Of a stretch of 64,000 nucleotides of DNA, positions 1-64,000 are shown one piece after another. The notes under the pieces were generated by a model. It saw nothing but the letters and a program-made list of their open reading frames with translations. It had not been told where the DNA came from and searched no databases. Each line of letters begins with the position of its first letter. Position 1 is the first letter of the stretch. The DNA is from Takakia lepidozioides (Eukaryota > Plantae > Bryophyta). The stretch lies in the NCBI GenBank assembly GCA_030704615.1, contig CM060732.1:28024001-28088000 (forward strand). Direction: 5' to 3'. Made by a program: the position numbers and the translations under genes.

Positions 1-711
1 GAGTAAGTCACCTTACGGAGCCCCGGTGCTATTCGCAAACAAGAAGGATGGAACGTTGCGGATGTGTGTCGATTACAGGGCTCTGAATAAGGTGACTATC
101 AAAAACCGGTACCCTTTGCCAAGGATCGACGACCTCTTCAATCGGTTGGTAGCAGCCGGATCGATTTGCATTCCGGCTACCATCAAATCCGAGTGGCGGA
201 AGGAGATGAGGAGAAGACCGCATGCAAGACAAGGTATGGTTCATACGAGTTCTTGGTGATGGCTTTTGGGCTCACCAACGCACCCGCAACCTTTAGCACG
301 CTAATGAACAGCCTTTTCCAGGAGTGGTTGGATGACTTTGTGATCGTGTACATCGACGACATCTTGGTGTACTCGAAAACAAATAAAGAGCATCTGGAGC
401 ACCTCAAAACGGTGTTCCAGAAATTGCGAGAAGGGAAGCTGTATGCCAAAGCTTCAAAGTGCAAATTCGGGGTCACGAAAGTGGAGTTCCTGGGGCATAT
501 GATTACACAGGATGGGATCAAAATGGATGACAGAAAGGTGAGGACGATCTTGGACTGGGAGCCTCCGACTTCGGTCCCGGGAGTGCGATCCTTCCTAGGA
601 CTCGCCTCCTATTATCGAGAGTATGTGAGAAATTTCGTCAAGGTCGCGGGGCCGCTATCGGACCTTCTGTGTAAGTCTAAGGTATGGGTATGGAACACCT
701 TTTGGCTTTGA
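1..711 (+). mobile_element. Ty3/gypsy LTR retrotransposon reverse transcriptase fragment (frameshifted, truncated)
   Basis: [35 protein letters not shown], then a small deletion/frameshift near 153 into [23 protein letters not shown] and FLGLASYYR; homology ends near 690. Confidence 0.95.
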
Positions 712-2040
712 GGTAGCCTATACTATATGCGCACACAAATGCATGCATATGGAGGAATGTATGCGTGCATACAAATTTTAGATATGCATAGGAACAATTT
801 TATATGCACAACACTTAAATAAGGGTACCCAAAAAAAATAAAAAATTGTGATTCATCTAATCTTAGGGTCCGTAGTCAAAATATCAAAGGATGGAATAAG
901 AATATTCTATATAGAATATTCCATATTCATTGTAGATTTTTCCACATGGATGAGTGTAGGAATGGGAGATGAACATGTTGCTTTTATGGCTTTCCAACAT
1001 GAGAAAAAAGGTCAAAAAATTAAAAAGTGACGAGGCACGGCTCCTTGTTAGATACAAATGGTGAAGGTACGGGCTCTTCCAATGGTGGGAGTCTAGTTTG
1101 AAGTTCAGAATGGAGCAATGCTAAGGGAATGCTAGGGAGCTTGACAATGCTAGGGAGCTTTGTTACATAGGTTTTGCAGTATCTATATATCTATCTTCTG
1201 AAACATTTTTATTTTACAAAAACATAATGTCCATCAGAGATAGAACCCACAACCTATCGGGTATCAAGCCTAGTTCATACCACTACACTACCCATTCAGA
1301 CTTGAAACACTAATGAAATGAAACACTAATGAGATAAAGATAGTCACTCTGTGTGTACATAAAATGCCACAATACTCATAAGGGTTGATCTTACTAATGA
1401 TGAAATTTGATAGTGCTGAAGTGCATGTCGAACTTACATTAAGGTAAAGGGATCTATGAAATGCAGTAGAGATCTATATACAAACTATTACATAGATAAA
1501 TCAAATGACAGGAAGATAACATGAAATCTGATTTCAACACCATGTCATTTGCCCCATTTGTTTTACCTTACACTAGAGAGAAATACATGTATCATAAAAA
1601 TAACAAAAAACTCGGACTGACAATGAGGACAATGTATTGTATATGTAATTTCTAATTACCTACATAACATCATCAGCTGATACTTCATCATCCGTGTCAT
1701 AAGCCTGTGATTCAGAGGCATACACATCCATGAAAGCCTCAACTCTACGCAACCTATCACGGATTGTCCAACAATAGCTGCTCTTCGGTCAAACAACAGA
1801 TCATTGGAAAGACCTACATCACGTTGTTGATGTATTGAATGCAAAGCTTGGGACTCGACATATGAAGGTAGATAAAACGATGAAAGAGGACTTTGGGGTA
1901 GACTATCGTAGATGGTCCGCACAATCCCATCACTGCATCACACATACATGTATACTTATGTTAACAAATCAAATGGGAATGGTTTGCTTTGCAAATAATA
2001 TAGAGATTGCAACAAAGGGAATGGAGGCGAGACATACTCA

Positions 2041-3650
2041 CTAGGAAGTACTGCCGAGATGAAGACCAAGCTTGCGCGCCACCTTAGGAGCGGGGGGTTC
2101 CAACAAACTCACAGGACGTTGAATGGTTGGAGTTACCACAGATGAAACCAAAACGGGTTGAGTATTTTGAAGTGCAGAGAGACGTGCTGCATACAACGTC
2201 TAGTCCCCCTCAAGACCAAATACGTGACGTCCAGACTCGCGGGCAGCAATAAATGTAGAACCTGTAGGAAAAAAACATGCAATGATGATATTATATCGGA
2301 TAACAGTTAATGATCATGAATCAGCTCAGAAGATTTTAATTACAAAATGGAGACCAATGCAAACATGTGCCAGCTGTGAGATCCAAAATGCGGGAGCCAG
2401 GAGGTGAGCATGTCTCCAACAACACTTGCATGAAGGCGGGACTACGGTCTCGCGCACCCCTCCAGGCTTGTTGAGGAGTTTGCATGGGTAGTGCAACATC
2501 TGGAATGTGGTTGTAGATGGCATCCAACTCAACAGGGACTGCAAGGGGGTCCACAACTTTGCCAGACTCACGCAGTTTGAATAGTCCTCCTTGCTTGGTG
2601 AGGACATGGGCGTGGAAGAACATGGTCTGTTAGACGTGCCATTTCCACAAAAACAGTGCACCCGGATGGTTTAATAATATGTATGAGAGTAGGAAGATGA
2701 AACATCAAACAATGAGATATTGAAGAGGGATGATTTTTACCTTTCATGTCTGAGTGTGTAGAGGGGTGGTATTGATGCAAGTATATTTCCTTGATAATAC
2801 GGAAATAGAGCTGCCCCTGGAGTAAGAAAAGAGCTCCAATGCAAAGGAATCATCGGAGCCCTGCAAGAACACCAAACATCCATTGTCATCCAACAGGTCA
2901 TTAGCAATGGAGAATGCATACTCCCAATACCGTTTATCAAAAGCATTCCAGGGAGGAACCTGTACACCATCCAAATAGCCCTGTACAGGCATTCCTGTTG
3001 GGCAGTGCACGATGATCATGTCCACAGCCACATGCACGCTTTTTCCATCCACAACACTAGACCAAGTTCCTGGCAACTGCAAACAACTATAGAAAATGTA
3101 GGAGTCAATAGCCGGATGATGAGGATATAAAAACATCGAACAATTCCTTACATACAAGTTTGTTTGTTGGGGGAAACTCACATTTTTTTAAGAACTCCAT
3201 GAGCTCTTTCAAGGTCGCATCAGGAGATGTACTTGAGGCCTCCACCATATCAATGAAATGAGTAGGCATGATCTTCATGCGATACATGCTAGGTGCACCA
3301 CCAGAAAATGACACTACACTGTAAGGATGTTCGCCTGCCTTTGGCTTGTTTCCTCGAGTAGTAGGTGCAGGCACTACGACCAACTGATTTGAAGGATGTG
3401 AAGAACTACCAATAAGACCAGCAATAGAAGCCACACTTGCATTGGGGGCCACACCTGCATTGACATCCGCACCTTTTCTTTTTCGTGATTTGTGTTTTGG
3501 TACACCCACAACGGCAGGGACCACTTGGGCTACAGCGTCAGCGGCCTGTGTAGCAATTTGTTCTGCATGCTCCAGATCAAGAACAGGGACTTCAGTGGAG
3601 ATACCCCCTTCATCACTCACTGACTGCCTGCGAACACATTCCTTATGAAG
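2041..3650 (-). pseudogene. Spliced beta-class N4-cytosine/N6-adenine DNA methyltransferase-like gene inside a CACTA element
   Basis: Exons ~3650-3156, 3076-2741, 2626-2365 and 2261-2041 are joined in frame by GT-AG introns of 79, 114 and 103 nt. Motif IV-like VDMIIVHCPT and LLDDNGCLVF precede SAM motif I PPGSRILDLTAGTCSTFIAARESGRHVFGLEGD. Two premature stops (2744-2746 TGA, 2200-2202 TAG); 5' end lost. Confidence 0.75.
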
Positions 3651-6217
3651 TCCCTCATTCCTGGAAAGGAATCTGTGACAAGTGAAAATGTGGATGTTTA
3701 CCTGCAACCACTAGTGGAGGAGCTAACGACATTGTGGGTGGGAGTTGCAGCCGTGGATGTGGCAGCCATTGAAGGAGAGCGGGCTTTTAACATGCGTGCA
3801 GTCCTCATGTGGTCCATACATGACTTCCCCGCCTATGGCTTGTTATCAGGTCAGGTTCACCAAGGGTACTGTGCTTGTCCAGCATGTGGACCTCAAGTCG
3901 ATTCCAGATATTCCCCAGCTTGTAAGAAATTGATATTCCAGGGGCATCGACGCTATCTTCCCCACAATCATGCCTATAGAAGATCCAGACTTTTTAATGG
4001 GGCGCGAGACATGAGACCTACTCCACATACAGTGATAGCCACCGAAATCAAGGAGCGTGCACTACATTACAAACAATGGATTGATGATGGTGGGACTGTA
4101 GGCGCACAGAACGATCCCTCCAAGCTCCATGGCATAAAACGATTGTCCATTCTGTTTGACTTGCCTTACTGGGAGGTGCGATTACCACACATGTGTTTTG
4201 GGAACAAAACAGTGCATTGGTTTTTCATTGTGCATGATTGTTTGTTTACTGAACCTGTGCTGTAAACATCATTCATGATTGCATTGCAATGTGCCTAATT
4301 TGTTAGACCACATCTTATCATCCGCCACACTTTTGATACCATGCATTGCGAGAAGAACGTGACGGAGAACATAATCAAGACTATTTTTGGCGAGAAGGAC
4401 ACGATGCAAGTTCGCCGCGATATGGAATTGCAGGGCATTCGAAAGCCTCTTTGGTTACGACGCCATCCCACCAGAGTGGATACATTGGTAATGCCTGATG
4501 CGCCATATATGCTCACAAAACCAGAGCAGCGGGTGTTCCTGGAGATTATCACGAATCTGAAAGTACCCACTGGCTATGCCTCTGCTTTCAAAAAACATGT
4601 GGTCAAACAAAAGTTGAGCCAATTGAAGTCACATGATTATCACGTGCTAATGCAACAGATCCTCCCACTTGCTCTACGTGGGTTGATGGCGCCTGGGGTT
4701 CGCAATGCCATACTAAGAGTGTCCCGTGTGTTTCGCAAGCTTTGTGCAAAATTCATTGATCCCACCGAGCATGAGGAATTGAAGAAGGAGGTGGCAGTGA
4801 CTCTTTGTCTTCTGGAGAAAGAGTTCCCACCCTCATTTTTTGATGTTATGACACATTTACTTATCCACTTGGTGGATGAGGTGGATTTGTGTGGACCTGT
4901 AGCTTCTCGGTGGATGTACCCGGTGGAGAGAGCAATGAAGGATTTTAAAGGGTATGTGCGAAACTTGGCGAAGCCTGAGGGCAGTATGGCGGAGGGCTAC
5001 GTGTTTGACGAGGCATTGGGATTTTGTACAGAGTACTTGTCTTCTGTTGATGCTACTAGGCGGAGAGTGTGGGATGCAGGAGAGGAGGAATCAGTGTCGG
5101 GCTGGGTATTGGAAGGAGTTGGTCGACCACGGAGGTTGACCCTCGAATTGTTGCAGCTTGTCCACGACTACATCATTCACAACCATCCCAGTTTGAGCAT
5201 TATGTTGGGGTAAGTGGCAAACGTTCTGGTACCTGCTATGCATGGGTATGCTTTGTATAGGTGTGTGTGCAGTAGTTCTTCCATCGGTTGCAGGGGTTGC
5301 ACTAGATAAATTTCTGTGGTTGTGCGTGTGTTGGCAGGTCCTATGAGGTGGAGAAATGCAGGTTGGAGACTGAAAATGCTACTAACCAGAACAAGATCCG
5401 TGCTCTCCCTCACTTTGCAGAATGGCTGGTAAAAGCAGTCCGCCAGCATGTGTCAAGTGTTGCCAACTATGCTACTGATTCAGCTTGCAAGGAATTGTTG
5501 GACATGTCCAAACCCCCATCAGTAATCGCAACATCATACAAGAGCATGTCGGCTTATGGAAACCACTTCAGGGTTACTTCAGATGGACTCAACAGCCCCT
5601 TTGTGACATATGACTCGGGGGTCTCTACTGTTTTCCAGCATGACAGTACTTGCATTGACCGTGAGCAGGTGGTGGAAAGCGTACGGTATGTGGGTGTCAT
5701 AAAGGAGATTTTAGAATTGGATTATGGCTCCACAAACACCACGGTGCTATTGTGTTCATGGGTATGTGCACGACGTGTGGGCTCTCAGCCTGTGTCAATG
5801 AAGTAGGATGAGTCTAGCTTCACATTGGTGAATTTCTCCCACTTGTTGCCTCCACTTGAACAGCCTTTTGTGCTCCCATCACAGGTCGAGCAAGTTTTTT
5901 TCTCTGAGTGTGTGAATGAACCGAGATGAAACGTGGTGCTGGAAAAAAACCCCAGGTCACGCAGGGCTGTTTCTGATGTGAGCATTTGCAACGATGATAT
6001 TGCAAGTGTATCAGGCCTCTTAGCCCCCAATCACATTGAAGAGACCAATGTTGCTAGTGACAGGGTGGGCCAGACCATCCAAGTGACACCTGAAGAGGTT
6101 GCTTCACTTTACAGAGACATGCGATCTGAGGAAGCACATCCATGTCCCACGGAGGACAGTTGCGATGGAGATTCAAAGTCCAGTGATGAGGAGTTGGTTG
6201 ATGTGGATGTGTACTAG
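3645..6217 (+). mobile_element. CACTA/En-Spm transposase (Tnp2/Transposase_21 C-part, DUF4218- and DUF4216-like), degenerate
   Basis: LIPG...VDVYLQPLVEELTTLW, WSIHDFPAYG, CPAC, LFDLPYWE, DTMHCEKNV, LKSHDYHVLMQQ, FPPSFFDVMTHL..HL, RWMYPVER, PEGSMAEGY, YGNHFRV..YDSGV, QPFVLPSQVEQVFF. N-terminus deleted; in-frame stops near 5804 and 5927. Confidence 0.93.
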
Positions 6218-7559
6218 TACCTAGAATGAGGTATGACTTCCCCCCCCAACTGCCTTCCTCTATCTCAAGTATATGAAGGGTGGTATTGGGCAAAATTGAA
6301 TATGTAATCCCGGTTGATGTATGAATAATGTGGGATTCATAAGACTGGCACTAAGGGTTGCCCTTGGGGGTGTCCTTTTTGCAGGGTGTTGGAGGTGTCC
6401 AACTTACATGGCGTGTCTGTCTGGCAACGTGTCATGACATTTATGTCACTATAGACTTTGGAACGGCATGCAAATTTACACATCAGTTCTGCCTTTGGGT
6501 ACATTGTTGACAAAGTGCATGTGCCTTCCAGTTTACATTACATAATTGCCCCAGTGATTTTGTGGGTCTTATATTGGGCAGGCTCGTGTTTATGGACCAT
6601 TGAATACCAATGGAGTGCTTTTAAGCTTGGTCCCTACTTATCATATTTTCATTTTTCCCCAAAAGAATCTGGCAATCCGCATAGATGATGCTCTGGCTGG
6701 TTGAGTGGGTTATTTGCGTAGATGCATTTTATGGGCAGTTTCTCTCATGCCCCAGCTAACACCATGTGACTCACTTGTATAGTCCCCCATCTGTGAATGG
6801 CTCAAGCAGGGTGCAGTACATTCAACACTACAATGTTGCTGCCCTGCAGGTGTTCCATGCCTTGCACCACATCATTATTCCCTGATGTCATCCTGCTGCT
6901 GTTCTAGCTTGGGGCAGGTCATTGGGGATATGTACATTAGAGAGAACAACATGAGCTGTTATCTCAGTTGTTTTATCATACAAGAAGCTGAATTCATGGG
7001 CTCTCCCATTCTTAGAAAACCCCCCCATGACAAAGTGGGTGGATCGGAACAGACCGTATTGCCAAGCTTCTATTCCAGTAGCACACGGCGTGGAGCTCCG
7101 GGATGGCCTACTACAGGGACGACATGCACAAGGCGATATGTTAGAGTGTATTGGATTTCATATTTTGTTGGTGTTCTTGGTCACTGCCCAAAGACTTTTG
7201 TTGAGCCCATGTTTTGCATCACTCTCATGAGTGAATTTTTTGATTTGCATGAATTTATCTATCCCCTGAATGCATCATTTGTTCGTCTGTCATTCCGCAG
7301 TATGAGGCACATGATTGATGATGTCGGCGATCAACAAACACTAAAATGCACACCGCCATTTGAACGTAACGTCACAAACAGATGCGGTTCCAGATCGCCT
7401 CTCTAGCATGTTGGCTTGACGTTCCATTCTTCTCCACAAAGCGCCAACGGCCTACTAAGCTGCTTCGTGTGCAACCGTTCCCGTCACTTGCATCCCCCGC
7501 ACCACAATATCAAAGCCACTTAACCAATCATATGTAGACACCTCATAAGTTGTTCCATG

Positions 7560-7896
7560 TCACAGACTCTCCATGTCATGACGACATGTGATGATCTGGC
7601 AGAATACATTAGAGTGGCAGTCATGAAGTCATATGTCCGTCTAGCAATATGCACACGTCATTCACGTATGGGCATGACCCTGACTGGTAGTCATATCCAC
7701 CATGGCAATATTCCTGGTCAAAGGGTGTTTGACCTGTGTTGCGCAAAGTTCGGAGTCATACAGTCGCATAACCGGCTTCGTCGTGATCTATGTTATGACT
7801 TCAAAAGGCATTTACGACTGCAAATGGCATTTCTGCCACAAATTGGTCGTGACTGCGCACCCGTGGGAGTCATAAAAGCCGCAATCTGTTGTAGTG
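7560..7896. mobile_element. CACTA right end: subterminal GTCAT/ATGAC repeats and TIR ending ...ATCTGTTGTAGTG
   Basis: Ends in TAGTG (reverse complement of CACTA) at 7896; the terminal 30 bp match 61981-62010 at 29/30 positions. Confidence 0.85.
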
Positions 7897-8891
7897 TACT
7901 TCTGGCAATCCAAAGCTGCTACTAATGCTCAAATTAGACAGACACTTAAATTCCAGTATGCTCAATATATAGGCCACCAACGTAAACACATTTTTTGGCC
8001 ACACCTATTCCCCTCCCCATACTGCCCTCTCTGCTTACATACCCACAGGAGGGGGACACCTGACTGCACATCCTCAGCTAGTGCACGCACCTGATCATTC
8101 ACGGACTCCGCACAACCTGCCATAACCACGCACTCCAACACATCCATAAACTCCTCATGCACCGCGCTAAGACCAGATGGTTCTCACTCATTAATGCCGG
8201 CACCTACCAAGGCAGACCCCTAGACCACACCGTCTCGCACTGGCTACTCCCCTTTGTCTGCCCCCATTCACCGTGTATTTGCCCTGCTAGGCTATGCCTC
8301 GACATCCTGATTATCCATGGACCTATCAACGCCTCTCCACCAACCTCCTCATCCTCAAATCTTACCGTTCACTTCATTGAGTTCACTTTTTGTTATGACC
8401 AGTACCCGGCCTCCTCTACCCTAGACAAACGACAAAAAATTGCACCCCTTATCCTTGCGCTACGCCATAGAGGCTGGAATACCGGCCCTCTATCTGTTAT
8501 CACAGCTGGTACTAGAGGCGACATCCATAATGCCAGTATTAATACTCTACACAAAAACTTTAAAATCCCAATATCCCCCATCCATAAATGCTTCAAAGCA
8601 ATACACCTCACGACACTTCGCTCCCTTACAGCCATTATTACCAATAAGCAAAAACTAGAATCTAACCCACATAAGGCCTCATAGACTCCAAGGTTTCCAT
8701 TAGTACCCTTGGGTACCTAGGTACCCAAGGATACCCTGGGTACCCTAAGCGCATCTATCCCCTGGATACCTGGTGTCCCCTGGACACCTTTTCTTATAGG
8801 GCCCACCCCCAAAATGGGGCAGTAGCCGTGAGACGAAGCGGCTCTTAGTTACGCCGGTTTCGGCCAGAGTCTTCTCTCTCTCTCTCTCTCT
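7897..8891 (+). mobile_element. 3' fragment of an RLE-type non-LTR retrotransposon (Dualen/RandI-like), ending in (CT)n
   Basis: CPLC zinc knuckle, HN(H)A, then PD-(D/E)xK-like RLCLDILII...VHFIEFTFCYD...KRQK.APL...GW; the 3' UTR ends in a CT microsatellite at 8871-8891. Confidence 0.75.
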
Positions 8892-9477
8892 GACTTTTAA
8901 TCATTGGGAGCACTGTGTAGATCAGAGTATAGTGATTTGAACTACTTCATCCTCTTGTCATTTGTATAAATCAAGTAGTTTGGATGACTTGGATGAATTA
9001 ATAAATGACTCAAATGAGTAGTTCCAGTGACTTACATCACTATTAAGTATTTCGAAATATTTGAGTCGTTCGAATGTCTCAAGTAGTTTAAATGACTGAA
9101 ATGTCTTTAGTACACCAAACAACTCTCAAGTTGTTTTTCAAGCGATGCATTCTGATAGTAGTGAGAGGTATTATTACTGATATAGTCAATGGTGCACTAC
9201 ATGGAGTGATACTAATAACTATAGTACTAATAATACACTTAGACATAGAGATAGCAGCTCAATTCCTTACTCAGGAATGTTCTGCATCCTGTACAATTTC
9301 AATAAAGTGTTGTCAAACTACATCCATCCTCCCATCTTGTAGCTGTCCACACAGTCTGAGTCCCAAAACTGTAACAAAGGTACGAAGGATAAATTAAATA
9401 GAAAGTCTAACTAGTCCACGTCAGTCACCGTCGGTGATGGCAGGGGCGTAGACCTCTTCACGCTCTTCTCAGGCCGA

Positions 9478-10500
9478 CACTACTACGATTTGTTGGGGGG
9501 GGGGGGGGGTTAGCGACGTCGGAGCGTCGCCACAGCGCCGCTCCGGTGACGCTTCGCCATCTTGCGTTGCCGCCACGTCGCTGCAATTGGGGCATGACCC
9601 GCCAGCAAGCTGGGGGTTGCGATGCCCAGGAGTCGCACGTACCCTCTGCGACGCTCCCGCAAGGCTGTGACTCCCGGAAATCGCAACAACACCCCCTCCT
9701 ACTTAGGCGCGTGGGGAGGGCCGAGCCAGCTCAAGGTGGGGTTTGCGACGTCCGGACGTCGCAGAAATGCCACAATGACGAGGTTGCGATTCCCTGCAGT
9801 CGCAGACCTGCCGGGGCGTCACAATACCCTCTTCCCTGGGGTCCTAGGATTGGGGATTGCTGCTACGTAATAATTGTTTTTTTGGTTGTGTTTTGTTCTG
9901 TGAATTCGACCTTTGCACCACTACATCCGTGCAAAAGATTGGACCCAAAAAAAATAAAAATAAAAAATGTTTTCTTTGTTCACTATTGCAGAACTCTCTA
10001 TGAAGAATGCATGAAGTTGAAGACAACTCAATTTTGGAGTGCAAATGAGGGAAGAAAATATGGTTTTGGGGCCAAATGGTTTTTATTCACTCTCAATTTT
10101 TTCAGGCAGATTGCATATGTTGTCATTAAGCATATGGTTTAAGAACGGAATTAAAAAAAAATCATGTACAAATAAAATGTAGTTTTCCGTCTCTGAAACA
10201 CGTAGATGCGTTCAACACTTGAATGACCCATTGAATGAACTTGGTTCAAGCTCATATTTGGTCGACATGTGCTTAAGTTGCAAAGTCGCAAAATTGCAAA
10301 ATTTATGCAAAGTCGCAAAAGATGAGCAACATTAAGAAATATGCTCATCTACAATGCACGAACTTGAAGAGAACTCAACCTTGGAGTGCAAATGAGGGAA
10401 GAAAATATGGTTTTGGGTGCAGATGATGTCTTTCACTGCCAAATTTTGCATGCATATACATGTTGTCATTAAGCATATGGTTTAAGAATGGAATAAACTT
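9478..10500. mobile_element. Left end of a second-family CACTA-like element with subterminal repeats
   Basis: Starts CACTACTACGATTTG at 9478, followed by GC-rich GCGACG/CGTCGC repeats and a duplicated ~130-bp block (~10020-10150 and ~10370-10495). No matching right TIR found. Confidence 0.55.
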
Positions 10501-10933
10501 ATTTCCTCAACAGACTCTGGAATGTAAAGACGCTGCAAAGTTTTCCCCGGAATACAACAAAGACGAAAATGGATTTGGAGAACTAGGAAGTTCTGGCACT
10601 GAGCTGTTTTCTGAATTGACAGAAACATTTCTTGAAATTATAATCAGCTCAGAGCTTGCATATGGCATACTCCCTTCTTCTACAGCTTCATCACTGGAAT
10701 GGATGGAATGTATGGAGAATGCTTGCATTGTTTTCTTGCACTGTCTCCATAGAGAGCCAACGATCGTTGAAGCTTTTAATTGCGTAATAATTGATGAGGA
10801 TGCACAACAAGTAGAATCAGAGACTGCTATTATCACCCAGATGAGAGAACTGAAGCAAATCATTCTTGTTGGAGATCACTCGGTGTATAAAGCTTTGGCC
10901 TTATTTCAAAATCAACATCAAATCAAATCATAA
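10460..10933 (+). pseudogene. Fragment of a DNA2/NAM7 (UPF1/senataxin-like) SF1 helicase
   Basis: FNCVIIDEDAQQVESETAI...LKQIILVGDH corresponds to degenerate Walker B (IIDEAAQ) and motif III (LVGD); the rest of the helicase is absent. Confidence 0.65.
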
Positions 10934-10959
10934 ATATAATACAATTGCACGTTGTTGCA

Positions 10960-11850
10960 CTCCAGTTGCACGTCGTTGCTTTTGTGGGAGTTGTTTGACA
11001 TAATCACCTAAGTCATAGCAGACATCCACTGTCAGGAGACAACGTTGACATCTAGATACATCAGATAACTTCTAGAGAACCTCGGATTAGGTGCATGCTA
11101 AACTTCTTTGGTGACATCCTCGATTCCTTGACGAATTCGAAAGGTTTTGTCACAGAACGATGCAATTGCAATCGGCCCCGAATACTCTTCGTCACAGGAA
11201 AACACGCGCACATGCTAAAGTAGGATGGTAGAGAGAAGCACAACATCAGATGTTTCGCTTTGTATATCAGATGAGATCCCATTAACATTTCCACCTCCAT
11301 GTGACTTGCATAGCGTAGAGTCTTGGTGCCAATTTGCATCACTTGCTCCAGTTGCATGTCGTTGCTTTGTGGGAGTTGTTTGACATAATCATCCAAGTCG
11401 TAGCAGGCATCCACTGTCAGGAGACAACGTTGACATTTAGATACATCAGATAACTTCTAGAGAACCTCGGATTAGGTGCATGCTAAACTTCTTTGGTGGC
11501 ATCCTCGATTCCTTGACGAATTCGAAAGGTTTTGTCACAGAACGACGCAATTGCAATCGGCCCCGAATACTCTTCGTCACAGAAAAACGCGCGCACATGC
11601 TTAGGTAGGAGCACAACATTGGATGTTTCGCTTTGTATATCGGATGAGATCCCATTAACATTTCCACCTCCATGTGATTTGCATAGCGTAGAGTCTTGGT
11701 GCCAATTTGCATCACTTGCTCCACTTGCACGTCGTTGCCTTTGTGGGAGTTGTTTGACATAATCACCTAAGTCGTAGTAGGCATCCATTGTCAGGAGACA
11801 ACGTTCACATGTAGATACATCACATAACTTCTAGAGAACCTCGGACTAGG
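10960..11850. repeat. Tandem duplication, ~375-385-bp unit, ~2.3 copies
   Basis: Near-identical units start at ~10966, ~11351 and ~11724 (TTGCA.GTCGTTGC..TTGTGGGAGTTGTTTGACATAATC). Confidence 0.92.
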
Positions 11851-11953
11851 CGGACATTCTTGATAGTTAAATGAGGTCAATGCCTGTAGCAGTGGACAGT
11901 CGTGTGGCATGGTTTAGTATCCATCCACTATTTATATGATCTGCTGATACAAG

Positions 11954-12639
11954 GTGCGTGTGTTTTCTTACCGGAAGCGCAGCAGTAATGATAGTTTGTC
12001 GGAGACTCCTGCAGAACACTTGCATTTGGCAGCGCATCCCTTTGCGACAGGTTGGAGTGGAAGGATCGTACGTGGCACATATGAGGTTCAACCTGTTGTA
12101 GTGAAACTTGCGCCATCTGGTTCCATCGTTGTGAAAGTTTTAAATGTATATGTGCGTCTCATGTAATATCTTGTGTGTATAGGCTCTCTTGACTGAGATT
12201 AGGGCCTATCACAAGCTGAAGAAGTACTGGGGAAAACATGTACCGGAGCTTGTATCGTATGGGACTACTGCGGTGGGCAAAGTTGTGTACATTGCAACCG
12301 AAGTCATCAACGGTCATGAAATTGGAATGGGTACATAATAAGTTTGCTTTTACTGTGTTTGTGTAGTAGGGCAGTCGTTTACTGTGCTACATGTAGTAGG
12401 GTACTAATATGTTGGATGCACGGTTTGCAGCAGGAGCTTTGACCCCAGAAGCGGTGAAGGCGACATTTGATGCACTCAATGTTGTGCAAGAATGTGGAAT
12501 TCTTCATGGGGACATCCGGTGCAATAATATTTTGGTTGTAAAGAGAGGGCAGGGAGTTCGTTTGATTGATTTTGGGTTTTCTCGGCCCATCACCAGCAGT
12601 GAAGATTGCAAGAGAGAGCGTGCACAGAATGCATGTTGA
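11954..12639 (+). pseudogene. Spliced atypical protein kinase domain (RIO/Bud32-like, of the kind found in Crinkler-type proteins), 5' truncated
   Basis: Exons ~11954-12136, 12183-12330 and ~12431-12639 give TGWSGRIVRG..VVVKL, EIRAYHKLKKYWGKHVPEL, ILHGDIRCNNIL and IDFGFS; short C-lobe. Confidence 0.7.
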
Positions 12640-13031
12640 AACAGTTTTCTGGTTCTCATTGGTTCCTTTCAAATGTAGGGGAAATGGGCATGGGGGAAAT
12701 TGTGTCAGTTTAGGGGCAAGGTCAGTTTAGGGGCAAGGGTTCGCAGCAAGGAATGGAAGAAGGCGGAGGATCTGGCAGCTCAGCTCAGCCCCGGGGCCGC
12801 GAGGAGGAGATCAAATTCAAAATCTGGGAAGGTATCCTGGATTATGGTAGGATTGCCTGGCAGGACTTTCTTAAGAAGGCTAAGAAGGTCATCCCACAGG
12901 CTGTTTTCAGCGATATGCTACGTAGCTTCGATGCAACATGGATGAGGAAACAAATTTTAGGTAAAAAGATAGGCATGAAAGTAGCTTGGAACCTTGTTCC
13001 AACTAGCTCTGTTACTATTGCTCACTGGTAG
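12640..13031 (+). mobile_element. Probable L1-type LINE ORF2 C-terminal fragment
   Basis: IWEGILDYGRIAW...FDATW...W resembles the end of bryophyte L1 ORF2; it abuts the kinase stop. Confidence 0.45.
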
Positions 13032-16000
13032 TGTCTTTGGTGGAGATTCTCGGGTCCTCAGCAGATTTTGTCCCTCGGGAGCGTCCGTCAGTTGGGGATT
13101 TTTTGTGTGGAAGAATCTGGTTCTGAGGCGAAGAGAGTTGTGGATTCTAGAGTATTTTTAGTAGCAGGCAGTGTTTTCGTAAAGGACGGATCTGCTCCTG
13201 TGTCTGGAGTCTGGACTGAGTGCTTTTAGGTTTGTCTGAGACGAGGTGCTTGGGGAACTGTATTGGGTGGGGTCTGGATTTGAGAAGTTTAGAAGTCTGT
13301 AGCAGGAATTGAGGATTGTAGCAAGGAAGCAGCTATCTGTTGGAGGAGTGGGTGCAGCTATGGGTTTGGTAGAGGCATGTTTTCATCAAATTAAGATTCT
13401 GTAAACAGAATGCAGAAAGTGTAGTTTCTGGTCTTGACTATCCAGTATAGAGTTGACAATGCACCTCTCTAACTCAGCCACTGTTCTACCCAGCAGCTGT
13501 GAAGAGAGCGACCGATTACTTGAGCCTCAGCTGATTACCAAAGGAGGAACTGTGAATTGCAGTTGTGTGGTTGCTAGTATACGTCAAGATTACCCACGTG
13601 TGTTATGAATCCATAGAATGAAATGTTTGGGCCCAGCATGGTTCTTGCACTAGATCTGCACAGCATTGCATAGATTGCTTCGGTTTCTCCAAAACATTGC
13701 GAGGCTGGGTCTATCATGTGCAGAGACAGTGGTGTGTAGCACACTTCCATTAATTATTGGTGATTACCTTTTACCTCCATGACGTTTACCTTCATACTCG
13801 CAAACACCTGAAATCATAGCAACTCATTTCCCTTACGTTTTAGAAGTGACTCGGATATCCTTTGGTATCTCAAACACAAGCACTTTCTGGCCACTGCACA
13901 AATTCAAACAGGAATTAATATTGACCATCACAACAATCGATGTACACATTGAGAAATTGCTGACTATCATCTGATGCCCACCCTTGCAACAACTTTTCCC
14001 CGCCTGTATGTAAACACTTTTGCTCTCTAAATGCCCCTGGCCGAGAGAACTGCCGAGGCATCTCTGGTAGCCGAGTGCCACGCGCGAATTGGCTCCGAGT
14101 GCCTTTAGAAAAAGGATGGACGGTTCAGATTTAATCTATTGGACGGTTCAGGTGAAGGAACCTTACCACCGTAAGGTGCCTCGAGTAGTAAGATTGTGTC
14201 GCCTAAGGTGCGCTCCGAGTACACTAACAAATTTTTGCCGGGTCTTTAGTCTTTACGTCACGTGGTAGAGCGTTACACTCAGTGTGTGTACCAGTCCGTC
14301 TGCTCAAACACAAGCGAGAAACGCTGTTGGCGAAGCCGTCCCCTCTCTGTCTCTCTGCCTCATGGAAGGAGCCCTTGCCGGCTGCTGCAGGAGTTGAAAG
14401 ACCTCGCGTGTACTTAGAGCCTGCCATGCTTGTTATTGCGTTTGTGCTGACTCTGTTGTGAGCACAAGAGGGCTTTTTGGAGGGTGGAAAATTGAGATTT
14501 CGGAAGTTGGCACTGGTGATCTTCACAGGACTGCTCAACATTCCTGCCCTCTACTTGGCGGCTGTGCGGGGATGGCTGAAGCATCCGTTGCCACCAAGGA
14601 ACATGCGAGTGTGCAACACTCTCAAGTCAGTGTTGCAAGAGTTTTAACCCCTGAATTTTACTGTTGGTTGGAGAGGGCAGGCTTCACTTGGCTCACCATG
14701 TCCAAGAAGCTGGCTGATAGCGTGTCTCAAACTGTTCAACTTTATTGCTCGGTACAATTTCCTATGATGCGGACATAGTCTGTGAGTTGTGGAGGTGAGC
14801 AAGGACAGTTTGTGCTTTGGGCCGGAGGTGGATGTGAATCATCCCATCTCTTCAAATGTGAGTTGAAAGGACACAAATAGAGCAAAAAACAAGAGCTTAA
14901 GAGCCTGCCTTAGGCTCTTAAAGCTCAGGTTTGTTGCAATTTGTCATTGCCAAGGTGAGGTGATCTTCTCGGATTCAGGGATGGCTGCTTGCAACTAGTA
15001 TGGTGGTGTCCAGCATGCCAGGGTTCCATAATAAATGGTAACTGTGTAGAGGAAGGAATCACAAAACTCTCAGGCAGCAGAGATTCTGGAGGCCCACACG
15101 GTGGCCTGCCAGGCTCAATCAGCCCTTTCACGAAGCACCTCCACTTCGATGATGAATTTGGTCTACTTCAACAGTTTCAACCTGTCCGTCTGACCACCAT
15201 ACTTTCCACATTTAATTTCTCAATGTTCACAAGAAACAACAGGAAGAGGACCCGTCACTCCATCACCTTCTCTAGAATTTGGTCCGGGGTGCTCAACTTT
15301 GCATGGGGGCTGTTCATTTCACAGTGCACAGTCATAGTAACATCCTTTAGGCCAAGCCCGGCTTGTGGTGATAGAATGTCAGAGGTATGGCCACCAAACC
15401 TTGCCCCTTTGCACTGAAACAAAGGGAGATGGCTGTACGGGTCGTGGTCAGATTTCACTGTTTTCCTTCAGTAAAAATGACCAACCATTATGCACTGCTA
15501 GTTTGATCTTCTTCCATTACTTGCACTCAGCTGGGAACCCCATTGCCCACTTCAGTTTCCCACGCAGTTGTCAATCAATGCGACGCAGTGTAGACGAAGT
15601 GCCTGCATACAGACACAAGCAGGTGCAGTCTCTGGCTTTGGATAAGCATCAAAATATCGTGACATTCTTGTACAATCTGCAGAGATGTTCCAACTATTCA
15701 GTTTGCTGATTACAGGAATGTCACTTGATAACCCAGTATCATCCTTCCTCTGCTGTTGAAGAACTATCAGGCTTGCAAAGTTGCTGCGAGTGCGCAGCAG
15801 ACCTCACTTACATATGAACTTTACAAGAAGCTGGCCATTTTACTGTTGTGCTTATTTACACATTTCTTCACTATGCAGGCGATGAGGTCTGAGAAGCACT
15901 GAAAGGGCTACTGCTGTAATTTGAGCTTCAGAAACTCTGGAAGCTGGGTACTTCACTTGACAAGACTGCCCAGAACTGGGTGAACAACCTCCAACCAAGG

Positions 16001-16167
16001 CCCACGTGAATCTGCTCCACGGACCACCTATAAAGCGACCTCAGCTTTGAAATTGGTTTGCTCATGATTCCATTGTGCACCCCAGGCAGGTGGCTGAGGG
16101 GGGACGACGCACATATACAAAAAACAACAAAAGCAGGAGCAAGGATGGTGCAATTGTTTCCCTTCTA

Positions 16168-19100
16168 CTAGAAGTCGTGAAACAGCAGGATGGCATTGTC
16201 CAGCTTCATTAATGAAGCTTCTAGAATTCTCGTAACTCGGCGAATGCGTTTTACTTGTTCATGCTGGCTTTGAGTCATTGCCACCTGGGACACGTGGGTG
16301 TCAGTGCTCCCAGTTTTAGTTTGAATTTGCGTTGCCAGACCCAACACCTGCGTGGTCATTGTAGGCATGAAGTCAGCACACATGGATAATAACTTGTCTG
16401 CAACTGGTGTGAAGAAAGGCATCAGGATGATTTCTACGGTTGCCTGGCAGCTTATGGATGGAAGCTTCTGAACATGCCACCATGTATGTGTGTCACATCC
16501 TGAATACTGGGCTCCTGTTGAAGACTGAGAACAAAGAGATTACGGCATTCCCTATTCGACCTGTTGCAGCTGCGGCTCCAATGACAACACCGACAAATGG
16601 CCTACCAGAAGCTTGTAGAGAGAGACAATTGAGCCATACCTCCTGCTCCTTCTCAAGCTCATGGGCAAGTCGCAGGCTGAGATTGTAGGCAGCATGGTAC
16701 ATGTCATCCAGCACCCGATCTATCACAGTCTGGAAATTGACATACCACAAATGTATGGACTTGTTTGCCACATGCTCCGTGGTTTTCGCGATCTCCTGCT
16801 CAATTCAATAACCACCACTTGAGAGGTGAGAGATGGTTCTGCTTGCCTGGTACCCACATGCCAAATGGGATCATTGTCTGCAGTGCATGAAGGCCTAAAG
16901 ACCCAGCCTAGTGATATATGAATGGCACTAACAGCCGTAACATATGCTAAGGTCCTTTAACATCTGAAAACAAACCCCTGGACTGGATATCTTCACGACA
17001 GGGTTACTTTTTCATGCAGTATGGACAGGCAGGCATAAAACGGCAACCAAAACAGATGTTGTACCACTGCATGTTCAAACCTAAACTAGTGATAGAAGGT
17101 GCAGTCTTAATATTGTACTGGCGATCGCAAAGTCTCAGACCATCAACGTCACCATGTGTGGCAGAAACTACCATATCAATAAATCTCCTCATAGTATACC
17201 AATATACAACTCTCTATACCAAGTTTGTGCCACTTTACTGGAAGTAGCTGTGATCAGCAAGCCACCTAAAAGCAAATGACCATACAAGTAACTGCTCCAT
17301 GCAGTCCAAATCCAAATGGTTGGCTGTTACGAAAGACAGTGAGTCCTTCCATGACCACAGTCCCCACCACAATATCTTGCAAAATATTTTGGATGCCCTC
17401 CAATTCTTATGGCATCAAAAACTCCAATCCTAGAATACCTTCAGTTCACTGACACACTATAGCGAAGGTGTGCATGGATGACTGGATGGGCTTCTAGAAA
17501 GCACTGGCAGAAATGCAGTCAGTAGGGCTCAAAAGAACAGACTGAGAGATAGATAGTGAGACAACTAAGGTAAGAAAAGTGGACATACAGACAGCATACC
17601 TGGACTTGCACATATTGATCCTGGAGAAGCCGATACAGCAACTTCTTTACATCCTTTGGCACCATCGCCCTCTCTCCTATCTGTCACCCATCCATCACAA
17701 CCCAAGTCACATACACTCTTCATCCTGAGCCATTACTAACTTGCAGGTGAAATATTGAGGGTAGGATGGAACCTGCTTTTGTTCTAAGTGACCCTTCATA
17801 GCCAGAAGTCTGAAAATACGGCAGCATTCCCTTCCAAATCGTTGCAGAACAATGCCTTCCACCTGCAGTAAGACAATCCATACAAAATTAGAGGGTTGTA
17901 CAGCCAGGATTCTATTGTGGTAACTCGTCGGATGCAAGGAAAAATACAGTGTGATGCAATTACAACCCTCACTGCTCCGAAAGATTCTCAGAAGAACATA
18001 CAAACCAAATCATAGCTTCGAGTTATTTGTGCATCATCACTTGTGGTTCCAGCAACCATTTGATTACCTCATTTTGTCGGCCAAGTTCAATGATCTTACT
18101 CAAATCTGAAGCCTAATGTAAGGGCCACCCTAAAAAAATTAAGAGCCCACAACTTCAGAACACCTGGAAAATAGATGTGCAGCTATTCCTTCTCTCAATC
18201 TGCTTTAATAACCCTCACTCAGTCCCTTAGGTCTCTTAGCAAATGCTAAGAATATAAAAAATTTCTGGGACAACATTACAGAACTCTAGAAGCGACATCC
18301 CCCCTCCCTCTAATATTGACACTAATACCTCCACAGTATTGTGACCTTCTGTTTGAGACAACAGACTCCAACCTCACAACAAGGACAACATTGGTGTTTA
18401 GGGAGTTATTGGAGTTGTTCGTTTCAGACTTTCAACAAAGCGGGAAGGATTACATCCTGCAGCATACCTGACTGCACGGTTATGGGGTCCTGCTGTTTGC
18501 AAAGCATTAAGAATTACATACTCTCTCTTTAAATAAGCACTGCTTTCCTCCCTCCGTTCTCTCCAATTGCCAATCCTAGGAGACGAAAACAGTTGCAAAA
18601 CCTACTACAGTCTCCCAGCAAAACTTAAGAGGATACTGATAACATATTGGTTGCCTCCTTCTCCAAGTGCTCCTCTCTCACCACTCCTAGAGAGATATCC
18701 AACCGAATCAGCTGCAAGCTGCTGTAATGCCCCGCGAATGCGCTCCATGGTCATGTGCTGGCCCTCAGATGTCATGTGCACTGCCTGTGTAATTGCATCC
18801 ATTGATAGAGGAGCTGCGCCAACCACATTTTGTGTCATTTCTGGATAGATTGGATGATTAGACGTACGATATTTGCATACACAAGTTTGGGACTACTGGG
18901 GCACTTCTGGTCCCACTACATGTGCCCAGAAACAGTTTGATACAGCCACCATGCACCTGAATAGTGTTGCTTTGCAGAAGACTCCTGCATGCGGGTGGCT
19001 TGGAGCATCGCTACCAGAATCGTCCCAGCCCCTATGTCAACTCTTGATCTCACCAGTGCAACACACGCCTGTCCTCAATCCAGATCAAGAACATGCATTG

Positions 19101-22100
19101 ATGAGGCCCAGCTACAAGATCATTTACCCATATTTCCAACAGGTACTGAATGACCCATAAATACCAGCTGTCTAGAGTAGATCTGGAAGGCCAGAACCAG
19201 CTTTGTTTCGAGATCAAGTCCAGCTACCAGAGCAAGAACTGCACTTGCCACCCTTGCTGCTACCCTCCCTATCCCCTCCCCCCTTCCCCGCTTTGTGGCC
19301 ACAAGGCTGCCGGAAGCAAAGTCTTACGAGTACTCCACCTTCATTGATAAGCCAGGAGACAAACAACAGTCAAACTTCCACATACGCATGCAGTGTGGAA
19401 CTAGGCTACACTTTACCAGGTGTCTCAACCTCCGTATGAACTCCTCCACATTTACACGCCACAACACCTCTCTTTCATCCACCAGGGCAGCGGTCTTTGC
19501 ATCCATTTGTAGAGCGTCTCTCTTCCGCTGCAACAACACATGACCAAAAGTTGCATGACGAATTTTGAGTTGTCATATATAACCTCAGCTTAACAATGGG
19601 ATGAGTCCCAAGGTACACCGCAGCACTGCGGTTGACCTCTGATCACCAGGATGAGGAAGGAGATGGCTGCACACTTTCAAAGACTGGAGGACAGACAGTA
19701 TCCGGATGCAGGCTGTTATGCTAACCCCCTACATAGACCTGTGATGAGACTGATATTAAAGTATCTACAAAGGAAAGGAGAGCCACCAGACCTCTAGCAC
19801 TTTCTATACAAATGAAGGCAATTTTCACTTTCCAGCATCTTGCAGTGATGATTTTATGACCCCAAACTTCTGTCCTTGCCAATAAGACAGTAGTGACAAA
19901 CCCTGCTCTTACTTAGACAAAGCCTAAAAGGCATACGGACATTCATGAATTGCAAAATATGCACAGGGGGAAAAACAAGCTGGGTACTAACCTTCTGACC
20001 AGCAGGTGCAGTTCCAGTCATGGGGTCTGGTTCTGTGACATCTATGCTCATGAAGGATACTGGCACTTGGAATCTCTCTGTGTCTGTAGCAGCTGCTGCA
20101 GATAGAATCCGCTGCTCCTCGGTGACAGCTTCATTTGCAGACACTAGCGGTGCCGCTCGCCCACGCTGTTGACACATTCACATAGGGGGACAAAATAAAT
20201 ATAGGGAGAATATCTTCACAAGACATAGTTTGCCGTACACTTGTGGCCATAGACCCCATACCCAGTTTGGGCAGAACAAGACTCAACTGACCCTACCTTT
20301 GTTAGGGGCTCACTCCAGTAGTGGGACTTACCTTGATATAAAGAATGAGTTCGGGCTTTCCAGATTTCCTCTATGAAGCCCTTCACACAAGTGTCAATCT
20401 GCTGTGTGTCAGCTGCCCAGTACTACATCCCAAAAGGGCCAGGACTTCAGCCTCAGCCTCGAGATTCTGAAAGTTGTGAACAGAGATGCAGGGACTATGT
20501 TCTGGATGGTCCTGAAGAGGGTCACTGTCTGATGAGAATAACCTGGACACTGAATCAGAAAGAGGATATTATCTTCAGTCTGCCTGTTCAGCTTCACGTT
20601 GCCGTAGCCTTGTGGCCATAGACCCCGTGCCCAGTTTGGGCAGAACAGGTGCACAGAGAGAGAGAATGTACTGATGCCATTCCCGGTGACCGTTGGCTTG
20701 TCATAGCCTTACGGACATCAAACCTGCGGCAAACTACCCTCCTGGAAGGAGAGAGAGAATGTAGCATTCATAAGATGTTGTTTACCATACCCTTGTGGCC
20801 ATAATCCCTGTGCCCAGTTCGGGTGGAACAAGAGAGAGGAGAGATAGGAGAGATCTAGGTGACTGTACATATTGTGAAACATGTGGAATGTAACCAGACG
20901 AGAACTCAGAAAATGGATGAACCTATAGCATTTCCACAAGAACAGCAAGAAGATTTTAACATAATTCTAGTGTTGCTCAAACAGGCTTTGCAAGAACAAT
21001 GCAACTACATCCTCCAATGATTCTCCAACTAGTCACAATAACCATGACTATGGCACAAATCACACCCATATACCACCCTTCTGTTTGTACTTGCGATGAG
21101 AGATGAGATGAGATGAGAGAAAGGTTGGGAGGGACGTACTCCTGCACCACGTGCTGCCTTCTTTGGAGGCTCCATTGCACCCTTCAGGTGCAATGTTGGC
21201 TCTGGGGCTGGACAGCGTTCAATGTAATGGGCAGCCAGCAGCTTTGCGAATGTCTCCTTCAGTTTGCTTTCCACTTCCACCTTTGCTGCTCATGTCAAAA
21301 AATGAGTTCATGCACCACAACCATAGTCAGCATATATGCACATTCATATTCACTTTTCCAAATAAACTTGTGACATCAAGAATAAAAAATTGAAGTGAAT
21401 TTGTCCACGTGTTATATTTACAAGGGATAGGTACTGTTACCTTTCCTGGCCTGTGCTGCTGCCCTTTCAATCACCTGCTCCAAAGTGAGCCGCCCATGCT
21501 CTAGAAGCCCCTCTATTAGTGCCTCTGCCTGATCACCCATGTTCACAAATATTACACCCGTTTGAAATTTCACAATGTTCATGTGTCCTCCACCTTTACG
21601 GAAGGGGAGGGCATAGAGACACTACAGAAAAGTCTTAGGATTCAACATCTAGGGTTCAGGTTTTGCCCAGGAGGTGTGCGAGATATGAAGCAAACAGCGA
21701 CAGAGACATTGAGAAGAGAATATACTCATAAGACGGTGTTTGCCGTAGCCTTGTGGCCATTGACCCCCCGCTCAGTTTGAGCGGAACACAAAGGGACGAG
21801 AAGAGAAGCGATTGAGAGAGAATAACTTACTTCTTCCCCCAGGTCTTCATGAACAACTCCTAGAAATTTTGGGAAACGCACGCGGTGCAAAATGTTGTCT
21901 ACTAAGGCTATGTAACAGGTTGAAGTCCTTGGTGGTCCTGGTCCCGCCACTGCAGCAGAACCGGAAGTCCAGATGAAAATGTTTCCTTCGAGAAACTTTA
22001 CAAAGTTATAGAGAACGAATGGGCTGGCAATGATAAACTTATCAGACTCCCAAATTGATGTCCTTTTTGGAAGGAAAGAAAGAAGACCAAATCGCAGTCA

Positions 22101-22802
22101 GTCAATATCTTCAGATAAGCTACAGCAATAGTTTCTGGCAAACCATTACACTTTTTTATTGGGTGCATGACGTTTCAGTGAAAGATCCACTATATTATTC
22201 TTTTCACTTTTTCTGCAAATTTTCCACCAACTACCTACACATTGTGGAGTGTCCACGAAGCAGTCTACACCTAAGAAGTGAAAACCCCAAGGAAAGGATT
22301 GGGAGTCTCTAAATCATATGTACCAACCAACCCATAATCAAGACCCACCTACCCTCATGCTCCACTTTGAAGCCCTGGATGCAGTTGTGCTGGATAAGAA
22401 CAAGGAGGCAATTTCGAAGCTGTGTTGCATTCATTTCAGTGTACCGCGCAATTTCTGGGAGTGCCAATTGACCGCGGTACACCAGGCACTGACATACTTT
22501 CTGAACCACTCAGACACCCAGCAAAGCCCCCAACTCAACCACCACAAGAGGTAACCAATTGGCTAATGGAAATCATCAAAAATATATTTACCGTAATACC
22601 GCATCATTCACAAAAATTAACATATCTCCAATGCTAAGGGCAGCACTCATTATTGTCTTATCTTATCGGTCCCAATCCGTTTCAAGTAGAGAGGGACACG
22701 AAGAAGTCCACCAGGGAAGGGAAAGAGAAGAACCTGGACCAAATCACCGAAATGGTTCAAGATGAGGTCGCAAGCGAGCTTCCGCCCGTACTTTGACGCC
22801 AT
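16168..22802 (-). CDS. RPC3: DNA-directed RNA polymerase III subunit RPC3 (POLR3C/RPC82 homologue), about 13 exons
   Basis: Exon 1 22802-22734 MASKYGRKLACDLILNHFGDLVQ; KVCQCLVYRGQL..NCLLVLIQHNC; ILHRVRFPKFL; GLLEHGRLTLEQ; VLWRVNVEEF; RFGRECCRIFRLL..HLEQKQ; LWYVNF..LDDMYHAAYNL; C-terminus LEASLMKLDNAILLFHDF*. Confidence 0.92.
20205..20850 (-). mobile_element. Cluster of 5'-truncated copies of the CT-associated LINE family in an RPC3 intron
   Basis: Repeated reverse-complement 3' ends (GCCGTAGCCTTGTGGCCAT..ACCCCGTGCCCAGTTTG) and ORF2 C-terminal sequence homologous to 43860-45280, separated by GAGAGA tracts. Confidence 0.85.
21721..21797 (-). mobile_element. 77-bp 5'-truncated LINE 3' end with 10-bp target-site duplication
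   Basis: Flanked by GAGAAGAGAA at 21711-21720 and 21798-21807; the body matches the 3' end at ~44670-44740. Confidence 0.88.
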
Positions 22803-23547
22803 CTCACTCAATCGAAAGCACGCTCAGTTCTATCTACGAAATTCCTGGCCGGCTCCAGTGCATTATTAGGAATCGAGGAAACCCCCCCGTTCACGCCTGA
22901 GGAGAGAGAGAATGCCAAACTCTGTTCTCTCCTTCCGATGTATTCATAAGAACGAATCCTCTCAAGCTCTTAAAAAACCCCACAGCTACGTCTACCGAAA
23001 ACATGGGCCTTGATATCCAAATCGTGGCTTCCATTGGGACCCTCACACACAGCTCTCACTGCAGGAGCACGAAAGCAGCAACCCTAATCTTCGCACACTA
23101 CTAAACCCTAAAGTGCAGTTTCTTAAAAACAAAAGTATTTGAATGAGTGGAAATATATTAAAAAACATGCAAGTAAACTGCGGTAAGGAATTTTGTCCCG
23201 AGTGGTATTGGGATTGGGAAAATTCCGGGGTGGCATGTAAAAATCATGCGGTAAATGGAAGGCAGGTGTTGAGCAGCATTATGCCCCCCCCACACTGCGC
23301 CAAGAATCTGCGTGCGTCTTGTGGGCTTTTCAGAGAGTGAAGAGCATCGGCAAGACGGAGACAAGATCAGGCGCGCAGTTGCAGGGGAAAGAGAGGAAGG
23401 GAAAGAGAGGAAGGGGTAGCAGTTTTTGCATCTGGGTTTTGTTAGGTTTTGGTGCAGAGGCGTCTCTGGAGAGAGAGGGATAAGCGCACCTGACAAAGGG
23501 GTCACACAGACGTCCAGGGAGAGAAAGAGAAGGCGGGGCGCGTTGAA
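22803..23547. promoter_or_regulatory. Bidirectional promoter and 5' UTRs of RPC3 and RPN8, with telo-box and site-II-like elements
   Basis: 745 bp between divergent ATGs; AAACCCTAA at 23103-23111; TGGGCC near 23004 and TGGGCT near 23322. Confidence 0.6.
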
Positions 23548-26500
23548 ATGGATGTGATAACAACGAGTCTAGGAGGGGGGGGGCAGGGAATTGAAAAGGT
23601 AGTCGTTCACCCTCTGGTGCTTTTGAGCATTGTGGACAATTATAACAGAGTTGCGAAGGATACACGGAAGCGCGTACTCGGAGTCCTGCTGGGGTCGACT
23701 TTCCGAGGTCGTGTTGACATCACCAACAGCTATGCAGGTAAAACAATCCTTCTCCTGAGGCTTTGCATGCATTGTTTCTTCATTGAGGCTCTGCTCCATT
23801 CCAGAGTTCTGTTTGACTTTTTAGGTCAAAGTAATTGAAGCTGTGCTACACTGGGTGGGGGGATGCGCAGTTCCATTCGAGGAAGATGACAAGGACGCCA
23901 GTATTTGGTTTCTTGATCACAACTACCACGAAGCCATGTACGATATGTTCAAGAGGATCAACGGTACGTTTAATCCAACGTTCCTTGCCATCTCTCCTTC
24001 AATTTTGGTATGGTAAGTACCTGTTTCACCTGCTCAAATGAGTCAATCACCTAGCGACCAGTTAATGTATGAGACAGCGATAGAAAGATCACAATGATAC
24101 TAGAGTGGATGAAGGCCAAGAGTAGTATTGCATAATACCATAGCAGCTACATCTAGGTGGTAGGTACAGATACCAATGCTGAATATGGGTGGTGATACTG
24201 TTAATAGTCAATTTCCTAATGGCACAAAGAGATGAAGTCAAGAAAGGAGTTTTCACATTGCAAGATTAGTTTAGCATTGTGGTCTTGTGATTAGCTCAAG
24301 AGATTACCCCTCGCTGGTCCTTACCAGTGATTTTATCTAAGATCAGACATGATGTTTGCATGATCTGCCCAAATGATCATCACACCCGACTCTTCCAACA
24401 TGTGGTGCTGCATGGAGAACACATGGGACTTTCGATTGGCTGCACATAAAGCTGCAATTTCGTTGACTAAGTATTTTTCCATGTTAATCTTGCAACAGCT
24501 AAGGAGCATGTGGTAGGGTGGTATAGCACTGGGCCCAAACTTCGGGAGAACGACCTTGACATCCATGAGCTATTCCGGGAGTGAGCACCATCTCCTTCAT
24601 GTTGTGTTATGAGTTTCAAGCAATCATGTGCACAATGGATATTAGTGCTAGAGTTGCTAGAGTCATCTTGAGCAACTCACAAACCTTTGACCAACTGTAT
24701 TCTGCATTCAAATGAAGGAAGGGCCCCGAAGCATATCTGACAGTGGAAAGGGGGTTTGCCCAGCTATGCGCCAAATCCTGTATTGGTGATAATCGATGTG
24801 CAGCCCAAGGAGCTTGGCATTCCAACTAAGGCTTACTATGCTGTTGAGGAAGTCAAAGAGGTAGTCTTCCCTCACTGAATGTGAGAGATCCAGGTGCCTA
24901 TGGTCCCGAATTACGTGCAATGCATAGGAAGAAAAGAAGTGTTGGAAAAGCAATTCATCGTGGGTTGGTGCTGGGAGACTGTGAGAGACACTGGATTAAA
25001 CGGTTAGGATCCAGCTATTGTAGGTTACATTTTGTGCTTGCTAAATTGTGTCAGATTGTAAGGGCGAGCATAGAGGTTGTGATTGTGTCACAGTAGTGCC
25101 CGCAAAAGCACAGGTGTTCGTGTCTAAAGAGTCCTAGTTCTTGTTGGTGGGATCCTCTGCAGGATGCGACCCAGAAAAGCCAGAAGGCATTTGTGCACGT
25201 AGCATCAGAAATTGGTGCCTACGAAGCTGAGGAAATTGGTAAATCCTGTCTCAAGTAAAACACTTGAAAAGCTGGCTTTAAGCACATATGGGCTCCAGAT
25301 TCATAGACTATGAACAAAGCTGGTGTCCTTGTTTCTGGTCTGTCGGAGAGGGGGAAGGGTTCTGTTAGAGCCTCTAAGTTGAGGATGACATTATGCTGTT
25401 AAGCTTCATGAACGAGCTGTGACGATGCGTAGGAATATGCCTCTTGTAGAGATATTGTGTTTCAAATCAACAGATAGCTACAGCACACCTTGATGGCAAG
25501 CAATGAGCATTCTTATGCAACCATCTTCGGGCTTGAAGGTTTAGATCTGTGGGACAGTCACTTACCGAGGTTACTGGAAATTTGTTTGTTTGTACTCTCT
25601 CTATGTACACATGGTAACATGCAGGTAATTGTATACCTGACTTCTCCATTGCAGTGAGGATTACTCTGGTCTGGAGAGACTTAGGTGGTTCCCTTTGTGT
25701 TACAGGTGTGGAGCATTTACTAAGAGACGTAAAGGACGCAACTATCAGTACACTTGCGACAGAGGTACTGCTGATCAAACTTTGCAACACCCGTAATGAG
25801 ATTGAAATGACTCTGCCAGCCACCTCACGTCCCACTTTCATGTCATTTCCTTAGGGACAGAGCTGGCGGCACTGTGCTTGTTGACTTGACCAACCATTCA
25901 TTCATGGGAATGGCAGGTGGGAGGAAAGCTGGTCGCTTTAAAGGGGCTGGAGGCACGCTTGAAAGAAATTCATGCATACTTGGATCTTGTTGTGGAGGGC
26001 CGGCTTCCTCTCAATCACGAGATTTTATATCACCTGCAGGTTTGAGATTTTATACCCCCTATAGGGATTATATCTTTTGATTGTAGTCTATGGCATCAAG
26101 AATATTGCAACTTTCTGTCAGACATGTTTTCACCTAAAATGTAGGTGGCAAAATCGCAGGTCTCAAATCTGACTGGAGTACACATTGCGACTGTTGAACA
26201 TTAAATTAACACCAAATGGTTACTGCTGGGGTACAAGGTGGACTTTTAACATCATCTATGCAAGCATTGTTAAGGCACCCAGGCTGGCAAGGAAGTGCAT
26301 TGCTTATTCTGTGTGGTACCAGAAAAATTCTAAGACCATGGCTTGTTTTTGTATATGAGCAGGATGTATTCAACTTGCTACCCAATCTCAATGTTCATGA
26401 ACTCGTCAAATCTTTTGCTGGTGCGTCACTGCAACTATGTGGCATGATACCTGTTGATGTCAAGATTCATGTGGTATCACTCTAGCATGCTAGATTTCTG

Positions 26501-27479
26501 TAGGATGGGGTTTATTAAAATGAGTGGATTAGGAAAGGCCACAAGGCCTCACAGGGGATACGCTGCCTGGCAAGTTTGTAGACCGAACTGGGCACCTGAG
26601 GGCTTGTGGCTCACCCATTATACTGCATTAGTGGGAGGGACTGTCTAAGTGGCTCACAAGCTTACAAAAGCCCCTTATGGGCCTGTGAGTTTGTGCATAT
26701 AAGTGCCTTATACCGTCACTCTTGCTAAAGGGCCAATAAGTGGAAAGTCTGGTTGGTAAGCTGAGACTGATGAATGCCTTTAGAAAGGCTAAAATCTGTA
26801 TCTGACATCCAATCTCCATGAGGCCTTTTTTATCCAACTTCCACAGTGCTTTTTTGGACCCTCTGAGCAACCTAACTGACTAAGCATGAATGTCTGATAA
26901 TTCCACCAGTTGAAGTGATAGCAAATTGCTGGACTAGCCCATGAGCATCTTGATAGACTGAATAGGATCAGCAGTGTCCCAATTTACCCATAGTATTTAT
27001 TTTCTTCTTTCAAGTACTTCTAGTGTAGGCATGAAAATTCCACATGTTTTCCTGTGGTATATCAACTTACAAAAAGGAGCTCTTGCAGTGAAGACGAATG
27101 ACATGATGCTGGTGATCTACCTGTCGTCACTTATTCGGAGTGTGATCGCGCTACACAATCTCATCAACAACAAGGTATGCCTGACGTCATGTTTACACTC
27201 AACTACACAGATCTGCAGAATGATGCAATTGAATTCCTTAGTAGGCAGCAGGCAGTACAGTTGATTGCAGGCCCATCCTAGGGTTTGGCCATCACCTATT
27301 TTGTGTTTTGCAAAGATGTCCATTCACAGACGTGGGTTTATGCAAGGGGTATTAATCGTCTCATTTGGGTGTATATGGAAAGCTTTCAACTTGGAAATGT
27401 TTGTGTGCAGATGTTGAACAAGGAGCATGAGAGAGTTGCCGATGCAGCATCAACCGGGCTTTCAGCTATAACCGTGTAG
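23548..27479 (+). CDS. RPN8: 26S proteasome lid subunit RPN8 (PSMD7/MOV34), 10 exons
   Basis: [118 protein letters not shown]; all GT-AG junctions in frame. Confidence 0.97.
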
Positions 27480-29479
27480 GGTGTTAGATAGACAGACAGG
27501 ATGACTTGGGGCTTTTATCACAATTCAAAGTAGGGCTCATCCCACAATAGATTTTTTCACATAAAGTTGCAGCATTTAGTGCTAGGATGGGTGTAAGCAC
27601 TCTAGTGCAACAGCAAATGGAGCCCTTGGAGGCTTTGCTTTTATGACTTTGTCTGTCAAATGCACTTTTTCCATCTGAGCTGACCCTGCTGGGTCTGTCT
27701 GGCTAAACTTGAGCTGTTGAGGGGTTGATTGATTGTGATGTCTTGCATGGGGTGTTTGCTATCTTTCAAAAATGGACAATGATATGATCTCTGCAGGAAT
27801 TTCAAGAGAGATCAAAGAAGTCCAGGTGGTGGTTTTCCCAGCCAGCTGTCTGAAAGGTGGCAAAATGGTAACAGTAACCAAGAGCAAGGTGGAGGTCATC
27901 TGGGCTGTGCAGGTAGTCTCAAGTCTCAACCATGGTGAGTGTGTGGTTTAACCGTGAGCATCTCATTGCTACAAGCAGCAATCAATAAATTTGCCTGTCT
28001 GCACAAAAGTTGAAGCTCTAGTTAGAGAGCATGATGTCATGTCTGCATGGTCTTCAAGCTTGAGAGAATCTACTCTCTAAACTCTTGAAAACTGTATGAA
28101 GATACAAGAACCATTTAAGTGTATATGGTCCAATGTAGTGGGTTCCACGAGGCTGCATGATAAGGAACTTTGATTATGGCATAATGCAAATATGTTTTAA
28201 ACTTACAGCGTGTTCTCAAAATTACGGAGTATGTAGATGATGGTTTTGTTGTGTATGGTGGCATGTGCGATGATAGAAATTTGCATGGTTTTTCCCATTC
28301 TAGCATTAATTCAAGCATGGTGACTTGACAACCGATGACAGTGCGTCGATGCCAGAGTCTGCACAAGCATTTTCACTAGGCAGCAAACAAGCAACAGCTC
28401 CCTGGTTCTTTGCAGTCAGTGTGCAAAAAACTGCTCACTAAAGCACCATGCCAAACAGACAACACTTCAAACCTCTCACTTTCTATTTGTTAGGGGAGCC
28501 TGCCTACGGATGAGAGCCAACACTGTTCCATTGTCAAGTGACAGGCCTTTGTCAGCAACCCATAGCAGAGGCACTGGCCTCATTACTGGAATCCTGGCCC
28601 TTCAATGCCATTTAGTTGAAGGTCTTCACCTACTTGCATACCAGTCTCCAGTGGGTATCTTTTGAGATGCCATCATGAGAGATTACCTGGATGAGGCAGA
28701 AATGCCCCTCTTCTGCACTAGAGGTTGACTTCATTGTGTCCTAAAATCACACTGCATAGTCATCTTAGGTTAGCTAACTGAGATGGCTCCAACTGCAAGG
28801 TTGACATAAGTAGGTTAATCTGAACATCATGATTACTGTTTATTTGCATTCATCCACAATGATTTGGACCTTCTCCACAGTATCAAGTAAGATTGTTGCA
28901 CTTGAATTCACAGTTGGAATTACCTCTTTCCCACATCATCTCAGAGTCGCTAAAGGACATGCCTTTTTGAACAGCACTCAGCACAGTTGGCTTCACTGCC
29001 CCGGCTGCCTGCTTCCAGGCACCTGAAGATCCCCATGTGACAGTGAGACACAAGCTAAGATCCAATCTGCACTCTCAATCTAAAACAATGAAGGCCAAAA
29101 ACCGACCCCTGCTTTCACAACCCAATCTCCTGATGTTGAAGTCAACTTTTCCGGTCACCACAAAGTCCCAATAGCACGGGAGGCTCAGTGTATCATTACC
29201 CACAAGGTCCATATCACCCACAGAATTTGCAGGCTTATACAAAGTATTACATAAAAATCATACATTGCACCTTACGGTAAATGTAGCTGTGGATGTGTCT
29301 ATGCTTCAAACACATCGGAGTCAGTCGTATCCATCTGTACAAAACACCTATACACTGGCTTATTCAAAAATTACCATCTTTCGATGTTGTGGTTGACTTC
29401 CATCCTACCAACTCTACAATCCATACTAACAAGAGGAAGACAACTGCCATAGTACGCGCAATCCGTTTGGATGGGGGAC

Positions 29480-29688
29480 ACTAAACGGCCGTAACCAGGG
29501 TAACATGGTTGCCCCCAACTCTTTCCCCCCCGAGGCCTCAGAAGTCCCCGAGTACCCACACATTAAGTAACCGGCTGACCCAGTTGGGTTGGCCATAATG
29601 AGAGACATCCAACATACACCTGCGTGGATTTGAACCCACAACCATTGTAAGGCAGCCTTGTAACCTCACCACTAGGCTATCTGTTGGG
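29480..29688 (-). mobile_element. tRNA-derived SINE just downstream of the HPPD stop
   Basis: A box TAGCCTAGTGG (29679-29669) and B box GGTTCAAATCC (29636-29626) at tRNA-like spacing, with no full cloverleaf; 3' boundary uncertain. Confidence 0.6.
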
Positions 29689-29723
29689 TGCTATCCATAC
29701 TAATACATGTCTTTTATTTTATT

Positions 29724-32240
29724 TTATGCCTTGACAGTTCCATCAAGAGTTTTCTCGTACTCTTCAATAGACTTGAAAAGTTCTGAGAAGTTTCCCTTGC
29801 CAAAACCTCCACATCCTCCCTTCTGGACAATGGACCCTCCCACATTCTCCATGCACCCAATCCTCTGGATGACCTCAATGAAAATTGTTGGCCTGCAATT
29901 TCCACCATACACATATCAGCAGTAAGCAGCATCCCAACTTCGTTGTCCCATGTTTATTGAGTACTTATATGCATGAGCCATGCGGCTGCCATCAGTAACG
30001 AAGAAAGGAACGTCCGGAATTCGACAAATTAGTCCTGATTCCTGCTGCTCATACATCCTGCTGCACAGCGGGAACAGACTTTCTGCAGATCTCGCCACCA
30101 AAAAGTTGACCATCGCAAGTACCCGGTTGATATGTGACCACTGTATCGGGCACCCTTGGCCTAGCAGCTGGGTTTACCCGCATAGAATAACCTTCAAGAC
30201 AGGCCCATAAGCGTTTACAATCAGGATAGACACTTTATTGTGGCAAGTGCCCTAAACTAGTGGCCATCTGTTGGAAGTTGTCAAACATCCATGCTACCAG
30301 GCATTTGACAGCACTGCTGATAAACCTTGATTAGTTTGAAAATATCAGATCCCTCTAACCCAAAGGGCCTCAGCTTCTGCACACTGGTAAAGTGCAGAGC
30401 ACTGCACACTGAAGCCTTAGATGCCACAGTTTTGAAGCAAAAATATTCATATAAGTTAACAGACTAATTTGTCTTCCACAGTGCAGGGACCCCCAACCAA
30501 TAGACCAATCCAAAAGTGAGAGGAATGGGGTCAAATGGCATACCTATCGCCGAGAGGCTTGGTGAAAATCTGTAGCAACACGCCCTGGTCATCCTTATCC
30601 ACAAGGATCCCAAGCTCCTCACATTCCTTAATTTGCTGCTCTGTTAAGATCGTTCCCACCCGTTTGGGCATATTTCTGTAATACGTAGGGGGAGGCTTGG
30701 GCATAAAGTCAAACCCTCCAACTTGTGTGCGAGTGCGCATTTCCCTCAGTGTTGAGAATATGTCATCGCAAATCAAGGCTAGATGTTGCACGCCCGGGCC
30801 TTCATTGTGTTCGAGATATGTTTGAATTTGTGACTTGCGTTTGGTCCCAAAAGTCGGTTCATTTATTGGAAGGAGCACCATTTCATTGTTGCTAGCCAGT
30901 ACCATGCTGTTCAATCCACTCTCCCCTGTGCCCACATCATCAGCAGTAAACTCTGCAAATTCGTGGAACCCAGTAAACTTTGAGATATATTGCACTGCTT
31001 CTGTCAGGTTGTGCACATTGCCAACTGCGTGATCAAGTCGAACAAGCCCATAGGTGAGGGGAAGGGATTCCACGTCTTCATAATTAGGTAGAAAGGGACC
31101 CCTAAAACCATGCTTGCTTATGTACCTAAGCACCACATCCCCATAGAGCTGTACTTCGGATATTACCATTTTACCGCCCTTCAATTCATCAATCAAGATG
31201 TGGGGAGACAACACAGAGACTGCTCCATTCTCAACACTCACCCGATAGGCTTCATCAGCATCACCCACAAGAATTCCTACTGCCCTGACTGCCAATCCAT
31301 GGGTTCCAGTAAATTGCTTGGCATCATCACTGCGGAAACCTGGGTGTGTCATCTTGGTGTTCGTTTGATCAGTCTTTGCAGAATAAGGAGCAGTAAATGC
31401 AAATAGAAGCTCATTAGACTGGATTGCGTAGCTGCAATACGTCTGGTTGCCTGTAGTCTGGTCAGATTTCGCCACCAAATGCATGCCCAACCCCCACGCA
31501 AACCTCCGCCATGTATTTGAAGCATCCCCGCACCTGAAGTTGCAAACGAACATCATGCCTAATATTGTCAATCGGCATAGACTTGATGAGAGTATTAAAC
31601 GTCAAGGTGAGATCACTGCTGCCAATCAGAGAAAAATTCAAGCCCATGTGCAGTTATTATTGAGTGCTTCTCTCTAACCCATTTTCTTTCGGTTTCACTT
31701 GTAGAGCCACACCAAGCACGAGATTAACACATCATCGACTCTATGAACCAGATTGGCATCGGTATCTGTGCGCTATGCAAACTCTCATTTGCATGACCTG
31801 CCAGGTTAGGACCCACAACCTCATCCAGGAGGGTTTGTAACGCATGGAACTCTCCATAAATGGCGAATATCACAACCAACGTATATAGGAAACGGTCCAA
31901 GAATTCATTCATCATTTCTTCATCTTCATTCTCAGCGGAAACATAACCTGTAGTGAAGTAACGGACCCAGAGGAAACCCTAGCACAAACAACAACGCAAA
32001 AGACCCAGAAACCTAAACACTCGGTTCCTGAAAGATAATGGAGCACCACCAAAAATGGGGGAATAACAGCAAACACACAAATTCACAAATTCCCACATAG
32101 TAACCTCACCAAAACTCAATATGGTGAAATTGCTGAGCGCCAAAGCGTTCGGACATGGGATTCTTTCTCACGAATTTCTCACAACCCACCAGGCGCAAGG
32201 CGCCGATCCCACTGGCTTCATCGCTCTTGTCTAGCCCCAT
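29724..32240 (-). CDS. HPPD: 4-hydroxyphenylpyruvate dioxygenase
   Basis: Exons 32240-32110, 31533-30544 and 29892-29724: MGLDKS..FHHIEFWCGDA, LDHAVGNV, SGLNSMVL, QIQTYLEHNEGPGVQHLAL, LLQIFTKP, GGCGGFGKGNFSELFKSIE. A possible upstream start lies at 32557 (see findings). Confidence 0.97.
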
Positions 32241-33939
32241 TCCGAGACGGGTGCGACTCTTGGACAGAGATTCACCGCCCTCTTCGTCGTCACTGTCAGT
32301 CACAGAGAGCGCCACGCAAGAATAACGCTCCAAGGAAGAAAAGAAGGCGGACGCAATCCCCCCACCCACCGACCACGCCACTCTTTCCAGCCTGCCTCTC
32401 CTTCTCCGGCTCCTCAAGAGCCTGCAGGTTTTGACTAGGGGTGGTCCACAGCGACTGATGGCCTCCACTAAGAATCACCAACAACCCCAGCGCCTGCTCA
32501 CGCCGGATCCCCACTGCTCGCCTCGTCTGCTCTGCTCTCCACCGCACTCTTGGTCATCGTGTGTTGCCACCCCCACGACCCCCACCAAGCGAGGCAGCAG
32601 CCGGAGGGCCTATCTCCGCGGCCGTAACGCTGCCATCCCGCCCCCCAATCTTGCCACCGCACCCCGGTTTTCTCACAAATTGAATATTAAAACAAAAACA
32701 ACTTTTTATTTTTTATTCTCTTTTTAAAAAGACAGGGGACAGCAGTATAAAGGCTCATCCCCTGTTCTCTAAATTTAAAAATAAAAAATAAAAAGGCAAG
32801 GAAAAATCTAATCTTGAGGCAGTTTACAACTGGAAAAACCAAAGATAGAAGGATGCCAGACCACTTTTTTTTTTCTTTTGTTTCTTTTTTTCTTTTTTTA
32901 GACCACTTCTAGACTCAAGGGCAAGAACGAGTTGCACATAGCAATAAAATATTTAATAGTTTATCTTCATATTTTAATCATTTGTTTAGTTATTTTTAGT
33001 ATTCATCTTTTTAGTCATAACCTAAACTTATTAGAATCATTAAAAGTTATATCACTGTACGAATTAAATCAACACATATTTATAATTAAAAATAATTCCT
33101 GCAACGGTGTCCACAATCGCCAACAGGTCCGAATCCCTCCAATGGCAGTTTAGCCACTAGTTCTCCAAAGCATGGTCTTATCCCTGCTTGCGATATGCAT
33201 TGTCTTTCTAGCACCTAGGAGTATCCGCTAGGCCACTTTAGTCCTAGCTTTGGTGCCACGGTTACATAGTGTCTTGTTTCAAAAGGGCTCGTTCTCCTTA
33301 GGGCTTCAACCCTATTCCCCTCCCAAAGTATAGTCTACGCTCGACTTGGGTCGGCTTATTTTCTTTTGTCTCTCCATCAAACAATTGCAAGTCCTCTTCG
33401 AAAGAGTTGATAACTCTATATTTTAGGCTAAAACGCCTCTGAAATTCTGTGGTCGGAGACAGGCCCAAAATGGCTCTCAGTTACTGTTCTTAGTCATCCG
33501 GCACGGTCTCCGTGCGATCAGCCTCATGGCAGCCTTGTGGCACTCTAAGGGTTTTAATTTTTTTTCTCTTCAAATATTCCAATAAAGCTTCCAGGGCCAG
33601 ACCCCTGTTTATCAAAATAATAATAATAATAATAATAAAACATTATTCAAAATTTAACTTTTATACAACCAGTCACTTATAACTACACCATGCTCTTAAA
33701 CAAGTATGTTATATATATATATATATATATATATTCAAAGATCTATCACACAACATTCAATCTCACTTTCATTTTCTAAACATCTAAAGATCGGACATGT
33801 AACAATCTGATTCTAAGTATTTCAATCTATTTTTTCTTTCTACTGTAATTAATTAAGAGAGTCGGACTATAGGCAACATTGTCAAAAACTGCGGAAGATA
33901 TACATGTATGTTTGAAGAAGCTAAGGGAGATCATGAGAG

Positions 33940-34912
33940 ACTTTGGTCATTATATTTATGAATCACATATACTATTTATTGGTATGTACTGACAAAATTG
34001 GTAGGTTGTCACCATTTATTATAATTAAAACAAAACTTTATTTTCAACAAACGTTCATACATCCATTTGTAATGCATTGACATCATTTTTTGAAATAAAC
34101 TAGTACCTAAGTTAAAAATAGAAAAATAGTAAGATATTATTTATAACTGCCCTTAGGACTCCTTAGGATTGCCTAAGGAGGGGGGGAATGGAAATATGTA
34201 AATTACTATTTATAACTCTAAAAGAAAAAAATATTTCCTAAGAGAAATAGAAAAAATATAAACTACTATAATAAATGTATCAACTTTGGTCATTATATTT
34301 ATGGATTAAATATACTATTTATTGGTATGTACCGACAAAATTGGTAGGTTGTCATCATTTATTATAATTTAAAAAAAACTTTATTTTCGATAAACGTTCA
34401 TACATCCATTTGTAATGCACTGACACCTTTTTTGAAATAAACCTTTACGTGTTAGTACCCTATGTTAAAAATTGAAAAATAGTAAGATATTATTTATAAT
34501 TGCCCTTAGGACTCCTTAGGATTGCCCTAAGGAGTCCTAAGGGGAGGAGAAAATGGAAATATGTAAATTATTATTTATAATTGCCCTTAGGACTGCTTAG
34601 GGTAATCCTGAGGAGTCCTAAGGGCAATTATAAATAATATCTTACTATTTTTCAATTTTTAACATAGGTACTAACACGTAAAGGGGGGGGATGAAAACAT
34701 ATTTATTATTATTTATAATTACCCTTAGGACTTCTTGGGAGAGTCCTAAGGAGTCCTAAGAGGAAAAACATGAAAAGACATAAATATTTGCCCCGTTTAG
34801 GCAGCCTAAGGGGTTATAAGAGGGGGAGAATGGAAACACATAAATTATTATCTATAATTGCCCTTAGGACTCCTTAGGGCAGCCCTAAGGAGTCCTAAGA
34901 GGGGGAAAATAG

Positions 34913-34953
<41 letters not shown>

Positions 34954-36350
34954 CTTAGGACTTCTTAGGATAGTCCTAAAGAGTCCTAAGAGGAGAAAAA
35001 TGGAAAGACATAAATAATTGCCCTGAAGAGCCGTTTAGGTAACCTAAGGAGTTATAAGAGGGGGGAAATGGAACATATAAGTATTATCTATAATTGCCCT
35101 TAGGACTGCCCTAAGGAGTCCTAAGAGAGGGAAAAATGAAAACATATAAATTATTATTTATAATTATCCTTAGGGCTTCTTAGGGCAGTCCTAAGAGAAG
35201 AAAAATGGAAAGACATAAATAATTGCCCTTAAGACCCGTTTAGGCAGCCTAAGGGGTTATAAGATGGGGAAAATAGAAACGAATAAATTATTATCTATAA
35301 TTGGCCTCGGGACTCCTCAAGAAGGCCCTAAGGAGTCCGGAAAATAAAAACGTATAAATTATTATTTATAATTAGTCTTAGGGCTTCATAGGACAGTCCT
35401 AAGGAGTCCTAAGATGAGAAAAATGGAAAGACATAAATAATTGCCCTTAAGACCCGTTTAGGCAACCTAAGAGGCTGTAAGAGGGGGGAAATAGAAACAT
35501 ATAAATTATTATCTATAATTGCCCTTAGGACTTCTTAGGGCCGCCCTAAGGAGTCCTAAGAAGGGGAAAATTAAAAGATGTAAATTATGATTTATAATTG
35601 CCCTTATGACTCCTTAGGACGGCCCTAAGGAGTCCTAAGAGAGGGAAAATGAAAATATATGAATTTTTATTTATAATTGCCCTTAGACTCCTTTGGGCCA
35701 CCCTAAAGAGTCCTAAGAAGGGGAAAAATAAAAACATATAAATTATTATTTATAATTACCCTTATGACTTTTTAGGACAGTCCTAAGATGAGAAAAATGG
35801 AAAAATGTAAATAATAGCCCTTAAGACCCGTTTCAGCAGTCTAAGAGAAGGAGAAAATATAAACATATAAATTATTATCTATAATTGCCCTTAGGACTCC
35901 TTAGGGCTGTCCTAATGAGTCCTAAGAAGGGGAAAATTGAAAGATGTAAATTATTATTTATAATTGCCCTTAGGACTCCTTAGGGCGCCCTAAAGAGTCC
36001 TAAGAGTGGGAAAATAGAATGATATAAATTATTTCAGCCTCCTAAGAGGGGGAAAATGGAAAGATGTATTTTGTTATTTATAATTGTCATTAGGACTCCT
36101 TAGGGCGGCCCTAAGGAGTCTTAAGAGGGGAAAATAAAAAGATGCAAATCGTTATTTTTTATTGCTCTTAGGACTCCTTAGGAAAAAAAACAAACTATAA
36201 TAAATATATCAACTTTAAGAATCACATGTACTATTTATTTGTAAGTGACAGCATTTATTACAATTAAAACAAGATTTTGTCTTCAATAAACGATCATACA
36301 GCTATTTGTAATGCACCGACATCCATTTTTAAATAAACCTTCATAAGTTA
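33940..36350. repeat. AT-rich minisatellite of ~80-bp hairpin-containing units, bracketed by copies of a ~200-bp repeat
   Basis: Unit AAATTATTATTTATAATTGCC-CTTAGGACTCCTTAGGG-CAG-CCCTAAGGAGTCCTAAG-AGGGGGAAAAT repeats from ~34140 to ~36185; flanking repeat copies at ~33940, ~34285 and ~36190. Confidence 0.93.
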
Positions 36351-36429
36351 GTACCTATTCAAAAAGTGTGTGGGATAAGGTTAATAAATAGCAACTTTTC
36401 ATTATGTTTTCATCCAATTATTTTATTTT

Positions 36430-37640
36430 TCATTCATTCTTTTTAGACTGTACCTCATTTTTTCCCCTATAAGTATAGAAAACGAGGATCATTTTCTTTT
36501 TTTTCTTCCACAAGTTGTTTGCAGACAATAGATCTCTCAGTTTTACTCTTTTACCTTCGTTTTTGTGTTTCTTCTTTGTTTCTGTTGCTTGTTTATGTTT
36601 CTCTGTCCTTTCAAATATTTGACAATGTTTTTTAGTTTTTTTTAGTAGTTTCATTTGTCTTTGTTGTTCACTTTTGGTTCTCTATTTATGTTTCTTTCTA
36701 ATCTCTATTCTTTGTCTTTCTGTGTGAGTTTTTTAATAGAATAGAATAGGAACTTTCTCTTCTTTTTTCTCTTTCATTTTGTTGTCTTTTTTTCCTTTGA
36801 AAACTCTATAAGTATGCAGAACGAGGATTATTTCCTTCACTTTCTTCTGCAAGCAAGCTTTTTGTATAGAATATAATTGTCTTTGAGTTCTACTCATTTC
36901 CCATCGTTTGTGTTTCTTCTTTGCTTCTGTTGTTTGTTTATGTTTCTTTGTTCTTTCGGTTCTGTGGCAAAATATAAATGTCTCTTAGTTCTTCTCAGTA
37001 GCCTTCATTTGTTTTTTTCTTTCACTTTCTGTTCTTTGTTTATGTTTCTTCCTTATCTCTGTTCTTTGTATTTATGTGTGAGTTGTTTAGCGGAATAGAA
37101 TTGTTTATTCATTCTTTCTGTTTCGTTTTGTTTATGTTTCTTCTTTGCTTTTGTTGTTTGTTTATGTTGTTTTGTTCTTTTGGTTCTGTGGCTAAATGAA
37201 CTGTCTCCTAGTTTTAGTTCTGATTAGCTTTCATTTGTTTTTTTCCTTCGCTTTCTGTTCTTTGTTTATGTTTCTTTCTGATCTCTATTCTTTGTATTTA
37301 TGTGTGAATTGTACAGCAAAATAGAACTTTCCATTCTTTCTTTTTCTTCGTTCTTTCTCTTTTTCGTTTTGTTTCTTTCCTCTTCGTTTGTCTTTCTTCT
37401 TTGCTTCTGTTGTTTGTTTATGTTTCTTTGTTCTTTCGGTTCTGTGGCAAAATAGAAATGTCTCATAGTTCTTCTGAGTAGCCTTCATTTATTTTTTCTT
37501 TCACTTTCTATCTTTGTTTATGTTTTTTTATCTATGTTCTTTGTATTTTTGTGTGAGTTGCTCAGCGAAATAGAAGTTTGTCTTCTTTCTTTCTCTTCAT
37601 TTTTTTCTTCGTTCTTTCTCTTTCTTTCTTTTTTCTTTTT
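36430..37640. repeat. T/C-rich degenerate tandem repeat, 4 units of about 230-340 bp
   Basis: TTCTTTGCTTCTGTTGTTTGTTTATGTTTCTTTGTTCTTTCGGTTCTGTGGC-like blocks at ~36570, ~36915, ~37140 and ~37395. Confidence 0.85.
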
Positions 37641-39584
37641 TTTTTCTTTTTTTTCCCTAATATATTTGACACACTACCAAAAACACTATCTTATATTTCC
37701 ATGAAATCATCAAAATTCATTACACTATGATTATGCCACTTGACTGTTGAGGCCGTATGATACCCTTTGAGATTTAACTCTTCTTCCCCTTCAATAATTC
37801 AACTATTAACAATATAGTCATTTGGCTAAAAATAATGTGAGTTTTTGGCTAAAATATATTAGGGTTTAGCCAGAACTTCTCGACGTGGCCTTCTATCTTG
37901 CCGAGAAACAAAAACTTGGCACTAGCTAGCATCCTAAAAAGTCCACTCCCCCTGCAATTCCCAACCCTTCCCGCCTACCCTAATCCATTCATAGAACGTT
38001 AAGGGTCGCGAGCCCTTTTGGTGGGCCAGCCCCAAAACACGACCTAGTCCCATGGATGAAGTTGCATCTGACAGACAGCTCACAGACATCCACAAATATG
38101 AACCGTACCAACCCGTACCTACTAACTACATGTACTTGCTGACAAAATTAGGGGAGATTTGACCATCAGAACTGGTAGATTATAACATATACCGTACTTG
38201 CCTATATTATTCGTCAGGACCCTGCCGGATTAATTAATTTTTCTTAACCCTTAAACGCTCAGTGCCATAGTTTGACTTTTTTAGAAAACATGACCCCTTA
38301 AGTGAAAAAAAGGTGTAACTTTTAGAAAATTAACTTCTTAAAGAACTTGACCACACATTAGATGCGTACCTTCCTCTTGCATCCACCTGCCAAATTTGAG
38401 GCCAATCAGATCCACAAAATGCCACCGTTGAATGTGGGCCCCATTATATTGGGGCCTTTTGAGAAACATATCCATTTTTGGTAATTTTTTAAAGATTTGA
38501 GTGACGGGATCAAATGGAATTGAGGCGAAATTAGCAGGGTTTCATCCCCTTGAGATCCCTCATCCAACAAGCCAAAAAGTATCCAATTTGGCCAATGCAT
38601 GTGATGTTGCCACTTGGTCAAACGTGGAAAAATCCCATGTTTCTCTTCCTCTCGCACACACGTGTGAATAATGAAACAACGAGAATTACCTTTATCAAAT
38701 CGTGACCCCCCCCCGCTTGCGTGGTGAGACCTCTTTGCAACTTGGCAGATCCGAGACAATTGGGCAATGAATCTTGGTGTGCCAGGTGCCCAGGAACACA
38801 ATTTTTTTTTTTCGCACAATTCCATGGAGAATGCAAAAAGTTATTCAGATTTTTCTGAACCGAAAAGCCCGAAACGGGCCACTGGGCGTTTTAGGGTTAA
38901 AGAAGGGGTCCGGCAGCCTTTTTTTTAATTTCTGCAGTTCCGGCAGTTTCACGATAAATAATAAAAAACCACTCTTTTTGCATATATGTGTGGCTAGTAC
39001 AATGGTATTGCAAGTAAATATGGTGGGGCAAAGTTCGGGTTCAAATTTTTCTGACATTTGTTACTGGGAAGGTTTTATTTTAATTTTTTCCGGCAGTCTG
39101 TTTTTGCATTTAATTATCATCGGACAGCGTAGGTAGGTGCGGTATATAGTGTGGATTTTGCAAAAACACATAAATGAAGATGGAGAAATACAGTTTGACC
39201 AAGGTCATACTTGACTTTTGCTGAGGCAAGGACCTCACATTCACACAATACGCCCAATTACAAGGGTACTCTCCAAATTTGGAGGGATTTCTCCAAAAAT
39301 TGCATATGCCTCCTTTGTATGTCCAATAAGAGGGGTACAAGCCCGTGAAACAACTCCAAGAAATGAAAAAGCTGCCTGGACCCTAGTGTTTTTTATGAAA
39401 TGAAAATTCCTGTGGTGGAGTCCTATATTGCAAGAACACAAAGAGGAATCCCAAAGCTGAAATGCCTCCTTGGTTTAAAGTCTGTAGAGCCTCTTTCCGT
39501 CTACTTGCCTCACAAAGCATCTTCACATGCCCAGAAGTACCAAAAAGAGGCATTGTGGACTCCCTCTCTTGATCCTCTTCCAGA

Positions 39585-40010
39585 TGCACCTGCAAACATC
39601 GCGTCCCACGGCACCACATCTCGTTCAGCCATAGTGTTTGAAAACTCCCTTCGCATCCATAATGCACCCACATTTGGCATACATGTCCACTAGGGCAGTT
39701 TTCAGAATGACATCTAGTACAATTCTAGCTTTGACGATGTCACCATGGACCTCTTTCCCCTTTTCCAGAGCTCCAAGGCTTGCACACGCATTGCAAACAC
39801 AAACAAATGTGATGTGGTTGGGCTTCACCTTTTCAGGCAGCATTTGCTCATAGGTCTCCAAGGCATTCCTACCACACCCGTACTTGGTAAATCCTGCCAA
39901 CATTATGTTCCACGTGATCAAACATCGTTGAGGCATTCTATTGAACACTTGGTGAGCCACTTAACATACATGTTGACAAGGGAGTTGAGTAGAATTTTTT
40001 TGACGTGAAT
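39585..40010 (-). pseudogene. PLS-class PPR gene fragment, frameshifted
   Basis: LLNSLVNMYVK, then a frameshift into [58 protein letters not shown]; very similar to the motifs of 46387-48562. Confidence 0.88.
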
Positions 40011-41052
40011 CCACTTGGATAATGTGAGTGTGCACCTGCTTTCTGACACCACTGTTTGCACTTGGTGATAGCCTAATCCAGCAATTAAAATCACAACTGT
40101 ATCTCTGGCAACGAGCATACATAAGATTAAGTCGTCAAAACCATTCGAACACGAAATTCTCACTCATTCAGCGTAGTCTTGATTCATCCTGGCGCTGGCA
40201 GCAATTCGACACAACAATAATAGTCGAAGGGTGCAAAGCTTGACTCAAATAAAACCAAGAGGTGCTACATTGTGATGTACACATTGTTCAAATCTACATC
40301 CTTCTTGCACTGTCAAGCTGCTCAAGACATCCTGCATTACTGGTTGATGCAAAGCAAACTTGTGAAGGGAGGATGGGAGGGAGAGAGTGACCAATGGCAT
40401 GGGAGCTATGATCCGAGAGCTAAAGTTCCATTTTCAAAATTTGTGCTCAAGAATCATCCTCACATGTGTGTCAACGAGTTCGGAGGTGGTGTTATTGAAC
40501 AATAAAAAAGGGGCTCGACTGGGCTAGGCTACGAGACGCTACTCTTCTGGCAAGCCGCTCAACACTACGCTTCCTACGAAAAAACCCCCGGCGGTGGCCA
40601 AGCACAACAATCTCGGTCCTTAGGCAGTTTCTCTCTTCTTATTAGGCAGGATGGCTTATAGCTCGCTGGATTCCCAGGAAGCCATTTCTGTGATTAGAGC
40701 TTAGCCCAAGGTGGTTGGTTCAAGGGTGCTACCCGATCGCTTGCGATGTATGCCTCATGGCCTCCTATCTTGGTTATTTTTTCCAAGACACCTTTTTATT
40801 AATATGATTTAAAGGGCCTCCATCCCCTTTGCATACCAGTAGGAGGTGGGCGCTCTTTGTAGGTAGTGGTAGAACATTCCAGAAGCAGCCGGATGATAAG
40901 CTCCAGTAGTGCCGTAAGCCAGTACATGAAAGTATATGAAAGGGGAAGGGCCGCATTCTCCAAGCTTTCTTCCGCCTTCACCTCACTTTGGTAGGCTCTG
41001 TAAGCAGCAGGGCCCCTTACAAAATTAACTAGAGCTACTTACATACAATGTA

Positions 41053-41950
41053 CAGTCGACCCTCTTTAAATGTTACCTCCATATATGTTATATCTCTTTT
41101 ATTGTTACGTTTTTTATACTCTGTAGAATATTACACTAGGAATGAGTCAAAGAGTGTTATTTGTTAAATGTTAGGAAAGTCATACTCTCTATGGTGTAAA
41201 ACCACCCTCTGTATTTGTTACATGTCATTATGCACCTCCAATTATGCACCTCCAATCCTGGGAAGTGTGTGTGTCCCTTGAAGTTGAGGTCCGCAATAGG
41301 CTTAGATTTTGCTGTAAGGTCAAAAAGATTGGAAATGCACGTGCTTCAAAAAATATAGAGTACTTCCTTCTTGGTTCTGTTGCTGTAAACACTTAGATTA
41401 ATTTTATTACTATGTAGTCTTCGTACTTTCGTCTTTGTAGTGCCCTAGTACAACCTCTGTGAACCTGAATGGGCTGTCCCCAAGGGAGATTGGTGATGCT
41501 TCCGGAGCAAGTACAAATGTAGAGATGGATGAAATTGATGGACTTTTGCATCAGTTCGCTGAGCTTTCCATCCTTCATGATAATGAGGCTCTGACCATGG
41601 ATGCCTTGGAGTTTCTTAGTTTTGAGGCTCAGTTTAGAATTGGATGTCCTAGCGGCGTGCAATTCTTTTTGAATTGATAAATATTTTGAATGCATTTTGA
41701 ATGTCTTGAGGTTGTTGTTCAATATAAAGCTGAATAGTAAGTAGTGCAGCATTAACTTCTGAAAATAATACTGCGGACTCTTGTGGAATTAAAATTTCCT
41801 CTTGTGCTCCTCGACTTCTTCCGCTGGACCAACCATGTCCCAAATCTCATCATCCTTTGGTTGAAATGGCTCGTTTAAATCAAAGATAAACGGACTTCTT
41901 TCTTATTTTAATCTAAATTAATGTGTAAATGTTACTTTCCATTGAGTGGA
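41053..41950 (+). mobile_element. Truncated pogo/Tigger-like Tc1-mariner element
   Basis: TA followed by CAGTCGACCCTCTTTAAATGTTA, the same TIR family as 56752; internal acidic ORF remnant at 41459-41677; right TIR not found, so the end is approximate. Confidence 0.55.
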
Positions 41951-42399
41951 CCTCGTTAAGTGTGATCTTTATAATTGTTAGGGTAGGAAATTTTTCCCTC
42001 CTTTACGGTTCTCATTGCTGGGAGTCATAACCCCAGCGGTGCTGCAGGATTGGAGAGGCCACAGCACAGTTGTGTGATGCAGGGGTTGTGATTGTGGATG
42101 TGAATGACGAGCTGGGTCAGTGTGGGCGGGGGACCCTGGATCAGATGCAGCGCCATCTGTCGGGATGAGGGCAAAGTTAGTGATGTGGCTGCAGCTGTGG
42201 ACCTCGCTGTATGTATGTTGGGGAAGGTGGACATTCACCACTGCAATGCGGGTCTCGTAGGTGAGCATCTGTCTGTGTGAAACATTTACGCATATTTCCA
42301 AAACCATAGTCAAATGAACCCGACTCTCTTTCCTATACAAAGTGAAGAGTTGTAGTACATTCTCGCGTTTTATGCCACGGCATTCACACAATTTTGAGG

Positions 42400-43021
42400 A
42401 TCTCTCTCTCTCTCTCTCGTGGAGGAGTTAAGGCCAAGAATAGTAAGGGCACTCTCAGAAGTGAAGCTCTGGCACGCCCAAATACTATGAACTCCTCCGT
42501 TAATGGACGAGTCGATCTACATAGAGAGCCTCCCCAAGTTGGGCACCAGGCTGATTGAAATCAAACTATTGGTAGGTAGAGTCCTCTTTGCGGTACGTAT
42601 AGGAGCTGGAAAAGTTGATCCACTTGCATGACAGTGTGGATAGTGAACAGCTTGTAATGTATTTTGACATCGCTCCCTGTGAATGTGCCAGAGCACAATA
42701 CGTGGCTTCAAACAAGAGACAAGAGTGAGGATGGCAGCAGGGAAGCCTTATTATGACGGCAAGTGTACCAAGCGTGCTGGCCTGCGTTGGACGCAAAACT
42801 CAGTACTTCAGCAAAGCCACCCTTGTCCCTGTCTCTCCAACTCAGGTTCTCAGCTCTCAGTCTACAGTTCTTGGCATAGCTTCCACCTCCAGGAACGTGC
42901 AGAGGTATTTCCGTCGGCTATGTGCGAGCCCTGCAATAATCCTACCGGGGAGGGAAAACCCGGCTGTTATTTCCCCAAAAACAGGGTATTCCGCAGGGAC
43001 TAAGGCCACAAGCAATCAATG

Positions 43022-43067
<46 letters not shown>

Positions 43068-45517
43068 GGAAGGAAAAAAGAAGGGAAACCCACTTACGTT
43101 TTTTTCCTGGATGTCAAAAAGGCTTATGACACAGTGTGGAGAGATGGCCTATGGTTCCGCCTCTGGTTAAGGACACCATGCTTTGTCGCGTTATTAGACC
43201 TGCCTTGGAGTACGGATCTGCTATATGGGTTGATAACTCCAACCAGGCTAAGTCTCTAGAATCCATTCAAGTGGGGGTGCTTAAGGAGTGTATGTCAGCA
43301 TGCTCCAAAACAGCCAATGTGGCTGTTCGGGGTGAGTTTGGCATTCCATCCTTAAGCTCCCGACGAGATGATTCAAGGTCAGATGGTGGGGTCAGCTGCA
43401 ACATATGCCCAACACCAGATATCCTAAGTTAATCGACTCTACTCTGCTTCTGTTTGCTGTTCAAAGGTAGGCTTCCGGCCCTGAGTTTAAATTTCAGTCT
43501 AGTGCCGAGAGTGAGTAGACCCTTGAGGTCATCCAAGATGTCCTCCCCCATGTCACTGACTGGAAACAAGTTCAGGGAAGTTTTCTGCCTGACTTCATTT
43601 TCATCAGACAATCTCATGGCAACAGACATGGCTTTGGACACTACAGCCTCTAAGCCAGATTTATCCAGCAGGGTCAAGACTTGCGGATCCAGGTCCAGGT
43701 CCTTGAGAATCTCTTCTACTCTCTTCTGCCAGGACTTAGCCTGTTTGACAGGGCGGTCCTGTTTGCCCGTTGTGTGGGCAATCTGAAGACAGTATTCATT
43801 TTCTGATACTGTCCGGGGTTCTCTCACCAAAGAGACACTCTCTTCAACTCTATCAAGGGAATTGTGCCTGTACCCCTGTTTACCAACTTTGAAAGTCTCG
43901 AGGCTGAGCCAAAAGCCCAGGCCCCCCTGAGGCCTAGTTTTTGGGCAAATCACACACAGCAGATTGATGCTTGTGTGAAGGGATTTCTAGAGGATATCTG
44001 GAAAACCCGGATTAATTCTTTATATGAAGGTAAGTCTTACTACCAACGTCAGCCCCTGACAGAGGTAGGTTCTGTTCCTTTTGTTCCCGCTCAAACTGGG
44101 CGCGGGGTCAATGGCCACAAGGCTACGGCAAACAACGTCTTATGAGTACAATCTCTCTCTCTCAGGTCATGGCAAACAATGTCTTATCAGTACATTCTCT
44201 CTCTCTCTACGACCATTCAATGACATGGGGGGGCCATCGTGGATGACCACAAGGGTTTACCCACTCTTGGCACTAGACTGAAATTTAAACTCAGGGCAGG
44301 AAGCCTACCTTTAAACAGCAAACAGATGCAGAGAGGAAAGGGGGATTGCAACTGCCTGTTGTGTGGGCAATCTGAAGACAATATTCACTCTCTGATTCGT
44401 TGCCCTGCGTACTCTCACCAGAGAGACGCCCTGTTCAAATCCGTCAAGGGATTTGTTTGTGTACCTCTGTTTCTTAACAATTTTGAAAATCTTGAGGCTA
44501 AGCCAAAAGCTCAGGCCCTTTTGGGGCCTAGTTATAGGCCAAATGACACACAGCAGATTGATGCTTGTGTAAAGGGATTTCTAGAGGATATCTGGAAAAC
44601 CCGGATCAATGTTTTATATCAAGGTAAGTCTTACTACATACGTCAGCCCCTGCCAAAGGTAGTTTCTGTCCCTTTGTGTTCCGCTCAACTGGGCACGGGT
44701 TCAATGGCCACAAGGCTACGGCAAACAACGTCTTATGAGTACAATCTGTCAATGGCCACAAGGCTACTCCAAACAACGTCTTATGAGTACATTCTCTCTC
44801 TCTATAATGAAGTTAGGCAGAAAACTTCCCTGAACTTGTTTCCAGTCTGTGACATGGGGGAGGATATCATGGATGACCTCAACGGTCTACCCACTCTCGG
44901 CACTAGACTGAAATTTAAACTCAGGGCAGGAAGCCTACCTTTGAACAGCAAACAGAAGCAGAGAGGAAAGGGACAGTGCAATTGCCCGTTGTGTGGGCAA
45001 CCTGAAGACAATATTCATATCCTGATTCGCTGTCGGGGGTTCTATCACCAGAGAGACGCTGTCCTCAAATCTATCTAGGGAATTGTGCCTGTACCTCTGT
45101 TTACCAACTTTGAAAGTCTCAAGGCTGAGCCAAAAGCCCAAGCCCTTCTGGCGCCTAGTTATTGGGCAAACCACACACAGCAGATTGATGCTTGTGTGAA
45201 GGGATTTCTAGAGGATATCTGGAAAACCCGGATCAATGTTTTATATCAAGGTAAGTCTTACTACCGACGTCAATGCCCAGAGATTGTACTCATAAGACGT
45301 TGTTTGCCGTAGCCTTGTGGCCATTGACCCCGCGCCCAGTTTGAGCGGGAACAAAAGGGACAGAACCTACCTCTGTCAGGGGCTGACGTTGGTAGTAAGA
45401 CTTACCTCCATATAAAGAATTAATCCGGGTTTTCCAGATATCCTCTAGAAATCCCTTCACACAAGCATCAATCTGCTGTGTGTGATTTGCCCAAAAACCG
45501 ACGTCAATGCCCAGAGA
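42400..45517. mobile_element. Nested array of 5'-truncated, partly inverted LINE copies (RTEX-like) in (CT)n tracts
   Basis: RT motif FLDVKKAYDTVWRDGLW, RPALEYGSAIW, VAVRGEFG, LKFKLRAGSLPL and CPLC..H..C zinc knuckle. The 3' end AATGGCCACAAGGCTACGGCAAACAACGTCTTATGAGTACA recurs, usually followed by TCTCTC. The inverted copy 45284-45496 has a 21-bp TSD. Confidence 0.9.
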
Positions 45518-45709
45518 GATGTGCACTAGCCATTTAGTGATCTTCACAGATGGCAAACTGTCCACGCATGTCACAAACTTCAAGAGAAAAAAGGTGGGCC
45601 ATATGTGGTGGCTCTTGTTAGATTCACCAGGGGTGCCAGAAACTCAGGATGCAACCTCTCCAGAGACACTTAGGTAATTGGAAGCTGTCAAAATTATAAT
45701 GTTTTGCAG

Positions 45710-48562
45710 TTCCTGTACACAGGTCAAGGAATAAGCAAAGAGTTGCTCTGGCACGAGTTCTTCTCAGATCCCGCACAGTGGTGGGACAATAGGTTTGATA
45801 AGGTGAGAAAGTTTGTCAGGTTTACTTGTGCTGGCATGATGATGTTTACTGTCAGTCCAGTCCAGTTGCTTAGATTCATGACAAATTTCGTCACTGGGAA
45901 AAGCAGCAAAGCGGTTGTCACTGTGGGTATTGGCTGCTCAATGTTGTTCTCAGTAACTTGAAATACTCTTACACTCATGGAGGTTGTTAGTGTGGTTTTT
46001 GGGGTTATGGTTGAAGCTATAGCTGCTCTGGTGGGTTTGCAGAGAACTCCAAGATCACCAGACTTCAGGCATAAGCATACAAAGGAGGTTCTTTGGATTG
46101 AGAGTTTGTCGACCCCTCCTTGGGTGAAAGCCAAGCTATCTGGCATGGTTCAAGGTCAAGCACATTCCATTGACAGTTCCAATGTTGATGTACATCATGG
46201 AGGTCCAGGTGGAGCACACAATGGGTATTGTTTTGATGATGATTCTAGGGTCCCAACTCAATAGGATAGTTTATGCTCAAGTAGCATGAGTTGTATATCC
46301 CTGTATATATGCCTGTCCAAGGAGTTTTGACATATGTAATTGACTGGGACTGTGAAGGATTGATATGAGAAAGTTGTGTGCTGCAGGACAGCAGGATGGA
46401 ATCAAGCACACTCATCAGGAAGCTCCAGCATAACCAACTCATTTGGCACTAGGGGAAATGTGTGGACTCTATGTAAGGCAGGACATCTGCAACAGGTGCT
46501 GCACATTTTGAACGAACAAGGCATTGCAGATTCCAACATTTATGTCACTTTACTGCAGACGTGCATCAAAGTTAAAGACATCGAAATGGGAAAGCAGGTC
46601 TATGCTCACATTATGCACAGTGGATTCAAGCCAAACATCTCTCTACTCAACACCCTTGTCAACATGTACGCCAAGTGTGGGAGTGTGGAGGATGCACGCC
46701 AAGTGTTCGACAAAATGCCTGAACGAGATGTGTTTACGTGGACTATAATGATGGGAGGATATGCCAAACATGGATTTCGGAGGGAGGCTTTCGAGATCTA
46801 TGAGCAAATGATACAGGACGGGGTGTTGCCCAACGAGGTCACCTTCACTTGTGTTCTAAATGTCTGTGCCAACCTGGGGGTCCTGGAAAAGGGCAAAATG
46901 GTCCATGCTGACATCATCAAAGCTGGAATTGTGCCAGATATTATTCTGGAGACTGCCCTTGCTGACATGTATGCCAAATGCGGGAGCATGAAGGATGCCC
47001 GTCAAGTATTTGACAACATGGTTAAAGGAGATGTGGTCTCATGGAATGCAATGATTGCAGGATATTCTCAGCATGGGTGTGGTAGGGAAGCCTTTGATAT
47101 GTATGGGCGAATGATTCGGGAAGGAGTGCAGCCCAACAGGGTTACATTCATTTGTGTTGTCAATGCATGTGCCAGCCTAGGAGCACTGCAAAAGGGCAAG
47201 GAGGTCCATGCAGACATCATCAAAGCTGGAATTGCACCAAATATTGTTCTGGAGACTGCCCTTGCTGACATGTATGCCAAATGCGGCAGCATGAAGGATG
47301 CACACGAAGTGTTTGACAATATGGTGCAACGAAATGTGGTATCATGGAGTGCCATGATCGCAGGATATGCTGAGCATGGATGTGGTTGGGAGGCTTTCAA
47401 GCTGTATGAGCGAATGTTAGAGGAGGGGGTCATGCCCAACAAGGTCACATTCATTTTCGTTCTCAATGCCTGTGCCAGCCTGGCAGCTTTGGAGATGGGT
47501 GAAAAGGTCCATACTGACATTAGCAAAGCTGGAGTTTTGCCTGATATTATTCTGGAGACTGCTCTTGTCAACATGTATGCAAAATGCGGCAGCATGAAGA
47601 ATGCACATCGAGTTTTCGATAATATGGCTCACCAAGATGTGATCTCATGGAGTGCAATGATAGCAGGATATGCTCAGCATGGGTGTGCTATGGAGAGCGT
47701 TCAACTATTTGAACAAATGATTCGGGAAGGCTTGAAGCCAAACGATATCACCTTCATATGTCTTCTCTCTGCATGTAGCCATGCCGGTCTAGTGGATGAA
47801 GGTCGCCACTACTTTGATATCATGAGTCTAGATCATGGCCTTATTCCTACGTTGGAGCATTTTGGATGCATTGTGGACCTTCTTGGCCGTGCAGGGCAAC
47901 TAGAGGAAGCAGAGACCTTCATTAACACAATGCCAATCGAACCAGATGCTGGGGTGTGGGGAGCCTTTCTTGGTGCCTGCAGAATTCATGGCAACGTGGT
48001 GCTAGCAGAACATGCAGCAAAATGCCTTCTCAAGTTGAATCCAGAGAATGCAGCAACTTATGTGCTGCTGTCAAACATCTATGCTGCAGCTGGCCGATGG
48101 GATGATCAAGTAAAGGTGAGGAAAATGATGGAGGACAGAGGTGTCCGTAAGGAGCCCGGGCGGAGCTGCATTGAGGTGGATAGCCAGGTGCATACATTCA
48201 TTGTAGAAGACAACTTGCATCCGAAACTGGAGGAAATTCATTCTGAGCTGCAGAAATTGTCTGGGCAGTTGAAAGAGGCTGGGTACGTGCCTGACAAGCG
48301 CTTTGTGTTGCATGATGTGGAGGAGGAGATGAAGGAAAATTCTCTTTGTCAGCACAGTGAGAAGCTGGCCATTGCTTTTGGGCTCATCAGCATGCCCCCT
48401 GGGACACCTATCCGCATCATCAAGAACCTTCGGGTGTGTGGTGACTGCCACTCTGCCACCAAGTTCATCTCGAAAATAGTTGGGCGAGCCATTGTTGTGC
48501 GGGATGCCAACCGCTTTCACCACTTCCAGGATGGGCTTTGCTCTTGTGGGGATTACTGGTGA
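45710..48562 (+). CDS. PLS-E1-E2-DYW (PG-type) PPR RNA-editing factor with an N-terminal OSB-type PDF motif; first exon(s) not resolved
   Basis: Exons ~45710-45802, 46043-46224 and 46387-48562 splice in frame. [19 protein letters not shown]|[24 protein letters not shown] is followed by 14 PLS repeats, E1/E2, PG box, HSEKLA, CGDCH and terminal DYW. Confidence 0.93.
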
Positions 48563-50107
48563 AAAAATCAAGTTGCAAAACAGAGAGCGTGTCACTTCAA
48601 ATGTGAGGTGATTATTTTTGGAATTTAAAGAAATGATGATCTGTTAGTACGACACTGGGAGCTATCACAGTTCATGACTTATAACCATATTCCAGCAGTC
48701 AGCATTGAGGTGACGGAAACCTTTATTACCGAAGTTTTGTTGCAGATTCCAGGGAACTGTAGTAAAGAGAAAGAACAATGTCCTGCGAGTACACAGACTA
48801 TTACTCCTTTCACAGCCCACAGCTGCCTACAGATCTCAGGATTGCCCTAGTTCTGCATTGGCAAGTCAACGGCAGAACCTTTAGGCTGCATGCGGACGGA
48901 GAATATCCTATTGATAGTAGAAAAGGTGTTTTGATGTCTTGATACCTTCCACTTGAAAGAAGTGATGGAGGGGCTTCTAATTTGATGTTCACTATCTTAG
49001 TGATTTTGAAAGTAGAGCTTCCAATCAGGGCACTGTTTTCAATTGTGGTTCCTGGTTTCAGACTGAACCCTCCTCAGAATGAAGGCATATGCTGGAGAGG
49101 CTCTCTATGCTTCAGTGTGGGCCAGACTCACATTGTATGGCATTACTCAGACCCTTTAGGAGTACTGGGTAATAAGTTGCTGAACAAAGGCAATTTGCAG
49201 ACCATTCTCTCTTGTCTTCCAAATGTCCATGCAGCAAGGGGTTGTCGGATACTAGAGATATCTTGTACACCATTCCGTACCTTTCGGCAGTTAAGATTCA
49301 GTCCCTGCCCTGCCTAAATGTTTGTTCAATCCAAGCAACCTCCACTGAGTTCAAATGCTCGCTCTGGCTGTATTTAGACAATCAGAAATAAACATGAACC
49401 CTCTGGACGTAATGAAAGGTGGCTATTTTCACGAATACAACCAGAGTGCTCCACTCAGAATCTTCCAGCAACCTAAGAACTAGAGTACCAATAAACTAAA
49501 CAACACAGGTGAGTTTAATAGATAAGAGAGGAGGGGGCTATGCAAACAACCGGATGAGCAGATTAGTTGCCAATGTAGCTGGACAAACACTACAACAGAT
49601 ACACTGGTAGCCAAACCCCACAAAGGCCACCAGGATGCAAAACATGGACTTTGGTTGTAGCTGATCCATTCGCCCTTGTATTAATAACAGGTCTAAGTCT
49701 TTTGCTTGCTGATCTCTAGGGACATATGTCCGCAGATTAAGATGATAAACTTCCGTGTACCTATTCTCCATGCCATTGCTTTGTAATCCACCTTCTAAAT
49801 GGATTGAAGTTCAGGCGTTCAAACCCAAAGATATATACAGTTAAGAATTAAATTAATGAGGACAATTGCATGTCCACCACAAAGATGGAGGCATGAAAGG
49901 GTTACATAGTTTTTCAACTTCCATTCAGACAGGCATGGATCCCTAGGAAGAAGCCATCTCTGCATATCATATTTTGGTGTATTTACTCCGACACCTCTAC
50001 AGAAACAAAATCTTTGAAATTGCACTTTGTGCAAGCTTAACCCTCTGAACAAAATAAGATTGGAAGCCGGGTAGAGCAGATATAAGTCATCAAATCTTTT
50101 ATTAAAA

Positions 50108-53100
50108 TCAAGTACACATGACTTGGTCGCAAGCTTGCAGGGCCTGCCCCGCAAAAAACCGTACATCCACATCTGGATCTTCATTCAGCTCCAATAAGCA
50201 GGGCCGAATTGTTTGTTCCACTACCTGCACCATCAAAGCTTGCACAACCCAGATCAACAACGAATGGCTGGCTGAATGGCTATAGGCAAGCTTGATGCAG
50301 AGCCTAAACTACACCCCAGAAAATCTACCTGAAATCAACACAGCTAGTTGTTGCATCAGCAAAACATATACGTTAATCATTAGATTTTTAAAATATTTAC
50401 CTTTCGACAGAGACCCAATTTTAAGATCTGCTGTACCAGCTCATGCAAACTCAACAACTACAATATATTTAGAAGAATCTGGGCCATGGCCACTCACTTA
50501 TGACAACAGAGCAAAATTCAGGGTCTTCATATTGGTTCCCTAATAGGACTGACTGCCTACTTCGAAAGTCAGGACAAACAGGGTTGCTCACCGTAGAATC
50601 AACTATGTTGATCATGGATTGCAGCATTTTGGCAACATTAAACTTTATATTTGGCACCCTGTATCACATGACAACGTAACACGAAAGTTCTGGTTAGACG
50701 AGCTAAAAATCGATATGCACACTGTTGAAGGTACCGAGAAAGAAATTCAGATCATCACCACCAACATCACTTAGTTCCCAAAGGTGAGACATTACTATTG
50801 TGGCACAGGTTCTCCATTAGAAGAGCTAATAATCCTACCCATCTAAAACAACATTTTCCTGCATTTCTCCACATCAGAAAGCTGAGAGTGGTCAGACTGT
50901 ATGTATCTGTGCTTCATCTGGACCAAGCCTAAACAAACATGCAAGGCACACATGCGAGAAAGATTACCTGTCTTTTGCGGCATTGATGACCACAGGTAGC
51001 ATGGTCTGGCAAGTGGCTTCAGCACCCACAACAGGGGCAAGAAGTGAAATTGCTACCAGAACGGTCATGCGGTACAAATAGTGTGGGTTGTTTATCATTT
51101 CCATCACCTGCTTCCCCACCCCCACCATTACTTAATCAAACAGTCTTCTCTCTCTCTACGGTCTATGGGCACAAGGCTACGGCGAGTGACCAGCATCTTA
51201 CCAGTACATTCTCTCTGTGCATAGGGGTATTGAGCCTGTGATCAGGGAGAAAGAGAGTGACACCACCCCACACACCTGAGGGATGATGTGTTGCATGGCC
51301 CATTCTGGGCCAAACTCTTCAGCAAGGCGTTTGAGATTGTTTGCAGCTGCCTCCCTGATTGAATAGACCTGCACCAAGCACCAACTTCACAGGAGAACAA
51401 CTCAAAACATGTGACCATGGTTGTCTCTTCTATTCTCAATATTGAATTTGAGGTACCAAGACTTCCGCTTGCTGGACAGCAGATTGCTGAACTGCATCCA
51501 CACACAACAGAATTGTATATACTTACTTCATGTCCTTGTGGGTTTGCCATATGTATGAGAAACAGAGGGGAAGGGATGTAGATGGTGTTGAGAAAAGGGG
51601 AGGTGCTGTTATACAATGCAACTCCCGAACATATGTACTTCTGGGGAAGATCAACTGGAGGAAAGAAAGAAACAACACATGTAATACATCCACGGCCAGA
51701 CATGTAAAACAAAAATCCTTTGAAGTTAAGCTGGTAATGGGACCTGATCACCAAGCCACTGCATGCAGAGGGTGCCCAGCTTGTCATCAAAAAAGTCAAC
51801 TCCTAACTGGCTTGCCAGCAGCGGAATGTACTCAATGATGGCCAGGCGCACACGCCAATGACGGTCCTCTGCTAACTCCACAATTGCTGGCAACAGTGAC
51901 TGTGACAGCAAATCAATGCCTATAACCTGCATGCCACAATGTAGTTATAAGGTTATAAGACTGGTCTTCTAACCCTAAACCTCCATAGAGTTGTTCCCTC
52001 CTTCAGGCAGAAACGATCAGGCAATTACGAAGTACACTCTGATATTTCTCTACTCATTCCTACAGTCTGACAGAACCGAACATCACATTTGTACCAGTTA
52101 GAGACATATGGGCTCATTTAGCGCTACAGGGTACTTTGATTGCAAGCATGGCCACCTGCTGTGGCACCTGTGCTAAGGAAGATGCTCAATTGTATTCATG
52201 TCACTGATATGTTATCACGTCAATTGTCCACTCCATTGCGATTTCTTGTTTGGTCTTGCGAGATATACTCGTCAACTCAACAGTCAGTCATAAACCCAGA
52301 CATATGATTGAACCACCTGGCATACAAGGCCAAGTTTGAACCCATATAAGGGACAGCTTAGAAGGCCACACCAGGAGGGCTTGCTCCCCCATGAGAACCA
52401 TGCTGTCCAGGTATGGCACAGCCAGCATCCACAGAGAGCATGTATGAGGATGTATCTTCTCCCTGAACATAAGTTAATAGACATCTCGGCCAATTGTGAC
52501 GCCTTCCAGGCAACCATGCCAAGACCCTCGTAATGACCTAAGACCTCACCCCCAATTCCCAAGTAAGTCCCTGGAACGCAGTGGGCAGACATTCCCTTCC
52601 TGCGGACACATCCTCACAAAGATAAGCAACAAAATGGGGAATTCCACTACCAGCACTTCACCTGGTTGACTTGATCAAGCTTGCTGATAATATTAAGGCG
52701 TACATCTGGAAATTCATCCTTCAAAAGAGCAAGAAAGATAGGTAGAAGCTGCTCAATTGTTGCCTCCTGCAATAGAGAACACATTACTGTCACACATCCC
52801 AAAATGCCCTTTCCATAGTAAACACCATTACACGGCCCTATGGGAGCGGACTTCATGTACTCCATGTTGACAAAACTATTATAATTCAGCTTGTCAGCTG
52901 ATTACCCCAAAAGTATAACTTGCTGCAGCCTGCAATTGCCTTCAATGTGTTCCCAGGAAAAGAAAGACATTATCTGGAGAATTTCATGAGGTTTGTGCAC
53001 CAAACTTCTGAGTTAGTCTCCTGCAGCAGGCTCCCAGATAGACAGCCTAGTACCAAATTGCATAAGCATATTTTACTTATTTTTCAGCTGACTCTTAGCA

Positions 53101-56100
53101 ATGTCTCCGCACCCAACCAGCCCAGGTTGAGATGAAATTCCTGTGGGATCATCATGCACAGGAGGGCCTAACAAACGTTCAAGCTCACACCAATTTGATG
53201 ATTCTAAAAAAAGACCTATGCAGTCGGATTATTCTAATTCTCTAGTCACGCAATCTACTGTACTAAGTAGCAGAGAGATTCAGAGAGACAAGACTGGCGC
53301 CTCAAAATAACTGGAAAAGGCAGCCCACCTTTCCCAACAATGGGGCCATGCCCATGATGACTGATGCGAGTGCAGCACGCACATGTTGTGATGAATCTGT
53401 TGACAACTCCTGCCAATTATCGCACACAACATTTTTGTAGAAATTAGAGACAGAAACAGAGAGCTATAATACCTTGGAAATCCATGCACAACTTGAGAAC
53501 TTCCAGATAGCACTGACCTTGACACAAGGGAGGATGTGTTGCAAGGCCACTTGGGGACTGACGATGCCACAAAACTTGGTCACTTTGCCTGCCGCAGCAA
53601 TGCGAACCTCCGCCTCATTGTCCCGCAACAGTCGCACGTATGCTGGCACCAGCTCCGTTCTATTCCAATCATTCCCACAACACAAACATGAATTTAGTGC
53701 CTATCACTTATCTCTCTCTGATACCTTCCCACATGTCAGTCTCCAATGTGTATGCTCCACTCTTTCCTCTCATTATGATGACCTGGAAACATCCAAGAAA
53801 AACCCAAGAAACAAGCCCCCAACTAGACTTCTGATGGCTTTGACCCCACCACGTCTGTTCATCCAAATATCTCTTCCTATTTTTCTGCCTGAATATTATC
53901 TCTTGATCATGCCAGTAGCTGGAGTGCTTTACTATCAAGTTCAGGCAATGATTGTTCTTTCTACCTCGCTGTACGTTTGTATGATACAGTTTCCACCAAC
54001 CACATTTGTCCATATGTTATCTTAGCAACCCTGAACTTACACATGCTGATAATATCTCATTCCCAGAGAGTGAAACTTGAAATGATGTTTCACAGTCCCA
54101 TGCATCAAAGCTAGTTTGATTGTTAGGATTTAGCACTGTACAATACAGTTCGTTACTTACGACAAGCTTCTCCGTTCCATACTGGAGATAGCAGTAAAGT
54201 CTAGGCTATTTAATCAGAGATAATAACATGTTTCAACATAAGAGAGTGAAACTCAAACAAGACATCGCAGACGCAACTATGCACAATATTATAGTGACTT
54301 GTCCATCTTCCTGCTAAGGTTTCTCATGAGATTGAAGGCATATGGAGGGTCACCTAGTGGGCTCAGGACCAACAGCTTCACAAAGCTCATATAATTGATT
54401 GGCCACCATGTACCGCACCCGCCAAGACTTGTCCTGACAACTCAATGTTGGACCACAAATGTCAGCCACACATCTTTCCCAGACTTAGACTTCTCAAGAT
54501 CAGCAGTACAACTGTAAGAAGTAATCATCTGGATTAGTTTGCAAGGATCCACGTTTTGAAAGGTTCAGTTGATTTTCCACGGAATAGGGATGTCTCTATG
54601 TATGTGTAAACATACATAGTGGGCTCCTCAAGCACACACAGTGGCTGAGGAGCACATAACCATTTGCCATTGTCATCCAAAAGCCCTAAAAAGTGAATTA
54701 TTTCTATGCCTAGCGGCCTCCGTTCCATGCAGTGTGGCAAGTCAGGACTCCTGGACACTCCAGAGACTCCTTATTAAACATCTGCTTCCAATTTAGAACA
54801 TGAGGATCATTTACAGTCGGCTCAATAATCAGTGTCACTATCTTCAGCCACTCCCCTCATTGCAAGGCAAACATGACAAAAAACCTAAAGAGTTCGTAAC
54901 ACTTGCACCTGAGAGAAGCTGACAATGACAGGAAGAACATTAGCCACACAATCCGCAGGGTCCAAGAGCTTGCCCAAGGCAGCACACCCTTCAACTGCCA
55001 GCAGTCTCACAGAATCTTGATCTGCACAAATCCACCAGACTTCCCATACTCAACTCCAGGACATTTAATTCACAAAGCAATTGTCAAGAGAAGCATGTTG
55101 CAGGTCTTAATGACTATAAGTATGTGTTTCTCCTACACAGAGCGTAGCTGACTCAAATTTTTTCCTTCAATATTATGCAGGCCGCCAGAACTTTAATCTT
55201 TCAGGTCATGGACAAGCCAAGGGCCAAGTACAACCCAATCCTTACCACCAGGCACTTGGATCAAAAGTTGTTAATGTGGCCAATGTGAAGACTACTCTGG
55301 CTCGTGCAGAGGGTCTGAACATAGAAAGCACATTTGGGTGGCTGTAATCAAGAGAACTGGAATTATGAACAAATTCCCCAGCTACCTTCAAGGGAAAATT
55401 GGGGTGTCAACTCCATTCATTGACTTCCAGCTGCCATGGCTACAACTATAACTTCAGATTCAGACAATAGGTGTTGGAAGAAACTCACCATCTTGGGTAA
55501 GATCCCTAAAGAAGGTCATGATGTCCGACTTCAAGTACAAAGGTTCTACAGTTGCTGCAAACTTCCCCAGGTTGAGAGCAGCAGATCGCCGGACCATGGG
55601 CATATCATCATGGCAAAGCTGGTTGTACACAGACCGTAGCTCAGCACGAAGTAGATCAGGAGCACTATGGTACGCAATGTGAAAGAGCCCACAAGCTGAC
55701 ACCCGGGCTGTGAACCATTCTCCGGCACCAAGTCTCTGTACCCACAAATACAGTCAGCAGGGAGAAAATTAGTACATTGGATTTGAAGAGAGAGGTCAAA
55801 GCTGGCAGAAACAGTTCAACTCCTGCAACAATGCCCCTCCTTGAGACTCGAGGTGAAATAGGTCGGTTCCCGGCTGCAGTGCAACCGACACAAATGTGGC
55901 AGAAAGAGTCGAAGCCATAACACCCTTCATGAGCCAGCGACATGGGTTCACGGCTTTAGATACCGTGAATAAACCACTTCAAAGACCTGGGCATGCCAAA
56001 CCCTAAGATGAATCGAGATAGACAGCGACGATACCCTTCAACCAGTAATTCTGCAGGCCTTTAAAACATCTAACACTAGCGGAACCCTGACAACAGAAAT

Positions 56101-56502
56101 TAACCTTACCTTCACAAGGGGTATAAACCAATCGACCACATCTCGCTCCTTCATCTGTGCACCAATCTTGCACAGGGATTCCACGGCCTTATCTCTCACC
56201 ACTGTCTCCTCCACCGTGCACAGAGTCTCCAGAGGGGGTAACAACACGTGTGCATGGTCAACCCCTCCAACATACGGTATGAACCCTCCCAGCTCGTCTG
56301 CCATAGCCAGCAACACTTCGTCGTCGTCGTCGTTATTCTCACTCAGGAAAGGGATAAGCTCCTTGCGTGTGCGATCCTCTCCCAGCGCCCTAGCGATGGT
56401 GGAGAGCCGCCGGATAGAGTTGAGGCGCAGCTGGATCTCATCGTGCTTGAGTTCATCTATCAAAATTGCTATGGGGTACAAGGGCTCATCCACCATCGCC
56501 AT
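50108..56502 (-). CDS. PP2AA: Protein phosphatase 2A 65-kDa scaffold subunit A, 12 exons
   Basis: [101 protein letters not shown]; last exon ...[23 protein letters not shown]. Confidence 0.97.
51158..51208 (+). mobile_element. Very short diverged LINE 3' end of the CT-associated family in a PP2AA intron
   Basis: GGGCACAAGGCTACGGCGAG..CATCTTACCAGTACA flanked on both sides by TTCTCTCT. Confidence 0.7.
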
Positions 56503-56751
56503 GCTTTCTCCAATTCCTCACACAGCTCTGGTGCTCAGCATCCGCTCCTCCCCGTGGATAGTCGACACCACCGCGTCTCTCTTCCCACCTCGCCTCCAAA
56601 GCTCGCAAAACCGCAGGCTATGGGGGCCTCCAGACTTGGCGCACGCTGCCTCCCCGCAACGACCTAGCCTGCCCGCACCCCTCCTGCACATTCCGTCCCA
56701 CCCACTCACAATCTGCCACCTGGATCTGTATGTCCCAAACTATGATATATA

Positions 56752-57317
56752 CAGTCGACCCTGCCTTATTGTTACCTGCTTATCTGTTATTTCACTGTAA
56801 ATGTTATGGTTTTGATACTGCGCAAAAAAATACACTAGAAACCATGTCAAGAGTGTAAAGTGGTTAATTGTTAGTTTATCCTGCTCTTCATAGTGTTAAC
56901 GCACCTCCTTAGTTAGTTAGATTCCATAAAGAGAATAGAGCATCCATTAATCCATTTATGAGGTTCAAGCTTAGCATCCATCCATCCATTCATGAGGTTC
57001 AAGCTGCCATTGACACTTTACATTTATATCTTGCGCAGCAAAACACCAATACTAGTGCTTGTCTCGTGAGGTGTTTAGCAATCCAGAAGGAAGTGATTTC
57101 AGCTAGGCATTCTACTTGTCGACAAACCGACATTCTTTCATATTTTCAACCTACTCAATGATTAAATATTATCTTTCATTGGCAGGACCTGGTTTACTGT
57201 GCCGCTTGTAACTGATAATTTATGAAAATTCTCCCTGCTTTCCAGTTATATGTGATACCTGGCTATCTGTTAGAAATTTCATACTCTAGAGGCCTAACAT
57301 TAAAGCAGGGCCGACTG
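56752..57317. mobile_element. Non-autonomous pogo-like Tc1/mariner element (MITE), 566 bp
   Basis: TA on both flanks; 23-bp TIRs CAGTCGACCCTGCCTTATTGTTA / TAACATTAAAGCAGGGCCGACTG (20/23 match). Confidence 0.88.
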
Positions 57318-58953
57318 TACACACTTTGACCTGGTGATTCCGACGTGGCATGTTTAATTATTAAAGTTTTGAACGTTATATTATGACAAGGATTACGCTT
57401 ACCCGGCGAGTTTAAGGTAAGCGTGTGAGGTGGTGGGGCCCGTTGGCCCGTGCTCTCCAGCAAACTATCAGTCAAATCTCATCCCCCATGGGGAAGGTGG
57501 GGAGCGCTCCACGCCAGTGTTGGACCGGTCTTGGGCGGGTATCAACTAGGGTAAGGGTAATGGTATCAAGGATCATACCAGGCGGGTACCTACAAGGGCA
57601 AAACCCGGCAATACCCTGGTGGGGTATGATACATGGACTTCTAAAACCCTGGCGCAAAAATATCAATGGGGTCTTCTTCCTCCCGCTACCACTCCAATAC
57701 CATGCATGCGTCGGTTGAGGGACAGGATGCAGTGGGAGGGTCTAGGGTAGTTTGAGGTTAGGGATACTAACTACATAGAGCGTTTTCAAGAGGGCACTTC
57801 AATGAGGCAGATTTGAGGCAGATTTTACGGCGCTCGGAGGTGTTTTGCATGGCTGCGCCTTCATGTCTAGAAGTTTGGTAGGGTTTTCAGTCGAAGTTCC
57901 TCTCTTTCTTTCTTAAATGTGTATCTGGTGTTGTTTCGCTTTGTTTTTTGTTGCTTTGAAGTCGTGCTAGCATCTGCAGCAACATCGGATTCTTGGGGTT
58001 ATGGATTGAGCACATCGTGTAAGCTCTACAAGAGCAGATCTAAGCATGGAAGACGTTGACATTTCTTTTTTTGTGAGGTTTCCCTTCACAGATGCAGGTG
58101 ACACTACTGGAGTCACAATGGAATCGGGGCTGGAGACACAAGCCACAGCCAGTACTACCGCGCATGAGCGTGAAGATGCTGGTGAAACTCGAGAGGCGCC
58201 AGATGAGGTGCTAGCTGCTGAAGAACAAGCGATTTCGGAGGGTGTGCCTTTCAGCCTTGAACGAAAATCGGAAGTTTTGGGTGCCTTATCACAGATTTAG
58301 CATTGTTTGGGCATTCTTCGGCCTCAACGATGTCGATGGACGCCCAAAACCCCAGGGGACGTAGCTACGGCGTGAGCCTAGCCGCGTGAGCCCAGGAGCT
58401 CGGCTCACGTTTTGCCCTCTAAGCGTGTGCCCAGGGTTTAGAGGAGGGAGAAGCAGGGCCCATACCCGAGTCCTCTGTTTAGAGTGGGTCCTATTATCGT
58501 GGAAGCAGTTGTAGCGCTTAAAAAAAGAGGTATAGAAAAAATGGATGGTCATTGTGAAGCTTATTGAGGTTTGGTTATTGAAAAAGAGGTGAAAAAAAAA
58601 GGCTAGGTGAGTCATGGTGAAAGTTATTTAGGGTTTCTTGCATGAACAAGAGGTAAGGAAAAATAGGATGCTCATTGCAAAGCTTAATGACGTTTGCAAT
58701 ATTCCATCCATGGTGGATGGATGATGGATGGATGAAAAATCTAATGAGAGGTTAGAAATAATGCGGAAGGCACTCATGAAGCTTATGCAGGGTTTGTGCC
58801 TCAAGAAGAGATAAAAAAAAATGAGCTCTCATTGTGAAAGAGACAAAAGTTTTGGTTAATGAAGAAGAGGTGAAAAAAAAACACATGGTCATCATCAATG
58901 CTTATTTATGGCAAGTTTGTGAAGAGGAGGTGAAAAACAAATGAGCTCTCCTT

Positions 58954-59871
58954 GTGAAATTTGTTGAGGTTTGTGTTATTGAAGAAGAGGTGAAAGAAAA
59001 TCATATGAGAACAACATTCCTTTGTGGACAAGACCAAGACCACCACAATGGAGAAATTCCATACCCAACTGATATGCGCTTACTGGCTCCATTCCATGAA
59101 TGGATTGAAGGTGCTGTCCAACGCAAGGTGAGTTCAGGTGAGTCCTATGATTTGGAAATATGCCATTTATGTATACCACCAGCAGTACAGTCCTTGGGCT
59201 TCAAGTCCATGTATGCTTACGGCAATCACTTTCGAGCAATACGTGATGGGACTGGCGCCACAGACAGGGTGAAATTTGATTCTGGAGTTGCTCAAGTATT
59301 CCATCAGGAAAGCGAAAACAGAGCAGGTATGTCCAAACGAGTGTTATCCCAATTGGAATATGTGGGTGTTGTAACAGAAATAATTCAACTGGATTACGGA
59401 ATTCTTCACCCAATTCTGTTCTTGTGTAGATGGGTGAGGTCACACATGGTGGGCCGGAATGCCACCATGAAACGAGATGATTATGGCTTTCTCTTGGTTG
59501 ACTTCAGTCGCATGTTACCTCGGATGGAGCAGCCCTGGACATTCCCTAGTCAGGTGGAGCAAGTTTTTTTCTCGGATGAAAAAAGTTCACGAGGGAACTC
59601 GAAGGTGGTCTTTCACAAGGACCCTCGATCCCGACGAGTGGTTCACAATATTACAGAAGTGGCACTGGGTGAGGGAGACACTTATGTAGGCATGGTGCCT
59701 CCTGAAATTCCTCATAACATCATGACTGAGCTTGCTGTTTGTGTTCCTTTGAGTGAGGCAGATGAATTGGCCATTGCCAACTTGAATGCACTTGCAAGGC
59801 AGAGGCAAAATGGTAGAAGGCGGAGGCAAGCTCCACATGGGAGGTACCAGGCCAGTTGTGCTATGGTCTAG
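58954..59871 (+). mobile_element. CACTA transposase C-terminal (DUF4216-like) fragment
   Basis: FKSMYAYGNHFR..FDSGV..YVGVVTEIIQLDYG..LFLCRWV..KRDDYGFLLVDF..QPWTFPSQVEQVFF..KDPRSRR; paralogous to 5348-6217. Confidence 0.88.
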
Positions 59872-60017
59872 AGTTGGTTTCTGCTATTGCATGTATTTTT
59901 CCAGGGTTTAGACTTGATACAGCATGGTACCTTGCATGGGTGGGAGTGACTGAGCTGTTGGGGTGGGCAAAATTCTGACAAACACACTTTTATTTGTGAC
60001 AGTGAACCCTAAACAGT

Positions 60018-62822
60018 CATGGAGTTGTGGCATGCATACTTTTTCTGACCCTAGTCAATGGTGGGCCAATTGTGGCAAAAAGGTGAATGCATGTTGGATT
60101 ATAGAGAGTAGCAGATGCAATTGAGCATAGGAACTAGTGTGAGAAGTTGAGTTGGGTGTTTCCTAGAACAAATGTAGGCTGTTATTGTCAGTTGCTACCA
60201 GCAAGGCAAAGATGTATGCATGATTTGTGAGAGGCATGGATAGCTGAAGGAGCAGGGATAGAGTGTGGGTCCAGATTCATCCAAGAGGGCCACATTTCAA
60301 GCACAACATTGCCTATGATTCCTTGTGGAAGGATAGCTACAAGAAACCTGCATGGGTAGATGGTCAACTCGAAGCCGCAGCAGCAGCGGCACAATTGGTA
60401 AAATCAGACGATGAGGGCACCTTCTTCAACACATTTCACCCTGTTTTTCCCCCTTATCAGAATCAGCCCTAAATTTCCATGTTGAATTATGCAAGTTAGC
60501 TGGTTGAGTGAATCTTTGATAGATTGAAGTGACTTTGACATGATACTGCCAATGTGACAACAGGAAAGTATCCAAAAACAGGTACAAGAGATGAGGAGAA
60601 GGTGTGGAATGAATACTTTTCTGATCCAGTCAATGGTGGGACAACCGAGGCAAAAAGGTGAATGCCTGGCAGATTACCAGATGTCATTTTGAACACTGCC
60701 CTGGTGGAAATATATGCCAAATGTGGGTGCATCGAGGATGCCAAGGGAGTGTTCAACACTATGGCTAAACGAGATGTGGTGTCGTGGAGTGCGATGCTTG
60801 CAGGGGCATGGGATGGAGGCTTTGGAGACCTATGAGCAAATGATGGGGGAAGGGTGAAGCCCGACCACATAACATTTGTGTGTGTTGGCAGTGAGTGTGG
60901 GAGCCTGGCAGCCCTGGAAAAGGGCAAAGAGATCCATCGTGACAATTTGCAATTGTACCAGATGTCATCCTGAACATGACTGCTCTGGTGGACACATGTA
61001 TGCCCAATGTGGGAGCATTGAGGATGCGAAAGGAGTGTTCAACACTATGGCTGAACAAGATTGTGCGTTTGCAGTGCGTGTGCAAGTCTAGCAGCCCTGC
61101 AAAAGGGCAAAGTGGTGCATGGTTGCATCACCAAAGCTGGAATTGTAACAGATGCAATTCTGAACAATGCCCTCGTGGACATGTATGCCAAATATATGTG
61201 AGAGCATTGAGGATGCGGAGGGAGTGTTCAACACTATGGCTGAACAAGATGTGGTGTCGTGGAGCGCGATGCTTGCAGGATGTGCACAGCAGTGAAGTGG
61301 GATGGAGCCTTTGGAGACCTATCATGACCAAATGATGGGGGAAGGGATGAAGCCCGACCACAACACATTTGTGTGCGTTTGCAGTGCGTGTGCAAGCTTG
61401 GCAGCTCTGGAAAAGGGAAGAGGTCCATGGTTTCATTGTCAAAGCTGGAATTGTATTTGACGTGATTATGAACAATGCCCTCGTGGACATGTATGCCAAA
61501 TGTGGGAGCATCAAGGGCAAGCCTGCCAGCTCTGGAAAAGGGAAGATAGGGTCCATGGTTTCATTGTCAAAGCTTGCATTGTACCTGATTGTGATTCTGG
61601 ACAATGCCCTCGTGGACATGTATGCCAAATGTGTTAGCATGAAGGGCAAGCCTGGCAGCTCTGGAGGAACCACGTGTCAAAATCACGATGCGACACATGC
61701 TGACGTCCGATTCTCTCCTCTGCAGTCGGGATGGCGTCGCAGTCTGACACGTGGCGTGTTCTGTAGAGAGCACGTGTCTCTCTTACACAGCGGCTGACAT
61801 GGACCCGTTCAGTCATTCAGTAAAGCCAACGTGTATGACTACCCCCACAGCTGCTCAGGCGCCACGTCACAGCCAGGCTGACGAGTCATATCTGCCATGC
61901 CACAACTGACTAGGGTTTTACGACTGCAGAGTCATGAAGTCGTAAATGGCTTTCATAAGTGCATTTGCAGTCATAACACAGAGTCGTAAAAGCCGCAATC
62001 TGTTGTAGTGGATCATGACAGGGCCTACGACATCACGGTTTCCAATTTTCCCAATTGCACATGTCCTGATTTTGTGAATATGCTATCAACCAGATGTTTA
62101 ATAATGTGCCACTGTCGCATGTTGGTCAAAAGTAATAATAATAATAATAATTATTATTATTATTATAGTAATTATAATAACAATAAATTAAATCCCCAAC
62201 CCCCCCCCAGTACCTGATGTGATTTTGAACAATGCCCTCGTGGATATGTATGCCAAATGTGGGAGCATCAAGGGCAAGCCTGCCAGCTCTGGAAAAGGTT
62301 TTGATTAGGTCCATGGTTTTATTGTCAAAGCTGGAATTGTACCTGATTGTGATTGTGGACAATGCCCTCGTGGACAAGTATGCCAAATGTGGGAGCAATG
62401 CGTGTGCAAGCCTGGCAGCTCTGGAAAAGGGAAGAGGTCCATGGTTTCATTGTCAAAGCTGGAATTATACCTGATGTGATTCTGGACAATGCCCTCGTGG
62501 ACATGTATGCCAAATGTGTCAGCATGAAGGGCAAGCCTGGCAGCTTTGGAAAATGGAAGTGGTCCATGGTTTCATTGTCAAAGCTGGAATTGTACCTGAT
62601 GTGATTCTGAACAATGCCCTCGTGGACATGTACGCCAAATGTGGGAGCATCAAGAGCAAGCTTGCCAGCTGTGGAAAAGGGAAGATCAGGTCCATGGTTT
62701 CATTGTCAAAGCTGGAATTGTACCTGATTGTGATTCTGGACAGTGCCCTCGTGGACATATATGCCAAATGTGGGAGCATCAAGGATGCAAAGGCAGTTTT
62801 CCAACACTATGGCTCTTGGAGT
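60018..62822 (+). pseudogene. Scrambled PDF-motif + PLS PPR pseudogene
   Basis: LWHAYFSDPSQWWANCGKK|IHPRGPHFKH...SLW..KPAWV, a second frameshifted VWNEYFSD.SQWWDNRGKK, then frameshifted and tandemly repeated L/S motif halves (IVKAGIVPDVILNNALVDMYAKCG). Confidence 0.85.
61670..62010. mobile_element. CACTA terminal fragment within the PPR pseudogene
   Basis: Subterminal GTCAT/GTCGT repeats and TIR GAGTCGTAAAAGCCGCAATCTGTTGTAGTG, 29/30 identical to 7867-7896. Confidence 0.85.
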
Positions 62823-64000
62823 GATTTTGACATGTACCAGTAGAGGGGAGAAAGTGGGGCCCTCAGCAGATGAGTTGAAAAGCACTAGTTAAAAAACACT
62901 GGCGCTTGATAGGGTGGGGCAAAATTTAGGCTGGGGCGATCATTGATATCCCGGACGTAGTGTAAAAAAGACGGTTGTGAGTGAAGTACACCCGTAAAAA
63001 AAAAACCCTGCTGTCTCAAAAAGGGAGCCAGTCACAAAGAGCAAGGCACTTTGTCCAAGCTTCTTGACATCAAGCAACAATGTGGACAGGGAGGTAGTCA
63101 TTGGGAACAATTTTTGTAACGTGGTGAAGAAAGCCTTGTCTGAGGATCACTGGATATTTCTCTAGTACGGTTGGACTAGTAGAGATTGAAATTCGTGCTC
63201 AGCTCAGCTTCAGACTGTCTCATTGTGAGGGGCCTAGGGTTGTTGTGCACATGCGCCTACGCCCTCTCTGCTGCGTGTCCCGAACTGCGTGTCAAGGTTG
63301 ACTGGACAGAAATGGGATTGACATTTTTGGCGCTCACAAATCTCTGAGACGACATGAGGTAGTTTTATCTATAGCTTCTCAAAGCAATTGTTGTACATTG
63401 TTGATTATAGTGTGACATTCTCATAACGATATTGTCGTCAGCTGCATGAGCAGTGCATCTTTTTGGATTGCTGGTTCCCGAAGGCATTATATGTAACAGG
63501 ACAGAGGGCAAGTTATAGCCAATAGTTGCAGGCAGTGTTCAATATTGAAGAGAATTCTATGCCCTTTCGGTTCTGCCGATCTCCTTCTCATTTTACTTGA
63601 GGTTGTCTATTTTGAGAGCTTTGATGTTTGGATGAAAATGCATTTTGGCATCAACTTAAATGGATGGCCTGCACTGGTGGGCATTCAGATTCTAAACGAG
63701 CCGGCAAAGAAAAACTACAAGTCCCACAACCCTCTACATGCAGACCCCATAACCTTAATAACATTTTTGAACGTCTATGTGTTATGTCGTCCAAGGCATG
63801 TTGAATAGAGGTGGAAGTCATTTCATCCATCTATCTTCCACCTGGATGGTCAATGTGCCACGCCATATAGTTGCCCCAAATTCCTGTAGGACTTCTCACA
63901 CTAACCTCACACTCCATGACTCATTTCACACTCATATCAAATGCCCCATATGCATTATCTTGGTCAACACCCGTTGACCGTATGGGTGTCATTCAAGTGT

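Follow-up and report, generated by a model that had tools for sequence, protein, structure and literature searches.

The 64,000-nt stretch of Takakia lepidozioides contig CM060732.1 analyzed here (the window) contains, at positions 1830-3654, the remains of what was probably an accessory gene of a transposon, present in many copies and interrupted by introns; this copy has decayed and lost its 5' part, and a rearrangement probably placed it beside a Tnp2 gene. This methyltransferase-like gene runs on the minus strand from 3654 down to about 1830. Exons 0-3 and their GT-AG introns were read directly from the sequence, and exon 4 is placed by conservation in relatives; splicing is predicted as follows:

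3654..3156, minus strand: exon 0, lacking its 5' side and encoding a basic linker of low complexity that includes an NLS-like KHKSRKRK
3155..3077, minus strand: intron between exons 0 and 1, GT..AG, 79 nt, phase 0
3076..2741, minus strand: exon 1, with the motif-IV-equivalent strand and loop (VDMIIVHCPTG), a PPWN motif and the LLDDNGCLVF strand
2746-2744, minus strand: in-frame stop TGA in exon 1
2740..2627, minus strand: intron between exons 1 and 2, 114 nt, phase 0
2626..2365, minus strand: exon 2, with the WRGARDRSPAFMQ motif and the first half of motif I (ILDLTAGT)
2364..2262, minus strand: intron between exons 2 and 3, 103 nt, phase 1, splitting motif I
2261..2042, minus strand: exon 3, with the second half of motif I, then GRHVFGLEGD and the TLYAARL region
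2202-2200, minus strand: in-frame stop TAG in exon 3
2041..1933, minus strand: intron between exons 3 and 4, with a conserved GTGAGT donor at 2041-2036 and the acceptor AG at 1934-1933
1932..1830, minus strand: conserved part of exon 4, with same-frame conservation to 11130-11240 of the related locus L001

A sequence-only reading had described a spliced eukaryotic gene of four exons. The exons, the GT-AG introns and all the peptide strings it quoted are present, and its four exons were read directly, but a fifth exon starts at 1932: the TAG at 2043-2041, taken as the end of the gene, overlaps the conserved donor of exon 3. The first base of exon 4 completes a codon split as TA/T, and the frame stays open to 1656; exon 4 is kept in relatives from 1932 down to about 1830, so the gene reaches left of 2041. 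Thirteen metagenome loci and several ENA/Logan contigs show the exons in this order, with introns at the same positions; thus, the gene model is not due to chance.

The window copy is non-functional, in agreement with the earlier description of a dead copy without its 5' end: it carries two in-frame stops, homology stops at 3654, and the N-terminal half is absent. Both stops had been ascribed to C>T changes. This may hold for the TAG in exon 3, since it is aligned with GAA, Gln or Lys codons of the relatives, but not for the TGA in exon 1, which corresponds to GGA in six relatives and is therefore a G>T change.

By its fold family, the C-terminal domain is a divergent DNA amino-methyltransferase of the beta class (PF01555-type). 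The tests of this identity were run on the corresponding region of an intact relative (P0044:300-560), not on the window copy. The region matched Pfam PF01555 with an E-value of 4.6e-5 over profile positions 32-216 of 221; it scored 23.9 bits, just short of the 26.7 bits that Pfam sets as gathering cut-off, and full-length P0044 scored 20.8 bits. Phage DNA methyltransferases of PHROGs matched it at E 6e-6 and 1.2e-4, and its nearest clusters in the ESM Atlas (protein language model) were PF01555 in 30 cases out of 30, at 0.94-0.95. An AlphaFold model (pTM 0.68, mean pLDDT 65.6) gave beta-class enzymes as all 15 top matches in Foldseek (CcrM, M.BceJIV, M1.HpyAVI, MboIIA, PvuII; best 6pbd, E 2.9e-5, probability 1.00), with TM-scores of about 0.4; MT-A70 structures were also among the matches. 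The agreement of these four tests argues for the PF01555-type identity of the gene family, and with it for the permuted N6_N4 layout proposed from the sequence: the motif IV region comes first and motif I-III last, in a Rossmann-type fold.

Single window exons had no Pfam or PDB sequence match to any methyltransferase, as would be expected if short motifs in translated non-coding sequence had produced the resemblance by chance. The four independent tests on the intact relative all agree on the PF01555/beta-class fold, and the reading frame is under purifying selection; we regard the chance explanation as effectively refuted. Values of dN/dS were 0.11-0.21 between the window and distant copies and 0.55-1.0 within one subfamily, and nearly all copies of the gene are pseudogenes; near-neutral change within a subfamily and strong constraint between subfamilies is the usual pattern of transposon genes. 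Membership of the window copy in this family is apparent from several exons. Exon 0 matched loci L005, L007, L010 and L011 in tblastn from residue 20 of its open frame; exon 1 retrieved 41 proteins in phmmer at E<=1e-3, including three spurious RTX proteins; exon 2 was alignable to P0041, P0043 and P0044, with 53-68% identity to most moss-metagenome copies and about 44% to the L012/L013 subfamily. The window was linked to the P0044 family by tblastn with an E-value of 3e-13.

Where the catalytic loop (D/S/N)PP(Y/F/W) is expected, the family has D-[C/V/L/I/M]-P-x-G: HCPTG in the window, DCPMG or DCPIG in moss copies, and DVPEG, DLPES, DIPDG or DMPTG elsewhere. In the model, strand 23-29 is the first beta strand and ends in this loop, which from its position is the probable equivalent of motif IV. 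The SAM-binding motif I, typically a glycine loop of the F-x-G-x-G type, varies as well: LDLTAGT/C in the window, with Cys for the second Gly, VDVLASTG in P0044, and LDLRCGTG (L023), LDWQCGTG (L022/L024) and LDLTCNTG (L021) in other relatives. The best structural and profile matches, the bacterial and phage beta-class enzymes (CcrM 6pbd, M.BceJIV, M1.HpyAVI 5hfj, M.MboIIA 1g60, M.PvuII 1boo), have the same permuted motif order and GR-x-(I/V/F)-x-(A/G/L)-x-E after motif I; however, identity to them is about 15%, D-x-P-x-G stands in place of DPPY/SPPY, and the window family has eukaryotic introns and long N-terminal extensions. It is doubtful that the family is an active 4mC/6mA writer because its sequences lack the (D/S/N)PP(Y/F/W) loop. 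METTL14, with its EPPL loop, is a catalytically dead MT-A70 partner that has lost the motif IV aromatic residue and is still under selection. The window family likewise combines a beta-class-related fold, loss of this aromatic residue and maintenance under selection, although it belongs to a different clade; the analogy suggests a possible role as a nucleic-acid-binding scaffold.

Back-to-back with the gene lies the remnant of a CACTA element:

3654..3655: breakpoint, where the 5'-truncated methyltransferase-like gene (minus strand) meets the 5'-truncated Tnp2 (plus strand)
3654..6217, plus strand: Tnp2 remnant (CACTA transposase) in four open-frame pieces, with the N-terminal third or more gone
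6218..7896, plus strand: CACTA 3' subterminal region and right terminal inverted repeat (TIR, 7867-7896), ending ...TTGTAGTG

The Tnp2 assignment made from the sequence was confirmed by Pfam (PF02992, E 5.5e-35, starting at profile position 76 of 213; PF13960, E 1e-38). The TAC at 7897-7899, directly after the CACTA end, is a possible target-site copy, and the right end has a 30-nt twin at 61981-62010. A left CACTA TIR was absent everywhere left of the gene with up to six mismatches allowed, leaving the right end as the sole one. At 3654, homology on the gene side stops and homology to Tnp2 begins. Contigs of the same organism match the window at 95-99% over 3295-3654 and then diverge, X6 and X7 doing so at 3654; these sister copies run past that point into at least 255 nt that are not Tnp2.

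Of about nine related loci that are independent of one another, a single one (L001) has Tnp2 near the gene, with 38-54% identity to the window Tnp2; there, a CACTA terminal repeat stands between the two, the CACTA end at 7602 lying 20 nt before the N-terminal exon. In six others (L005, L009+L010, L012/L013, L017, L019, L023), the about 4-10 kb around the gene contained no Tnp2 on the sides covered, and the ENA elements L022 and L024/L025 were likewise without it. CACTA sequence adjoins the gene in three loci (the window, L001 and, as a solo end, L010), which leaves a truly CACTA-borne version some probability. Consistent Tnp2 linkage of the gene family, which the sequence-only reading had proposed to look for within CACTA TIRs, is thus lacking among the related loci.

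These observations do not support the claim that the gene is cargo of this CACTA element. Such cargo would require a full-length element with the gene head-to-head with Tnp2, from which the window copy would have arisen by internal deletion, without either 5' end and without the left end. One deletion could explain both truncations meeting at 3654/3655, and a PF01555 accessory gene does occur in red-algal Plavaka elements of the EnSpm superfamily, such genes shifting between transposon families. Nevertheless, this explanation is unlikely, given the missing left TIR, the junction absent from sister copies, the CACTA repeat between Tnp2 and gene in L001, and the six loci without Tnp2, added to which a different transposase-like gene is head-to-head with the gene in some loci. 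More probably, the gene and Tnp2 are neighbors because a rearrangement joined the gene to a CACTA element that had been truncated separately.

More complete relatives show what the window copy has lost. An N-terminal exon with the motifs IPLCR...VR and VWDGNHR..A is conserved upstream of the gene in L024, L023, L019 and L001 and is gone from the window copy. By its motif pattern it is putatively ParB/Srx-like; profile searches of Pfam, NCBIfam, PHROGs and PDB gave no ParB match. Palindrome arrays were found in L010 (6604-7246, 10 copies of a 64-bp unit with arms of about 18 bp, 256 nt before the gene unit) and L019 (4495-4705, 4.9 copies of a 43-bp unit); none was found in L024. The window has one palindrome pair only, at 8703-8734. 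A conserved transposase-like open frame of 430-770 aa is head-to-head with the gene in L024/L025, L010 and L019 and downstream of it in L022. It had no Pfam match but contains a zinc finger and a D..D..CxxH pattern, which looks Mutator-like; on these motifs, the partner gene is a candidate Mutator-like transposase.

No terminal repeats or target-site duplications of the gene-carrying element were found, and no termini shared with the transposase-like gene could be defined. This would suit a decayed member of an ordinary multigene family of the host, lying amid transposon debris by chance, as would the host genes beside some copies (WD40 in L013, Bet v 1/PYL-like in L005). Against this stand the many dispersed copies with sharp common boundaries and conserved non-coding flanks, their nearly universal decay to pseudogenes, the contrast between near-neutral change within a subfamily and constraint between subfamilies, and the recurrence of the transposase-like gene and palindrome arrays beside the gene, which together make a host family very improbable.

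The sequence-only reading was right in its broader point that a transposon carries an amino-methyltransferase gene as an accessory, and similar genes are already published for algae (PMC12477816; bioRxiv 10.1101/2025.02.11.637652). In the Ectocarpus element Sola1-1_Ec32, a ParB-like plus DNA-methyltransferase protein is an accessory protein of an algal DNA transposon (PMC12477816), and green and red algal ParB-methyltransferase cases are cited in the same work (Iyer et al. 2011). The algal genes and those of the window family are alike transposon-borne and spliced. They place a prokaryote-type N4C/N6A methyltransferase domain behind an N-terminal domain of DNA-binding type, putative in the window family, and are transcribed opposite to the transposase, a candidate one in the window family; for both, a role in binding and marking the DNA of the element itself is proposed. 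The window family differs in coming from a seed-free land plant and moss-associated samples, in an N-terminal exon that is putatively ParB by pattern only, in a catalytic loop lacking PP and the aromatic residue, and in a candidate partner transposase that is not Sola and has no Pfam match. In red-algal Plavaka elements (EnSpm/CACTA superfamily), PAG2 combines PF01555 with SET and PAG3 a ParB-like domain with a 2OG oxygenase (bioRxiv 10.1101/2025.02.11.637652; Curr Biol 2025); accessory genes of this type hop between transposon superfamilies, Mutator included (bioRxiv 10.1101/2025.02.11.637652). The window family shares with Plavaka a PF01555-type domain as transposon cargo (PAG2) and inverted-repeat arrays beside the accessory gene; however, neither a SET nor an oxygenase domain turned up in it, and its related loci show no consistent linkage to a CACTA-type transposase.

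Host-encoded enzymes offer a further comparison. Rotifer N4CMT is a eukaryotic 4mC writer. Marchantia MpDN4MT1a/b are also eukaryotic 4mC writers (bioRxiv 10.1101/2021.02.12.428880). Like the window family, all are eukaryotic genes of bacterial amino-methyltransferase ancestry; by their descriptions, they occur singly or in tandem as host genes, and their activity has been demonstrated, whereas the window family is multi-copy, transposon-associated and without the canonical catalytic loop.

In intact members of the family, the N-terminal domain may bind the element's own palindromes, and the methyltransferase-like domain would then mark, or merely grip, the palindrome DNA; the outcome for the element could be self-recognition or resistance to silencing. 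It is also conceivable, though we give it a low probability, that in this plant lineage CACTA elements acquired the accessory module from its usual (Mutator-like) carrier and that the window holds a deletion derivative of such a hybrid. If so, land plants would have a counterpart of the mobile accessory-gene cassettes seen in red-algal Plavaka elements, and the conserved D-x-P-x-G loop would represent either a new amino-methyltransferase active site or a selected pseudo-enzyme.

The methyltransferase-like gene was read from the window sequence as five minus-strand exons, joined in frame via GT-AG introns of 79, 114, 103, and 109 nt; the third intron is of phase 1 and splits motif I.

Exons of the methyltransferase-like gene in the window
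3654..3156, minus strand: ex0, from the window sequence
3076..2741, minus strand: ex1, from the window sequence
2626..2365, minus strand: ex2, from the window sequence
2261..2042, minus strand: ex3, from the window sequence
from 1932, conserved to ~1830, minus strand: ex4, from same-frame conservation in one related locus

The four exons of the sequence-only reading, together with all the peptides it quoted, were present in the window, and its observation of the gene was confirmed overall, with amendments. The left limit it had placed at 2041 is not the gene end: a conserved GTGAGT donor overlaps the TAG at 2043-2041, and the next exon (ex4) shows same-frame conservation in the related locus. 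Both in-frame stops it had described were found, a TGA at 2746-2744 and a TAG at 2202-2200 (the aligned codons of the latter being GAA, Gln or Lys); their proposed C>T origin failed for the TGA, which is a G>T change because six aligned relatives have GGA at this position. The region right of the CACTA end at 7896 did not yield the missing 5' half of the gene. The window copy, with its 5' half absent and two stops, is non-functional, as the same reading had held. No RNA run matching the window stretch was found, and the contigs contained no splice joints; expression and splicing of the gene are therefore judged from conservation alone.

Exon order and intron positions were common to 13 metagenome loci and several ENA contigs, and dN/dS values between the window and those related copies were 0.11-0.21. 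Inside one 84%-identical subfamily, dN/dS was 0.55-1.0, and nearly all copies contained stops. These data indicate a real gene family, and the pattern is the one usually seen in genes carried by transposons: selection along active lineages and decay once inserted. One relative, the protein P0044, is intact; the loci L023 and L024 seem open exon by exon.

All searches with the window gene used single exons as queries. Against Pfam and PDB sequences these gave no methyltransferase match, and the best PDB matches were spurious. An exhaustive phmmer search with ex1 returned 41 proteins, mostly fragments the size of an exon, encoded by plant DNA in metagenomes; three phmmer matches of 2,500-5,300 aa were RTX-repeat proteins, alike through a DDNG stretch only, and were rejected as spurious. 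In a word-indexed protein database, exon 1 retrieved one short relative only, and full-length queries retrieved no new relatives. Longer, uninterrupted relatives from Logan contigs (P0041, P0043, and P0044) matched the window exons with an E-value of 3e-13.

P0044 extends through the C-terminus, and its residues 300-560 matched the beta-class family PF01555 (N6_N4_Mtase) across positions 32-216 of the 221-position profile (E 4.6e-5), with a score of 23.9 bits, below the cut-off of 26.7, as well as phage DNA methyltransferases of PHROGs (E 6e-6). The nearest ESM Atlas clusters of this domain were PF01555 in 30/30 cases, at 0.94-0.95. Its AlphaFold model (pTM 0.68, pLDDT 65.6) had as top Foldseek matches solely beta-class enzymes (CcrM, M.BceJIV, M1.HpyAVI, MboIIA, TTHA0409, and PvuII), followed by MT-A70 proteins. 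Short exon-3 pieces, which MAFFT put in the wrong place, were excluded from the folding alignment, and a PDB profile search with the fragment-rich alignment (A6), from which the C-terminal columns had been lost, gave no informative match. The middle/N-terminal region of P0043 gave an unusable AlphaFold model (pLDDT 44.6) and no ESM Atlas match. The results for P0044 thus bear out the beta-class layout proposed earlier, and the methyltransferase-like nature of the gene is supported.

At the site after the first strand, where DPPY or SPPY is expected, every family member has D-x-P-x-G, with the variants HCPTG in the window, DCPMG in moss copies, and DVPEG, DLPES or DIPDG in others. The window copy has a degraded motif I (AGT|C); some relatives have a good glycine loop, e.g., LDLRCGTG in L023. 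The family appears to have kept the methyltransferase fold under selection without retaining the canonical catalytic loop; that it is, at large, still a transferase we regard as rather doubtful.

In complete relatives, an N-terminal exon is followed by a middle region with a basic linker and then by the methyltransferase-like domain. The N-terminal exon, with IPLCR..VR and VWDGNHR..A, was conserved in L024 (7291-7845), L023, L019, and L001. Palindrome arrays were found upstream of the gene in L010 (64 bp x 10) and L019 (43 bp x 4.9); none was found in L024. Further upstream, the opposite strand encoded a conserved protein of 430-770 aa that combines a zinc finger with D..D..CxxH (L024/L025, L010, and L019; also L022). 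We take the N-terminal motif to be ParB/Srx-like and the latter pattern to be Mutator-like, and on these assumptions infer a ParB/Srx-like N-terminal exon and a Mutator-like transposase; neither likeness was borne out in searches of Pfam, NCBIfam, PHROGs, and PDB. In L001, L013, L019, and L022-L025, the unit with the gene showed neither terminal inverted repeats nor target-site duplications.

Three loci of ENA ERZ25073694 (L022, L024, and L025) carried 97-98% identical copies of a 5-kb unit holding the N-terminal-exon + methyltransferase-like gene only; its ends were sharp and lacked inverted repeats and target duplications. A further 5 kb upstream, including the transposase-like gene, was common to L024 and L025. 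A hAT linkage was rejected because the hAT transposase genes of L022 and L024 lie just beyond the common 5-kb unit and are dissimilar in DNA sequence. In the window, a back-to-back pair of GTACCC-NN-GGGTAC palindromes (8703-8734; chance expectation 0.03) may be left over from the palindrome array of the element; the motif occurs in none of the related loci retrieved. In sister copies of the gene, TAGTACCCTTGGG stands just past the 3654 breakpoint.

The gene lies back-to-back with a remnant of the CACTA transposase Tnp2.

CACTA features beside the gene
3654-6217, plus strand: Tnp2 remnant with PF02992 (match beginning only at position 76 of the profile's 213) and PF13960
7867-7896, plus strand: CACTA right end, with a 30-nt twin at 61981-62010

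The sequence-only reading had taken the gene for CACTA cargo, with homologues expected to be linked to Tnp2. This was not sustained. A left CACTA end was sought everywhere left of the gene, and none was found; the gene and Tnp2 are both truncated at one point, 3654/3655. Contigs of the same organism from other samples matched 95-99% over 3295-3654 and then continued into unrelated, non-Tnp2 sequence; 3654/3655 is therefore a copy-specific junction. Among the related loci with flanks of ~4-10 kb, only L001 contained Tnp2, upstream of the gene and co-oriented, with a CACTA terminal repeat between them that ends at 7602, 20 nt before the first conserved exon of the gene; this is a nested CACTA. 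Tnp2 was absent near the gene in L005, L009+L010, L012/L013, L017, L019, and L023 (flanks of ~4-10 kb), as well as from the ENA elements L022 and L024/L025. CACTA remnants are frequent in the window, which holds at least two further ends, so chance adjacency of the gene and Tnp2 is unremarkable. A true CACTA-borne variant of the gene elsewhere in the genome is unlikely, and nesting plus deletion best accounts for the position beside Tnp2.

A second CACTA remnant (58954-62010) held a C-terminal transposase piece that includes DUF4216 and shares 39% identity with the first copy, and its right end at 62010 was identical in 29/30 nt to that at 7896. More CACTACAACAG-type ends were located at 49588 (+) and 12103 (-). 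No methyltransferase-like exons were found near this remnant or these two ends. Upstream of the gene, both L001 and L010 had a CACTA right end of the same family (88% alike over 26 nt), at 7602 directly before the first exon in L001 and at 5285 in L010, where it separates the transposase-like gene from the palindrome array; this may mark a recurrent insertion site.

Elsewhere in the window, 26-711 (+) is a reverse-transcriptase open frame of a retrotransposon (PF00078, E 1.8e-28) that ends abruptly, followed by an AT-rich stretch without gene or tRNA (711-1650). A 175-aa open frame directly after the CACTA end (8157-8684, +) had no Pfam match and, by eye, looks like a piece of another mobile-element protein. 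A helicase fragment (10460-10933, +; AAA_11, E 6.5e-6) precedes a tandem pair of near-duplicate open frames (11061-11414 and 11446-11766, -). Neighbours of related copies included a chromodomain integrase fragment (L005 3602-3988) and host genes of the WD40 (L013 13108-14814) and Bet v 1/polyketide-cyclase-like (L005 10933-11607) types. An unrelated repeat of ~760 bp was common to L005 (19-835), L010 (172-956), and L017 (2825-3583), in the last of which it is inserted in the gene's unit, within its 3' part.

In intact members, the putative N-terminal domain would bind the element's own palindromes, and the methyltransferase-like domain would then methylate nearby DNA or only hold it, the aromatic base-stacking residue being lost in it as in METTL14. 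A Sola element of Ectocarpus carries an accessory gene encoding a ParB-like domain and an N4C/N6A-methyltransferase opposite its transposase, and earlier cases of such accessory genes come from green and red algae (PMC12477816). Red-algal Plavaka elements of the EnSpm superfamily have one accessory gene with PF01555+SET and another that is ParB-like, beside inverted-repeat arrays, and their accessory cassettes transfer among transposon families, Mutator included (10.1101/2025.02.11.637652). The DN4MT1 genes of Marchantia are host genes with proven 4mC activity. In the literature searched, we found no land-plant report of such a transposon accessory gene.

The window locus itself, a dead fragment whose Tnp2 adjacency is best read as above, adds little. 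A newly recognised class of transposon proteins, until now described from algae, recognises the DNA of its own element and marks it chemically; the present gene family in seed-free land plants widens this class. Since intact relatives exist (P0044 and, apparently, L023 and L024), the question of whether they write 6mA or 4mC or bind DNA alone is testable.
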